Origin: Thermostichus sp. DRC_bins_24
GTDB taxonomy: Bacteria; Cyanobacteriota; Cyanobacteriia; Thermostichales; Thermostichaceae
Direction of reading: 5' to 3'
Length of the DNA: 64,000 nucleotides
Assembly (NCBI GenBank): GCA_039794845.1
Contig: JAUQVK010000112.1
Coordinates: forward strand, 11,121-75,120
The notes under the pieces are model-generated. The model did no database searches. It worked only from the letters and a program-made list of their open reading frames with translations, and was not told the DNA's origin. Below are positions 1 to 64,000 of this stretch, one piece after another (the first letter of the stretch is position 1; every line of letters begins with the position of its first letter). Both the position numbers and the translations under genes were made by a program.

Positions 1-1261
1 GATCAAAGCGGCTAATGTCGCGCCGCCGCTTCTTCAGATGAATTTCCAGGATCTCCATTCGCTCGGTGGTGTTGGGCAGATCCACGAAAAAGATTTCGTC
101 AAAGCGGCCCTTACGGAGAAACTCGCCTGGCAGACGATCCACCCGGTTGGCCGTTGCCATGACAAACACCGGAGAACGTTTCTCCTGCATCCAGGTTAGG
201 AAAGAGCCGAAGATGCGGCTGGAGGTGCCCCCATCGGAGTCGCTCGAACCTGCGGATCCGGCAAAGGCTTTGTCCAACTCGTCGATAAACAGGATGGCCG
301 GGGCCAAAGACTCGGCGGTGCGCAAGGCGCTGCGCAGGTTGGCTTCTGATTTCCCCACCGTAGAGCCATCGTAAACGCGGCCCATATCCAACCGCAGCAG
401 AGGCAAGCCCCAAAGTCGGGAGGTGGTCTTGGCAATCAGGGATTTGCCACAGCCCGGCACGCCCAAAATCAGCATGCCTTTCGGTTGGGGCAGCCCGTAG
501 GCTCTCGCCCGCTCGGTAAAGGCACCCGATCGTTGGGAGAGCCAGCGCTTCAGTTCCTCCAGGCCACCAACTGCCTCAATGGTTTCGTCTTCTTCGATAA
601 ACTCCAGGATGCCGTTGCGGCGGATCAGCTGCTTTTTCTCAGAGAGAACGATCTCAACTTCAGCCTCACTGAGGCGACCGTGCATGACCACGGCCTTGCG
701 ATAGACCTTTTCCGCTTCATCTTGGGTAAGGCCGAGGGCAGCTTTGACCAATTTCTCCCGAGTTTCAGGAGGGAGGGAGCCCGAGCGGGGAGTTTGCTCC
801 AGTTGGCGATTGAGGGTGCGCTCCAGAGCGGGCATATCCGGCAGGGGAAAGTCCACCACGGAGATGTCTTTTTCCAGCTCAACGGGTACCACCTGCACCG
901 GGGACATCAGAAGGATGGTTTTGTGGGATCCCTTCAGGCTAAAAATGGCATCGCGGATCCAGCGCTTCACCTCCGTGTTGTCCAGAAAATCGTGCAGATC
1001 TTTGAAGACACAAATAGCCGGATCCTTTTGCTCCATTACCCATTGAATGGCGGGTTGAGGAGACTGGGTATTGTGTTGGGTGAGGCTGCGGGGGTTGCCG
1101 TACTCGACGATGCCGTGGGTGACCGTCCAGATGAATAAGCGCCGCTGAGGCTTGAGGGTGCGCGCAATTGCTGCCAGAGCCGCCTCCGCCCGTTCTTCCT
1201 CTGGGGTGAGCAGGTAAAGCAGTGGGTATTGAGCTTGAATGAGGATGTCTAGCTCTTGCAT
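1..1261 (-). CDS. ycf46: Ycf46-family AAA+ ATPase (3' end runs off the window)
   Basis: Starts MQELDILIQAQYPLLYLLTPEEERAE (ATG at 1261). Walker A GMLILGVPGCGKSLIAK near 430-480; Walker B region LFIDELDKAFAG. Confidence 0.85.
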   Translation of the reverse strand, partial: MQELDILIQAQYPLLYLLTPEEERAEAALAAIARTLKPQRRLFIWTVTHGIVEYGNPRSLTQHNTQSPQPAIQWVMEQKDPAICVFKDLHDFLDNTEVKRWIRDAIFSLKGSHKTILLMSPVQVVPVELEKDISVVDFPLPDMPALERTLNRQLEQTPRSGSLPPETREKLVKAALGLTQDEAEKVYRKAVVMHGRLSEAEVEIVLSEKKQLIRRNGILEFIEEDETIEAVGGLEELKRWLSQRSGAFTERARAYGLPQPKGMLILGVPGCGKSLIAKTTSRLWGLPLLRLDMGRVYDGSTVGKSEANLRSALRTAESLAPAILFIDELDKAFAGSAGSSDSDGGTSSRIFGSFLTWMQEKRSPVFVMATANRVDRLPGEFLRKGRFDEIFFVDLPNTTERMEILEIHLKKRRRDISRFD

Positions 1262-1455
1262 GGGAGGCACCAACTGCACAGGGAAAAAATCTGAACTGAG
1301 ACCGGGAAGGAGGACTCGAAGAAAATGGGTTGAAAATGGGTTTTAGTCTGGCTTGCTCCTGAGATTGCTTCTGTGTCGTGGACTGCTGTTATTCACTTCT
1401 TATTCACTCAAGTTTGCAAAATAAAGGCCATTCTTTAGGGTGCTTGAGAAGAACC

Positions 1456-1827
1456 TTAACAAGGCACCAAGGCATCTTGTCGTTGCTCTTCTGAACTGGG
1501 TGCAGATCCCCAGTATTCCGGCTCAACCTCCTCGAGGATGGCTTCGGCTGCAGACTGCTTGTGAAGGGAGGTCACCTCTCCGTCGCGGATGACAAATGGA
1601 TGGCTGCACTCAGGACATTGATGAACGCGATAAGCACTGCCCTGCACGCCTTCGATCACCTCGGGATGCAGCAAGTAGAAGGTAAGAGCTTTCTCTGCCA
1701 CTGCCGACATCGGTTCCCGCTCCACAGCCGCCCGAATCTTCAGATTCCGGTGCAAGTCGGACGAGAGATACAACGTCACCTTCTGCTTGGCATCCACGCC
1801 TTCCACAATCTCTGGCCGATGATTCAT
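1456..1827 (-). CDS. Ribbon-helix-helix (CopG-like) conserved cyanobacterial protein upstream of ycf46
   Basis: KQKVTLYLSSDLHRNLKIRAAVEREPMSAVAEKALTFYL strand-helix-helix pattern; CPEC motif in the C-terminal half. Confidence 0.7.
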   Translation of the reverse strand: MNHRPEIVEGVDAKQKVTLYLSSDLHRNLKIRAAVEREPMSAVAEKALTFYLLHPEVIEGVQGSAYRVHQCPECSHPFVIRDGEVTSLHKQSAAEAILEEVEPEYWGSAPSSEEQRQDALVPC

Positions 1828-2105
1828 GGCTAACCGCTTTTCTTGCTCATGTGCCGGACTTGGGGCTCATCATAGCTAGCCCACCAGCTTGACGGCAAGC
1901 TTGTAATAATCCTTAACAATTCTCGCTTCCTTGCCCTTCTTGACGACAGCGGCAGCGGGGTAGGCTGGTGGAAGACGAAGGGTAGCTGATTTGTTGGGAG
2001 CGTGCCATCTTGTTTTCGTGGGATGCTTTCATGGGATCCTTGTGTTGGAGCCCTTCTACGGCCGGTTCTGACTCCATGCTTAACTCTTGATGAGCCTGCA
2101 ACCCT

Positions 2106-2312
2106 ATGGAACGTGTAATCAACACCCTCAGCAAAAATCTCTCCGCTTGGGGCCGTCGTGCCCTTGTGCAGACCTCAGATGGCTTGGCCAGCTTGAAAGA
2201 GGTGGCTCTGGACAATGGCAATGTGCTCCTCAGTAAGGCTCGAATTGCCTTTTCAGATGCCGGCTCCACCACCCTACGGGCGATTCAGTCCCGCTTTGGC
2301 GCTCGTCGATAA
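2106..2312 (+). CDS. Candidate 68-aa small protein
   Basis: ATG-started ORF with protein-like amphipathic composition in an otherwise empty gap; no family recognised. Confidence 0.4.
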   Translation: MERVINTLSKNLSAWGRRALVQTSDGLASLKEVALDNGNVLLSKARIAFSDAGSTTLRAIQSRFGARR

Positions 2313-2333
2313 CGCCAGAGTTCAAATGAGTTT

Positions 2334-2480
2334 TACAGCCCTTACGCGGGTTTTCTACGGCAGGGCTTGTGCTTCTTTAGCCCTAGGGGGTGGATCTCAA
2401 CTTCCACGGTTGTTACATGGGACTAGCGGTGCCCTATGGTGGGCGAACGCGCCAGCGTGCCCTAGGCGTAAAGGGCTGTA
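2334..2480. mobile_element. MITE family 1, copy 1 (TA-flanked, TIR CAGCCCTT(T)ACGC)
   Basis: TTACAGCCCTTACGC (2333-2347) is an inverted repeat of GCGTAAAGGGCTGTAA (2466-2481); 37/48 ungapped identity with the reverse complement of 40939-40986. Confidence 0.6.
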
Positions 2481-2526
2481 AGTGAGTTCAGAATAGGGAT
2501 CCCAAAAACCCCAAAAAATCCCCAAA

Positions 2527-4440
2527 CTATCCGCCCAAGTCTTGCAGGCGATAGAGGTTGGCATAAATGCCATTCAGAGCCATTAGCTCCGCATGGGATC
2601 CCTGTTCTTTCAGTTCTCCCCGTTGCAGCACCAAGATGCGATCCACGTCGCGGATGGTGGAAAGGCGGTGGGCAATGATGATAGCGGTGCGATCCTGCAG
2701 CAGGGTTTCTAGAGCCGACTGGATCAGGGCTTCTGTGCCCACATCCAAGCTGGCGGTGGCCTCATCCAACACCAAAATTTTCGGATTCCGCCACATGGCC
2801 CGCACAAAGCTAATCAACTGTTTTTGGCCGCTAGAGAGGTTGCTGCTCCGTTCCCGCACCGGCGTGGCATAGCCTTGGGGTAAGTCGCGGATGAATTCGT
2901 GCAGGTTCAGCTGACGGGCGGCCCGCTCCACATCGGCCAAGTCCCCAGTTTCCCCAAGGGTGATGTTTTGTTGGATATTGCCCGAGAACAAAAATCCATC
3001 CTGCAGAATCACCCCAAGGTGTCGGTGCAGTTCTGCCTGGGGGATCTCGCGAATATCCACACCATCGATGCGAATGGATCCCTGATTTACCTCATAAAGG
3101 CGGCAGAGCAAGCGGATGATCGAGCTTTTCCCCGCCCCTGTCGGCCCCACCAGGGCCACTTTTTCTCCGGGGCGAATCGTAAAGTTGAGATTTTTCAGCA
3201 CCCACTCATCGGCGGTGTAGCCAAAAGAAACATTCTCGAACCGCACCTCCCCCCCGGCGGAAGCAGGCAAGTGGCGGGGCTGAGCGGGATCCCGAATGGC
3301 AATCGGCAGGCTGAGAATGTTATCGATCCGTTCGACAGCCGTAAACCCCGACTGCAGAGCGGTAAATTTTTCCGCCAACTGACGCAGCGGGTTGAAAAAC
3401 CGTTGGGAGAACAGGATAAAGGCGTAGAGGCTGCCAAAGGTGAGGGGCTCGCTGGGTAACGGCAGGGATCCCCCCAAGCCTTGTCGCAGAGCCCCCGTAC
3501 CGGCCGAGATCACCTGTTGCCCCCCCACCCAAAGCAGGGCTGCTACCGCCAACCACGACACCCATTCCAAAACAGCGGACAAAGCGGAATCGTAAAGGAT
3601 AGTCTGATCGACTTCGTGAATGTAGCGCTGGTTAATGGTTCGGAAGATCTGCCCGTTTAGTCGTTCCCGCCGAAACAGTTGGACCACCGTGATGCCCAAA
3701 ATGTTTTCTTGAATCCAGGAGTTGAGTTTGGAGAGTTCTTCTCGCACACGAAAGTTGGCATCACGAAAGCGGCGCTGCAACCAAATGACGATGGCCCCAA
3801 TGGGAATGACGATGAGGATCAGCAGCAGGCCCAAATCCCAGCGTTGGCTGAGCATGACCACCGCGATTACCCCCAGGGTAAACAGGTCACTGACAATGCC
3901 GACGGCCCCCGTCGAGAAGACATCCCCCAAGGCTTCTACATCACTGGTGATGCGGGTGATTAATTTCCCCACCGGGGTGCGATCAAAAAATTGGGCCGGT
4001 AAGGCGAGAATGTGGGCGAACAGATCATCCCGAATGTCGCGGGTCATCAGCTGCCCCAACTTTTGGCTGGTATAGCCCTCCAAAGATTGGAAGCCCCAGC
4101 GCACCAGCACCGTCAGAACCAACAAGCCCACAAAGGGCCACAGGCCGGAGAGGATCCCGTCCCCGCGTTCCATCGCCTGGGCAATCGGGCCATCCAGGGC
4201 TCGCTGCAAGATCAAAGGCTGCACTGCATCCGCAAGTGCCAAGGGGGGCAAAAAGGCCAAAGCTGCCAGCAACAACTTCAGGTGGCGACGGGCATAGGGC
4301 CAGAGAATCCGCAGCAACCGCCAGTCGCTCTCTCGTTGAGGTTGGGGATCCGAATCTGCAGCCGTATCGGGGGGAGTGGCAGCAAAGGTCACAGAGCACA
4401 CCCAAGAACAAATGAAGAACAAAAAAGTGGTGCAGGGCAC
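2527..4440 (-). CDS. ABC exporter, fused permease and ATPase (MdlB/MsbA-like)
   Basis: N-terminal TM helices, GPTGAGKS Walker A, LSSGQKQ signature, ILVLDEATA Walker B. True start may lie a few codons downstream. Confidence 0.92.
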   Translation of the reverse strand: MPCTTFLFFICSWVCSVTFAATPPDTAADSDPQPQRESDWRLLRILWPYARRHLKLLLAALAFLPPLALADAVQPLILQRALDGPIAQAMERGDGILSGLWPFVGLLVLTVLVRWGFQSLEGYTSQKLGQLMTRDIRDDLFAHILALPAQFFDRTPVGKLITRITSDVEALGDVFSTGAVGIVSDLFTLGVIAVVMLSQRWDLGLLLILIVIPIGAIVIWLQRRFRDANFRVREELSKLNSWIQENILGITVVQLFRRERLNGQIFRTINQRYIHEVDQTILYDSALSAVLEWVSWLAVAALLWVGGQQVISAGTGALRQGLGGSLPLPSEPLTFGSLYAFILFSQRFFNPLRQLAEKFTALQSGFTAVERIDNILSLPIAIRDPAQPRHLPASAGGEVRFENVSFGYTADEWVLKNLNFTIRPGEKVALVGPTGAGKSSIIRLLCRLYEVNQGSIRIDGVDIREIPQAELHRHLGVILQDGFLFSGNIQQNITLGETGDLADVERAARQLNLHEFIRDLPQGYATPVRERSSNLSSGQKQLISFVRAMWRNPKILVLDEATASLDVGTEALIQSALETLLQDRTAIIIAHRLSTIRDVDRILVLQRGELKEQGSHAELMALNGIYANLYRLQDLGG

Positions 4441-4629
4441 AGATCCACTTTACGCGCTTGCTGGTCGGGATAAACCGTGAAGGAGCGCAGAGGTTCAAAC
4501 CTGTCTCCTGGGAATTTTGAAAAGTCGAGTTTGGTTTTTCCGGGACAGCTGGCAAACTGCCCCTTTTTGGGTTTCCGGCTAGCCAAACCCGGACAGGCTA
4601 TAGACATCTTGACGGAGGAGAAGCCAGCG

Positions 4630-5415
4630 ATGTCTTACTACAGAATGCTCTTTCCGGTTGGGGGAGCAGGGCTATTGTTATTGATCTTCGGCGGGATCCT
4701 GTTTGGCTTCTTCCGCGCCTTCGGATTGCCGATTGGAGAACTGGCGGACTGGGTGATCGGGATTGCCAGCTTTTGGTGGTTGGTGGTGATCGTCACCATT
4801 CCTTGGAACATTTACTTTCATGCCAAGGCCGTGCACCACGAGGCGGTTGTGTCTCGACAACGGGGGATCCCGGTGGAAACCTCAGCCTTTACCTTTATTC
4901 AGAAACTCACCAACTGGTCGTTGCGCATTGCGATTGCGCTGCATGTGCTGTCGGCCCTGGCCTTTTACGGATTGGCCATTGGGCAAGTCACCCCAATTGG
5001 CTACCCCAGTGCTGTGGCGGCTTTGTTGCTGACGGCTTTGCGCCCGGCCATTCGCGGCTATGAATATCTGGCGGACCGGTTGGCCCAGCTGCAACAGCAA
5101 ATTTTGGTGCCCCGCGAAGATGCGATCGAACTGGCCTATCAGCTGAAGAACTTGACCCGCCAAGTGGAGATCATGCAAGAGCAATTGGATCCCAACAGGC
5201 CCCATTCCTGGGCATCTAAAGAAGAGGAAACCCGGCGCTACCTGCGGCAAGAAGTGGCCACTGCCAAAGCCCAGCTCGAACAACTGCGGGCCAGCAATGA
5301 CCTAGACCACACCCAACTGCGGCAAGAGATCCAACAAGCCGTGGCTCAACTCAGCGTTGACAGCCAATTTCTGGGCCATGTGCGGGAGATCCTCCGCTTT
5401 GTCAAAGAAGCTTGA
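4630..5415 (+). CDS. Hypothetical membrane protein with C-terminal coiled coil
   Basis: ATG at 4630 (MSYYRMLF); several hydrophobic segments followed by an E/Q/R-rich helical tail. Confidence 0.75.
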   Translation: MSYYRMLFPVGGAGLLLLIFGGILFGFFRAFGLPIGELADWVIGIASFWWLVVIVTIPWNIYFHAKAVHHEAVVSRQRGIPVETSAFTFIQKLTNWSLRIAIALHVLSALAFYGLAIGQVTPIGYPSAVAALLLTALRPAIRGYEYLADRLAQLQQQILVPREDAIELAYQLKNLTRQVEIMQEQLDPNRPHSWASKEEETRRYLRQEVATAKAQLEQLRASNDLDHTQLRQEIQQAVAQLSVDSQFLGHVREILRFVKEA

Positions 5416-5425
5416 GAAAAAGACT

Positions 5426-6373
5426 TTAACGGGCGCTGCTGCTTACTTCCCCCACCTGCGCAGAATACTGGGAGGGAACCAGCTTGGTGCCTACTCCGGC
5501 ATCGGTCAGAATCTCCAGCAGCAGGGAATGAGGGGATCCCCCATCCAGAATGTGGGCGGCCCGTACCCCTTGTGCCAAGGCCCGGATGCAACACTGCACC
5601 TTGGGAATCATACCGCCTTTAACGATACCCGTTTGGATCAGCCGGCGGGCAGTTTCGATATCCACCAAAGTCACCAAGGAGCTGCGATCCTGAGGATCTT
5701 TGAGAATACCGGGGGTATCGGTGAGCAAGATCAGCTTTTCTGCCCCCAGAGAAGCCGCCAGCTCTCCGGCTACTGTATCGGCGTTGATGTTGTAGGCTTG
5801 CCCTGTCTCATCGGCGGCCACACTGGAGATCACCGGAATTTGGCCTCCCTCCAGCAGGGTTTGAATCAAATGGGGGTTGATGCTGCTCACCTCCCCCACA
5901 AAGCCAATCTCCGCTCGTCCTTGAGAGCGTGCCTTGATCAAGTTGCCATCCCGACCACACAATCCCACTGCGGAACCGCCTGCCAAGCTGATTAGCTGCA
6001 CGATCTGCTTATTGACCTTACCCACCAACACCATTTCCACCACTTCCATCGTGGCGGCATCGGTGACCCGCAGGCCATCGACAAATTTGAAGGGAATATC
6101 CAGCTTTTGCAGCCAGCTGTTGATCTCAGGCCCTCCTCCATGGACCAGCACCGGACGAATGCCGACACAGGACAAAAAGACGATATCCCGCAGCACTTCG
6201 GCCCGCCGCTCTTGATGCACCATGGCAGCGCCACCATATTTGATTACAACAACGCGACCCTGGTATTGCTGAATGTAGGGCAGTGCTTCGCTGAGGATCT
6301 GAGCCCGAGTGAGGGGATCACACTGCACAACCTGAGACTCAGCTGGATTGGAGGAGGAAGAGTGGGTCAGCAC
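5426..6373 (-). CDS. argB: Acetylglutamate kinase
   Basis: [29 protein letters not shown] and GGMIPKV motifs. Confidence 0.96.
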
Positions 6374-6436
6374 CGCCGTAGGGTTCCTGAGTGTAAGAAA
6401 ACTTGACCTAAACTATCGCATTCTTTGGATTAGAGG

Positions 6437-7396
6437 TTAAGACCACCGTGCCCACTTTATCCACCTCCTGGGAGCCACCCTACGAAGGGCGCAGGCATGG
6501 TAGCTGGGTTGACTGCCGTCCCTTGGACAAGCCACCAACCCAAAGCCCACACCATCCGCCACCATCTGGGTTGGCTTCAACCCAAAATCAGACGGGATTC
6601 GGACAATAGGGGTCAGGGATCCCTGCCCATCGGTACCTGGCGAGCCCTGCAAATCAATATCGTGAATCGGCACAAAATCACCATCATTTTGCTCCCGCAA
6701 CACCCGACCATCCAGCACCACCGACACCCCCTGACTGAGAGTGGCCCTGAGAATACTGGGATCCCCTTGGGCAGGCGCCAAAAACCAGCAGTCTTGCCCC
6801 TGATGAAGGAGCTTAGTCTCTCTTTTATTCTTTTATAAAGAACTCCTTAATAAAGAAAAATCCTTCATCACCGGGAAACTATCGAAATCCAACAACCGAG
6901 AGGTCTGCCCCGAGCTATCCACCTGTAACAACTCTGAACCACAACAGGTTTGCACCGCCGGATTTTGCCGAGCGAAAAAGACCGGGAAAGACTCTCGGGT
7001 GAGAGCTACGCTATTTCCCACCTGCACCAAGTTGGACAGGTATTCGAATACTCCTCCAAAAGAGGAAGCAAACGGGAGATTCTCCGCAAAAGTCGAGACT
7101 TGGCCCTGGGCATCAACCTGGCTCAAAACGCCGATATTCCGAGTTCTAATCGTTGCGTTGTAGCCCTGAGTGGCTTTCAACAGCATCACCCCACCGTCAA
7201 AAGCCCCGATTCTCCTGAACCATTCTGAATAGCCTGGCCATGGATTTCTCTCCTCCTCCAACACCAGGCTCACCTGCCCTGAAGAGGTGATGCGAGTCAG
7301 TCGTGACCGGGTATCAATACATCTGCTCGAGGTTAATGAAAACTCCCGACAGTTATCCTCCAGAACCCAATAATCAGAGCCCGATTTCACCAAGTC
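6437..7396 (-). pseudogene. C-terminal remnant of a probable beta-propeller protein, 5'-truncated at the IS end, with one in-frame stop
   Basis: ORFs 6833-7429 and 6437-6781 are in the same frame, separated by one TAA (6835-6833) and 17 open codons. Repeated blade-like motifs LTRITSSGQVS, LSQVDAQGQVS, LLQVDSSGQTS. No native start: the frame begins inside the IS end. Confidence 0.6.
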
Positions 7397-8450
7397 GGCT
7401 CTCCTAGACTTATGGTGATCAGCGATCACTAAGTCCAGAAGGCTGTCAATAATCGAGCTCTGAAGTTGGTCATATTGGTAAACCCGTACCCTTGTCGCTT
7501 TATTACCTTGATCCGGTTGTTGATTCCCTCCATCATCCCATTAGTCACACGATTCACAAAATAGTGACAGATCCCCTGAAGATGATTCCGGACTGCCTTG
7601 ACCCCATCGGTGTGAACCCTTTGAGCCTCTGCCAGCCATGCGACCAGTTGACTCTCTCCCTCCTTTACAGTAATTATGCTCTCAAAAATGCTCCGCAACC
7701 TCTCTTTCAGTTCATAGGCTTGCCTCAGTCGTTTGCTCCGTTTTAAATAGATCTCCAGTTTTGCCTTTTCTTCCTCAGTTAAGTCTTTATTATTCTTAAG
7801 TATGATTCTTTTTAATCCTTTCTCTGTAATCTGAGCCTGTCGTCTAATTCTGTCTAACTCCTGGATGGCTTTCTGCCACATGGAATCTGTCATAGACGAT
7901 ACGGGCCTTCGGAAATACCCGCCTGACAACTTTGGTAAATCCAGCCCACATATCGATACTCACTTCTTCCATCCTCAGCCTCTCTTCCTCTGCCCATAAG
8001 CTTTCCAGCCTTGCAATAAACTCTTCTTCTTTGTGAACATCAATCACCTCTAGCAGACAATGATTCTCTAGGTCGCCGATAACTGTCACGTATTGATTGC
8101 GCCCTTTTCGTAAACTGATCTCGTCGATACTGATTTTCTTGGCCCGAAACACTGGGGCTCTTTTGGGCTTGTTGCTGCTCAGACTGACGCTTGAATATCC
8201 CTTCCACTTGGTCTCGACTTAATCCTTCATTCTGACTAACTTGTTCAATCGTCGATTGTTTGACTTGTCGATAAATAGAGGTTTCATAACGCTGTGTATA
8301 GGAGCGTTCCCAGTCCACGAATGAGAGGACTTCAGTGGAGTAGTGCTGGCAGTGAGAGCAATAAAATTGGCGGCGAGGCACTTGCAGATAGACTGAACGC
8401 CCAAACAGGGACAAGTCTCGCACAACGAACCATTCTACAGTAAATCTCAC
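7397..8450 (-). mobile_element. ISL3-family transposase remnant (two frameshifts, 5' end missing)
   Basis: Three frames carry zf-ISL3 (QVPRRQFYCSHCQ), DDE (ISIDEISLRKG, YDRFHV) and C-terminal (NGMMEGINNRIKVIKRQGYGF) motifs. ISL3-type end GGCTCTCCTAGACTTATGGTG starts at 7397. AT-rich, no GGGATCCC. Confidence 0.9.
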
Positions 8451-8460
8451 CTGTTGGTAT

Positions 8461-8697
8461 TTGGATACGTTTCATTCCTTTTATCGCCACTTTTTGCTGA
8501 AGCTGTTCCATGAGGGATTGGGCAAGCCCGATCGCAATCCTGAATTGAACAAACTGCTGGGCAAAATTCCCTATCTGAATCTGAATGGCGGCTTGTTTGA
8601 AGTCCACCAGTTGAAGGAAAAATATGACACCACTCTGCACATTCCCGATGTGGTGTTTGAGCAAGTGGTGATGTTTATCAATTCATACATCGGGTGA
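8461..8697 (+). pseudogene. Internal fragment of a type IIG restriction-modification / DNA methyltransferase gene
   Basis: FHSFYRHFLLKLFHEGLGKP...LLGKIPYLN(LN)GGLFEVH is typical of type IIG enzymes; CTGAAT is duplicated at 8575-8586; both ends of the gene are missing. Confidence 0.7.
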
Positions 8698-8730
8698 GCA
8701 TTGGCGAAGCCTCTCTGCAAGAAAATCGCG

Positions 8731-8796
8731 GCACAACAACGCGCTGCACCCGACCGCCAAGAGGTTATCTGCCGCGGGTGAGCTAACCCGTTCCCC
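8731..8796 (+). other. Orphan integron attC-like recombination site
   Basis: R'' GCACAAC (8731-37), 5-nt spacer, L'' GCTGCACCCG (8743-52) pairing with L' CGGGTGAGC (8775-83) with an extrahelical G, 6-nt spacer, R' GTT (8790-92). Confidence 0.7.
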
Positions 8797-8829
8797 ATCA
8801 ATGTCCTTTGCTTTCAGGGATCCCTTTCT

Positions 8830-9933
8830 TTAGCGCAGAAAACGAGCCAGTAGCACCATGCCGATGCCTCCGAACAGAATGTTGAAACTCCAGGCCGCCG
8901 CCCAAGGGGGCAAAGCCCCGGCTTCTCCCAAACTGCGGGACACACTTAAAATCACGTAGTAGCCAAACACCAACAAAATGCCGAAAACCACGCCCCCATA
9001 GCGCCCCACCCGGCGGGCCGTACTGGATCCCAGGGGCAGCGAGATCAACACCGCAAAAAAGCTGGCCAAAGGCAAGGAAAAGCGCAAATGAAACTCGGTG
9101 CGCAGGGCTTGGGTGTTCAGGTTAGAGCGGGCCAAACGCGCAATTCGCTCCGCCAATTCCGGCAAGCGCAACTCACTCGGGGGTACGGGCAGCTGCATCA
9201 GGGTGGCCAGATCCTCCGAGACCTGCAAGGGCTTACGGTCAAAGACCTGCTCGGCAATGCTGGTGCCGGTGGGACCATAGATGTGGGTCACCCCTTCACT
9301 GAGGCTCCACTCCAAACCATTCCACACCGCCTGAGCCGCCAAGGTCACTTCTGCCAACTGATAGTTGCCCCCCGGCAAGGGATTCACCCGCAGCAGGGTT
9401 ACATCTTGCATGGTGTTCAGGCGGGGATCCACCTGGCGAATGAAAAACCAGAGGTTGTCTTCGGTTTTGAAAAAGACGTCGTACTGAACCGGGGTGGTGG
9501 CTTGGGTGAGCAAAGCCTGCTGATCGATCTCGCGGATTTGCTGTTTGCTGGCGGGGAGCAGCACATTGCTAATGCCAAAGGCGCTGAGGCTCATGGTCAG
9601 ACCCACCAACAACAGGGGCCGGAAAATGCGGGAAAAAGGGATCCCAGCCGCTCGCAGGGCGGTGATCTCGCTATTGCCACTCAGTTTGCCCAGGGTGAGC
9701 ATGGTGGCGAAAAAGGCAGCGATCGGCATCCCCAGCACCACCATCTCCGGCATGTCCAGGGCCAAGAGGCGCAATACCATCAAAGGGGGGACGGATCCCT
9801 CCACCAGCCGCTCGGCTAGGGTAAACAGCCTGCCCACCAGCAGCAGTAGCGTTCCCCCCGCCACACCGGCCAGCACCGGGGTAAGCATCTGTCCAAACAG
9901 GTAGCGCTCCAACAGCCAGAACTTGGTCAGCAA
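8830..9933 (-). CDS. LptF/LptG (YjgP/YjgQ) family permease
   Basis: LERYLFGQML start, GKLSGNSEITALRAAGI motif, three TM segments, a periplasmic domain, then three more TM segments. Confidence 0.9.
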   Translation of the reverse strand: MLTKFWLLERYLFGQMLTPVLAGVAGGTLLLLVGRLFTLAERLVEGSVPPLMVLRLLALDMPEMVVLGMPIAAFFATMLTLGKLSGNSEITALRAAGIPFSRIFRPLLLVGLTMSLSAFGISNVLLPASKQQIREIDQQALLTQATTPVQYDVFFKTEDNLWFFIRQVDPRLNTMQDVTLLRVNPLPGGNYQLAEVTLAAQAVWNGLEWSLSEGVTHIYGPTGTSIAEQVFDRKPLQVSEDLATLMQLPVPPSELRLPELAERIARLARSNLNTQALRTEFHLRFSLPLASFFAVLISLPLGSSTARRVGRYGGVVFGILLVFGYYVILSVSRSLGEAGALPPWAAAWSFNILFGGIGMVLLARFLR

Positions 9934-9967
9934 AGGGGCTCTCCTCCGGCTTCACCGGCCACCTACT

Positions 9968-11155
9968 CTAGCCTAAGGGGGCTGGCGGCTCAGGGAGCTG
10001 TGAGGGGGTCGGAGCCCTATCGTGACCGACCTCCGCCCCCCAAGCCTTCAGGTAAGCCCGTTGCTCTGGGGAAAGGCGACGCACCTGGCGAAAATCGGCC
10101 CCTGCCACGATTGCCCCGGCATAGGCCCCGCTTTTGAAATCGGGTTTTTGTCCCGGTTGAGCGGGAGAGGCAGTTTCCAAAGGTCCGACAAACAGCAAGG
10201 CCCGGTACAGGTCAGCTCCCCTGAAATCCGCATGGCGTAGGTTGGCTCCGCACAAATTGGCATAGCTGAGATCACAACCCTGCAAGTTGGCCCCTTCCAG
10301 ACTGGCTTCACTTAGATCGATGGCCCGCAATTGGGTGCCGTGCAGATCGGCCCCCTCCAACATCGTCTCCAGTTTGACGACGCGGATCCCGTGCAGGCGA
10401 TCCCGTTGGTAGCCGCCTTTGCCATCCAAAATCGGGCGCCCGAGGTGATCGTCGCGGCGTAGGGGGCTAAGCAAATTGGCCGTCGAGAGAAAGCGCAGAA
10501 TCTTCGCTTTACCAAACCGATCCACCCCATTCAGCAGCGCGGCGGTGCGTCCGGCAGCAATGGCACGTTCTAAAGGCCAATCGTCCAACTGACCATCGGG
10601 GGCCAGCACCAGACCAGAAATCCCCTCGAAATAGGCATCGATGGTTTGCTGCTGGGTGATTACATTCTGCTGAATGGTCAGATCCCGAGAGATGATGTAC
10701 TGCCGCCAGGCAATGTAAGCCGCCAAAATGGCAATTAAAATTTGTCCTGCCGCTCCAAACACCTCCCCCAGCGCCCCGATGGCTTCCCAACTCAGGGATC
10801 CCACCCCCGTCAGGATCCCGCTCAGATACACCCCTCCCACCATCGCCAAGCTGAGGGCCACCCCCATCCACAAAGCGCCGGGCCAACTGCGCAACTGATG
10901 CCAGAGACTGCGCCCCACCCTGGCCCAGAGCTGTCGCCCCCACCAACCCGCCAAGCCCACCCAAGCCAGCACGGCACCCCAGCCCAAACCCGGCTGAGCT
11001 GTCAGCAGGGCCAGCACCCAGAGCCCTCCGGGGATCCCCAACAACAGCAGATTGAGTAGGGGCCGCCAAGGGGGGACAAGGGCAAAGGAGACCCCCGACT
11101 CGGGAGTGGGAGGGTCGAACGGCAGGAATTCGGGGGCAAAAGGTTTGGAGGTCAT
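9968..11155 (-). CDS. Membrane-anchored pentapeptide-repeat protein
   Basis: TM segments followed by ADLHG/ANLQG/ANLCG/ADFRG/ADLYR repeats; start placed at ATG 11155. Confidence 0.85.
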   Translation of the reverse strand: MTSKPFAPEFLPFDPPTPESGVSFALVPPWRPLLNLLLLGIPGGLWVLALLTAQPGLGWGAVLAWVGLAGWWGRQLWARVGRSLWHQLRSWPGALWMGVALSLAMVGGVYLSGILTGVGSLSWEAIGALGEVFGAAGQILIAILAAYIAWRQYIISRDLTIQQNVITQQQTIDAYFEGISGLVLAPDGQLDDWPLERAIAAGRTAALLNGVDRFGKAKILRFLSTANLLSPLRRDDHLGRPILDGKGGYQRDRLHGIRVVKLETMLEGADLHGTQLRAIDLSEASLEGANLQGCDLSYANLCGANLRHADFRGADLYRALLFVGPLETASPAQPGQKPDFKSGAYAGAIVAGADFRQVRRLSPEQRAYLKAWGAEVGHDRAPTPSQLPEPPAPLG

Positions 11156-11325
11156 GGGATCCTTTGGACGAGAGGATACTCCAGGGCTAGCGTTGGAGCC
11201 AGAAAAAGAAGCCTGCGTTAGTCCGTATCTGGGGGTGAGTACCAGGGCAGGATCCCGTTCCCCAGGTTTGTTAGGATAACCTCGACCTTCCTTCTCTAGC
11301 CCAACCCGGTGTGAGGGTGACAACT

Positions 11326-13137
11326 ATGGTGATCTCTTTATTGTCTACTGCTCTGCAGAAGTCCAGCGGACGGCAATCCACAGCAGGCAAATCTGGCTTA
11401 CGGGTGCAGCATTTCGCCTCCTCCCTGCTACTCGGCACCACCTTGCTACTGGCGGCGGGTTTCGATCCCGGTTGGGCCCAAACCTCCTTGGATACGGGCA
11501 TTTCGGGGGATCAAACCTTACCCAGTGTCCCCCCTCTGCCGGACAATCGCCCCGCCATTTTCGTGGATGCCGCCAATGGCAGCGACACCCGTGGGGATGG
11601 ATCCCGCAGCAATCCCTTCCAAACCATTACCCATGCCGTCCAACGGGCCCCTGCCGGTAGTGTGATTCAGCTTTTTCCCGGGGTTTACAGCGAGCAGAGC
11701 GGCGAGATTTTCCCCATTCGTCTCAGGAGCGGCCTCACCCTGCGAGGGGACGAGTCCACCCTGGGAGAAGGTTACCTGATCACGGGAGGGGGCACCTACA
11801 TCAGCCCGACGGTGGCCCGGCAAAATATCACCATGCTGGCGGAGACCGGGTCAGAGGTGCGGGGCGTCACCATGCGCAATGAAGGTCGGCGGGGCTACGC
11901 CCTCTGGGTGGAATCGGCCGCCCCTCGCGTCCTCAACAACAGTTTTGTGGGCAGCATCCACGATGGCATCTTTATTACCGGTGCTTCTAACCCCTGGGTG
12001 GAGGGCAATCGCTTTTACAAGAATGGGGCGAGTGGCATTTCCGTCTTGGGCACCTCTCAGCCCACCATCGTCAACAACCTGTTTCAAGAAACCGGCTTCG
12101 GTCTTACCCTCGACCAGCGCTCTACCCCAATTGTGCGCAACAACCGCATTCTGCAAAACCGCACCGGTGTGCTCGTTGGCGGTAGCTCCCAGCCAATACT
12201 GCGCAACAACTTCATTGCCCAGAACCTGGAAACCGGCCTCACCGCCATCACCACGGCCCTACCGGATCTGGGCACCGCTTCGGATCCCGGCAACAACATC
12301 TTCGAGGGCAACGGCCAGTACGACATCCACAATTCCACCCGTGGCCTGCGCATCAATGCCAACGGCAACCAACTCCGGGGCCAAACCAAAGGGGATCTGG
12401 ATCTGGCGGGCCAATCCACCGTGGCGGCGGCTCCCACTGCTGCTCCCAACCCCATCTCTCCTGGCACTCTGGCTCTGCCCAGCGCTCCAACCTTGCCTGC
12501 TGCCCCGGCTGAAGCGGAGCCTGTACCTGCGGCGGTTACCCCGGCTGAGACCACCCCAACCATGCCGATTTTGACGGTGCCAGAATCCACCGCTCCCACC
12601 GCCGTTTCCCCCACCGAGGGATCCGGAGGGCGTATTTTACCTGACGTTCCTGTGAGTGGCTCTGAAACCTCGCCAACTGCTCCGGTCACGGCCACAGCAC
12701 CTGCCCCGCCACCGCCAACCCAAGAATTTACCGCAGTGCCCTTTACGCCGGATGGCTCCACCACCCCTGCCCAACCGGTGGATCCCCCCGTCACCGCCAG
12801 CCGCCCTGCCCCCCTGATGGATATCACCACCCTGTTGCCCCCACCGGCTCAGCGTCAATCCCAAGCTGCCCCGGCGGCTCCCGTTGCCCCAGCCCCACCC
12901 GCAACTACTGTCGCTGCGGCAGATTCTGCCACCCAGTTTCGAGTCCTGGTCACCCCCAGAAGCAGTGAGGATTTGAATCGGTTACGCCAACTCATTCCCG
13001 GTGCGGTGGAAACCGTGTTTAACGGCAGAAATGTACTCCAAGCCGGTCTCTACGACAGCCGCAGCCAAGCTCAGTCGGTGTTGGATCAGCTGTTGGATGC
13101 CGGCTTTGAAGCCGTGGCCGAGATGATCTTCCGCTGA
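11326..13137 (+). CDS. Secreted DUF1565 parallel beta-helix protein with Pro/Ala/Thr linker and SPOR-like C-terminus
   Basis: IFVDAANGSD..GDGSRSNPFQTITHA, repeated NN/GN beta-helix turns, low-complexity linker, C-terminal LQAGLYDSRSQAQ. Confidence 0.8.
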   Translation: MVISLLSTALQKSSGRQSTAGKSGLRVQHFASSLLLGTTLLLAAGFDPGWAQTSLDTGISGDQTLPSVPPLPDNRPAIFVDAANGSDTRGDGSRSNPFQTITHAVQRAPAGSVIQLFPGVYSEQSGEIFPIRLRSGLTLRGDESTLGEGYLITGGGTYISPTVARQNITMLAETGSEVRGVTMRNEGRRGYALWVESAAPRVLNNSFVGSIHDGIFITGASNPWVEGNRFYKNGASGISVLGTSQPTIVNNLFQETGFGLTLDQRSTPIVRNNRILQNRTGVLVGGSSQPILRNNFIAQNLETGLTAITTALPDLGTASDPGNNIFEGNGQYDIHNSTRGLRINANGNQLRGQTKGDLDLAGQSTVAAAPTAAPNPISPGTLALPSAPTLPAAPAEAEPVPAAVTPAETTPTMPILTVPESTAPTAVSPTEGSGGRILPDVPVSGSETSPTAPVTATAPAPPPPTQEFTAVPFTPDGSTTPAQPVDPPVTASRPAPLMDITTLLPPPAQRQSQAAPAAPVAPAPPATTVAAADSATQFRVLVTPRSSEDLNRLRQLIPGAVETVFNGRNVLQAGLYDSRSQAQSVLDQLLDAGFEAVAEMIFR

Positions 13138-13197
13138 ACGGCTGCCTGAGTGGGATCCAAGCCACAATGGGGATAACCCACCACAGAAGGGATCCCT

Positions 13198-15180
13198 TTG
13201 CAACCTGGTCGTGTCAGCGGGACGCCGTCCCGTCGCCCTTGGATTCCCACCTCTCACCGCCTGGTGTTGTTCAGCGGCAAGGGGGGGGTGGGCAAAACCA
13301 CTCTCACCTGTGCCCTGGCCCGCCAACTGGCCCGGGAGGAGCCCCAACGGCATATTCTCTTGATTTCCACGGATCCCGCCCACTCCTTAGGGGATGTGCT
13401 GGATTTTCCGGTGACCGATGCGGCCCAACCTCTGCCGGATCGGCCCAACTTGCAGGTACGGGCCTTGCAGGCGGAGGTTTTGTTAACGGCCTTCAAACAA
13501 ACCTACGGAGAGGCCCTAGAGCTGATTGCCGAGCGGGGCAGTTGGTTTGGCCGCGAAGATCTGCTGCCCGTCTGGGATTTAACTTGGCCGGGGGTGGATG
13601 AATTGATGGCGATTCTGGAGGTAAATCGGCTGCTGGCGGGGGGGGCAGTGGATACCATCATTCTGGATACGGCTCCCACCGGCCATACCCTGCGGCTGCT
13701 GGAGCTACCCGATTTTCTGGACAATTTGCTGGCGGTTTTTGCCACCTTTCAGGCCAAGCACCGCGAGATCGCCCAAGCCCTAACGGGCACCTACCGGACG
13801 GATGAAGCAGATGCCTTTTTGGCCCAACTGCAGGGGGAACTCCAGGGGGGTAAAGCCCGCTTGACGGACCCGGCCACCACTTCCGCTTGGTTGGTGATGC
13901 TCCCCGAGCATCTGAGTGTGGAAGAAACCCGGCGCTTCTGTCAGCAGTTGCAGCATCGCCGTGTACCCATCGGCGGCATCCTCGTCAACCAGGTGCTGTG
14001 GGAAAGCCCAGAGCAGCCCTCACCTCTGTATCTGGCCCGCCAACAGGAACAAAGCCGCATGCTCAAGGCTCTGACGGCAGGGCTGCCCGATTACCCGATT
14101 TGGGTCTGTCCCTACCGGTTGCAAGAGCCGATTGGGTCGTCGGCTCTGGATGGCTTGGTGGAGCAGCTGCGCCCTCTGTCGGAGTTGCCGGCGATCAACC
14201 CTTTGGCCATCCCTGAAAACAGGATCCCTGCGGAAGGGACGGACACCCTGCGCCTACCGGATTTTTTGAACCAGGGGATGCGGCTGGTCTTAACGGGAGG
14301 CAAAGGGGGTGTGGGCAAAACGACGGTGGCCGGAGCACTGGCCTGGAACTTGGCCAAACGACATCCCGACAAGCAGCTGTTGCTGGTCTCGATCGATCCG
14401 GCCCATTCTTTGGGGGATCTGTTCGCGGTGCCGTTGGGTCAGGATCCCGTGCCTTTACTGCCCAACCTGATGGGCCAGGAGATCGACGCAGCGGTGGTGT
14501 TGGAGCAGTTCCGGCAAGACTACCTGGAGGATATCGTCGCCATCTTGGCCGGAGAATCCACCGCTGGGGTTGAAGTGCAGTACGATCCCCAAGCTTGGCG
14601 ACAACTGCTGCAAATGCCCCCACCCGGTTTGGATGAAGTGATGGCGCTGCTGACGGTACTGGAACAAAGCGCGGCAGGTCAGTTCGATTTGGTGGTGCTG
14701 GATACAGCCCCCACAGGGCACATGTTGCGGTTTTTGCAGATGCCCCAAGCTCTGGAGGGATGGGTGAGCTTGGCCCTGAAGCTGTGGCTGAAATATCGAG
14801 ATGTGGTGGGCAGGCCGGAATTGGCTCAGCGGCTGCGGGGGTTGTTGGCCCAGGTGCGGCAACTGCGGCAACAACTGCAGGATCCGCAGTTCGTCACCTT
14901 TATTCCCGTCTTCAATCCTGAGCAGGCGGTACTGGCGGAAACCGAGCGTCTCCTGGCGGAATTGGATGAGCTGGGGATCCCACACCCCTATGCCGTCCTC
15001 AATCGAGTTTGGTTGGACACCTCCGATCCCTTCGGACAAACGGTGAGCCGGCGCCATCAGGCCATTTTGGCCCAACTGCCCGAGCGACTCCCCCAACAAC
15101 GGATTTTGCGGATCCCGTTCCTGCATCCCCCCAGTTTGGAGAGAATGGGAGCCTATTTGTTCTCCCCTCACCAACCCTAG
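13198..15180 (+). CDS. Tandem-domain ArsA/GET3-family ATPase
   Basis: Two GKGGVGKT Walker A motifs, two (T/I)DPAHSLGD and two DTAPTGH motifs; start codon uncertain. Confidence 0.9.
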   Translation: MQPGRVSGTPSRRPWIPTSHRLVLFSGKGGVGKTTLTCALARQLAREEPQRHILLISTDPAHSLGDVLDFPVTDAAQPLPDRPNLQVRALQAEVLLTAFKQTYGEALELIAERGSWFGREDLLPVWDLTWPGVDELMAILEVNRLLAGGAVDTIILDTAPTGHTLRLLELPDFLDNLLAVFATFQAKHREIAQALTGTYRTDEADAFLAQLQGELQGGKARLTDPATTSAWLVMLPEHLSVEETRRFCQQLQHRRVPIGGILVNQVLWESPEQPSPLYLARQQEQSRMLKALTAGLPDYPIWVCPYRLQEPIGSSALDGLVEQLRPLSELPAINPLAIPENRIPAEGTDTLRLPDFLNQGMRLVLTGGKGGVGKTTVAGALAWNLAKRHPDKQLLLVSIDPAHSLGDLFAVPLGQDPVPLLPNLMGQEIDAAVVLEQFRQDYLEDIVAILAGESTAGVEVQYDPQAWRQLLQMPPPGLDEVMALLTVLEQSAAGQFDLVVLDTAPTGHMLRFLQMPQALEGWVSLALKLWLKYRDVVGRPELAQRLRGLLAQVRQLRQQLQDPQFVTFIPVFNPEQAVLAETERLLAELDELGIPHPYAVLNRVWLDTSDPFGQTVSRRHQAILAQLPERLPQQRILRIPFLHPPSLERMGAYLFSPHQP

Positions 15181-15229
15181 CCTGGGTCATGTTGGCAGCA
15201 AATCCTAACCCCTTTTGAGGAGGTTTCTG

Positions 15230-15793
15230 ATGGCACGAACTTTATCCCAAACACTCACTTTGGAAGAGTTTCTGGGTTTGCCCGAAACCAAACCTGCCGG
15301 TGAATACATTGACGGACAAATTGTGCAAAAACCCATGCCTCAGGGGAAACGCAGCTTATTGCAGGGAGAACTACTCCTCACCCTCAACAGTCATCTGAAA
15401 CCTCAACACAGGGCTCGAGCTTTTCCGGAGTTACGCTGTACCTTTGCAGGACGCTCCATTGTGCCGGACATTGCCGTTTTTCGCTGGGCGCGGATCCCAC
15501 GCGATGAAAAGGGAGAGGTGGCCAATGTGTTTCCCATGGCACCGGATTGGACAATAGAAATCCTGTCTTCAGAACAAAGCCAGACAAAAGCAACGAAAAA
15601 TATCCTTCACTGCCTCAAACAGGGCACAGAGATGGGCTGGTTGATCGACCCAGCAGAGCAAACTCTATTCATCTACAGACCTCAACAAGAACCGGAGGTT
15701 TTGGATGAGTTGAGCCAGCGCCTTCCTGTCCCTGCGTTCGCGGCAGGATTGGAGTTATCGCTCGGAGAGATATTCGATTGGTTTTTGGAATGA
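15230..15793 (+). CDS. Uma2 (DUF820) family protein
   Basis: EYIDGQIVQKPMP, PELRCTFAGRSIVPDIAV, APDWTIEILS, GWLIDP. Confidence 0.92.
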   Translation: MARTLSQTLTLEEFLGLPETKPAGEYIDGQIVQKPMPQGKRSLLQGELLLTLNSHLKPQHRARAFPELRCTFAGRSIVPDIAVFRWARIPRDEKGEVANVFPMAPDWTIEILSSEQSQTKATKNILHCLKQGTEMGWLIDPAEQTLFIYRPQQEPEVLDELSQRLPVPAFAAGLELSLGEIFDWFLE

Positions 15794-15809
15794 GTGGCTG
15801 GCGGCTTGA

Positions 15810-17888
<2,079 letters not shown>

Positions 17889-17938
17889 ATTCCCAAAAAA
17901 TCTAGGAGGGATGGGTTGTTCTGCCTGCAGGGATGATC

Positions 17939-17944
17939 TAAGAT
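17939..17944 (+). promoter_or_regulatory. Putative -10 element of Yfr2
   Basis: TAAGAT ends 8 nt before the predicted 5' end at 17953. Confidence 0.45.
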
Positions 17945-17952
17945 TCAGTTCT

Positions 17953-18014
17953 AGTGAGGAGTGGACGCCAATAGGGGGAAGTGGACGAAACACGGACAGT
18001 CCCTTCCCCTTTTT
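17953..18014 (+). ncRNA. yfr2: Yfr2-family sRNA
   Basis: 5' motif GTGAGGAGTG; stem GGGGAAG-t-GGAC / GTCC-CTTCCCC enclosing the loop GAAACACGGACA; followed by a T5 tract. Confidence 0.75.
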
Positions 18015-18093
18015 GGTTCGAGAAGGTGCAAATGATCCTCGCAAAAAAGTATCTGACTTAACTGTAAAGGCTTCATTCCTCTGATTGCCGTCT

Positions 18094-18123
18094 TTGCCAG
18101 GGCCAGGAGAGTTCCACTATGAT
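18094..18123 (+). promoter_or_regulatory. Sigma70-type promoter of Yfr1
   Basis: TTGCCA-18 bp-TATGAT, ending 7 nt before G18131. Confidence 0.6.
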
Positions 18124-18130
18124 GAGAACA

Positions 18131-18196
18131 GCGGAGACGCATGTTTCCGTTCACTCCTCACACCATCTTCCGCTCGGCGTAAAGTCGGGCGGTTTT
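18131..18196 (+). ncRNA. yfr1: Yfr1 sRNA
   Basis: Invariant ACTCCTCACAC motif between a 5' hairpin (GCGGAGAC..GTTTCCGT) and a terminator hairpin (CCGCTCGGC-GTAAA-GTCGGGCGG-TTTT). Confidence 0.9.
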
Positions 18197-18504
18197 CTTG
18201 TGAAGGCTGCTTGTGAAAATACCACCCCCAAATTGACCTGAGGATCCCCTTGGGCAAAGGTGGGTGGACAACGGCGTCGCTCCTCCATCCACCGGCTTCA
18301 TCCAGGTTCTCCAGCAGTCTGAGGGGAGAAACTCTACAGACCGGATAGAAATGCTAGACTAGTGGGTCAGTGAGATTTGCACAAATTCCGGCATCCTTGC
18401 CCCTTCGCCGCCGATTTGCTGCACATTTTCTGAACGTGACCATTCAGCCTCCTTCTGGCTTTTGCCGGGTAGGATAGCCGAGAGCGAGCAGCAACGAGGA
18501 TCCC

Positions 18505-19854
18505 ATGGCCAAATATGACTCCCACTTGAAATGCTCTTTCTGCAACAAGTCGCAGGATCAAGTTCGTAAATTGATTGCGGGGCCAGGGGTTTACATCTGT
18601 GATGAATGCGTCGACCTCTGCAACGAAATTTTGGATGAGGAACTCTACGACGGCAACACCCCTGCCGCCACCACCCCTGCCGCCAGCCGCCGCGAAGCCC
18701 CGAAAAAGTCTCCCCGCAGCCTGCCCTCTTTGGCACAGCTGCCCAAACCACGGGAGATCATGCGCTATCTCGACCAGTATGTGATCGGTCAGGAAAACGC
18801 CAAAAAGATCCTATCGGTCGCGGTTTACAACCACTACAAGCGGCTTGCAGCCAAGGCCGCCCCCAGCAGCGGCGCCGGCACCTCCGAATTGGACGAGGTG
18901 GAACTGCAAAAGTCCAACATTTTGATCATCGGCCCCACCGGTTCCGGGAAAACCCTGCTGGCGGAGACCTTAGCCCGTATGTTGGAAGTTCCCTTTGCAG
19001 TGGCCGATGCCACTACCCTCACGGAAGCGGGCTATGTAGGGGAAGATGTGGAAAACATCCTCCTGCGCTTGTTACAGGTGGCGGATCTGGATGTGGAAGA
19101 AGCCCAGCGCGGCATCATCTACATTGACGAAATCGACAAGATTGCCCGCAAGAGCGAAAACCCCTCCATTACCCGCGATGTTTCCGGGGAAGGGGTGCAG
19201 CAGGCTTTGTTGAAGATGTTGGAGGGGACCATCGCCAATGTGCCCCCTCAAGGCGGTCGCAAGCACCCCTACCAAGACTGCATTCAAATTGACACCTCTA
19301 ATATCCTCTTCATTTGCGGAGGCGCTTTTGTCGGCTTGGAGAAGGTGATCGAGCAGCGCATCGGCAAAAAATCGATGGGCTTCATCAAGCAAGGGGAACA
19401 ACTGTCGGTCACCCGCGACCAGCGCATGGCGGATGCCCTCAAGGCCCTGGAACCGGATGATCTGGTCAAGTACGGCATGATCCCCGAGTTCACGGGGCGG
19501 ATCCCGGTGGTGGCAACTTTGGATCCCTTGGACGAAAAGGCGCTGGAGGCAATCTTAACCCAGCCCAAAAACGCCATTCTCAAGCAATCCCAGAAGCTGC
19601 TGCGCATGGACGGGGTAGAGCTGGAATTCGAGCCTGCCGCCATTTCTGCCATTGCCAAGGAGGCTTACCGCCGTAAAACCGGGGCTCGGGCACTGCGGGC
19701 CATTGTCGAAGAGCTGATGTTGGATGTGATGTACGAGATTCCCTCCCGCCGCGACATCAAGCAGATGCGCATCACCGCCGAGATGGTGGAGCGCCGTTCT
19801 ACCCGTGAGTTAATCCCCCATCCCTCCACCTTGCCCAAACCCGAGTCTGCCTGA
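18505..19854 (+). CDS. clpX: Clp protease ATP-binding subunit ClpX
   Basis: CSFC..CDEC zinc finger, [35 protein letters not shown]. Confidence 0.97.
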
Positions 19855-19890
19855 GTGTAAGATCCTTCCAGGTGAGGGGCGGGGGAGCGC

Positions 19891-20556
19891 ATGGCTCGGC
19901 AGCGGGTGGATCGCGAGTATGCGGTGATCGGGCTGGGACGTTTTGGCTCGAGCTTGGCCCTTACGTTGGTAGAGCGGGGACACAATGTTTTGGGGATCGA
20001 TCGCAGCCGGGAGATTGTGCAGCGGTTGGCGGATCAGCTGACCCAGGTGGTGGCCCTAGATTCTAGCGATGAAGACGCTCTGCGGGCTGTCGACATTCTC
20101 TCCTTTGACACGGTGGTGGTGGCCATCGGCAGCGATTTCGAGAGCAACCTGTTGACCACCGTTGCGCTGAAAAGTTTGGGGGCTCGCAATGTGGTCTGCA
20201 AAGCCTCGACCGAACGTCAGCGCTCGATTCTGTTGCGGGTGGGGGCGGATCGGGTGGTGCTGCCCGAGCAGGAGGCGGGTCGCCGCTTGGCCCAGGTGTT
20301 GACGGCGCCCGGGATCCTGGATCAGTTGGAACTGGAGCCGGGCTACAGCATTACGGAGCTGCAGGTGCCACCGTCGTTGATGGGTCATACCCTCTCAGAA
20401 TCAGATTTGCGCCGCCGCTTCGGCATTACGGTATTGGTGGTGAAACGCAAGCAATCGTTGATCGTCTCGCCGCCGGCAGATTATTTGCTGGAGGAAGGGG
20501 ATCTGTTGGTGGTGTTGGGTGCCAACACGAATATCAGTCGGCTCAATGAGCTATGA
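19891..20556 (+). CDS. ktrA: KtrA/TrkA potassium uptake regulatory subunit
   Basis: VIGLGRFG Rossmann motif; RCK_N and RCK_C domains. Confidence 0.9.
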   Translation: MARQRVDREYAVIGLGRFGSSLALTLVERGHNVLGIDRSREIVQRLADQLTQVVALDSSDEDALRAVDILSFDTVVVAIGSDFESNLLTTVALKSLGARNVVCKASTERQRSILLRVGADRVVLPEQEAGRRLAQVLTAPGILDQLELEPGYSITELQVPPSLMGHTLSESDLRRRFGITVLVVKRKQSLIVSPPADYLLEEGDLLVVLGANTNISRLNEL

Positions 20557-20565
20557 GGGATCCCA

Positions 20566-21966
20566 ATGAAATCCGAGACGGCTTCTGACCCTGCCTCAGC
20601 GCAACAGGCAGCGGCCTTTAAGCAGCGCTTTAATCGGTTCTTCGTCGGGGATAAACGTCGTCCGCTGCCGCCCCCACTGCGTTTGGTAACAGGGCTAGGG
20701 CTGCTGGCCGTAGTGGGGACTTTAATCCTGATGTTGCCAGGAATTGGGCGCGGGGATCCCTTGAGCTGGAATGAGGCCCTGTTCACGGCGATGTCGGCTT
20801 TGAGTGTGACGGGGCTCTCGATTATCCAGGTGGCCGATGACCTCACCCTGTTTGGCCAGATCGTGTTGCTCATCCTGATCCAAATCGGCGGGGTGGGCTT
20901 TATGGTGTTGGCGGTAGTGGTGTTTCAGCTGATTGGGCGGCGCATTTCTCTGTTGAATCGCTTGGCGCTGTGCAATTCTTTGGGGTTAATCGATCCGGGG
21001 GCAATCCTGGAGTTAACGCGGCGGGTATTGCTGTTCGTCAGCCTGATCGAGCTGGGGGGAGCACTGCTGCTGTGGGTACATTGGCGCGATCTGTATGGGC
21101 CGGATCGGGCCATTTTTTTGGCCATTTTTCATGCGGTCTCTGCCTTTTGCAACGCTGGCTTTGATCTGTTCGGGAGAGAAGGGATCCCGACCGATAATCT
21201 GTCTTTGGGGATTTTGGCCGGTTTGATTTTTATCGGTGGGCTGGGCATTCCTGTGTTGTCGGATATGCTGACTTGGCCCCGCACCCACCGCCTCTCTTTA
21301 CACACGCGCATCACGTTGGCGGTGGTGGTGGTGTTGCTTTGCACGGGTGGCCTTGGGATGTTCCTGGGGGAAAGTTTGCCCGGGGGATCACTGCTAGAGG
21401 TGAGCTGGCCCCGCCGCTTGGGCCTGACATTTTTTCAGTCGGTTTCCGCCCGCACAGCTGGGTTTGCCGGGATCCCGATCGACCATTTGTCCCCGCCGAG
21501 CCAGTTGTTGTTGATCGCCTTGATGTTTATCGGGGCCGCACCGGCCTCTATGGGCGGCGGCATCACCACCGGCACCTTTGCGGTCTTGGCCTTGGCCCTG
21601 TGGGGCTATGCCCGCGGGTTGCCCAGTGCTCAGATTGCCGGACGCAGTTTGGATCCTTCCATGGTGCGCAAGGCAGCAGCGGTGTTGACGGTTTCCCTGT
21701 TTGTGGTGCTCTTGGCCACTTGGTTGATTTTGATCAGCCACAGCAGCAGCAGGTTGGATCCGGTGCTGTTTGAAGTTATTTCCGCTTTCGCCACCTGCGG
21801 CCTTTCGACGGGGTTTACCGCAGACTTGAATCTGTTTGGCCAATTGATCATCGTTTTGGTGATGTTCTGGGGGCGCTTGGGGGCCCTGACGATTGTCTTG
21901 GCCTTGGCCCAACAGCAACCGCGCCAACTGGTGATCTACCCGGAGGAGCCGATTTTGATCGGTTAA
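20566..21966 (+). CDS. ktrB: KtrB/TrkH potassium uptake membrane subunit
   Basis: SALSVTGLS, SAFCNAGF, SARTAGF and SAFATCGLS pore loops. Confidence 0.92.
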   Translation: MKSETASDPASAQQAAAFKQRFNRFFVGDKRRPLPPPLRLVTGLGLLAVVGTLILMLPGIGRGDPLSWNEALFTAMSALSVTGLSIIQVADDLTLFGQIVLLILIQIGGVGFMVLAVVVFQLIGRRISLLNRLALCNSLGLIDPGAILELTRRVLLFVSLIELGGALLLWVHWRDLYGPDRAIFLAIFHAVSAFCNAGFDLFGREGIPTDNLSLGILAGLIFIGGLGIPVLSDMLTWPRTHRLSLHTRITLAVVVVLLCTGGLGMFLGESLPGGSLLEVSWPRRLGLTFFQSVSARTAGFAGIPIDHLSPPSQLLLIALMFIGAAPASMGGGITTGTFAVLALALWGYARGLPSAQIAGRSLDPSMVRKAAAVLTVSLFVVLLATWLILISHSSSRLDPVLFEVISAFATCGLSTGFTADLNLFGQLIIVLVMFWGRLGALTIVLALAQQQPRQLVIYPEEPILIG

Positions 21967-22215
21967 CCCCGTCTGCGTGCAAATGGGATGTGCTGGAGGA
22001 TGGCGCCAGGTCTTCGGGAACTTGAGGAATGGGAATCTGCGTCGGGGGTTGCATTCCACCCGTGTTCTCACATCAAAGGTGGTTGGGGAAATGCTCAACT
22101 CTTCCCCGGTCAAGATCCGGCTCTCTCCCCTGAGCAGCCTCCGTTAGACTGAGTAACGAGCCCCTCAGGCCTGCTCTTGCTTGTCCTTTGTTCCTTAGCT
22201 TACTGGGAGCCCTCC

Positions 22216-23322
22216 GTGTCCAAGTTCCTTTTAATCGGTTCCACCGAGCCCTTCAGCGGGAAGTCTGCTGCGGCTTTGGGCCTGGCTAAGCATTTGCAGC
22301 AGCAGGGGATAAAAGTCACTTACGGGAAACCGATTGGTTCTTGCATGACGGAAGATTGCTCCTTGGAAGGGGGCGATCCGGATATGCGCTTTGTGGCGGA
22401 GTCTTTACGGCTGACGATGGGTCAGATGCCGCCCATGCTGCTACAGCTGAACGGAGACTCTCTGCTGGCCCAAATGAAGCAATCCCCTGGGGAACTTCCC
22501 CCGGAGCATCCCGTCGCCCCTCTGCTGGAGTTTGTCAAGGGATCCCCGGCGGACTTGGTGTTACTGGAAGGCCCGGCGGATCTTTATGAGGGGGAACTCT
22601 TCGGCCTGTCGCTGGCAAAAATGGCCCAGGCCCTGGAGGCTCCGGTGCTCTTAATTAGCCGTTATCACTCGCCGCTGGCGGTCGATTCAATCCTGGCTGC
22701 CCATGCTCAGCTGGGATCCCATTTGGCAGGGGTACTGCTGAATGATGTGCCCCAAAACCAGATGCAGCAGGTGAAAACGGTGATCCAGCTTTTCTTGGAA
22801 GCACAAGGGATCCCGGTGTTGGGCATTCTGCCTTCCCACCGCATTTTGCGCAGCATCAGCGTTGGGGAGCTGGCACGGCAACTGGATGCGGAGGTGCTCT
22901 GCTGCCCGGATCGGCTCGATTTAATGGTGGAAGATATCGCAGTGGGGGCCATGAACGTCAACTCGGCCCTAAAGTACTTCCGCAAGTCGGATCACAAGGC
23001 GGTGATTACAGGCGGGGATCGCACGGATATTCAACTGGCCGCCCTAGAAACCTCAACCCTCTGTTTGATCCTGACCGGCAAGCTCCCCTTGGATCCCCGC
23101 ATTCAGTCTCGAGCCGAAGAACTGGAGGTGCCGATTCTCTCGGTCGATCTGGACACCTTCACCACCATCAACCGCATCGAACGGGTTTTTGGCCAGATCC
23201 GCCTGCACGAGGAGGTGAAAGTCCGCTGCATCCAGGAGCTAATGTCATCAAATTTTGACTTTTCTCGTTTGTATGACCATTTGGGTCTGACACAATCCCT
23301 AGTGTCGGCAGCACGAGCGTAA
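22216..23322 (+). CDS. DRTGG-domain phosphotransacetylase-family protein
   Basis: GSTEPFSGKS P-loop-like start, AVITGGDRTDIQ motif; GTG start. Confidence 0.85.
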   Translation: MSKFLLIGSTEPFSGKSAAALGLAKHLQQQGIKVTYGKPIGSCMTEDCSLEGGDPDMRFVAESLRLTMGQMPPMLLQLNGDSLLAQMKQSPGELPPEHPVAPLLEFVKGSPADLVLLEGPADLYEGELFGLSLAKMAQALEAPVLLISRYHSPLAVDSILAAHAQLGSHLAGVLLNDVPQNQMQQVKTVIQLFLEAQGIPVLGILPSHRILRSISVGELARQLDAEVLCCPDRLDLMVEDIAVGAMNVNSALKYFRKSDHKAVITGGDRTDIQLAALETSTLCLILTGKLPLDPRIQSRAEELEVPILSVDLDTFTTINRIERVFGQIRLHEEVKVRCIQELMSSNFDFSRLYDHLGLTQSLVSAARA

Positions 23323-23539
23323 AAAAGTCACCCTAGAGCTCCCTCTACATCTAGTGCCTAGCTAGACCAAGCTATCCAAGAAAAACGCCATATCTACCGA
23401 GAGCAAAAAGAGCTTAGCTTTTGTGTGTTAATTTCTAGTGTTGGATACTTTCCAAAGTCAGCAATGATTTTTGCAAAAAAACGCAGGGAGCCGTTGTCAG
23501 GTTGGTCTACCGGCCGGGATCGAAGGATATCATGCGTGT

Positions 23540-23589
23540 ATTCATCACCTCAACACACCACTCCTCCCCCAGGTTTTCTGGGGGTTTTT
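23540..23589 (+). ncRNA. Candidate ~50-nt sRNA with a Yfr1-like C/A-rich motif
   Basis: TATCAT at 23528-33, then CACCTCAACACACCACTCCTC and the terminator CCCCCAG-GTTTT-CTGGGGG-TTTTT. Confidence 0.4.
23566..23589 (+). terminator. Intrinsic terminator
   Basis: 7-bp GC-rich stem, 5-nt loop, T5 tail. Confidence 0.75.
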
Positions 23590-23649
23590 GTTTGGACAAT
23601 TTTGAGCAGAGTTCCTCTTGATGAGCACCGGATCCCTACTACCGATAGC

Positions 23650-23663
23650 GTAAAAGTAGTTAC
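23650..23663. promoter_or_regulatory. NtcA-like box upstream of rnhA
   Basis: GTA-AAAGTAGT-TAC, overlapping the palindrome AAAAGTA-GT-TACTTTT; no -10 at the canonical distance. Confidence 0.25.
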
Positions 23664-23756
23664 TTTTGGAGCTACTGATGCTACCGGCAGCGGTGGTAAG
23701 CGACTAAGCGGTAAAATGCAGGTTCTGTTCTCCTAAAGTTTGAAGGGATCCCAATC

Positions 23757-24251
23757 ATGGCCACGGTTTCTTCCAAAGCGGCACGCCCCACCCGATGGGT
23801 TGCTTGCCCCAGCACGGGCATCTTCACCGATGGGGGGTGTTCTCCCAATCCGGGACCAGGGGGATGGGCGGTGGTGGTAGTTCAGGAGGATCACATCCTG
23901 GATGAGTGGTTTGGAGGGGATCCCGCCAGCACCAACAACCGCATGGAATTGACCGGCTTGATTCAGGCTTTGCAGTATTGCCGCGACACCGCAGGCAATC
24001 CCATTCACACTATCTACAGCGATTCCAATCTGTGTGTACAAACCTACAACACTTGGATGTCCCAGTGGGCGGCGCAGGGGTGGCGACGACGCACGGGTCC
24101 GGTGGAGAACCTAGATTTGGTGCAACAGCTCTACCAACTGCGGCAGCAGTGCCCACACATTCAGGTGCGGTGGATTCAGGCCCACAAAGGCATGCGCTGG
24201 AACGAGTATGCCGATGAATTGGTTGCCCGTGGTCGGTCGCAGACGAAGTGA
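23757..24251 (+). CDS. rnhA: Ribonuclease HI
   Basis: FTDGGCSPNPGPGGW, TNNRMEL, YSDS, WIQAH...NEYADEL. Confidence 0.93.
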   Translation: MATVSSKAARPTRWVACPSTGIFTDGGCSPNPGPGGWAVVVVQEDHILDEWFGGDPASTNNRMELTGLIQALQYCRDTAGNPIHTIYSDSNLCVQTYNTWMSQWAAQGWRRRTGPVENLDLVQQLYQLRQQCPHIQVRWIQAHKGMRWNEYADELVARGRSQTK

Positions 24252-24331
24252 CCTAGATCACATTTGAGCCGGGGGCAGCAGACAAGGTTCCAACTTATCG
24301 CCTATGCTCAGAAAGATGGCTCGTTGCAGGT

Positions 24332-25975
24332 ATGTCCATGCAGGCCCAACTTCATCGTAGTTTTCGCCCTCTCTTCCTTACCCTCATGGCTGTGGGAGGC
24401 TCTTGGCTACTGGGGGCCTGTCAGAGACAAGCACCAGAGGCCCAGTTGCCCGGAGACATTTTGCCGGAGACGGTGCTGGTTCCCCAGTCTGCCCCCGTGG
24501 TGCTGGCCTTTGCCACCAATCCAGAAGAAGCCTTCCGCACCCACCCTGACCTCTTGGCTCAATGGGAAAACTGGACTGCTGAAGCCCTAGCGGAAACCGG
24601 TAGCGAATTCCCGAAGGAGGATATTCAAACCTGGGCCGGGGAGCAGTTCACGATGGCGGTGGTGGTGCCCAACTTGGTACCTACGGCCTCCGACCCCGTA
24701 CCCGGGATCCTCTTCGGGGCCAGTACCCGCAACACCGACTTGTCTGGGCAATTTTTGGCACAGGTGCGGCAGCAGGCGGAAGCGGAGGGGGCGAACTTTG
24801 AGCGTCGCCAAGAGCAAGGGGTTACCCTCCACATCCAAACCAACGGGGATCCAGGCGAACGATGGGTGACTGCAGAGTTTGGCAACCGTTTTGTGGCAGT
24901 CGCCAACGATCCGGAGGTGATGGAGCAGGCGGTGGCCGTTTACCGGGGAGAAATGGAATCCGTGAGCCGTTCGGATTTGTTCCGAGCCGCTGCTGAGCAG
25001 TTGTATACCGACGGCACTCTGGCCTTTGCTTACCTCGATTTTGAAGCGTTGCAGGCTAGCTCAGAGTCCTTCGGGGCTTGGATGGAAGATCTCGATCCGG
25101 CGACATTACAATCCTTGCAGCCGCTGCGCTCCTTCGCCATGGCTGCCCACTGGCAAGAACAGGGCTTACGGATGCGCATGCTGACCCAAATGGATCCAGA
25201 AGCCCATTTACAGGCGGGGTTGCAACCGGCTCGGGGCGAGTTGATCCAACGGCTGCCGGGAAGCTCCCTAGTGGTGATCAGCACCCAGCAAATTGCTCAG
25301 CGATGGCAAGCCCTGCTGCCACAACTGGAAGAAGACCCGTCGATCAAAGCGTCTTTGGATGAGCTGAGGGCCGAGTTCCGTGCCAATACCCGCTTGGATC
25401 TGGAAAAAGACGTGATCGCCTGGATGGATGGGGAGATGGCCCTGTTGGTAGCTCCTGATGCGCAAGCTCATCCGCTGTTGCAGGGGATGGGAGCCGCTTG
25501 GGTGATCGAGAGCAGCCAAAAAGACAAAGCCAATGCAGCACTGGCTCAGTTGGATCGACTGGCTCAGGAATCGGGCGCACGAGTAACGGAAGCAGGGGGC
25601 CAAGTGACCTGGGCGGATCCCTTATTTAATCAACCGCTTCTGATCCGGGCCTGGGAAGGGAATAACTTAATTGTAACCAGCAGTACCGGAGCCCTACAAA
25701 CCATCGCTCAACGACAGGGCAACCTGTTACCCCAAACCGAGCCCCTGAAAACCCTCTACGCTCAGCTGCACAAACCCAACTACGGTTACTTTTTGCTCAA
25801 CTGGCAAGGGATCCGCACTGTGCTGGAGGCGGCCCTGCCGGGGGGATTAGCCACTTTGGATCCGGAGGCACGCGAGCTGTTGACTCGCATCGATGGAATA
25901 GGGCTAACCAGCTATCCTTCTGGGGAGCATGCCTTTGGGATGGAACTGTTGGTGACGGTGCCCCCGAAACCTTAG
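24332..25975 (+). CDS. DUF3352-like exported (lipo)protein
   Basis: LLGAC lipobox-like segment; WAGEQFTMAV and WMDGEMAL repeats typical of the family. Confidence 0.7.
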   Translation: MSMQAQLHRSFRPLFLTLMAVGGSWLLGACQRQAPEAQLPGDILPETVLVPQSAPVVLAFATNPEEAFRTHPDLLAQWENWTAEALAETGSEFPKEDIQTWAGEQFTMAVVVPNLVPTASDPVPGILFGASTRNTDLSGQFLAQVRQQAEAEGANFERRQEQGVTLHIQTNGDPGERWVTAEFGNRFVAVANDPEVMEQAVAVYRGEMESVSRSDLFRAAAEQLYTDGTLAFAYLDFEALQASSESFGAWMEDLDPATLQSLQPLRSFAMAAHWQEQGLRMRMLTQMDPEAHLQAGLQPARGELIQRLPGSSLVVISTQQIAQRWQALLPQLEEDPSIKASLDELRAEFRANTRLDLEKDVIAWMDGEMALLVAPDAQAHPLLQGMGAAWVIESSQKDKANAALAQLDRLAQESGARVTEAGGQVTWADPLFNQPLLIRAWEGNNLIVTSSTGALQTIAQRQGNLLPQTEPLKTLYAQLHKPNYGYFLLNWQGIRTVLEAALPGGLATLDPEARELLTRIDGIGLTSYPSGEHAFGMELLVTVPPKP

Positions 25976-26000
25976 GGTTGGGCACACCGATAGACACTGA

Positions 26001-26131
26001 TATGGTCACTCCAAACAGGAGCGATACACTTTCTGGCCCCCCTCTTCCGCTCTGAGAGAGGGGCTACAGCCGGTGCCACGCTGCGCGAAAGGGGTGAGGG
26101 AGCTGTTTCAGCCTCAATTGCAATGACTATA
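26001..26131. mobile_element. MITE family 2, copy B, with a nested 24-bp insertion
   Basis: Termini TATGGTCA...TGACTATA; colinear with the reverse complement of 35540-35646 (55/64 identity over the first 64 nt); extra TACAGCCGGTGCCACGCTGCGCGAA inside the CCCTCT/GAGAGGG region. Confidence 0.75.
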
Positions 26132-26273
26132 TCACCACATAATCACCACATAATGAGTGAGCTGGGTTTGTTGGATGGCAAGCACGCGCAAGCAATCCGA
26201 AGCCAGGTGATCGAACAAGCCCCTTCGCGGAAGCGGGGTGCAACCCCTTGAAGAGATGCCATCCGCCGGAATC

Positions 26274-27674
26274 CTAAATTCCCAAGATCAAGCGAGCGGT
26301 GTAGAAGTAAATCAGGACCCCCAGCACATCCACAATCGTGGTGATAAAAGGGGCCGCCATCAAGGCCGGATCCAAGCCGAAGGAGCGGAACAAGAAGGGC
26401 AAACCGGCCCCCGATACGGAAGAGAGAACGGAAATACCAAACAAGCTCAGCCCGACAATGATTGCCACGGATAGATCCCGTTGCAAAGCATAGGCCCAAC
26501 CGATGGTGATCGCACTGAGCATCAATCCCAGCATGGCCCCCACCGTTGCTTCCCGTGCGAGCACCCCAAACCCATCCTTGAGGCGTACCACCGCTGTACT
26601 CAAACCACGAATCACCACCGTGGAAGACTGCGCCCCGACATTGCCGCCACTGTCCACCAACAGTGGGATGAAGGCTGCCAAGGCAATCACCTCACTCAAG
26701 ACTTCTTCTTGTCCGGCGATGATCGTGCTGGTGAAGGTGTTGGTAAACAGCAAAATCAGCAGCCACACCACCCGTTTGCGAGCTGCCTGCCAGAAATTCA
26801 AGTCAAAGTAATCGTCTTCCCCAGATTGCACTCCCCCCAAGGAGTAGATATCTTCGGTGGTTTCTTGCTCCAAAATGTCCAACACATCGTCTACCGTGAC
26901 GATCCCCACCAGGCGATGTTCTGTATCTACCACCGGCACAGCCAATAGGTCGTACCGCTGGATCACCCGTGCCACTTCTTCTTGGTCGGTATTGGTGCTG
27001 ACAAACACCACCTCCCGGTTCATCACCTCTCCCAACAGTTGGGTCGGTTCCGCCATCACCAGTTCCCGCAGTGAGAGTGCCCCCGTTAGATGCCGCTCGG
27101 TGTCTGTGATGTAGAGGTAGTAGATCGTCTCTGTTTCTCTGGCCAACAGGCGTACTCGTTCTAGGGCTTGGGCTGCCGTTAAGTTCTCCTTGAGGGAAAT
27201 ATGCTCGGGGGTCATGATCCGCCCCGCCGTGTTGGGGGCATAGCCGAGCAGTAGTGCCGTGGCTTCCCGTTCCTGTGGGCTTAGTTGTGGCAGCAGAGCA
27301 GTGACGACCTTGGCAGGTAACTCGTCAAATAGGCGGGCCCGGTCATCAGGCGACATTTTATCGAGAATGTCTTGGATTTCATGGCTCTTGAACTCTCGTA
27401 GCAGGGCTTCCTGCAGTTCCAGATCCAGGTGTTCGTAAACCCGAATCGCCAGATCCTTAGCCAGCAACCGAAAGGCCAAAGCCTGTTGAGCCTCCGGCAG
27501 CTCCCCGATTACATCGGCAATATCCACTGGCTGAACGGGCAACAGGAGAGATTTCGCCTGCTCCAGTTCGTTTTGTTCTAGGGCAAGGCTCAGTTGACCT
27601 CGCAATAGCTCACAGAATTGCTCTCGGCTCAGCTCGGAACGAATTGGGGCTGGGGTTCCTGTAGTGGGGTTCAA
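26274..27674 (-). CDS. mgtE: Magnesium transporter MgtE
   Basis: MgtE_N, two CBS domains (TAGRIMT), DSGGNVGAQSST and DPALMAAPFITTIVD. Confidence 0.95.
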   Translation of the reverse strand: MNPTTGTPAPIRSELSREQFCELLRGQLSLALEQNELEQAKSLLLPVQPVDIADVIGELPEAQQALAFRLLAKDLAIRVYEHLDLELQEALLREFKSHEIQDILDKMSPDDRARLFDELPAKVVTALLPQLSPQEREATALLLGYAPNTAGRIMTPEHISLKENLTAAQALERVRLLARETETIYYLYITDTERHLTGALSLRELVMAEPTQLLGEVMNREVVFVSTNTDQEEVARVIQRYDLLAVPVVDTEHRLVGIVTVDDVLDILEQETTEDIYSLGGVQSGEDDYFDLNFWQAARKRVVWLLILLFTNTFTSTIIAGQEEVLSEVIALAAFIPLLVDSGGNVGAQSSTVVIRGLSTAVVRLKDGFGVLAREATVGAMLGLMLSAITIGWAYALQRDLSVAIIVGLSLFGISVLSSVSGAGLPFLFRSFGLDPALMAAPFITTIVDVLGVLIYFYTARLILGI

Positions 27675-28188
27675 CGGCTTACCTCCCTGCGACTCTAGCC
27701 TTAACTATGCCAGCAAAGCCGAGTCTACCCAAACTTTGGCTGCCGTGTATTTGGGACAACCTTCCACCCAAGACCGCTGGGCCGTTTGGGTGAGAATGCT
27801 CGGTGACACGGTTTACACTCTCAAAGAATCTCCCCCACCAGGGTTGCTGGAAGAGGATGTCAATCTCCCTTTGCGCATTCTGGGCAGGCGTGGGTTTTGA
27901 GGGGAATCCTTTCGGGGCTTGAACCTGGCCGAGATCTGACGAAAGCCGCGATGGGGGTGGATTTGGTCGGCTCTATCCCTAGAGGATCTTGAATAAACCC
28001 GAAAGGAACAACACTACCTATAACATCAGGTCTGGAGGAATATGATAGCTTGGTGAGCATCGCGTTGGGTGAACCCCTGAAACAGCTCTCTCAGTTTGGG
28101 GTGGCCCACGGATGGTCGAAAACCATGGGTTGAGTCTATTCATCGTGCTTCGCAGGGTGCGGAGAGTCATCGCAGGAGGGGTGTGGGT

Positions 28189-31100
28189 ATGGTTCAGGGC
28201 AAAGAGATGCGTTCCGCAGAAGGGCTCGGATCCCTAAGCAACGGCGATTTCCCGGCAACGGCTCCGGCAGCCAATCCGGTTTTTTACCGCACCTACAGCC
28301 GCCGCACCGACAGAGGGCGGGAAACCTGGAGCCAGGTGTGTGATCGCACCCTGACGGATATCACCCAGCTAGGCCGGTTCACCCCAGAGGAACAGGATTT
28401 GATCAACCGCATGCAGCGGCAACTGAAGGCCTTGATCTCGGGGCGGGCCCTGTGGGTGATGGGCACCGACTGGATCCATCGTCCGGAAAACTTTTCAGGG
28501 GCCTACAACTGCACGAGCACCAATGTGATTGATTGGCAGGCCTTTGGTTTGATGATGGATCTGGCCATGATGGGCTGTGGCACCGGGGCGGTGCTGGAAC
28601 CCAAGTTCATCAACCGCCTACCGGCCATTGTGAATTATCTGAACATCCAGGTGGTAGGACAAATCGGAGCCACGCCGGCGAACCAACGCCAAGATCAAAC
28701 CCGTATCCAGCGACAGGGATCCCGGGTGCACATCCAGGTGGGGGATAGCCGTCGCGGTTGGGTGGATTCCTATCAGGTGTTGATGGAATTGGCCTCGGAT
28801 CCCAGTTTCTCGGGAACAATTGAACTCTCGGTGGATCTCAGCGATGTGCGGCCTGCGGGTGAGATTCTCAAGGGGTTTGGCGGGGTGGCCAACCCAATCA
28901 AATTACCCACTTTGTATGAGCGGTGTGCAGCCATTCTGAACAAAGCCGTAGGCCGACAATTGAACTCTGTCGAGTGTTGCTTGCTGATCGATGAAGCGGC
29001 TTCTTGTATCGTGGCCGGGAACATTAGGCGTAGCGCGGGGATGCGTCAATTTGCTGGGGAAGATGTGCTCGGATCCAATGCCAAAGATAACCTCTGGCAA
29101 CAAGATGAAAAAGGCAATTGGCGCATTGATCCTGAACGGGATGCTCTGCGTATGGCCAATCACACCCGTGTATTTCACCGCAAACCCACTCTAGAAGAAA
29201 CCATTGAGGCGGTGCGGAAGCAATTTTATTCCGGTGAAGGGGCCATTCAGTGGGCAGGTGAAGCGGTGGCACGGGCCAACTGTGATCTGATCCCTCTCGA
29301 TCAAAAGTCCGATTTTCTCAAGGCTTATGAGGCCGGATCTGCCAAAGATTGGCTGCAAAAGCGGGATCCCAATTTGAGCGAAGAAGAGCTAGAGGATCGA
29401 ATCAGTCGTTATGGGTTGAATCCTTGTGTAACGGCTGACACTTGGATTCATACAGGAGATGGACCTCGTCAGGTGAAGGATTTGATCGGGATCCAGCACA
29501 GTACTTATGTGAATGGGGAGTTATTCAGCACCACTCCCGAAGGCTTTTTCTATTCGGGTATCAAGCCGGTTTTCAAACTGATAACTCAAGAAGGCTATGA
29601 ATTGCGATTAACAGGCAATCATCGCGTGTTGAAAGTAACTGCTCAAACCCAGAAGAAACAATATACTCAATGGGTTTCTGCCGAAGATCTGCAGCCAGGG
29701 GATCGTGTGATACTCCATGATCATCGTGACCTTTGCCCTTGGGAAGGAGAAGGGAGCTTTGAAGAAGGATGGCTGCTGGGTAATTTGCTAGGTGATGGTA
29801 GTCTTGCCAAAACTCAGTGGAGTGATATGGGTTTGCTGCGTTTCTGGCAGGATACCCAAAGTGAAATGAGTGAACACGCCATAGGTTGTCTGGAAAAAGC
29901 AACAGGATACACTCGTCGTACAGATCAAGCCCACTACCATGCTCAACTCAAATATCGAGTGGTTAGCTCTAGCAGTCTAGCAAGGTTGGCAGCACGTTTT
30001 GGTTTATTTCCAGGCCAAAAAGCACTGAATTCATCTATAGAAAAAGCCAGCTATCAATTCTACCGAGGTTTTTTGCGAGGACTTTATGATGCAGATGGAA
30101 CTGTGATTGGTTCTCAGCTCAAGGGAGTTAGTGTTCGCTTACCTCAAAGCAGCCTGCATACTCTACAAGCAGTTCAGCGAATGCTAGCTCGACTGGGGAT
30201 CATCTCTACCATTTGTCAGAATCGTCGCCCTGCTGGATCTCGACTTTTGCCGGATAGTCAACGCCAGCCTAAACTTTATTTCTGCCAGGCACAGCACGAG
30301 TTAGTTATTTCTAAGGACAATCTGCTGCAATTTCAATCTTTGATAGGATTCCAGGATCCTGAAAAATCTCAGAAACTTGAACAACTTCTGTCTAATTATC
30401 AGAGAAATTTTAATCGGGAGCGCTTTACAGTTAAGGTTTTAGCTGTAAAGCCAGATGGAGTGGAACCTGTTTACGACTGTAGTGTGCCGGGGCCAAATCA
30501 ATTTGATGCCAATGGCTTTGTTGCCCACAATTGTGGGGAAATCATCGGATCTAACTATCATTGCAATTTGTCCGAAATCCACCTAAATCAGATGGATCCC
30601 TACAACTACAAAGAACAAGAGGAAGCCTTTGCCGCCGGGGCATTGGCGGTAGCGGCCCTACTGAATCATCGTTTTCAAGAACCCCGTTATCAACGCTCGC
30701 GGGAATGGGATCCGATTGTGGGGGTATCCTTTACCGGGTTGTTCGACTTTTTTGTGAAAGCCTTTGGGGTGGAATGGCTGCGTTGGTGGCAGGAGGGGCG
30801 ACCGGAAACCATGACCGGCCTGACCTTCAAGCAAAAAGAGCAGGATTACCTCTCTCGCTGGCGGGAGGTGGTGCACCAAACCGTCTGGGACTACTGCGAC
30901 CGCCACGGACTGCGCCGACCCAATCGCTGTACGACCGTGCAACCGGCGGGGACCAAGTCGCTTCTGACGGGGGCAGCACCCGGTTGGCATCCTCCCAAGG
31001 CACAACGGTATATTCGCCGTATTACCTTCGGCAAAAATGACCCGGTGGCCCTGGCCTGTTTGGAATACGGCTACTCAATCGTGCCCTCGCAGTCGGACAA

Positions 31101-31605
31101 AGATGAGAACGGTAACCTTCTCAACGATCCCTTTGATCCGCGCTGTACGGAATGGCTGGTGGAATTGCCCGTAGAAGTGCCCTGGGCCAATTTGCCCGGT
31201 GCCGATCAGATCGAGCTCGAACAGTTTTCTGCTCTGGCCCAATTTGACTTTTACATGCAGGTGCAGAAGCACTACACCACCCACAACACCTCCGCTACCA
31301 TTGAGCTGCGAGAAGACGAAGTGGAAGGGCTGGGATCCCGTATATTTGAGGCGATCCAAGGGGATGAGGGATACATCAGTGCCGCCTTGCTGGCTCGTTT
31401 TGATGCGCCGTTTCCGCGGCTGCCCTTTGAGAAGATTGACAAAGCCACCTATGAGCGGCTCTCGGCAGAAGTGTTGCGCCGTCGGCAAACCGAGGACTTC
31501 TTCGAGGCCTTGATGCGCTACGACCGCGGCTTTTTGAATACGGAAGGGCCGGCGGGTTGCGATGCCATGGGGTGTCTGCTGCCGGAAGCAGCTCCCCAAA
31601 GCTAG
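28189..31605 (+). CDS. nrdJ: Class II (B12-dependent) ribonucleoside-triphosphate reductase with intein
   Basis: RTYSR, GNIRRSA, NP|CGEI, TTVQPAGTKSL and C-terminal GPAGCD; AGGAGG RBS before ATG 28189. Confidence 0.95.
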   Translation: MVQGKEMRSAEGLGSLSNGDFPATAPAANPVFYRTYSRRTDRGRETWSQVCDRTLTDITQLGRFTPEEQDLINRMQRQLKALISGRALWVMGTDWIHRPENFSGAYNCTSTNVIDWQAFGLMMDLAMMGCGTGAVLEPKFINRLPAIVNYLNIQVVGQIGATPANQRQDQTRIQRQGSRVHIQVGDSRRGWVDSYQVLMELASDPSFSGTIELSVDLSDVRPAGEILKGFGGVANPIKLPTLYERCAAILNKAVGRQLNSVECCLLIDEAASCIVAGNIRRSAGMRQFAGEDVLGSNAKDNLWQQDEKGNWRIDPERDALRMANHTRVFHRKPTLEETIEAVRKQFYSGEGAIQWAGEAVARANCDLIPLDQKSDFLKAYEAGSAKDWLQKRDPNLSEEELEDRISRYGLNPCVTADTWIHTGDGPRQVKDLIGIQHSTYVNGELFSTTPEGFFYSGIKPVFKLITQEGYELRLTGNHRVLKVTAQTQKKQYTQWVSAEDLQPGDRVILHDHRDLCPWEGEGSFEEGWLLGNLLGDGSLAKTQWSDMGLLRFWQDTQSEMSEHAIGCLEKATGYTRRTDQAHYHAQLKYRVVSSSSLARLAARFGLFPGQKALNSSIEKASYQFYRGFLRGLYDADGTVIGSQLKGVSVRLPQSSLHTLQAVQRMLARLGIISTICQNRRPAGSRLLPDSQRQPKLYFCQAQHELVISKDNLLQFQSLIGFQDPEKSQKLEQLLSNYQRNFNRERFTVKVLAVKPDGVEPVYDCSVPGPNQFDANGFVAHNCGEIIGSNYHCNLSEIHLNQMDPYNYKEQEEAFAAGALAVAALLNHRFQEPRYQRSREWDPIVGVSFTGLFDFFVKAFGVEWLRWWQEGRPETMTGLTFKQKEQDYLSRWREVVHQTVWDYCDRHGLRRPNRCTTVQPAGTKSLLTGAAPGWHPPKAQRYIRRITFGKNDPVALACLEYGYSIVPSQSDKDENGNLLNDPFDPRCTEWLVELPVEVPWANLPGADQIELEQFSALAQFDFYMQVQKHYTTHNTSATIELREDEVEGLGSRIFEAIQGDEGYISAALLARFDAPFPRLPFEKIDKATYERLSAEVLRRRQTEDFFEALMRYDRGFLNTEGPAGCDAMGCLLPEAAPQS
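29425..30531 (+). mobile_element. Intein (369 aa) with LAGLIDADG homing endonuclease in nrdJ
   Basis: Begins CVTADTWI, block B LTGNH, LLGNLLGDG and LRGLYDADG motifs, ends VYDCSV...VAHN before Cys; AT-rich with no GGGATCCC. Confidence 0.96.
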
Positions 31606-31732
31606 GTAAAACCCGGGGATCCCCTCCAAGCTCCTCTGGATCGGGATCCCTGGGCAAAGTCTGTGATACTCCTGTGATACTTTTGTAAAGACCGATCCCA
31701 GCTTGGCTGGAAATTCAGGGATCCCTTTGCGC

Positions 31733-32713
31733 ATGCAAGATCAGCTTCTCACCCTACAAAGCGAAGCGCTTGCCCAAGTGGAGCAAGCCGCCGACCTTGA
31801 GTCTCTAGAACAGTTGCGCATTGAATACCTGGGCAAAAAGGGCAAGCTCTCCAAAATCTTGGGGGGAATGGGAAAGCTGCCCCCAGAAGAACGACCCCTG
31901 GTCGGCGCTTTGGCCAACACCTTCAAAGAGGCCCTGCAGTCTAGCCTGGATCAACGCAAACAAGCCCTCAGCGAAGCCCAACTGCTGAAGCGCCTGGAAG
32001 CAGAGCGGCTGGATGTCACCATGCCGGGATCCCGCCATCCCCTGGGGCGGATCCACCCTCTGCAGGCCACCATCGACCGCATGCTGGATATTTTCGTGGG
32101 TATGGGCTACACAGTGGTGCACGGCCCCGAGATCGAGACGGAGTATTACAATTTTGAGGCCCTCAACACCCCTGCCGACCATCCGGCGCGGGATATGCAG
32201 GATACCCTCTATCTGGAAAACGGCTACCTAATGCGTACCCAAACCTCTTCGGTTCAGGTGCGCTACATGGAGCAACACCAGCCCCCTCTGCGCATCGTGC
32301 ATGCCGGACGGGTGATGCGCCGCGATACCGTCGATGCCACCCACTCGGCGGTGTTCCACCAGATGGAAATTTTGGCGGTGGGAGAAAACCTCACCTTCTC
32401 CGACTTGAAAGGCACCCTCAACGAATTCATCACCCGCCTGTTGGGCAAACGGGAAACCCGCTTTCGCCCCAGCTATTTTCCCTTCACGGAGCCGTCTGCC
32501 GAGATGGATGTGCGCTTTGGCTCAAAGTGGCTGGAAATATTTGGCTGCGGCATGGTTGACCCGAATGTGTTTCAAGCCGTCGGCTATGATCCGGAGCGCT
32601 ACACCGGATTTGCCGCCGGGATCGGCATCGAACGGATGGCCATGCTTTTGCACGGCATTCAAGATATCCGCCTGTTTTATACCAGTGATCTGCGCTTTCT
32701 ATCCCAGTTTTAG
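31733..32713 (+). CDS. pheS: Phenylalanine-tRNA ligase alpha subunit
   Basis: [23 protein letters not shown] and GIGIER motifs. Confidence 0.97.
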
Positions 32714-32796
32714 GCGATGGCTTGGGATCCAGAAGGCCAGTCTCCGAAAAGGTTCAAAAGTGTAGAATGTTCAGGGATATCCAGAAAAATCTCTGT

Positions 32797-33093
32797 TCAG
32801 GAGAAGGTCTGCTTATAGATCAGCTGCAGTTGCTCTAGAGCTTCTTTGCGGGCGGCGCGACGCATCAGGCGCATCTGTTCTTCGATCAATTGGCGAGCTT
32901 CGTTGCGGCTAATCGGATCAAAGACCAGCTCTTCCACGGTGGAGGGATCCGCATTGTTATCTGGGGAGCCGAAAGAAACCCGAAAAAAAAGCCTTTGGGC
33001 GTAAAGGGTCGTGAAAAGAGCCTGGTTTTCGTTGACTTGACACAGGCTGTAGAGCAGGCCAAAGGTGGGGTGATTTAGGTAAGACTCACTCAT
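32797..33093 (-). CDS. pipX: PII-interacting protein X
   Basis: YLNHPTFGLLY, LFTTLYAQRLFF, ISRNEAR motifs; start placed at ATG 33093. Confidence 0.9.
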   Translation of the reverse strand: MSESYLNHPTFGLLYSLCQVNENQALFTTLYAQRLFFRVSFGSPDNNADPSTVEELVFDPISRNEARQLIEEQMRLMRRAARKEALEQLQLIYKQTFS

Positions 33094-33309
33094 GCTCAAT
33101 AGCGTATCACCCTTGGAGGAGGAGGGAAGCTTTCCCTCGGCGTTGGGGGGTCGGAGTCCCTGGAATGGCATTGCCATGGCTTTCTGACTAAAGAATCAGA
33201 TTATAAGTTCCATCCAACCCGATTTTTGTTCCCGCGACCCAATTTAACAAAGTTTTTAGTCCGGGGTTTATGCTGAAAGAGTGGATCCCTTTGTGGGTGT
33301 TTTCAACTT

Positions 33310-34239
33310 ATGCCCAGAACCTGTACAATCTATCGCCGTGCCCAATTTGCTGCCAGCCATCGTTATTGGCTGCCCGAGCTCTCGGAAGCCGAAAATTTTG
33401 CCCGATTCGGCCCAAATGCCCGTTTTCCCGGCCATGGACACAATTATGTGTTGCAGGTGGGCATGAGTGGCGAAGTAGACGACTACGGCATGGTGTTAAA
33501 CCTCTCGGAGGTGAAGCAGGTGATCCGGCAGCGGGTGATTCAAGATCTCAACTTTGCCTATCTCAATCAGGCTTGGCCGGAGTTTGCCCAAACCCTACCG
33601 ACCACCGAATGGATTGCCCACACGATTTGGCAACGTTTGGCGGACGCGTTGCCTCTGATAAGCCTTCGTCTATACGAAGATCCCGAGCTTTGGGCCGATT
33701 ATCGAGGAGAAGACATGCAAGCCTATTTGACCGTCGCCACCCATTTCAGCGCTGCCCACCGGTTGGCCTTGGATCACCTCAGTTTGGAGGAAAACACCGA
33801 GATTTACGGCCTCTGCGCACGCCCCCACGGCCATGGCCACAACTACGGCCTGGAAATTACCGTCAAGGGATCCATCGACCCGCGCACGGGCATGATCGTG
33901 GACTTGGGGGCTCTGCAGCGGGTGATCGACCAATGGGTGGTGAAGCCCTTCGACCATACCTTCTTAAACAAAGACATCCCCTACTTCGCCCGGGTGGTGC
34001 CCACTGCCGAAAACATCGTCTTGCGCATCCAGCAGTTGTTGACCTTACCGATTCGGGAGCTGGGAGTACAGTTGCATCGCGTGTATTTGCAGGAAAGTCC
34101 CAACAACAGCAGCGAGGTGTACGGGGAATATCCCCTCGAGGAGTTGCTCACCGCCGCCGAAGGGATCCCCCAGGGAGAGCCCTTAGCCCCGCCAGCCTTT
34201 CGCGACAGCGGGCCGGAGGCCTTTGTTGGATCTCGCTAA
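33310..34239 (+). CDS. Tandem-domain 6-pyruvoyl/6-carboxy-tetrahydropterin synthase (PTPS/QueD family)
   Basis: Two F(A/S)A(S/A)HR...GHGHNY motifs and the PTTEW and PTAEN motifs. Confidence 0.88.
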   Translation: MPRTCTIYRRAQFAASHRYWLPELSEAENFARFGPNARFPGHGHNYVLQVGMSGEVDDYGMVLNLSEVKQVIRQRVIQDLNFAYLNQAWPEFAQTLPTTEWIAHTIWQRLADALPLISLRLYEDPELWADYRGEDMQAYLTVATHFSAAHRLALDHLSLEENTEIYGLCARPHGHGHNYGLEITVKGSIDPRTGMIVDLGALQRVIDQWVVKPFDHTFLNKDIPYFARVVPTAENIVLRIQQLLTLPIRELGVQLHRVYLQESPNNSSEVYGEYPLEELLTAAEGIPQGEPLAPPAFRDSGPEAFVGSR

Positions 34240-34241
34240 GT

Positions 34242-35435
34242 ATGCTGGATCTCGTGAAACTGAGTGGCCAAATCCCCGGCCTCACCCAGCACCTGCAACA
34301 GGAGTCGAAAGCCAGCCAAGAACGTCTGCGCCAAGCTCTGCAGGTGTTCGGGCGCCTACAGCAGGAGCCGCAGGTGTGGCAGTCTCGTCATGCCGAGTGG
34401 AGGGCACAGCTGTCCTTCATCTGTGCCAGTCCGGCGGAACCGCTGGAGAACTGGAGCCCCCCGCCCAAAGTTGAGCCCCTGAAGGGGCGACACACCGTGG
34501 TGGCCGCAGATGGATCCCAGATTGTGCCCAACCATCACGAGATCGCCTACTGCTCTCTAATTAATATCGGGCGGGTGGTCTTGCACTACGGCACCCAGCA
34601 ATGGCCGCTGTTGGATAGCTTGCCGGTGTTGCTCTACCGGTCGGCAGAACTGCAGCACCGTGCTGGCTTAGGGACAGAGGAGGTTTTGGCTTTGCGGCGA
34701 ACCCAAGCGGAGTGGGAGGAGTTGGCTCAGTTGGCCTTGGCCCTGCCCCGTCGCCGCCCCTGCTTGGCGTTGGTGGATGGGGCCTTGATCCCATGGGGCC
34801 TAGAGCCGCTCTCTGGGCAGGAGCAACGCCTGTGGTTGGATCCCCTCTTGGCGGTGCTAGAACGCCTACGGTTGGCCCGGATCCCGTTGGTGGGGTATGT
34901 TAGCGCCTCTCGCAGCAGCGAAACGGTGAATTACCTGCGCCTTGGCCTTTGCCCCTATTTGGGGTGTGAGTGTCATCGCTACTGCCCCCCCGGAACGGTT
35001 ACCCCCTGTCAGCCGTTTGCGCCGTTGCCGGATCGGGTCTTTTGGGGATCCCTACTGCAGCCGGGGGAACGCAGCCCCCTCTGGCGCTGTGGGGCCAAGG
35101 TGTTGGATCCCTTCGGGGAGCACCATATTCACTGCTGTTACCTGAATGTGAGCCGGGGATCCCTGACGGAACCCGAGATTGCCCGATTGGAGTTTCCCGC
35201 CTGGGTTGCTGCGGATGAGGAATTGCTCAAGCGGGCCTTGGCGGGGGTGCTGAGCCAAGTCCAGAAGGGCTTCGGATACCCGGTGGCCTTGGCAGAAGCC
35301 CATCACTTGGCAGTGGTGCGCGGCGGGGATCGTCAACGATTTTTTGCCCTGATCGAGCAGGAACTGGTTCGTACGGGTCTGCGCAATGTAGCGGTGTCCC
35401 AGAAGGAAGCCCAGAAGCGGGGTGGGATTGCTTAG
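34242..35435 (+). CDS. NurA-family nuclease
   Basis: AADGSQI, LVDGAL and GYPVALAEAH motifs; ATG 2 bp after the PTPS stop. Confidence 0.85.
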   Translation: MLDLVKLSGQIPGLTQHLQQESKASQERLRQALQVFGRLQQEPQVWQSRHAEWRAQLSFICASPAEPLENWSPPPKVEPLKGRHTVVAADGSQIVPNHHEIAYCSLINIGRVVLHYGTQQWPLLDSLPVLLYRSAELQHRAGLGTEEVLALRRTQAEWEELAQLALALPRRRPCLALVDGALIPWGLEPLSGQEQRLWLDPLLAVLERLRLARIPLVGYVSASRSSETVNYLRLGLCPYLGCECHRYCPPGTVTPCQPFAPLPDRVFWGSLLQPGERSPLWRCGAKVLDPFGEHHIHCCYLNVSRGSLTEPEIARLEFPAWVAADEELLKRALAGVLSQVQKGFGYPVALAEAHHLAVVRGGDRQRFFALIEQELVRTGLRNVAVSQKEAQKRGGIA

Positions 35436-35440
35436 CAGCC

Positions 35441-35539
35441 TTGACATTCTCCCCGCCCTCAGGACGAGGCTTTTTTCTTGGCCCTACTTGATCAGTTTGG
35501 TTGGCGGGACCCCGTCGGCAGCACTCAAGGAGTCTGTTT
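35441..35539 (-). mobile_element. IS200/IS605 (tnpB-type) right-end remnant
   Basis: Minus strand ends AAAGCCTCGTCCTGAGGGCGGGGAGAATGTCAA, matching the subterminal hairpin + TCAA end of IS605-group elements. Confidence 0.6.
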
Positions 35540-35646
35540 TAGAGTCGTTGCAATTAAGGCTGAAACAGCCCCCTCACCCCCGGCCCCTCTCCCAGAGCGG
35601 GAGAGGGGGGTCAGAGAGTGTATCGTTCTCATTTGGAGTGACTATA
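35540..35646. mobile_element. MITE family 2, copy A
   Basis: Termini TAGAGTCG...TGACTATA with an internal CCCTCACCCC..CCCTCTCCC..GGGAGAGGGG hairpin; homologous to 26001-26131. Confidence 0.75.
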
Positions 35647-35756
35647 GAATCATCAGAATCACCTTCCGAATCAAACCGAAATCTGGAGATCTCTCGACAT
35701 CGGATCCTCCTCACCGCGCCCTAGAGGGTAAGGCCCGTCGATGATCTGGGATCTAG

Positions 35757-37364
35757 TCAGAGCAAGGGCAATTGTCGGCTAATGCGCACCATCGGCCCCA
35801 GCCCCAATCCCGTCGGGCTCAATGCCTGCATTTCAAACAGGGCCAAGATGTGCCGCATCTGCAACTCCGGTCGCACGGAAGTTACCCCCATGGCCACCAC
35901 CAAACCACAATAGCCACCCGTATCGCGGCAGCGCCGTTCCCAGCGTTTGCGAGCCATGGAGTGGATGGGGTCATCTTCGGGAAACTCCCCGAACAAGTGT
36001 AGGTCGCGGTTGCCCGTCTGCACAATTTCTAGGTCGTAACGGTCGCCACCGAAGGGATCCACCCCCGTATTGAAACAAACCCCCTGGGGCCCACCTTCCC
36101 CGCGCAGATTCTCGATGAGTTGCTTCGCCTTGGGTCGGGAGGTACGCACGATCACCACAGGCAGCCCTTCGCCACTCTCCACCAGCTTGCTTTCGGGGAG
36201 TGGATGCAATTGCCCCATCAGCCGCAGCGCCTCTACCGTTGTCCAGGGCAAGACCCCCAAACCCAGTTGGGCCCCCTCGGGTACCAAATCATCCCGCAGC
36301 AGAGTTTGGGTGGATGCTTCGGTCGCCTCTCCCAACTCCAGCAGGTCTTCAGCCAAGTCTGGCAGGGTTCGTACCTGTACCCAGAGGGTTGTCCCTTTCG
36401 CCTGGGGATGAGGAATGCGATACCGCCCCTGACAGGGTTGAAAGTCCTCCTCGAGCTTGCGGCGATGTTGCCTGAGAAAGCGATGCAACGCTTCCAAGGC
36501 CACCAACAAGATTGCTGCCTCATCTTCCTGTAGGGCAGAACGCAAGCCCTCCAGAGGGTGGATAGTACCGAAGTTCGGCTCAATGGCATCCGGATCCAAC
36601 TCCGCCAAGTCCAGATCCGGCAGCTCGTTCAGCTCAGGATTGCGAGCCTGAAAGGTAAGGTAGAGGCAATCCTGCTTGAGGAAGGCTTCTTCCATTTCTT
36701 CTGGGCTATCCGGCTGGCCCGCATCCTGGCGAAACTGCTTGAGGGAATGCAGCGAGCGGTAAAACAGCACCCCATACTCCATGCCCAGCCGCCCCATCAC
36801 CGAGACGTAGAGGGTTTCCAGATCCCACCGGTTTAGCTCGATGGCCAGAACCTGGTGATCTTCTAGGTAATCCCAGGGGGCATCCTGCCAAAGGGTGAGG
36901 GCCTTGTTGGTCAGTGGCTCCGCGTAGGTTTCCGGCAGGGGGGGAGGGATCCGCTCATTGGCTTCTTCGAAGCTCTGGAGAATTTCATCGATCAGGGGCA
37001 AGTCCGGCTGACACTCCACCTTAATGTCCAGCTCGTGCAAAACGCCGCGCAAGAAAAACTGCACCTCCCGATCGCGCACGATGATCTTCTGGGGACGGGC
37101 AGGTGAAGCTGCATGGGGTCGCTCCATCGCCAAAATTAGGGTGCGCACCATCGGCTCAATGCCGGAGCGAGGGGGCACCACTTCCATGGCCCGTACCACG
37201 CCCTGAATGCCGTCCACCCACAGGATGCACTCCCCTTCTGTGGAACCCGACTGGGATCCCATGCGGAGTCGTCCCGAGAGGCTGTGTCGATCCCCTTCCC
37301 ACACCGATGGCACCTGGGGCAACTTTTGTAAGCGACGAACCGTAGCGGCGGGGAGACCGGACAT
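35757..37364 (-). CDS. Conserved cyanobacterial hypothetical protein (DUF6930-like)
   Basis: LQKLPQVPSVWEGDR start, LWVDGIQGVVRAM, VMGRLGMEYGVLFYRS. Confidence 0.75.
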   Translation of the reverse strand: MSGLPAATVRRLQKLPQVPSVWEGDRHSLSGRLRMGSQSGSTEGECILWVDGIQGVVRAMEVVPPRSGIEPMVRTLILAMERPHAASPARPQKIIVRDREVQFFLRGVLHELDIKVECQPDLPLIDEILQSFEEANERIPPPLPETYAEPLTNKALTLWQDAPWDYLEDHQVLAIELNRWDLETLYVSVMGRLGMEYGVLFYRSLHSLKQFRQDAGQPDSPEEMEEAFLKQDCLYLTFQARNPELNELPDLDLAELDPDAIEPNFGTIHPLEGLRSALQEDEAAILLVALEALHRFLRQHRRKLEEDFQPCQGRYRIPHPQAKGTTLWVQVRTLPDLAEDLLELGEATEASTQTLLRDDLVPEGAQLGLGVLPWTTVEALRLMGQLHPLPESKLVESGEGLPVVIVRTSRPKAKQLIENLRGEGGPQGVCFNTGVDPFGGDRYDLEIVQTGNRDLHLFGEFPEDDPIHSMARKRWERRCRDTGGYCGLVVAMGVTSVRPELQMRHILALFEMQALSPTGLGLGPMVRISRQLPLL

Positions 37365-37661
37365 AGACATCCAAAGAAAACAAGAGAACAACCCATGGAT
37401 CAGCACACTGCAACCAGGGATCGGCCTTGGCCATTTTGGCAGCAAGACCAAGGGATCTCGCTGGCTTAATCACCAGTGTAGGAGCTGAGCCCCTCTTCAG
37501 CGATAGGAGATGGCCTGGCTCTGGGGTGGTATGGAAAACGGATCCCCCATGAAACCGGCATATCACTGTCGCACTATTGTCGCACTGTAGGCAGCTGTTG
37601 ACGGGAGCAAGGGGTAACCCGTCCCATGCCTGGATAGCTTATGCTGTAAAGCTCTTGCTGA

Positions 37662-37734
37662 AGCTGATGGTCAGATTCGAACTGACGACCGCTCGATTAC
37701 AAGTCGAGTGCTCTACCAACTGAGCTACACCAGC
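37662..37734 (-). tRNA. tRNA-Thr(UGU)
   Basis: GCTGGTGTAGCTCAGTTGGTAGAGC, anticodon arm CTCGA-CTTGTAA-TCGAG, TTCGAAT T-loop, acceptor stem GCTGGTG/CATCAGC. Confidence 0.97.
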
Positions 37735-37872
37735 GATTTAGGCTTATCGATCTTAGCACTCCCTTCCCTACTCTTATCCTCTGACCTTACTCAAGCCCTT
37801 GCTTCTCTTCACGTAGGAGCCAGAGTGAGGGGCTCCGTCCCGCCGGGCAAAACGTCGGAAAAGGCTCTAGCC

Positions 37873-38247
37873 CTACCGTTCCTCGGGAAATCCGGCTTCC
37901 CGCCAGCCCCGTATTCCGCCATCCATAGAGATCACTTTCCGGTATCCCATCTTTCTCAGGTTGTCTGCTGCCAAGGCGGAGCGAAACCCACCCCCACAGT
38001 AGAGAATGATTTCTGCCTCTTTATCAGGGATGGCCGTTTCGATATCCCGCTCGATGATCCCTTTGCCCAAGTGCATGGCTCCCGCGGCATGGCCCGCCTG
38101 CCATTCCGACTCCTCCCGCACATCCACAAAATAAAAGGGATCCCCTTGCAGTTGCTTCTGTCGTACCTGCTGAACCGTCAGTTCTTGAATGCGGCTTTTG
38201 GCATCGTTGACCAAGGCCAAAAACGCAGGGGAGTGCTGAGGGGCCAT
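37873..38247 (-). CDS. Rhodanese-like domain protein
   Basis: VDVREESEWQAGH, LYCGGGFRSAL, SMDGGIRGW. Confidence 0.92.
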   Translation of the reverse strand: MAPQHSPAFLALVNDAKSRIQELTVQQVRQKQLQGDPFYFVDVREESEWQAGHAAGAMHLGKGIIERDIETAIPDKEAEIILYCGGGFRSALAADNLRKMGYRKVISMDGGIRGWREAGFPEER

Positions 38248-38332
38248 AGGGAACTCTCAAAAAAGAGGGACACATCGCAAGCCAAAGTTCGGCTCACCTC
38301 CTGGATCTTAAACGGCGCAAGGCTAGACTGGG

Positions 38333-39253
38333 ATGCAGATTTGCCTGCTGGAGGCCCACGGTTTGAGATCCCCCTTTGCCCTTTCCCCACTGCTCTGGCC
38401 CCTTGCCTCTGCCCTCTGTCTGGGGATCCCGTTGATGGGTGCCGGTGCTGCCCTGGCTCAGCCTGCCCCCACACAATTGGAAGGTGGGATCCAACGCCAA
38501 GTATCCAGTTCTCCGCCTGCTCCTTTGGTGGAATGGCTCAACCGGCAGATCGAAGCGGCCAACCGCCGCGATTTGGAAGGGGTGATGGCCACCTACAGCC
38601 CTGAGTTTCATCATCGGGATGGCTTGGATCGAGAAGCAGTGAAGCGCTCCATCCAGAAGCTCTGGGAAAACCACCCCGATCTCACCTACTCCGCTCAAAT
38701 TGTGTCTTGGCGGCAGGTGGGCCCCGATATCATTGCCGATGTGGCGAGCCAACTGGAGGGATCCCAAACTTCGGTGCGGGGCGACTTTCAAGTAGAAGCC
38801 TCCACGCTGGTGCGCAATCGCTATCGCCCAGATCCCGCCAATCCTGAACAACTGCTGTTGATCGACCAGGAAGTGTTGCGGGAAGCGAGCACCCTCACCT
38901 CCGGCTCGGCCCCGCCCACGGTCACCTTCAACTTGCCGGATGTGGTCAAGCCCGGCTCCACCTATTCTTTGCAGGCAATTGTGGCAGAACCCCTGACCCG
39001 CTCGCTGCTTTTGGGGGCGGTGACGGAACAACCCATTACCCCCTCCGGCTACCCGGAAGTTACCTCGTTTCCCCTCGAACCGTTGCAGGCAGGGGGCATT
39101 TTCCGTCAGGCGGATGCCCCGAAGGAACCCGGTGCAGAGTGGATTTCCGTGATGCTGGTGAATCAAACGGGCATTACCCTGGAGAGCCGTCGTCTCACCG
39201 TCAGCGACCGCTTGGCCCTAGAGGGATCCCTGGCTGCCCCTGCCAATCCTTAA
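38333..39253 (+). CDS. Exported NTF2/SnoaL-like domain protein
   Basis: Signal peptide, AANRRDLEGVMATYSPEF..DGL motif. Confidence 0.7.
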   Translation: MQICLLEAHGLRSPFALSPLLWPLASALCLGIPLMGAGAALAQPAPTQLEGGIQRQVSSSPPAPLVEWLNRQIEAANRRDLEGVMATYSPEFHHRDGLDREAVKRSIQKLWENHPDLTYSAQIVSWRQVGPDIIADVASQLEGSQTSVRGDFQVEASTLVRNRYRPDPANPEQLLLIDQEVLREASTLTSGSAPPTVTFNLPDVVKPGSTYSLQAIVAEPLTRSLLLGAVTEQPITPSGYPEVTSFPLEPLQAGGIFRQADAPKEPGAEWISVMLVNQTGITLESRRLTVSDRLALEGSLAAPANP

Positions 39254-39480
39254 AGAATCTTCACAAGACGGGGAATGCCTTCGGGGTAACCTAAGCTGTC
39301 AGTTGTGCTTGTGAAGGTGCGCCAGGGTTGGGCGCATAAGGCGGTAAACTATGCATGCTTCGGTTCGCCTGCTCTGCTTTTTGGTGTTGGGTCTGTTCTT
39401 GGTCGGTTGCAGCGGTGGCAACTCTGTAGGTGCGCCGGTGGTGGATCGGCAAACCCCCACACCTGGAGGCAGTTGATCCC

Positions 39481-40518
39481 TCACCCTCCAGAGCCCAGCG
39501 CTTCCTCAACCGTGATGGTGACCAAGGGTTGACCCTGAAAGGCGGTGCCGGTTTGCTGTCGGCGGAAGTGGTTCCGAGCCATCTCATAAGCCCGACCGGA
39601 TAGGGGCAAGAAGCGCACCAACGGGATCCAGCGCTCCGGCTCACTTAGATACGCCTCAATGAAATCTCCGATTTGGGGTTTCTCCGCCAAAGAATCCGTA
39701 TTGATATACAGCAGCAGAGGGCGGCTAAGGGGGCGATATTCCAAGCTGCGGATGGTCTCTAATTTGGGAAAAATCGGGCCGCGTCCGCTATCGAGGGGAA
39801 TGGGCTTGAGATCTTCCCAATGGCGCAGGTAATTGCCAATGTCAAAAAAACCCAAGGCATCGGGATCGTTGCTAATTTCTTCTACCAAAAACTCCAGATC
39901 TTCACTGGCCACATAATCGATGCGGCTGGATCCCGCTTCTCCAACCACAACTTGCGTGAAGTAATCGTAAGTACCCGAATCTTGACCACGGCCATACAAA
40001 TTCAACGGGCGATCCGGCCAACCAGAGCGTACCTGTGACCAGCGGGTGATCTGGCCTTCGGCAGCAGGCTCCCAAATCTTCTTGAGTTCTTGCAGGGTGA
40101 TGTCATTTGCCCAAGCATTATTGGGGTGAGCCACAATGGAAATGGCATCCATCGCAACAGGGATCTCGATGTATTCGATGCCATTTAACTCACAGAGGGC
40201 CATCTCTTCTCGGATAATCGGTCGAGAGGCATTTTGAATATCGGTTTCTCCCTCACAAAACTTGCGGAAACCTGCTCTTGTCCCGGAAAAATTGAGCTTG
40301 ATTTCAGCTGCTTGACGATTGTTGCGGCGATAACGCCGAATAGCTGAGTCTGTCAGTGGGTAAACGGTACTGGATCCGTCGATCACAATGGTGCTGTTGG
40401 TCTGAGCGGAACCATAATGGGCCAAAACAAGGGTGAAAAGACTGCCTAGCAAAAGCGCGATGAGCATGATCCCTGCAGTGGCAGAGCGCCCCATGCGGCG
40501 AAAAAGTGACGTGAGCAT
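39481..40518 (-). CDS. pstS: PstS/SphX-family phosphate-binding protein
   Basis: [17 protein letters not shown] and YRPLSRPL motifs; N-terminal hydrophobic signal without a lipobox Cys. Confidence 0.85.
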
Positions 40519-40569
40519 CGTCCGTATTCCCTCAGGAAATGTATTCACAAAGAACAACTGAATTTGAAC

Positions 40570-40842
40570 TTAGCGATTGATCAATTTCTTGAGACTGTCT
40601 CGCAGATTATGCAACACCTCATCGATGAGGGATTTCAGATCCTGCCAGGCTTCATCGGTGGCCTTTGCCAAGTCTTCTGAGCGGATTTGTGCCGATTGCA
40701 GATGGTGTTCTAGTCGCTCAATTTCCTCATGTTGAGCTGCCTCACGAGCCTCCTGATACTTGGCCTTGAGATTCTCCAAAACCTGCTTGGCTTCTACAAT
40801 CTGTTGTTCCAAATGATGGAGATATTCTGTCTTAGAATTCAT
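40570..40842 (-). CDS. 90-aa coiled-coil protein (Sll1863-like stress protein)
   Basis: KTEYLHHLEQQI...LKAK...AWQDLKS pattern. Confidence 0.65.
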   Translation of the reverse strand: MNSKTEYLHHLEQQIVEAKQVLENLKAKYQEAREAAQHEEIERLEHHLQSAQIRSEDLAKATDEAWQDLKSLIDEVLHNLRDSLKKLINR

Positions 40843-40879
40843 TTCATCTCTTCTCCAGTGGATGGGAATAGCTATCCAT

Positions 40880-40985
40880 TACAGCCTTTCCACTAGTCAC
40901 CTACAACTGTAGAAGCCGAGGCTTTTCCTTCCAGTTGACTTAAGAAGTGCAAGTCTTGTTCTAGAAAATCCGCGCAAAGGCTGTA
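40880..40985. mobile_element. MITE family 1, copy 2 (shorter, inverted)
   Basis: Perfect 11-bp inverted repeat TTACAGCCTTT (40879-89) / AAAGGCTGTAA (40976-86); homologous to 2334-2480. Confidence 0.6.
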
Positions 40986-41035
40986 ACTGTGCTTGTCAAG
41001 TTGGCTCAAATGACCTTTCGCCAGACCGTAGGCCC

Positions 41036-42214
41036 TTAGAACAACAGCGAGATGCCCAAACATACAGCGGGCAGCAGGAAGAAAACCCCGATCACGTAGA
41101 TCAGCGCCACAATTTTGTGTTCGCTTGCCGCCTTTGCCAAAGCTTCCGCACCCAAGACTGGCAATTGCCGCAAGGGTTGAATGCCAAGCAAAAACGGGAT
41201 CCCGAAAATGAGGATCACACCCAAAAAGTTAAACAAGAAGTGAACCACCGCAATCTCAAGAGCAGGCAAGGCCGTGGCCCCGGTTACCGCTGTTGCTGCC
41301 AGAAGGGCGGTGACACAGGTGCCCACATTAGCGCCCAAAGTAAAAGGGTAGATCTCCACCAAGCCAAACACCCCTGATCCGGCCAAGGGAACCATCAAGC
41401 TGGTGGTGGTGGAAGACGACTGCACCAAAATCGTCATCAGGGTACCAGAGGCAATGCCCATCAAAGGGCCACGCCCAATGGCGGTATGCAAAATATCTTT
41501 GGCTTTACCCACCAACAAATTCTTCAGCAGTTTGCCCACGTAGTAAATGGAGAAGAAAATCAGGATGATGCCCAAAAGAATTTGCAGGATGCCGTTCAAG
41601 GGTGCAGGGAAAAAGTTGGTTCCCCCCGTGATCAGCTTAGCGGTGGGGGCAGTAGCAAATCCAACGAAGTTTAGCCCCTTCATACTCAGGGATCCCTCGC
41701 CGACAAACACGGATCCGAGAGCCAAACTGAGTCTTTCTAAGGGGTGGAACAAAATCTCGAGGGGCAAGAAAATCATGACGGCGATGAGGTTGAACATGTC
41801 CAACACCGTGGCTGCCGAAAACGCTCGTCGAAACTCTTCTTTATCGGCCACATGTCCGGCACTGACCAAGGTATTGGTGATCGAGGTGCCGATGTTGGCT
41901 CCCATGATCATGGGAATGGCAGTAGCGACGGGCAATCCTCCAGCCACTAAGCCGACCACAATTGAAGTCGTGGTACTCGATGACTGAATCAGGGCTGTGG
42001 CTACCGTACCGACAATCAAACCCAAGAAAGGATTGGTGGCAAAGGCAAATAGGGCATTGGCCTGTGTTCCAAGGGCCACCTTAAAGCCAGAACCGATCAC
42101 ACTTACCGCAACGATCAACAAATAGATAAGCGCCAAAACGCTGAGCCAACTGAAAAAGGGCTTTTGACCTGTCTCAGCCAGAGGGGGTAAGGCTGCTGCT
42201 TGATCACCACTCAT
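41036..42214 (-). CDS. Na+/phosphate cotransporter (NptA/PNaS family)
   Basis: Two QSSSTTTS repeats and the GANIGTS and GANVGT motifs. Confidence 0.92.
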   Translation of the reverse strand: MSGDQAAALPPLAETGQKPFFSWLSVLALIYLLIVAVSVIGSGFKVALGTQANALFAFATNPFLGLIVGTVATALIQSSSTTTSIVVGLVAGGLPVATAIPMIMGANIGTSITNTLVSAGHVADKEEFRRAFSAATVLDMFNLIAVMIFLPLEILFHPLERLSLALGSVFVGEGSLSMKGLNFVGFATAPTAKLITGGTNFFPAPLNGILQILLGIILIFFSIYYVGKLLKNLLVGKAKDILHTAIGRGPLMGIASGTLMTILVQSSSTTTSLMVPLAGSGVFGLVEIYPFTLGANVGTCVTALLAATAVTGATALPALEIAVVHFLFNFLGVILIFGIPFLLGIQPLRQLPVLGAEALAKAASEHKIVALIYVIGVFFLLPAVCLGISLLF

Positions 42215-42246
42215 AAATAAAAAGTCTTAATTCTAAGATCTCTGTG

Positions 42247-42279
42247 ATTCTACGAAGCTCAAATTAAGTGAGGTTTAAG
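42247..42279 (-). promoter_or_regulatory. Candidate SphR Pho box plus -10 element
   Basis: Minus strand CTTAAACC-tca-CTTAATTT (11-bp period, YTTAAYYW-like) followed by TAGAAT. Confidence 0.45.
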
Positions 42280-42749
42280 AGAAAGAGAAATTGTGGAGAA
42301 GGGATCCCCAAACACAACTATCCGCTCTCCCCTATGCCAAACGGAATCGCGGGCCGTAGAGAAGAGCGGTCTAGCGGGCCTTCAACTGGAACCTGACTGC
42401 CGGGAGGAACCCCAAGCGAGCAAGAACGTGAAGACTCTTCAGTAAACTGAAGGATCTGAGTTCAGATCGTCAGAGAACAGCCCCGGCGCACAGCCGGCTG
42501 ACCCCAACTTGATGACCCTTACAACTACTGCTATCTGGCATGGGCAAGAACCTCCCTTACTCGACGACACCCTGAGGCTAGCATAAATCCCTATCAGCGG
42601 TTCACTTCAGCCCTTCGCAGAGGTTGGTTTTGCCCGATATCGCTATCGCCCGATATCGCTGTCGGATGATGGCTAGGGTTTGTCTGGGAATACCCCTTTC
42701 CAGCAACAGCGTAGGATAGAGAAACGCCATTTAGCCTGCTCGAATCGCC

Positions 42750-45551
42750 GTGGACTACAAAAGCACCCTTAACCTGCCCCAAACTCAGTTTTCCATGCGG
42801 GCAGAGGCCGCCAAGAAAGAACCCGCCATTCAAGCCTTTTGGCAGGAAGAGCAGATTTATCAACGCCTTTCGGAAAACAACAGCGGGGATCCCTTTGTGC
42901 TGCACGATGGGCCGCCCTACGCCAATGGCGACATTCACATGGGCACCACCCTCAACAAGATCCTCAAGGATATTGTCAACAAGTATCAGATCCTGCGAGG
43001 ACGCAAGGTGCGCTACGTGCCCGGCTGGGACTGTCATGGCCTGCCGATCGAGCTGAAGGTGCTGCAAAGCCTGCCCGCCCAAGAGCGGGAAAGTCTCACC
43101 CCCCTGCAACTGCGGCAAAAGGCCAAAGCCTATGCCCTGGGCTACATCGATACCCAGCGCACCAGCTTCAAACGCTTGGGGGTATGGGGATCCTGGGATC
43201 GGCCGTACATGACCCTGAAACCCGAATACGAAGCCGCCCAGATCGAGGTGTTTGGGCAGATGGCCCTGAAGGGGTATATCTACCGTGGCCTCAAGCCGGT
43301 GCATTGGAGCCCCAGCTCCCAGACGGCCTTGGCCGAAGCAGAGTTGGAATATCCCGAGAATCACATCTCCCGCAGCATCTATGTGGCCTTTCCCCTGAAA
43401 AGCCTCAGCCCCTCAGCCCAAGCGGTTTTGGATCCCTTTCTGCCGGGTTTGCGGGTGGCCATTTGGACCACGACCCCCTGGACGATCCCGGCCAACTTGG
43501 CCCTCTGTTTTAGCCCCAAGCTCACCTATGCCGTGGTGGAATCCCCAACCTTTGGGCATCTCCTAATCGCGGCGGATCTACGGGGGCGGCTGGAAAAAGT
43601 CTTAGAAACCTCCCTTGAGGTAAAGGCGACCCTACCGGGCTCCGCCCTGGAATACTCCCAAGGGCAGCACCCCCTCTACGACCGCACCAGCCTCTGTGTC
43701 TTGGGAGAATACGTCACCACCGAATCGGGGACCGGCATTGTCCATACCGCCCCAGGACATGGGGAAGACGACTTCAAAACCGGCCAAAAATATGGCCTGC
43801 CCATCCTCAGCCCGGTGGATGATCAGGGAAAATTTACGGCTGAGGCGGGGGCCGATTTTGTCGGGTTGGATGTGCTCTCCAAAAAGCCGGAAACCAGTGG
43901 CAATGCCGCCGTGATCAAGGCTCTGCAGGCAGCCGGTGCCCTCCTCAAAGAAGAACCCTACAACCACAAATATCCCTACGACTGGCGCACCAAGGAGCCG
44001 ACGATTTTTCGGGCCACCGAGCAGTGGTTTGCCTCCGTTGCCGGATTCCGGGATCTGGCCCTGAAGGCGATCAAAGACGTGAAATGGATCCCGGCGATTG
44101 GCGAAAATCGCATCACCGCGATGGTGGCAGAACGTTCCGATTGGTGCATTTCCCGGCAACGGGCCTGGGGTGTGCCCATCCCCGTATTTTACGACGAAGA
44201 AACCGGGGATCCCTTGCTCACGGCCGAAACCATTGACCACATCAAAACCATTTTTGCCCAAGAGGGATCCGATGCTTGGTGGACTCACTCGGTGGAAGAC
44301 CTGCTGCCGGAAACCTACCGTCACAATGGCCGTACCTACCGCAAGGGCATGGACACAATGGATGTCTGGTTTGACTCCGGTTCTTCTTGGGCAGCGGTGG
44401 CCAAAGCACAGGGACTGGGCTATCCCGTGGATATGTATTTGGAGGGATCCGATCAACACCGGGGTTGGTTCCAATCCAGTTTGCTCACGTCCGTGGCGGT
44501 GAATGGTCATGCCCCCTACAAATCGGTGTTGACCCACGGATTTGTGCTGGATGAAAAAGGCCAGAAAATGAGCAAATCCCTGGGCAATGTGATTGACCCG
44601 ATGCTGTTGATCAACGGCGGAAAAAATCTGCAAACGGATCCCGCCTATGGGGCCGATGTGCTGCGGCTATGGGTTTCTAGTGTGGATTATTCCGGTGATG
44701 TGCCGCTGGGCAAAACCATTCTTGGCCAAATGGCGGATGTGTACCGCAAGATCCGCAATACTGCTCGGTTTTTATTGAGCAACCTCTATGATTTTGACCC
44801 GGCCCAGGATGCTCTGTCTTTTGCTGAACTGACGGAGTTGGATCGCTACATTCTCCACCGCCTGAAAGCGGTGGGATCCGAAATCACCGAGTCTTTTGAG
44901 AGTTACCAGTTCTACCGCTTTTTCCAAGCAATTCAGAATTTTTGCGTGGTGGATCTCTCCAATTTTTATTTGGATATCAGCAAGGACCGTCTGTATATTA
45001 GCCATGCCCAAAGTCCACGGCGGCGACAATGTCAAACGGTGCTGGCCATCCTGCTGGAAAATCTGGCCAAGGCAATTGCCCCCGTTCTGTCCCACATGGC
45101 CGAGGAAATTTGGATGCATCTTCCCTACCCCAAGCCCACCCCATCGGTGTTCGAAGCGGGCTGGATGAGCTTGCCCGAGACTTGGTCGGATCCCCAGTTG
45201 TCTGCCACCTGGGAGCAGTTGCGTTCTGTACGGCAAGAGGTGAACAAAGCCCTCGAGCAAGCCCGCACCGAAAAGCTGATCGGGGCGTCCACCGAAGCCA
45301 AGGTCATCCTTAAGGTGGGGGATCCCGGTCTTTACCGGATCCTGGAAGATCATGCTGCGGAGTTGCGTTACCTATTGATTACCTCACAGGTAGAAGTGGC
45401 CAAATCGACAGAGGGGTTGGAGATCATTGTTCAGCCTGCCGAGGGTAAAAAATGCGTGCGCTGCTGGAACCATTCCATTCATGTGGGCGAATCCGCCGAG
45501 CATCCAGAATTGTGTGAGCGCTGTGTGGCGGCTTTAGCAGGAACCTTTTGA
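42750..45551 (+). CDS. ileS: Isoleucine-tRNA ligase
   Basis: PPYANGDIHMG (HIGH variant), KMSKS and C-terminal CVRC..CERC. Confidence 0.97.
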   Translation: MDYKSTLNLPQTQFSMRAEAAKKEPAIQAFWQEEQIYQRLSENNSGDPFVLHDGPPYANGDIHMGTTLNKILKDIVNKYQILRGRKVRYVPGWDCHGLPIELKVLQSLPAQERESLTPLQLRQKAKAYALGYIDTQRTSFKRLGVWGSWDRPYMTLKPEYEAAQIEVFGQMALKGYIYRGLKPVHWSPSSQTALAEAELEYPENHISRSIYVAFPLKSLSPSAQAVLDPFLPGLRVAIWTTTPWTIPANLALCFSPKLTYAVVESPTFGHLLIAADLRGRLEKVLETSLEVKATLPGSALEYSQGQHPLYDRTSLCVLGEYVTTESGTGIVHTAPGHGEDDFKTGQKYGLPILSPVDDQGKFTAEAGADFVGLDVLSKKPETSGNAAVIKALQAAGALLKEEPYNHKYPYDWRTKEPTIFRATEQWFASVAGFRDLALKAIKDVKWIPAIGENRITAMVAERSDWCISRQRAWGVPIPVFYDEETGDPLLTAETIDHIKTIFAQEGSDAWWTHSVEDLLPETYRHNGRTYRKGMDTMDVWFDSGSSWAAVAKAQGLGYPVDMYLEGSDQHRGWFQSSLLTSVAVNGHAPYKSVLTHGFVLDEKGQKMSKSLGNVIDPMLLINGGKNLQTDPAYGADVLRLWVSSVDYSGDVPLGKTILGQMADVYRKIRNTARFLLSNLYDFDPAQDALSFAELTELDRYILHRLKAVGSEITESFESYQFYRFFQAIQNFCVVDLSNFYLDISKDRLYISHAQSPRRRQCQTVLAILLENLAKAIAPVLSHMAEEIWMHLPYPKPTPSVFEAGWMSLPETWSDPQLSATWEQLRSVRQEVNKALEQARTEKLIGASTEAKVILKVGDPGLYRILEDHAAELRYLLITSQVEVAKSTEGLEIIVQPAEGKKCVRCWNHSIHVGESAEHPELCERCVAALAGTF

Positions 45552-45808
45552 GTATTTGGCCAACTCAGGCAGATAGGGTTACAACCCCTCACCTAGCCGT
45601 TGCAAATGGATTCTGGAGGAGTCTCACCGGATGATTGATTGCTGCGGGCATTCTCCGGAATCGGCCACCGGGAGATGCCAGCAGAGGAAGCAGGCTGCTG
45701 TCAGCACCTCAGGCAATGCACGAAATCTAGCACGCAGCAGACCCCTCCACCCCAAAGATGGCCTTGGGGATCCCATCCTAAATCTGAATTCAAAATCAAT
45801 GGGATCCG

Positions 45809-46033
45809 CTATTGCCCCTGCTGCTCTATGGCACGGCGCAATTCACTGGCCATGTCCATAAACTCTCGCGGATTACCCGCAGTGCCATAGGAGGAGCGAT
45901 CTTGAACCTTCTTGCCGCTGCCTTGGCGGGTACGGCTGTTGAACAAGGAACTGGCCATGTCCAGGAACTTAGCGGGATTTCCCTCGCTGCTGGCCCGCGT
46001 TGAGGAGCCCCGTCCGGCACGAGTGATAGCCAT
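45809..46033 (-). CDS. Candidate 74-aa protein with a duplicated motif
   Basis: GNPAKFLDMASSL and GNPREFMDMASEL; DNA differences between the two copies include synonymous changes. Confidence 0.6.
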   Translation of the reverse strand: MAITRAGRGSSTRASSEGNPAKFLDMASSLFNSRTRQGSGKKVQDRSSYGTAGNPREFMDMASELRRAIEQQGQ

Positions 46034-46140
46034 AACTGTCGCGATTCTCAGAAATGAAATGCTTGTTCACATCATCCCACAAGGGATCGGCGATCAACCA
46101 GGGCAAATGCTGCATCTTGTTAAGCCGCCCCAAGGTGAGG

Positions 46141-46959
46141 TCAGCGGGTTGTGGTCTTCTCTTGGGTGAAGCGATGGGTCAGCCAAATGGGGAGCACCGT
46201 CAGGGCAATCACTCCCAAAGCCACCACGTTGATCACCGGGCGCTGTCGGGGCTTGGTCAATTGGCTAAACACCCAAATCGGCAAGGTTTGCTGTTGTCCG
46301 GCCGTGAAGGTGGTGACGATGATCTCATCAAAAGACAGGGCAAACGCCAGCAGGGATCCCGCCAATAGAGCTGTGGCCAGCTCAGGCAAAAGAATGTGCC
46401 GAAAAGTTTGCAGAGGATTGGCCCCCAGATCCGCAGAGGCTTCCAGTTGCGAACGTCCCATGCGGCGAAACCGGGCCAGCACGTTGTTGTACACCACCAC
46501 CAAGCAGAAGGTGGCATGGCCGATGACAATTGTCCAAAAGCTAAAGGGGATGTGGAGCAAATTCACCGCCGAACGCAAGGCGATCCCGGAGACAATGCCC
46601 GGCAAGGCAATGGGCAGCAACACCAAAAAGGAGATCGTCTCACGGCCAAAAAATCGACTGCGATAGACCGCCGCCGCCGCCAGGGATCCCAGCACCACGG
46701 CCACCCCCGTCGCCACCAAAGCCACCCGCAACGACAAAAACAAGGCCCGCCAAATATCCGCCCGTCCCCACGCCACCCCAAACCAATGCCACGTCAGCCC
46801 CGGTAACGGAAAGCGCAAGGTCGCCTCATCGGAGGAAAATGCATAGAGAATGATCACCAACAAGGGCAAATGGAGAAAGAGCAGCACCCCCAGCGAGAGG
46901 ATGATCCAAGGCCACCGGCTGACGGGAAGAACCAAACGGGGGAAAGAGCGAAACAGCAT
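46141..46959 (-). CDS. ABC transporter permease (PotC-like)
   Basis: Six TM segments, [11 protein letters not shown] loop, LSFDEI. Confidence 0.88.
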
Positions 46960-46982
46960 GGGGGTTAGTCTACAAATAATCC

Positions 46983-47510
46983 TCAAAAATAGCCGGCATT
47001 TTTCAGGCTTTGCATCACCAAGTCAATACATTCCGGGATGCTTTGTTCTGCCGTTTTACACACTACTTCAGGATATTCCGGGGGCTCGTAAGGATCGTCA
47101 ATGCCGGTGAAATGCTGAATTAAACCCGCCCGCGCCTTTTGATATAGGCCCTTCACATCCCGACGTTCGCATACCTCAAGAGGGGCATCCACAAAGACTT
47201 CGATAAAGTTGCCAATGTGCTGCCGTACCTCCTGCCGCACCGCCCGATAGGGGGAAATGGCCGATACCAACACGATCACCCCCTGCCGAGTCAGAAGACC
47301 CGCCACAAACCCAATGCGGCGAATGTTCTCGTCCCGATCCGTCTTGCTAAAGCCCAGCCCTTTGGTGAGGTGTTGCCGCACCACATCCCCGTCTAGCACC
47401 TCCACAGGCAGCCCCCAAGCCCGTAGCTGTTGGGCCACTCCTTGACTGAGGGTGGTTTTGCCCGCTCCGCTTAGCCCCGTAAACCAAACCGTTACCCCCC
47501 GCCGCGACAT
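46983..47510 (-). CDS. cysC: Adenylyl-sulfate kinase
   Basis: [29 protein letters not shown]. Confidence 0.96.
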
Positions 47511-47600
47511 CCGTTGGATCCCTTACCCTTTGGCCTCGCCAGAATATCATCTCCAAAAGCGCGGTGATACACTCGAAGGATTGCGCATCCTACCCAAGCC

Positions 47601-48851
47601 ATGTCACCCCTGACTTCCACTCTTGTTGATGCCACCACGGGATCCCCGACCACCGCTGAGCTGTTTGCCGACCATGTGATGTCCACCTATGGGCGCTATC
47701 CCCTGACGTTGGTGCGGGGGCAGGGCTGTCGTGTTTGGGATGAAGAAGGGCGCGAGTATCTGGATTTTGTCGCTGGCATTGCCACCTGCACCCTGGGCCA
47801 TGCCCACCCGGTTTGGATTCAGGCCCTTACCGAACAGGCGCAACGGCTCCACCACGTTTCCAACCTCTACTACAACCTGCCGCAGGCGCAACTGGCCCAA
47901 TGGCTGACCCAGCACTCTTGTGCCGATAAAGTCTTTTTCTGCAACTCTGGGGCGGAGGCCAATGAAGGAGCCCTCAAACTGGCTCGCAAGTATGCCCATA
48001 CGGTGCGTGGGATCCCAGATCCGGTGATTCTCACCGCCCATGCCAGCTTTCATGGCCGGACCCTAGCTACCGTCACCGCCACCGGCCAGCCGAAATACCA
48101 AAAAGACTTTGCCCCCTTGGTGCCTGGTTTTGCCTATGTTCCCTACAACGATATCGAGGGCACCGAAGCGGTTTTGAACCAGTTTGGCGAGCGAGTTTGT
48201 GCGGTGTTGCTGGAGCCTTTGCAGGGGGAAGGGGGGGTTTTGCCGGGGGAGCCCGCCTATTTTCAGTGGTTGCGCCAGGTTTGTACGCAGCGGGGCATTT
48301 TGCTGATTTTGGATGAAGTGCAGGTGGGCATGGGCCGTACCGGTAGGCTCTGGGGCCACTGCAACCTGGGGGTGGAGCCGGATATATTCACCTTGGCCAA
48401 GGGCTTGGCCGGTGGGATCCCCATCGGGGCGCTGTTGGCGAAAGACTTTTGTGCCGTGTTTCAGCCGGGGGATCATGCCAGTACCTTTGGGGGCAACCCC
48501 CTGGCTTGTGCGGTGGGGCTGGCGGTCTGCCGCACCTTGATGTTGGAAAGTTTGGTCTGGAATGCCCAGCAGACGGGGGCTTATTTGCACCAAGGCTTAT
48601 CTCGACTGGCGGAACAGTTCCCGCAGGTGATCCAGCAGGTGCGGGGTTGGGGCTTGATCCAGGGGTTGGTGGTGCGGATCCCGGCAGCCGAAGTGGTCAA
48701 AGCTGCCATGGCCTCCGGGTTGTTGTTGGTGCCAGCGGGGCCCCAGGTGGTGCGGTTTGTGCCGCCGTTGATCGTCACCCCTGCGGAAATTGACCGGGCT
48801 CTGGCGATGTTGGAGACGGCTTTGCAGAGTTTGGCTGCTCAGGGATCCTAA
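47601..48851 (+). CDS. argD: Acetylornithine aminotransferase
   Basis: NSGAEANE, FHGRT, DEVQVGMGRTG, TLAKGLAGG, HASTFGGNP. Confidence 0.93.
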   Translation: MSPLTSTLVDATTGSPTTAELFADHVMSTYGRYPLTLVRGQGCRVWDEEGREYLDFVAGIATCTLGHAHPVWIQALTEQAQRLHHVSNLYYNLPQAQLAQWLTQHSCADKVFFCNSGAEANEGALKLARKYAHTVRGIPDPVILTAHASFHGRTLATVTATGQPKYQKDFAPLVPGFAYVPYNDIEGTEAVLNQFGERVCAVLLEPLQGEGGVLPGEPAYFQWLRQVCTQRGILLILDEVQVGMGRTGRLWGHCNLGVEPDIFTLAKGLAGGIPIGALLAKDFCAVFQPGDHASTFGGNPLACAVGLAVCRTLMLESLVWNAQQTGAYLHQGLSRLAEQFPQVIQQVRGWGLIQGLVVRIPAAEVVKAAMASGLLLVPAGPQVVRFVPPLIVTPAEIDRALAMLETALQSLAAQGS

Positions 48852-48853
48852 TC

Positions 48854-49330
48854 CTAAGCGGGCCGTTCCCAGGCTTGCCGCAAAAACTCCTGTAACCGTT
48901 GCCGGGCAGTGGGTTCGTTGGGTTCAGGATCCCTTGCCTGTTCCAGCAGGGGCAGCAGATCCTCGGCATAGGCGGGGACAAATCCGGCGGCGGGCCAGAG
49001 CAAATCGGAGGTGGCCTGTAGGCTCAACACCCGGGATCCCTGCTTGAGCAGGAGAGGCCGTACCCAGAGCAGGGTTGTGGATTCTGCCGGAGCAGGAGAG
49101 TCTGGGCCGAGACTGTGGAGGGAAGTCTGAATCAGCTCCACGTACAGGGTGGCTTGCGGCCCTTGCAGGGTGAGGATGGGGCGGGGCGGCGGCGTGGGGT
49201 TGACTTCCACCGAATCGGGCAAAGGGCGACCCTCCAAGTGAAAAACCGAATCAACAGCCTCACCAGAACCACATTTGGCAGGCAGACGGGGGAACAAGGT
49301 CATGCAGAAGTTCAGCTCAAGGTTACGCAA
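48854..49330 (-). CDS. Conserved cyanobacterial hypothetical protein
   Basis: LYVELIQ..LLWVRPL..SDLLWP..ARQRLQEFL pattern; fills the gap between convergent and divergent neighbours. Confidence 0.6.
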   Translation of the reverse strand: MRNLELNFCMTLFPRLPAKCGSGEAVDSVFHLEGRPLPDSVEVNPTPPPRPILTLQGPQATLYVELIQTSLHSLGPDSPAPAESTTLLWVRPLLLKQGSRVLSLQATSDLLWPAAGFVPAYAEDLLPLLEQARDPEPNEPTARQRLQEFLRQAWERPA

Positions 49331-49469
49331 ACTCTTTTTATCGTAACGGAAGGGATCTTCCGTCTGGGTGAGGAGGTGGGATCCCCAGGCAGCAGCGCGA
49401 TTCCGTCCATCGCAGACATTTCGTGAACTCCATTTTGTGGCATGGTGCTAAGTAACGATCCCTCGGAAT

Positions 49470-50333
49470 TTGACTGATCCTGCCATGATGCACACTTTTG
49501 TCCCGCCCCACCGCTTTTTCCCCTACTTGACCTGGACCGAGATCCAGGCCATGCCCGACAAAGAGAATGTGGTGATCATTCAGCCGGTTGCCTCGATTGA
49601 ACAGCATGGGCCACATCTGCCGCTGGTGGTGGATTCCTCGATTGGCACAGCCATCATCGGACGCGCCATGGAAAAGTTGGATCCCGAGATTCCCGCCTAT
49701 GTTTTGCCCACCCAGTGCTATGGCAAAGCCAACGAACACTGGCATTTTCCTGGCACCATCGCCCTCACAGCCCAAACCCTGATGGCGGTGCTTACAGAAG
49801 TGGCTGAAAGCGTTTACCGAGCCGGATTCCGCAAGCTGGTGTTCCTCAACTCCCACGGCGGCCAACCGCAGGTGCTGGAGATCGTCGCCCGCGATGTTCA
49901 TCAAAAGTACGAAGATTTCATGCTCTTCCCGGTGTCGGCCTGGCGCGTTCCCCACGAGGGGCGGGATCTGTTTACCGAGAAAGAACGGGAATTTGGTATT
50001 CATGCGGGCGATGGCGAAACCAGCATCCTGATGCACATCCTGCCCGACACGGTGCGAACCGACAAACTGGTGTGCGAGTATCCCCACGACCTGCCGGAGA
50101 ATAGCCTGCTGAGCATGGAAGGAGCGATCCCCTTTGCGTGGGTAACCCGCGATCTCACCCAGAGTGGGGTCTTGGGCGATGCCACCGCCGCCACACCGGA
50201 AAAAGGCAAGCTGCTGGTGGAGTCGATGTCGGATGGCTGGGTGCGGCTGATCAAGGATCTGCACAAGTTCCAACAGCCCAAGGCTTGGCGAAAATCTGTG
50301 CCCAGCGTTGCCCCGGTGCCCAGCTTGGCTTAG
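49470..50333 (+). CDS. Creatininase-family amidohydrolase
   Basis: SIEQHGPHLPL..DS, NSHGGQ, HAGDGETS. Confidence 0.9.
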   Translation: MTDPAMMHTFVPPHRFFPYLTWTEIQAMPDKENVVIIQPVASIEQHGPHLPLVVDSSIGTAIIGRAMEKLDPEIPAYVLPTQCYGKANEHWHFPGTIALTAQTLMAVLTEVAESVYRAGFRKLVFLNSHGGQPQVLEIVARDVHQKYEDFMLFPVSAWRVPHEGRDLFTEKEREFGIHAGDGETSILMHILPDTVRTDKLVCEYPHDLPENSLLSMEGAIPFAWVTRDLTQSGVLGDATAATPEKGKLLVESMSDGWVRLIKDLHKFQQPKAWRKSVPSVAPVPSLA

Positions 50334-50347
50334 GGCTTAGGGATCCC

Positions 50348-52462
50348 TTACAGGCGCTGGCTTACCAAGGTACGTCCCTCTTGGGTGTAGAGCTGCCAGT
50401 AGTTCCAATAGTTACCGAACACAGACTTAACGTAACCACGGGTTTCGGCAAAGGGGATCTGCTCCACAAACAGATCCGGATCCGTCAGGCCGTATCGGTT
50501 AAGCCAGCGGGCCACATTGCCCGGGCCACCGTTGTAGCTGGCTAAAGCCAGCAGGGTGTTGTCCTGGTAGGTACGGTGGGTATAGTCCAGATACCAGGAT
50601 CCCAAGTAGAGGTTATCGGCGGGGTTGGTGAGGCTGTACTGAGTCAAGCCAATCTGTTGAGCAATCCACTGTCCGGTGGCGGGCATTACCTGCATCAAGC
50701 CTAGAGCCCCTGACACCGAAACGATCTCCGGCTCAAAGCGCGATTCCTGCCGAATTAAAGCGGCCACCATGAGCGGGTTGAGGTTGAACTGCCGCGACCA
50801 ACGGGCCATACCCGACCGGCTGTAGGGATCCTCGTTCCAGGTATTATCTGGGCTGGCATAGTAGTGCAGCGGGTAAATGGCCTGCCAGAAATCCTGTCGC
50901 TGCCTAAGGGTGGCCAAAAGGGGATCCGGATCCTCGCTAAAGCGCAGAGCCGCCACTTGGTTAATGCCCCGCAGATGATCCCCAGCCTTGTTGCGCAGAA
51001 TGCCCGTAACAAAGCGCTCTTGGATGCTCATCTGTTGAGGAGCCCGCTGCACAGGGGTCTCCCCTTGCCAGCGTTCCCAGGCCAGTTGCCTGGCCCCGAT
51101 CAGGTGCAGGGTTTGAGTGGCATCGGAAACCCCCGGGAGCGGTAGGCGCACCGGCTGAAAATCCACCTCCACTCGTTTGCGGCCACTGCCAAAATCTCCC
51201 ACGGGCCAACCCAGCTGTACCGCCGACCGCCAGCCGTAGTAGGTGTGGGGAAACTGGTTGAGCACCGACTGATAGGTTTGGCGGGCGGCGGCGGTATCCC
51301 CCAGTTGTTCCCGCCACTTGCCCGCCCAGTAGAGCAGTTGGGCCCCCATTTCCGTATCCCGCTGGCGGGATCCCACCTGTTGGGCAATGGCGATGGCTGG
51401 GCTGAGGTTACCCGCTTGGGCTTGGTTCCAAGCCATTGTCCAGGCGGCGTTGGCAGCAGCTTCGCTGTGGGGAAAGCGCTCCCAGAGGGCTTGCCGGGTG
51501 GCTTGGGCGGATTGGGGGCTGGCGTTGCGGTCGTACAGTTGGCTGAGGCTGAGCAGGGCTTCTGGAGCCTCTTTATCCGAGCCGGATCCCACTTGTTTGA
51601 GCAATTCAATCGCCGTGGGTAGGTCGCTCAGATCCGCCAGGCGGCGACGGGTCAGGGAGGCATCCGGCCCATCGGGAAATTGCGCCAACAGGGCTTGGTA
51701 GGCAGCTACTGCCTGAGGGAACTCTCGCGAGATCTGGTGGCTACGACCCCAACGGTAAAGATTCTGGGAAGTCGCCGGGGCACGACCATAGGCACGGGCG
51801 GCCTTGCCGTACTCCCGTTGCTCCCAGTAGGCGTCGGCGATGATCTGCCAATCTGCCGCCGAGAGAGAGGCCTCTTGGGCTTGTCGCCAGCGATCCAACA
51901 GAGGGGTTAAGCCAGATGTTTGGGGATGGTGTTGAGCCAGATCCCGCAGCAGGTCGAAGCGTTCGGGACTAAGGCCCAGCAAATGCTTGAGCGCACGTCC
52001 GGTCACCGGGTGGGTGGGAAATTGTTGCCGCAGCCGATCAACCTTGCCCATACCCCAGAGGGCGTAGGCGGCGACCGGGCTGGTGGGGTACTGTTCCAGG
52101 ATCTTGGGCCACCAAACTCCTCGGGCGGTTTCCTTGTCCTGTAACTGCTCGTAGGCTTGTGCCCGCAGCTTCCAAATCTCATCCGTCAAGACCGGCAGAC
52201 TGTCTTCCAACCCTTGCAAGTAACGCAGGGCCGACTCGGCTTGGCCTGCTTGTAGGGCGGCATAGGCTTGCAAAAAGGCAGCAGTAGATGTTTGGGGCAG
52301 TTGCGTCGGGTCTAGTCCCTCAATCGTAGAAGCCACTTCTACGGTTTCTGCTTGAGACAGAGCACCGGATCCCCATAGCGCCCCCCCCAAAGCTGCACCC
52401 AACATCAGGACTCCGGTTACCATCCCTGTCCAGAGTCGGTTGTTGTTCGACGGGATCCCCAT
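50348..52462 (-). CDS. Soluble lytic transglycosylase (Slt) with TPR repeats
   Basis: IRQESRF, GALGLMQVMP and ALASYNGGPG motifs after TPR-like helices. Confidence 0.92.
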   Translation of the reverse strand: MGIPSNNNRLWTGMVTGVLMLGAALGGALWGSGALSQAETVEVASTIEGLDPTQLPQTSTAAFLQAYAALQAGQAESALRYLQGLEDSLPVLTDEIWKLRAQAYEQLQDKETARGVWWPKILEQYPTSPVAAYALWGMGKVDRLRQQFPTHPVTGRALKHLLGLSPERFDLLRDLAQHHPQTSGLTPLLDRWRQAQEASLSAADWQIIADAYWEQREYGKAARAYGRAPATSQNLYRWGRSHQISREFPQAVAAYQALLAQFPDGPDASLTRRRLADLSDLPTAIELLKQVGSGSDKEAPEALLSLSQLYDRNASPQSAQATRQALWERFPHSEAAANAAWTMAWNQAQAGNLSPAIAIAQQVGSRQRDTEMGAQLLYWAGKWREQLGDTAAARQTYQSVLNQFPHTYYGWRSAVQLGWPVGDFGSGRKRVEVDFQPVRLPLPGVSDATQTLHLIGARQLAWERWQGETPVQRAPQQMSIQERFVTGILRNKAGDHLRGINQVAALRFSEDPDPLLATLRQRQDFWQAIYPLHYYASPDNTWNEDPYSRSGMARWSRQFNLNPLMVAALIRQESRFEPEIVSVSGALGLMQVMPATGQWIAQQIGLTQYSLTNPADNLYLGSWYLDYTHRTYQDNTLLALASYNGGPGNVARWLNRYGLTDPDLFVEQIPFAETRGYVKSVFGNYWNYWQLYTQEGRTLVSQRL

Positions 52463-52649
52463 GTTCTTCTCCCCACAAAGTCTTCGACTAAGATACTCAA
52501 CCTCGGAGAATAGTGATCTACGAAAAGGCGCTCTCTAGACAACACTCTCCGGTATCCCCATTGTTCACAGATTTCTGACAGGAGTTCTGGACAGTTACGC
52601 TGTTGCAGACTACTGTGGAGGCAATTTACGTTTACACAAAGCGTGTGGG

Positions 52650-53798
52650 GTGGGATCCATGCTCAGGCCCAGTCTCTTGTTTTCCGGATCGGCCCTGCTG
52701 GGGTTGATGTCTTTGCTGATCTTGGGCGGTGAATGCGGTTTGCTCGCACGGCGGCAACGCTCATCCCCTCAGATTCCCCTGGACGCTTTGGAACAGCCTC
52801 TGGAGCCATCCCAGATATTCATATTTTTTGAAGATGAGCCGGATCCGTCGCCGCTACTTGCCCACCAAGCCCAACTGCGAGAGCGGGTGCAAGAGCTGGA
52901 ACGACGCTCTCAAGCCCACCAACAGCAAGCTCATCAATGGCTTTCCCCTCGGGTCGATGGCCGTGGGATCCCCCAGCACCCTTCCGGTGTTATCCGTTTT
53001 GATTCAACTTCAACCCTCGCCCGATCGGCACGGCCTCGCCGTCAGGATCCCACCCTTTCGCAAGCCGCTGCTCAACCGGTCGCTCCCAATTATCTGGCGC
53101 GGTTAAGCCAGCAAATGAACCGGGAGCCAGGGAATGCCCGGCTTTATCTGCAACGGGCACAGCACTTTTGGCATCAGTCCCAGGAGGATCCCTTTGCTCT
53201 GCCCCGGCCGGAACAGGCGTCGGCCATTGCCCACCTGATGCGCTCTGCCTTGCGGGATCTAAACATTGCCATTGCTTTGGATCCCTATCTCAGCGAAGCC
53301 TATCTGCTCAAGGCCAAAATTCAGTACGAGCGTTTGCGCGAACCCGACCAAGCCTTGGCGACCCTGTCTCCTTTGGACCGCTTTGCCTATCGCAACCCGC
53401 AACTGCACCTGATGCGCTCCCGCATTTGGGCTGAGCAAGGGCATCTGGAATCCGCCTTTGATGTCGCTCACCTGGCGATTGAGCTGGCGCACCAAAGCCA
53501 GAACAAAGCGGACCTGTTTGATGCCTATGTGCATCGGGGTTTGCTGTGGGGCAGCGTTTGTGATTTGAGTTTGGCAATGCAGGACTTCAGCCGGGCCATC
53601 GAGCTGTTGCCCCATCGCGGGGATCCCTACTACTACCGGGGAATAGCAGGCGCCTACTCTGGCTCTGATCTGCGACGAGCAGCGGCAGACCTAGGCAGTG
53701 CGTTGATGTTGTGGCGGGCTTCGGGTACGGGATCCCCGGCGAGGCTGGAGCACGCAGAAGCAGTGCGAATGGAGCTTTTGCAGCAGCTGCGTCGATAA
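52650..53798 (+). CDS. TPR-repeat protein with N-terminal membrane anchor
   Basis: AYLLKAKI, AYVHRGLL..AMQDFSRAIEL, YYYRG repeats. Confidence 0.75.
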   Translation: MGSMLRPSLLFSGSALLGLMSLLILGGECGLLARRQRSSPQIPLDALEQPLEPSQIFIFFEDEPDPSPLLAHQAQLRERVQELERRSQAHQQQAHQWLSPRVDGRGIPQHPSGVIRFDSTSTLARSARPRRQDPTLSQAAAQPVAPNYLARLSQQMNREPGNARLYLQRAQHFWHQSQEDPFALPRPEQASAIAHLMRSALRDLNIAIALDPYLSEAYLLKAKIQYERLREPDQALATLSPLDRFAYRNPQLHLMRSRIWAEQGHLESAFDVAHLAIELAHQSQNKADLFDAYVHRGLLWGSVCDLSLAMQDFSRAIELLPHRGDPYYYRGIAGAYSGSDLRRAAADLGSALMLWRASGTGSPARLEHAEAVRMELLQQLRR

Positions 53799-53981
53799 TT
53801 TCGACAGTGTTTTCGTTTCAGGTTCGGGAGAATCCGGTAGGCACAAGGGGTTAAGTGTCTCTTTGGGGGCCTGGCTCCGAAATGAGGATACTGCCGGGTG
53901 GCAATTGGCAAGTCCATCCGAACAAAGCCAGGATGTTAGGGATGACTGTAACTGCAGCAGGATCCTTCAGAACCGAGCGCA

Positions 53982-55223
53982 ATGATGAGCCGACGACAAT
54001 TAACGATCTCCGTGTCTTCAGTAGCCCTGGTGGTGGCGACGGGAATGCTGCTCCTGTTGCTGTGGCAACTGCGGAGCCTGGTGCTGACGGTGATGATCGC
54101 GGTGGTGGTGGCGGCGGCGCTGGCTCCCCTGGTGGATATGGCGGAACGGATGTGGATCCCTCGCTGGCTGGCGGTGGTGGCGGTGTATCTGAGCCTCATT
54201 GCCGGAATTGCCGGGTTGGCTTTGTTGATCGGCCCCACGGTGGCAACCCAGACCGAGCGGCTGTTGATGAAATTACCCTTCTATCTGGAGCGGCTGCAAC
54301 TGCTGGTGGATACCTGGATTACGGATCTGGCAGGGGTGGATCCGGAGGTGATCGACTACTTGAATCAGGTGCTCAACCCGCAATCGATAACCGGCTGGGC
54401 GATTCGCTCAGGGCAGCAGTTGTTGGTGCAATCCTACGACTTCACGCGGGGCTTACTGGGGGCGATCCTGACCACCTTGCTGACGATTTTTATTTCTGGC
54501 TACATGCTGGTGAGCGGCTCCAGCCTGATTCAGGGGTTGGTGGAGCTGTTCCCTTACCCCTGGAATGAACGACTGGCGCAACAGGTGCACCCGATGGCCC
54601 AGCGGATGGGGGGCTACATTCAAGGGCGGGTGGTGGTTTCCGCCATTTTGGGGGTGATGATCACGGTCTCGCTGCGCTTTTTGGGTCTGTCGGAGTTTGC
54701 CATCGCGCTGGGGGTGATCGCCGGGTTTACCAATCTCATCCCCTTTATCGGGCCGGTGTTGGGATCCCTGCCCGCCTTGGTGGTGGCGATTGTGCAAGGG
54801 GGCTGGACCTTCTTGTGGGTACTGCTTCTTTATATTGCCATCCAAAACCTGGAGACCTACGTGTTGGATCCCCTGCTGGTGGGGTCTTCGGTACGGGTGA
54901 AACCCCTGTACCAATTGTTGGCCGTCTTGGGAGGCACACAGCTGTTGGGCATTATCGGGGCGGTGATCGCTCCCCCTTGGGTGGCTGGAGCAGCGGTGTT
55001 GCTGGAGAATCTTTACCTCAAGCCCAAACAGGAGGCGGAAGCCCAAGCGAAATTGCATATGCCTCCCTCCGATTCTTCTGCCTTGCCGGCCCCAGCCGCT
55101 AATGGTCATCTGGCCTCGGAGCAGGGAGCCAAAGAAGCTGGATGGGAAGAGACTTCCAGAGCTACTCCTGGTTCTCAGGCATCTGAGGAAGCAGATCTAC
55201 CCCTTCCAGGGCGCAGGGTTTGA
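53982..55223 (+). CDS. AI-2E family transporter
   Basis: NLIPFIGP and QNLETYVLDPLLVG motifs; multi-pass hydrophobic profile. Confidence 0.9.
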   Translation: MMSRRQLTISVSSVALVVATGMLLLLLWQLRSLVLTVMIAVVVAAALAPLVDMAERMWIPRWLAVVAVYLSLIAGIAGLALLIGPTVATQTERLLMKLPFYLERLQLLVDTWITDLAGVDPEVIDYLNQVLNPQSITGWAIRSGQQLLVQSYDFTRGLLGAILTTLLTIFISGYMLVSGSSLIQGLVELFPYPWNERLAQQVHPMAQRMGGYIQGRVVVSAILGVMITVSLRFLGLSEFAIALGVIAGFTNLIPFIGPVLGSLPALVVAIVQGGWTFLWVLLLYIAIQNLETYVLDPLLVGSSVRVKPLYQLLAVLGGTQLLGIIGAVIAPPWVAGAAVLLENLYLKPKQEAEAQAKLHMPPSDSSALPAPAANGHLASEQGAKEAGWEETSRATPGSQASEEADLPLPGRRV

Positions 55224-55253
55224 GTTTTGATGTGAGTGGGTGAGGGATCCTAG

Positions 55254-56768
55254 GTGGCCCGGTCATTGATGGTGGTGGGAACCTCTTCCCATGTGGGCAA
55301 AACCCTGTTGGTCACTGCCCTCTGTCGCCTTCTCAAAAGAGCCGGAAAGCGGGTTACACCTTTCAAAGCCCAGAATATGTCTCTTAATGCCTACGTCACC
55401 GCAGATGGCAAAGAGATTGCCTATGCCCAAGCTCTACAAGCCTGGGCCGCTGGGATCCCGCCAACGGTGGAAATGAACCCGATCCTCCTCAAGCCGCAGG
55501 GAAACCTCACCTCACAAGTGATTTTGAATGGGGTAGCTGCAGGCACCTACCGAGCCGGAGAGTACTACGAACGCTGGTTTGAGCCCGGTTGGCAAGCTGT
55601 AACCGCAGCCCTGGCCCAATTGCAACAGCAGTACGACTGGATTCTGTGTGAGGGGGCGGGCAGCCCTGCAGAAGTTAACCTCAAGCATCGGGATCTGGTG
55701 AATATGCGGGTCGCGTTGCACCTAGGATCCCCCACTTGGTTGGTGGCGGATATCGATCGCGGCGGGGCCTTGGCCCATGTGGTGGGTACGCTACAATTGC
55801 TGGACCCCGAAGAACGCGCTTTGATCCGGGGCATTGTCATCAACAAATTTCGGGGCTCCCGGGAATTGCTGCAACCGGGCCTCGACTGGCTGGAAAACCA
55901 TACCGGGATCCCTGTGGTCGGGGTGTTGCCCTGGTTGGATTTGCCTCTGCCTCAAGAAGATTCTATGGGGGTTGAAGCCATGAGTTGGGCCCAGCCACAA
56001 CTCTTGGAGGATCGGCAAGGCAGTGCTAGCCGGAGGGCCTTGAGGGGATCCCAGCTCGAGATCGCCGTGATTCGGCTGCCCAAAATCGCCAATTTCTCAG
56101 ATTTTGACCCTCTGGTGGCAGAGCCAAGCGTTCGTCTGCGTTGGGTTCACCCGGGTGAGGCGTTGGGATCCCCGCATGCAGTGATTCTTCCCGGCAGCAA
56201 AACCACCCTTGCCGATCTATTGACCCTGGAAAAGACGGGCTTGGCCGACCAACTGCGACGGTATCCTGGCCAAATTGTCGGGATTTGCGGCGGTCTGCAG
56301 ATGTTGGGGGAAAAGATTACCGATCCCGAGGGGATAGAAGAAGTTTCGGGTTCCTATCCTGGGCTGGGTTTTCTCCCCCTGACAACAACCCTCGAACCGA
56401 CCAAAGTTACCCAGCAGATCCAGACCCACATTCAATGGCCTACCCCCTCTCCCATCCTGGGTTACGAAATTCACCAGGGATCCACTCAAGCTACTTCTTC
56501 TAGCTGCGTGCCTCTGTTTGAACAGGAGCACCTCGGTTGGCGGGATCCCGCAGGACGGGTGTGGGGCAGCTACCTGCACGGACTGTTCGACAATCACCGC
56601 TGGCGACGACAATGGCTGAATCACCTGAGGCGACAAAACGGCTGGGAGCTCTTGCCGGAATTGGAAGGTCACTATTCTCAGCAACGGGAGCAACTGCTGG
56701 AGCGCTTGGCAGATCTATGGCAAGCCCACCTGGATTTGCATGTGTTTTCAACAGCAAAAGACTCATAG
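55254..56768 (+). CDS. cobQ: Cobyric acid synthase
   Basis: GTSSHVGKT, FKAQNMS, EGAGSPAE, GICGGLQMLG, GSYLHG. Confidence 0.96.
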   Translation: MARSLMVVGTSSHVGKTLLVTALCRLLKRAGKRVTPFKAQNMSLNAYVTADGKEIAYAQALQAWAAGIPPTVEMNPILLKPQGNLTSQVILNGVAAGTYRAGEYYERWFEPGWQAVTAALAQLQQQYDWILCEGAGSPAEVNLKHRDLVNMRVALHLGSPTWLVADIDRGGALAHVVGTLQLLDPEERALIRGIVINKFRGSRELLQPGLDWLENHTGIPVVGVLPWLDLPLPQEDSMGVEAMSWAQPQLLEDRQGSASRRALRGSQLEIAVIRLPKIANFSDFDPLVAEPSVRLRWVHPGEALGSPHAVILPGSKTTLADLLTLEKTGLADQLRRYPGQIVGICGGLQMLGEKITDPEGIEEVSGSYPGLGFLPLTTTLEPTKVTQQIQTHIQWPTPSPILGYEIHQGSTQATSSSCVPLFEQEHLGWRDPAGRVWGSYLHGLFDNHRWRRQWLNHLRRQNGWELLPELEGHYSQQREQLLERLADLWQAHLDLHVFSTAKDS

Positions 56769-56878
56769 CCTGCCTCCCACTTTCTAGCAAGGAGATCTGA
56801 CAAGGAGATCTGATGGTCGGGGGTTAGCTTTGCCGGCAGTTTGCGTTTGTTGAATGCCTTGTTCTGGGTTTTTCCAGA

Positions 56879-57937
56879 CTAGCCTTGCTTGGGCTCTCTC
56901 CATACCAAATGCCCCTCTTGAACTTCTAACCAACCCCCACCCGGATACTCCGGAGTACGACTGCGGCGGCCTGCCTTCAACAAAGGGATCCCGGCTTCCA
57001 CTTGCTCAAAAGTGGGGTGGTGAGGCAACACCGTTTCCAAAAACTGAAATAGAATCTGGCGCTGTAAGGCTAGGGGAGCTGTTCGTAAGGGATCCCTCAC
57101 CAATCCAGGCAGAGTGGGTTGATACACCTGCAGCCACAGTTGGGAAGTTTGCGCCAACACCAACTCATGCTCCGCCTCCAGCAAAGCGGCAACCCGGTTC
57201 AATGCCGATTCCAGTTGCGGGTTAAAGTGCTGCTTCAAGTAGGGAATGACCTCCAGGCGCAGGCGATTGCGGCCATGGGCCAAATCTTGGTTGCTGCGAT
57301 CCGGCCAGACTGGCAACTGATACCGCTGGCAGAACTGCTCGGTTTCGGAGCGGGAAAGGTTCAGCAGAGGACGCACCAAGTGAGCGGAGGTGGGATCCTG
57401 TTCATCGAGGCGGCGCTGCCAATCAAGACTGGTTAGCCCGGCTGCCCCCGTGCCTCGCAGAAGATTCCACAAGAACGTCTCGGCCCGATCGCTGGCAGTA
57501 TGCCCCATGACTACCGCGCTGCAGTTCCAAATCTTGGCCCATTTGTTCAACTGTTGGTAGCGCCAGGCTCTGGCCCCCGCTTCATCCCAACGGATGGGAT
57601 CGGCGGTTTCGATGGCGTGGGGTAAGTCCTGTTGCTTTAGCCAACTCTGCAAAAACCGAGCGCAATTGGTTTCATCTGCCGACCAACGGTGATCACAATG
57701 CAGAACAAACAACTGCCAGCCCCAGCGTGGCCTTAAGTCGAGCAAAATCTTAAGCAGACAAAAGGAATCCTGCCCGCCGGAGAAGGCCACCACCAATTGC
57801 TGACCCGGGTGGAGCAGCCGCCGTTGCCGAATCGTGTGCTGTACCCGCAGGTGTAGAGGAGAGAGCCTGACCACCGTGACCCCAGAGATTTCCAAAATAA
57901 ACCTTGGATCCCTCTGTTCCTCGAGGAACTGATACAC
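56879..57937 (-). CDS. tilS: tRNA(Ile)-lysidine synthetase
   Basis: AFSGGQDS PP-loop, GHTASDRAET, RPLL, RNRLR; exact start uncertain. Confidence 0.92.
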   Translation of the reverse strand: MYQFLEEQRDPRFILEISGVTVVRLSPLHLRVQHTIRQRRLLHPGQQLVVAFSGGQDSFCLLKILLDLRPRWGWQLFVLHCDHRWSADETNCARFLQSWLKQQDLPHAIETADPIRWDEAGARAWRYQQLNKWAKIWNCSAVVMGHTASDRAETFLWNLLRGTGAAGLTSLDWQRRLDEQDPTSAHLVRPLLNLSRSETEQFCQRYQLPVWPDRSNQDLAHGRNRLRLEVIPYLKQHFNPQLESALNRVAALLEAEHELVLAQTSQLWLQVYQPTLPGLVRDPLRTAPLALQRQILFQFLETVLPHHPTFEQVEAGIPLLKAGRRSRTPEYPGGGWLEVQEGHLVWREPKQG

Positions 57938-57964
57938 TAGCCGTTTCCGTTCTGCAGTCGGGAA

Positions 57965-59146
57965 CTAGGCCAGCGCCCGTGTCAGGTGGGAGGCCACAGC
58001 TTGGACAGCGGCAATGCTTCGTTCGTAGGCCATCCGGGTTGGCCCCAATAGGGTGACGGTACCCAGGGGCGCGGAACGGCGGCGGTAGGTGGAGGCGATG
58101 ACCGTACAGTGGTGCAAAGATTCAAGCGGGTTTTCGCTGCCAATGTAGATGAGCACAGGGATCTTTCGGGCTTGATGAGATGGATCCTGCTCTGGATCAA
58201 CCGCAGGTGAATCCTCGGAGGAAGGATTTGTCTCATCCTTGCCATCAAGAGGATCTGGTCCTGTCACGTCGGTGGGCCGGAGGCCTACCATCCCCTGGAG
58301 CTGCTCGGATCCCTCTTCGATCAACTGCACCACCGCTTGCACCTGTTGTGCGTGGGAAAACTCCGGTTGCCGCATCAATTCCGTCATGCCCGCACTAAAC
58401 ACCTGACTGAGGGGAGGCTGTAGATAGCGTTGCACCACCGAGCGCAGCAGGTGTTGCAGCCAATGGCCATAGGTGCGAAATTCTTCGTCCAGCTTCAGCC
58501 AGCTCAGATCCTGCAATTCGGCAAAGGTTTTGCCCCGCAGCTTCAGGGTGAGAAAGTTGCTAAGCAGCTGCAACTCATCTTCCAGACGGTCGCTGGGCCA
58601 CTCAGGGGGGGCCACCATAGCCGAATAGGTTTGATACGAATCTGTAACCACCAGCACCATGACCCGCCCCGGCGCAACCGCCACCAATTGCAGGTGATGG
58701 ATGGCCACCACGGGTCCCTGGGGGGGCGTGATCAGGGCGATGCAGCCGCTCAAATGGGCCAGGAGCTGCGCCACCCGCTGTAAGAGGCTATCCAGATCAT
58801 CCCCCAACTGACGATTCAGCTGATCCAACAACTGTTGCAGGGCAGGGTGGGGATCCGGCTGAGGAATATTGGGCGAAATCCCGGTGCTGCTGGGAGAAGC
58901 CAGCAGGTCGTCAACATAAACTCGGTAGCCGAAATCGGAAGGGATCCGACCTGCAGAGGTGTGGGGTTGAAACAGCAGACCGATCTGTTCGAGGGTGGCC
59001 AAATCGTTGCGGATGGTGGCCGTGCTGACTCCGAGGTCATAGGACTCGGCCAAGGTTTTGGAGCCAACCGGTTCAGCCGTGGCGATGTAGCTGCGCACCG
59101 TCGCCCACAGGATCTTCCGCTGTCGGGGAGTCAGTTTAAGTCTCAT
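57965..59146 (-). CDS. hrcA: Heat-inducible transcription repressor HrcA
   Basis: EPVGSKTL, STATIRNDL, PHTSAGRIP, GPTRMAY. Confidence 0.95.
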   Translation of the reverse strand: MRLKLTPRQRKILWATVRSYIATAEPVGSKTLAESYDLGVSTATIRNDLATLEQIGLLFQPHTSAGRIPSDFGYRVYVDDLLASPSSTGISPNIPQPDPHPALQQLLDQLNRQLGDDLDSLLQRVAQLLAHLSGCIALITPPQGPVVAIHHLQLVAVAPGRVMVLVVTDSYQTYSAMVAPPEWPSDRLEDELQLLSNFLTLKLRGKTFAELQDLSWLKLDEEFRTYGHWLQHLLRSVVQRYLQPPLSQVFSAGMTELMRQPEFSHAQQVQAVVQLIEEGSEQLQGMVGLRPTDVTGPDPLDGKDETNPSSEDSPAVDPEQDPSHQARKIPVLIYIGSENPLESLHHCTVIASTYRRRSAPLGTVTLLGPTRMAYERSIAAVQAVASHLTRALA

Positions 59147-59429
59147 GGCTGCTCAAAAGGGCAAGGTCAACACACAACCAAAAGGAACCATTGAATCGCT
59201 CTACGATAAATCAACTCAGGGCTTGAATACGAATCCAGACGAACCTTTACGTCTATTCTTACTCCTTCACGATGGGTTGCGCCTGAGCGGAGCTGGAGGG
59301 CTAGCCGTTAAGTCTTGTGTAGCGCCTCCGGGGTTCCCTAAGGGCTGGGATTGGGGGCGCCGTTTTGGCCTGGAGGTGGTAAAAGTTAAGTCAGCTCTTG
59401 TGTCTGTTGCATCTACTTAGGTTGGTTCC

Positions 59430-59732
59430 ATGCACCTATCGCCCCAGGAGAAAGACAAGTTGTTGGTCTACCTAGCGGCTCAACTGGCTCAGGATCGACG
59501 GCAGCGGGGCCTAAAGCTGAATTATCCCGAGGCAGTTGCCTATTTGAGTGCGGCAGTTCTGGAGGGGGCTCGGGAAGGAAAAACGGTTGCCCAACTGATG
59601 AGCGAAGGGCTGACTTGGTTGAGCCGGGAGGATGTGATGGCTGGGATCCCGGAGATGATTCCCGAGATCCAGGTGGAAGCCACGTTCCCCGATGGGACAA
59701 AGCTGGTAACCCTGCACCACCCGATTCGCTGA
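59430..59732 (+). CDS. ureA: Urease gamma subunit
   Basis: [31 protein letters not shown]. Confidence 0.97.
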
Positions 59733-59744
59733 GGGGGTTGGGAA

Positions 59745-59778
59745 CCTGAATACCTGAATACTTGAATAATCCTGAATA
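59745..59778 (+). repeat. Short tandem repeat C(C/T)TGAATA x4
   Basis: CCTGAATA CCTGAATA CTTGAATA at CCTGAATA in the ureA-ureB spacer. Confidence 0.8.
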
Positions 59779-59811
59779 ACCGTATTGCCCTTTGCCCTTG
59801 GAGATTGTGAT

Positions 59812-60225
59812 ATGCCCCCTGCCCGTAAACCCAAAGCCACGCCGGCTCCTGAAGCTGGGGCCACCTTGGTTCCGGGAGAGCTCATGTTGGCAGAAGAACC
59901 GATCCACGCCAACGTCGGGCGGGCCACCGTGACGCTTGAGGTGACCAACCAAGGGGATCGACCCATTCAAGTGGGATCCCATTTTCACTTTTTTGAGGTG
60001 AACCGAGCTTTGGTCTTTGACCGGGCTGCGAGTTTTGGCATGCGCCTGAATATCCCTTCTGGCAATGCGGTGCGTTTTGAGCCGGGGCAAACCCATGAGG
60101 TGACCTTAGTGGCCCTCGGGGGCAAGGGGTTGGTGCATGGCTTTAACAAGCTAACCGAGGGTAGTGTGCGCTCTGCCACCCAAAAACAGCTTTCTCTGGC
60201 GCGGTTGCAGGCGTGGATGGGCTAA
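59812..60225 (+). CDS. ureB: Urease beta subunit
   Basis: [32 protein letters not shown]. Confidence 0.96.
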
Positions 60226-60365
60226 GCAGTCAAGCAGTGGAGGGATAACGCCCCCTTAACTGTGCAGCTTTGGGCATCTGAACTGAGGCTCAGTCACATC
60301 TTAATTTTCTGCCCAGATCCGCAACAGTAGTGCTATCCATTCCTTTTCCTCTAGGAGCTTGTGCA

Positions 60366-60608
60366 ATGTCGGGGCGCGAAACGGTCTTGTGGATGTGGGT
60401 ACAAGGCTTGGGGTTAAATCTTTCCGGGTTGGCCCTGTTGGCTGCAACAGGCACTATCTTTGGGCCGGTGGGCTGGACGGGTACGGCTGTAGCGGTAATG
60501 TTGAAGTTGATCGGAGATGGACAACTGGTGCGAGGATACTGGCTCTGGCAAAGTCAGCAGCAACAGCTAGGATCCCAGCCCGTCAGGACAGCAGCAACAG
60601 CACCGTAG
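60366..60608 (+). CDS. Small hypothetical membrane protein
   Basis: Two hydrophobic segments; ATG at 60366. Confidence 0.5.
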   Translation: MSGRETVLWMWVQGLGLNLSGLALLAATGTIFGPVGWTGTAVAVMLKLIGDGQLVRGYWLWQSQQQQLGSQPVRTAATAP

Positions 60609-60629
60609 ATGGAAATTCTGCTTTTCCGC

Positions 60630-60659
60630 TCTAGGGCTGATCAATCTAGGGCTGATCAA
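60630..60659 (+). repeat. Perfect 15-bp tandem duplication TCTAGGGCTGATCAA
   Basis: 60630-60644 and 60645-60659; includes the stop codon of the CARF-HEPN gene. Confidence 0.9.
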
Positions 60660-61965
60660 ACAGAAAATGTTGGGGAAACTGAGGGGCTTGGGATTTTTTT
60701 CTATCCTTAGTCAGCCATTGTAAGCCTTCTCGAATAAAGGCCACCAGGGATCCCTGAATTTTTTGGTAATCGCTTTGGGTGATGGGCTTGAATCCATGGG
60801 CAAATAACGAATAATTTCGCACCTGTAGAGCATCTGCAATCAGCGACTGCCGCTCCTGAAAAAGCTCTCCCAAGGGATCCCCTGGCAGTTGGCCGAGAAG
60901 ATTGTAGCTTTTGCGAAGAGGCAGCTCTATCTTTCCCTCTCGTTGGAATTGCGATTGGAATTGAGGGCGGATGGCTTCGGGGAGCTTGTTGGGATCCACA
61001 TCCCCTGTTGTAATGTCATAGCTGAGTTTGAGGTGTATCTGAGCCAGCAGTTCCAAAGCTCGATAAACTCGTCCCACTGCATCATCAAAGCGGCATTGGG
61101 AGGCGCGTCGCTCCGCATTGAGCAGCAGATCTTCGACGATTTCATAGCCATGCCCTGGGGATCCCAGGGATCCATCAAAGTCAGGATCAATTTTGCTGCG
61201 GCTGTCCATCACCCGTTTCAGAAATAGCCCCAAAGGCTGGATCCATTTTTGTTTCATTAGGGGTTCTAGGTAGGCCCAAGCCTCGAGGTGATCAAATCGA
61301 TCCCAGGCATCAAGGGCTGAGCACAGGTCGTAAAATTGCCGGATGGTCTGCCGAGTCGCAGGGGATGTATCTTGATTTACCCTCAGTTGGCGGAGCTTTT
61401 GCAGGGCGGCGGCGTAGTTGTAGTCGGCAACCATAGTTGGGAGATCCTGCTCCAGCACCCGCTGCACCACCACCGGAGCAACGCTGGCTTGTTCGGTCAT
61501 CTCGCCACGATCGACCCGGATCAAATCCCGACGATTGCCGGTGGTCAGCATCAGCTTGGCCCCGTAGTCCAGCGCCGCCAAAGCGAGGGTCACAGACATG
61601 GTTTTGGTACCGCCGGTGTAATCTGCGGCGAGAGTGAGGCCGGTTTCTGCTGCACTGATCTGGGCCATCTTGCGGGTGATGGTGGCGTAGCACTCGGCAA
61701 AATCATCTGGATCCTGAACCAGCACCACATCCTGCTCAGGATCAAAGTCTCTCAGCCCTGCCTGGGTGGGAATGTTGGGTAGCTTTTCCACCACTTCGGA
61801 TCCCTTGCGCACCTCACAGGGGGATCCCTGTCCTGTCACCTGAGAAAGACTTCCCCTGGGGCCATCCGAACAAATAAAGATGACCCGATCTGGGCTTAGG
61901 GTTTGAATCGCAGTGACGATAGGTTGAGGGGATCCGCCAACGGTAACAAAGAGAACGGTTTTCAT
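60646..61965 (-). CDS. TIGR02710-like CRISPR-associated CARF-HEPN effector
   Basis: TVGGSPQPI and DYTGGTKTMS CARF motifs; C-terminal HEPN RNYSLFAH. Confidence 0.85.
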   Translation of the reverse strand: MKTVLFVTVGGSPQPIVTAIQTLSPDRVIFICSDGPRGSLSQVTGQGSPCEVRKGSEVVEKLPNIPTQAGLRDFDPEQDVVLVQDPDDFAECYATITRKMAQISAAETGLTLAADYTGGTKTMSVTLALAALDYGAKLMLTTGNRRDLIRVDRGEMTEQASVAPVVVQRVLEQDLPTMVADYNYAAALQKLRQLRVNQDTSPATRQTIRQFYDLCSALDAWDRFDHLEAWAYLEPLMKQKWIQPLGLFLKRVMDSRSKIDPDFDGSLGSPGHGYEIVEDLLLNAERRASQCRFDDAVGRVYRALELLAQIHLKLSYDITTGDVDPNKLPEAIRPQFQSQFQREGKIELPLRKSYNLLGQLPGDPLGELFQERQSLIADALQVRNYSLFAHGFKPITQSDYQKIQGSLVAFIREGLQWLTKDRKKSQAPQFPQHFLFDQP

Positions 61966-62525
61966 GCGCTAGGCAACCACAGCTTTGGCAAGGGGCAGAC
62001 AAAACCAGGGAGTAACGGAGATTCAAGGATATCCTCTTGCAGGCAGGTTTTGATGAGGGTCAGGGATCCCTCGTGGCGGCGATAGATTTCGGCTTGTTTT
62101 TGCAGTGGATCCAGGATCCAGTACTCTTGCACCCCACGGCGGCTGTAGAGTTTGAGCTTGATCTGGCGATCCCGGCTGGCATTGCGGGATCCGGGGCTGA
62201 CCACCTCGATCACCAACTCTGGGGCACTGTGGAGCTTGCCATCCTCTTGCAGGGCTGTTTGCAGACGAGTGTGACTGATCCAGACCACATCCGGGGCAAC
62301 ATCATCATCTTCGGCAAAGATCAGCCCTGGGGCGGTATTGGCCATTCCTAGCCCAGTGCTATCACTCCATTCATCAAGAAAGCGAAAGATGCGGCTGGCG
62401 GCATATTGGTGTTGCCAACTGGGTTGGTGGGTCACATACAGCTCTCCATCGATCACTTCGTAGCGTTTGCCGTCATCGGGCATGAGAGCCAAGTCTGAGG
62501 AGGTAAAGCGGTGGGCAGCAATCAT
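61962..62525 (-). CDS. Uma2 (DUF820) family protein inside the cas operon
   Basis: RYEVIDGEL, VAPDVVW, APELVIEVVSPG, GVQEYWILDP; ATGA overlap with the CARF-HEPN start. Confidence 0.92.
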   Translation of the reverse strand: MIAAHRFTSSDLALMPDDGKRYEVIDGELYVTHQPSWQHQYAASRIFRFLDEWSDSTGLGMANTAPGLIFAEDDDVAPDVVWISHTRLQTALQEDGKLHSAPELVIEVVSPGSRNASRDRQIKLKLYSRRGVQEYWILDPLQKQAEIYRRHEGSLTLIKTCLQEDILESPLLPGFVCPLPKLWLPSA

Positions 62526-62560
62526 GGCGTACCTCAAAAGGGTGTCATTATTCGGAGCAA

Positions 62561-62683
62561 TCAGAGCAATTGACCCAGCCGTTCTCGCAGTTCAGCAGCG
62601 GCTTGCTCTAGGTGGTCGGGGGTATGGCCCGTCGTCTCTACCATAACGGCCATGTGGGTATCTTCGCTCTCGTGCAACAGATT
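62561..62683 (-). pseudogene. 40-codon open frame continuing in frame after the CARF-RelE stop (relic C-terminus or 30-aa ORF)
   Basis: NLLHESEDTHMAVMVETTGHTPDHLEQAAAELRERLGQLL*; GC-richer than the gene it follows. Confidence 0.35.
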
Positions 62684-63772
62684 TCAGCTTAATTTTTTAG
62701 CCAAACTGTCAAGCACTACGGTGTTTCCGTCGTAATGACAAAAGACACGTTTTGCATCTAGGTCGGCCCAAGCATCGAACTCGTGGGTTGAACCCGGTAC
62801 TGGATCCCCCTTCAGTGCTTTGAAGTCTAAAGATGGCGGATTATAGTTGGTTTCGACAAAGCAGGCGAGTTGATCAAGTCTCGTATTTAGAATAATGAGA
62901 CGATCACGAGCAATCTTTTCCGCAGTTTTGGAAAAATGAGGGCCAAAATGAATCAATGGAGATATTGACGGAAGTAACTTTTCCCCATAAATATCCTGCT
63001 TACTCTGCTCCCAAACAAGCCTCCCCCATTCTGAAAGCCAGGGTTGACCCTCCATGAATCGAATTAGGGTTTCAGGCAGGTTTGAGGTAGGTTGAACAGG
63101 AAGCTTCTGGCTCAGGCGACGAAATATCTCAAGATGTTCTTGAATTGAGGCTACTGCATCAAGTTTTACTGGCAGACGGGGAATGCGTAGTAGTGTTTCC
63201 GATCGCTCAAACGTATAGATTGTTTCGTCGGCATAAAACATAGCTAGGGTTTGCAGAAATCCTTGGATGCTCTTGAAACCACCAGTGAGATTGAAAATGA
63301 TACGATAATGGGCCTTACGGTAACCTGGAATCGTATCAGAACACCAACTTACTAACTCAGCCAGGGAAAGTTGGAAGGCGTCAGGATCATAAGTTTGTAA
63401 GTCCTTATGTCTTACCAGTTGGACGCTTGCTCCTTGATTTTGCAGCCAGATCTGGATAAGTTTTCCAGTCTCTTCACCCAACCAAGTATCTGTGCAGAGT
63501 AAGACATGTTGATCGGCAGGATCGAATTGAAATTCACAGTAGTGAATCAGGCATTTAAGCTCTGCTGAAAGATCTCTAGCTCTTTGAAGATCTGCAGTAG
63601 AAAGCTCCCCTTTTGCTTGGTTAATCAGTCCTTCTAGATGAGATAGATCTGAAGAGTCAAGAACTTCTCTTGGGCTATTCACATTAGCATATTGACTTAT
63701 CAATTTTCGTTCTTTAGGTGTTGCTAGGTTAGTGAGTGTACTAGTACCACAGGGAGAAAGAAGGAATTTCAT
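62684..63772 (-). CDS. CARF(APE2256-type)-wHTH-RelE effector, Cami1-like
   Basis: SPCGTS, SAEL, NLTGGFK and IYTFE CARF motifs; C-terminal RelE-like LDFKALKG..HEFD..AKRVFCH; AT-rich. Confidence 0.75.
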   Translation of the reverse strand: MKFLLSPCGTSTLTNLATPKERKLISQYANVNSPREVLDSSDLSHLEGLINQAKGELSTADLQRARDLSAELKCLIHYCEFQFDPADQHVLLCTDTWLGEETGKLIQIWLQNQGASVQLVRHKDLQTYDPDAFQLSLAELVSWCSDTIPGYRKAHYRIIFNLTGGFKSIQGFLQTLAMFYADETIYTFERSETLLRIPRLPVKLDAVASIQEHLEIFRRLSQKLPVQPTSNLPETLIRFMEGQPWLSEWGRLVWEQSKQDIYGEKLLPSISPLIHFGPHFSKTAEKIARDRLIILNTRLDQLACFVETNYNPPSLDFKALKGDPVPGSTHEFDAWADLDAKRVFCHYDGNTVVLDSLAKKLS

Positions 63773-63780
63773 GATGCTTC

Positions 63781-64000
63781 CTAGATAGTGGGATTCCGTT
63801 TTAGCCCTCGATCTTTCCAGAGATCCGGCAGAGGATATTTCCTGTCATCATTGCCGCCATTTTCAACAAACCACTTGAAAGCCTCACCATTCGGATTAGG
63901 TGCTCGGTCGGTACGGGGATAATGGATAGGCAGTTGATCGTCAAACCCTTTAGCGCTAGTTAAGAACGCCTTGATAAATGGCACCTGATCAAATTGCCCA
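63781..64000 (-). CDS. C-terminus of a type III CRISPR RAMP (TIGR03986/III-D Cas7-like); start lies outside the window
   Basis: PFIKAFL..PIHYPR..AFKWFVEN..YPLPDLW tail immediately upstream of two CARF effectors. Confidence 0.5.
   Translation of the reverse strand, partial: GQFDQVPFIKAFLTSAKGFDDQLPIHYPRTDRAPNPNGEAFKWFVENGGNDDRKYPLPDLWKDRGLKRNPTI

Follow-up and report, generated by a model that had tools for sequence, protein, structure and literature searches.

The paradigm attC sites of mobile and Vibrio integrons (attC of aadA7, VCR) have the layout R''-L''-loop-L'-R' with AAC/GTT cores; their central spacer does not pair, and the 3' arm of their bottom strand has unpaired bases. The site described here shares all of these features. 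The unpaired base of the L arm is a G on the bottom strand of the paradigm sites and a C in the cyanobacterial family. In studied integrons, the G|TT triplet of the R' box is the point at which the integrase cuts. Cassettes may also reach secondary sites, a route for which most demonstrations to date come from E. coli. Integrons have been reported in Cyanobacteria (Cury et al., 2016; PMC4889954), for which a taxon-specific attC model has also been published (Ghaly et al., 2021; PMC8352920). A single attC lacking an integron integrase is known as a SALIN, a term whose definition pairs a CDS with the attC (Loot et al., bioRxiv 10.1101/2022.09.11.507474).

In the 64-kb window analysed here (the whole stretch of 64,000 nucleotides, from Thermostichus sp. 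DRC_bins_24), positions 8672-8796 are very probably the 3' tail of a cassette whose gene has been lost, with a decayed SALIN-type attC relic in a low-GC mosaic. As in a SALIN, there is one attC with no other attC or intI within 55 kb, in chromosomal DNA beside a housekeeping gene; unlike in a SALIN, the CDS is gone, a chimeric 78-aa frame stands in its place, and an intI pseudogene is found elsewhere in the genome. SALINs are associated with a secondary genomic site (attG), and insertion into such a site is putative here. The site also resembles a CALIN in lying away from intI and in having possibly been spread or broken up by transposable elements, but a CALIN has at least two attC sites within ~4 kb, whereas only one credible site is found in the 64-kb window. 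A complete integron has intI with attI adjoining its cassettes, and the window contains no intI. Its box order, spacer lengths, two unpaired bases and conserved GCAGATAAC loop motif are those of cyanobacterial chromosomal attC sites, from which it differs in length (74 nt vs 93-96 nt, the loop having lost 20 nt), in an R' box that is family-like at GTT only, and in having neither an array nor an intact cargo gene.

A covariance model of these sites (R1, described below) matched the whole attC at 8727-8800 on the - strand, over its full length (model positions 1-95); the - strand is the model's bottom strand, and the cassette top strand is +. Read directly on the + strand, the R'' box GCACAAC (8731-8737), a heptamer that recurs among the attC sites of the integron array carried by the same-genus genome G004, is followed by a 5-nt spacer, AACGC (8738-8742), and by the L'' arm GCT(G)CACCCG (8743-8752), which forms nine perfect pairs with the L' arm CGGGTGAGC (8775-8783). 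Two bases do not pair, G8746 within L'' (bottom strand: C) and A8753 (bottom strand: T), and both bulges are kept in the cyanobacterial attC family consensus. The central loop (8753-8774) is shortened to 22 nt, 20 nt fewer than in sister sites; in an alignment to the sister cassette L176 (see below) this deletion is flanked by direct repeats RTTATCTG, and in metagenome contigs with the longer loop TCAGAGGCAAAGATTATCTGCGGCGGGTGA follows beyond 8771. A 6-nt spacer, TAACCC (8784-8789), then leads to the R' box GTTCCCC (8790-8796), of which GTT alone is family-like. Compared with the attC consensus RYYYAAC/GTTRRRY, the AAC and GTT cores are present and complementary, and the RRRY half of R' does not match, as is expected since that half of the box derives from neighbouring DNA; the R''/R' helix pairs through AAC/GTT and the outer positions only. 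The imperfect L''/L' repeat, the unpaired bases and the unpaired central spacers (5 and 6 nt) that characterise an attC are all present, and by analogy with studied integrons, crossover would be expected at G8790|T8791 in R'.

The site lies between a + strand frame (8461-8697), whose co-oriented TGA stop codon (8695-8697) is 33 nt upstream of the attC, and the stop codon, at 8830, of an lptF/lptG gene on the - strand. A preliminary description of this DNA had already read an attC hairpin with R''/L''/L'/R' boxes and an extrahelical G, a co-oriented stop codon 33 nt upstream, and neither intI nor a second attC in the window. This reading of the anatomy stands: the boxes are as described, R1 scores the site at 43.9 bits, and a search for intI in the 64-kb window found none. 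A second R1 match in the window (3757-3868, 17.6 bits) was rejected, as it lies inside an ABC-transporter ORF and is without AAC and GTT boxes.

Judged by structure alone, the hairpin is no more than would be expected by chance. Folding the site as DNA gave no signal on either strand relative to shuffles (z = -0.07 and -0.11), nor did a wider RNA fold (z = -0.45), and an Rfam search over 7000-10500 returned no attC-like family, only two chance-level, unrelated matches at E <= 10. A generic scan of the 3.5-Mb genome (AAC, 5-7 nt, a 9-bp stem with one bulge, 4-7 nt, GTT) gave 468 matches, so the structural pattern by itself is uninformative. BLAST found no further copies of the attC stretch in the genome; the only repeated part of the query was its GGGATCCC-containing flank. 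A terminator scan gave one weak site on the - strand (8750-8730; a stem with ATTTTCT and the tail GCGATTTTCT), with 0.7 expected by chance. This terminator-like stem sits downstream of lptF/lptG, and the hairpin may have a side role as a terminator alongside being an attC.

A lineage-specific model separates the site from these look-alikes. We built R1 from nine attC sites of the G004 integron array, leaving the candidate out; these source sites are co-oriented, lie between ORFs and stand just upstream of an intact intI, and 8/12 pairs of their L helix have changed on both sides. Even by eye, the candidate matches the ~95-nt repeats of G004 once it is reverse-complemented. Against the window, R1 matched 8727-8800 (-) with 43.9 bits and E = 6.3e-10 (for the 64-kb window; the genome-wide E for the same site is 3.5e-8). 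Across the genus, R1 found 25 matches in G004, 7 in G010, 4 in G008, 3 in G005 and 2 in the window's own genome (G000), and at E <= 0.01 it found none in the seven genus genomes without an intI over the family cut-off, three of which hold intI remnants below that cut-off. An nhmmer search of the window's genome was confident for the sites on contigs C83 and C112 only. The closest attC in G005 belongs to a cassette that by eye looks like a toxin-antitoxin pair, unrelated to the frame upstream of the window's site.

The family extends well beyond the genus. A 20-base family core pattern was found in 118 stretches of a species-genome collection (~1 expected by chance), and among the 80 matches listed, nearly all are cyanobacterial, from many orders. 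Within 80 of these loci, R1 found 148 sites, often several co-oriented per locus, with compensatory changes in 11/12 L-helix pairs, 96% of cells paired, and AAC and GTT near-invariant. Family scores range from 25 to 89 bits with a typical length of 93-96 nt, which places the candidate's 43.9 bits at the low end. From the R1 match and the covariation of the family, the window hairpin is, as judged by its sequence, a genuine attC of this pan-cyanobacterial family. Similar sites downstream of ORFs in relatives, whose absence together with that of a covariance-model match would have told against the preliminary description, are present in the G004 array and in L176.

The closest relative of the site comes from a JGI metagenome contig, Ga0272446_1050390 (locus L176). 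Here, the stop codon of a 230-aa DprA-like ORF (Pfam PF02481) is followed by a ~57-nt spacer, a 94-nt attC scoring 64.2 bits with R1, and then a second ORF and a second attC. Window positions 8672-8792 are ~92% identical to this sister cassette, with a single 20-nt gap in the window's loop; homology starts just past the sister stop codon and stops at the GTT of R' (8792). The right-hand limit of the module thus coincides with the triplet that integrases cut in studied integrons, and the attC has the same orientation relative to its upstream frame as in G004 and L176, so that in both co-orientation and a boundary at G|TT the tail has the form of a cassette 3' end. Positions 8672-8730 (+), likewise ~92% identical to L176, correspond to the non-coding pre-attC spacer of the lost cassette. 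The L176 contig has 42-49% GC and HIP1-type GCGATCGC sites, whereas the window's genome has 57% GC and GGGATCCC sites, differences which indicate that the cassette tail is shared by different cyanobacterial backgrounds.

Contigs of two hot-spring metagenome runs reproduce the arrangement around the attC exactly. The runs are not fully independent of the genome, as one of them may be its own source sample; a 258-nt contig covering 8587-8844 shows zero differences. The first metagenome pattern that we placed across the spacer/attC junction gave no match, and no recombination joints at the site were seen in metagenome contigs, which drop rare forms.

What lies upstream of the spacer is of different origin. 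Positions 8463-8666 (+) are an internal fragment of a large DNA methyltransferase gene (tblastn, 60% identity to aa 232-304 of WP_011153869, a ~1100-aa methyltransferase of Synechocystis plasmid pSYSX), and the remainder of that gene was not found elsewhere in the genome. An irregular junction at 8667-8671 separates it from the cassette tail. Contigs of runs X4, X2 and X3 carrying a methyltransferase-like gene match 8463-8666 and then continue into a different coding sequence, while other contigs share 8671/8725-8771 and then carry the longer loop; as contigs diverge on each side, 8667-8671 is the breakpoint of two unrelated pieces. The upstream frame (8461-8697, +), which encodes 78 aa, is therefore read from sequence as a chimera of the methyltransferase fragment and the translated non-coding pre-attC spacer ("MFINSYIG*"), since homologous DNA follows the stop codon in L176. 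The preliminary description had taken the restriction-modification fragment, or the C-terminus VVMFINSYIG* fused to it, as cassette cargo, and neither proposal is borne out: the former is an internal piece (aa 232-304) joined irregularly at 8667-8671, and the latter is no conserved C-terminus but non-coding spacer in the sister cassette. A smaller piece at ~8435-8463 seemingly comes from further upstream in the same methyltransferase gene; in a 3.3-kb contig of run X4, the part matching 8435-8465 is ~425 nt from the part matching 8463-8666, so the methyltransferase relic seems to be internally deleted too.

Next to this relic is a truncated and frameshifted ISL3-family insertion sequence (7397-8425, -). 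Its Pfam domains (Zn_ribbon_ISL3, HTH_Tnp_ISL3 and DDE_Tnp_ISL3) are split over three ORFs in three frames, and the N-terminus of the transposase is missing. Homology to other ISL3 copies covers 7397-8428, and intact copies diverge past 8425. The left end of the element (7397-7525) also has matches at no fewer than 20 places in G008 (82-91% identity), several of them at contig ends; this ISL3 family is highly active in that genome. Positions 6650-8750 have a GC content of 43-48%, and the flanks one of 55-65%. Two - strand ORFs in this low-GC block (6437-6781 and 6833-7429) have no Pfam or NCBIfam match, and a stretch 71% identical to the block's region occurs elsewhere in G006.

On the other side, the lptF/lptG permease gene (8830-9933, -; Pfam LptF_LptG, 7.9e-95) is native to the genus, with orthologues in 11/11 genus genomes at 77-87% identity. 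It converges on the attC, its stop codon standing 34 nt from R'. Clearly native sequence is first seen at 8816, with the GGGATCCC palindrome; the 23 nt that separate it from GTT (8792) are of uncertain origin, so that the host junction is not proven to lie at G|TT. Short matches around GGGATCCC link 8809-8829 to ~30 other places in the window's genome, resembling HIP1-type palindromes. Downstream of lptF/lptG, each genus genome has different DNA, and a search for an empty site in the 11 genus genomes found none, the flanks diverging right after the stop codon. A repeat, GTTTCCGTCCCCTTGCGGGGAAAAGGTAGGGATCAAC or its core CCGTCCCCTTGCGGGGAAAAGGTAGGGAT, occupies the place of the attC in G005, G006, G001, G011 and G007 (L046, L048, L049, L050, L051), and the two repeat copies in G006, with a ~38-nt spacer between them, look like a CRISPR array. 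Synteny with the G004 integron was considered and rejected, as lptF/lptG of G004 is on another contig with no attC nearby.

For the decayed cassette tail that we favour, we propose the following history. The stretch downstream of lptF/lptG is hypervariable, and IntI would have inserted a cassette there, or else the end of a small array; the cassette gene would later have been lost; and irregular recombination and IS activity would have joined the remaining tail to the methyltransferase fragment and the truncated ISL3 element, giving the low-GC mosaic. We infer both that the right-hand junction is the work of IntI and in what order the decay took place, and the tail would have arrived through a secondary chromosomal site, as the remnant of a small array at a hot spot, or passively in a foreign segment. 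It is possible, if somewhat doubtful, that the attC is instead the distal end of an ancestral array or cluster at lptF/lptG, the rest of which was erased by deletions and IS, rather than a single insertion at a secondary site. The hypervariability of this locus across the genus fits such a history, as does G010 (L054, C43, 7339-9530), where an ISL3 fragment and then two attC cassettes follow directly downstream of the lptF/lptG orthologue. However, the two sites of this cluster (7996-8051 and 9437-9530) have the opposite orientation, pointing away from lptF/lptG while the window's site points towards it, their sequences are not close to the candidate, and G004, whose lptF/lptG is the most similar one (87% identity), lacks an attC at this locus and carries its integron on another contig. 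The G010 cassettes themselves encode a 120-aa ORF without a Pfam match, an HxlR regulator and an NmrA-like protein.

Passive arrival of the attC tail within a foreign low-GC segment (~6650-8800), through IS or general recombination and without any integrase at the locus, would fit a block that also spans an IS, a methyltransferase relic and a 198-aa ORF, its at least three irregular junctions (8425/8426, 8463 and 8667-8671) and the uncertain origin of 8793-8815. We nevertheless regard it as improbable, given that homology to the sister cassette stops at the crossover triplet and that genus-typical sequence is back within 23 nt. More improbable still, to the point of being nearly negligible, is a chance hairpin or a terminator between convergent genes, unrelated to integrons. 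Although the fold energy is no better than that of shuffles, the genome holds 468 generic matches and a terminator-like stem occurs at 8750-8730 (-), R1 gives E ~1e-9 for a site absent from the model, the 92% identity to a metagenomic cassette tail is bounded by the stop codon and GTT, and the terminator scan found 1 site vs 0.7 expected.

As a decayed single attC, the site is a known kind of leftover and represents no new system or mechanism. It gives a clean and checkable instance of cassettes coming to lie beyond integrons and decaying there, with the recombination site outliving the gene, and it shows hot-spring Synechococcus-like cyanobacteria taking part in a pan-cyanobacterial cassette pool. 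In this genus, foreign DNA collects downstream of lptF/lptG, a hot spot that the site helps to mark and that is filled by CRISPR arrays, IS copies or cassettes depending on the genome. The methodological lesson is that a lineage-specific attC model can separate real solitary sites from hundreds of look-alike hairpins.

The preliminary description had called the site an orphan and had proposed to search for intI and sister attC sites; both were found, and "orphan" is apt locally and not genome-wide, given an intI on C45, an intI fragment on C40 and an attC on C83. The C45 gene (4741-5478, L013) scores 367.8 bits with NCBIfam TIGR02249 (cut-off 265) and adjoins chlH, its N-terminus being lost at the contig end. 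An in-frame TAG replaces the residue before NGYDIRTVQELLGH, upstream of the catalytic Tyr, and a contig of run X1 carries the same TAG. The second copy, a 3' fragment at C40:1-154 (L014), is 98-99% identical and has CAG at this codon. Summed contig depth over intI in run X1 is 100-300, vs ~17 for the flanking genome, so that several intI variants coexist in the community. Among 61 cyanobacterial relatives, 27 have an intI over the NCBIfam cut-off. G004 has a cassette array in which ~95-nt repeats stand between co-oriented ORFs, and an intact intI follows closely downstream. Cassette traffic into the lineage, which the preliminary description had deduced from the site, does occur, as same-genus arrays of up to 25 sites and the 27/61 intI genes attest, and is not news. 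The main array of G004 (C1, 1917145-1944541) is accompanied by satellite attC groups at ~0.43, 1.484, 2.044 and 2.090 Mb, of which the 1.484-Mb group adjoins an ISL3 copy (1485413-1486460).

Given a working IntI, the hairpin could, from its sequence, still serve as a substrate, since it keeps AAC/GTT, a perfect 9-bp L stem, both bulges and the spacers. The site is most likely inert today, to judge from the premature stop in the genome's intI copy. We think it unlikely that the attC still works as a substrate and marks the place where, in a thermophilic cyanobacterium, an integrase recently made an insertion at a chromosomal site other than attI. If it did, the site would directly attest that distant cyanobacterial lineages have recently exchanged cassettes in nature, by the secondary-site route, and the exchange partner would be a lower-GC cyanobacterium (42-49% GC, GCGATCGC sites) with a tail ~92% identical.

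The other attC of this genome (C83:9211-9304, L055; 46 bits with R1) is likewise solitary, and its R' side is without GTT. A truncated vapC, 81 aa long and matching the C-terminal half of VapC models, immediately precedes it, and the pair is flanked by copC/copD and DUF1775 genes.
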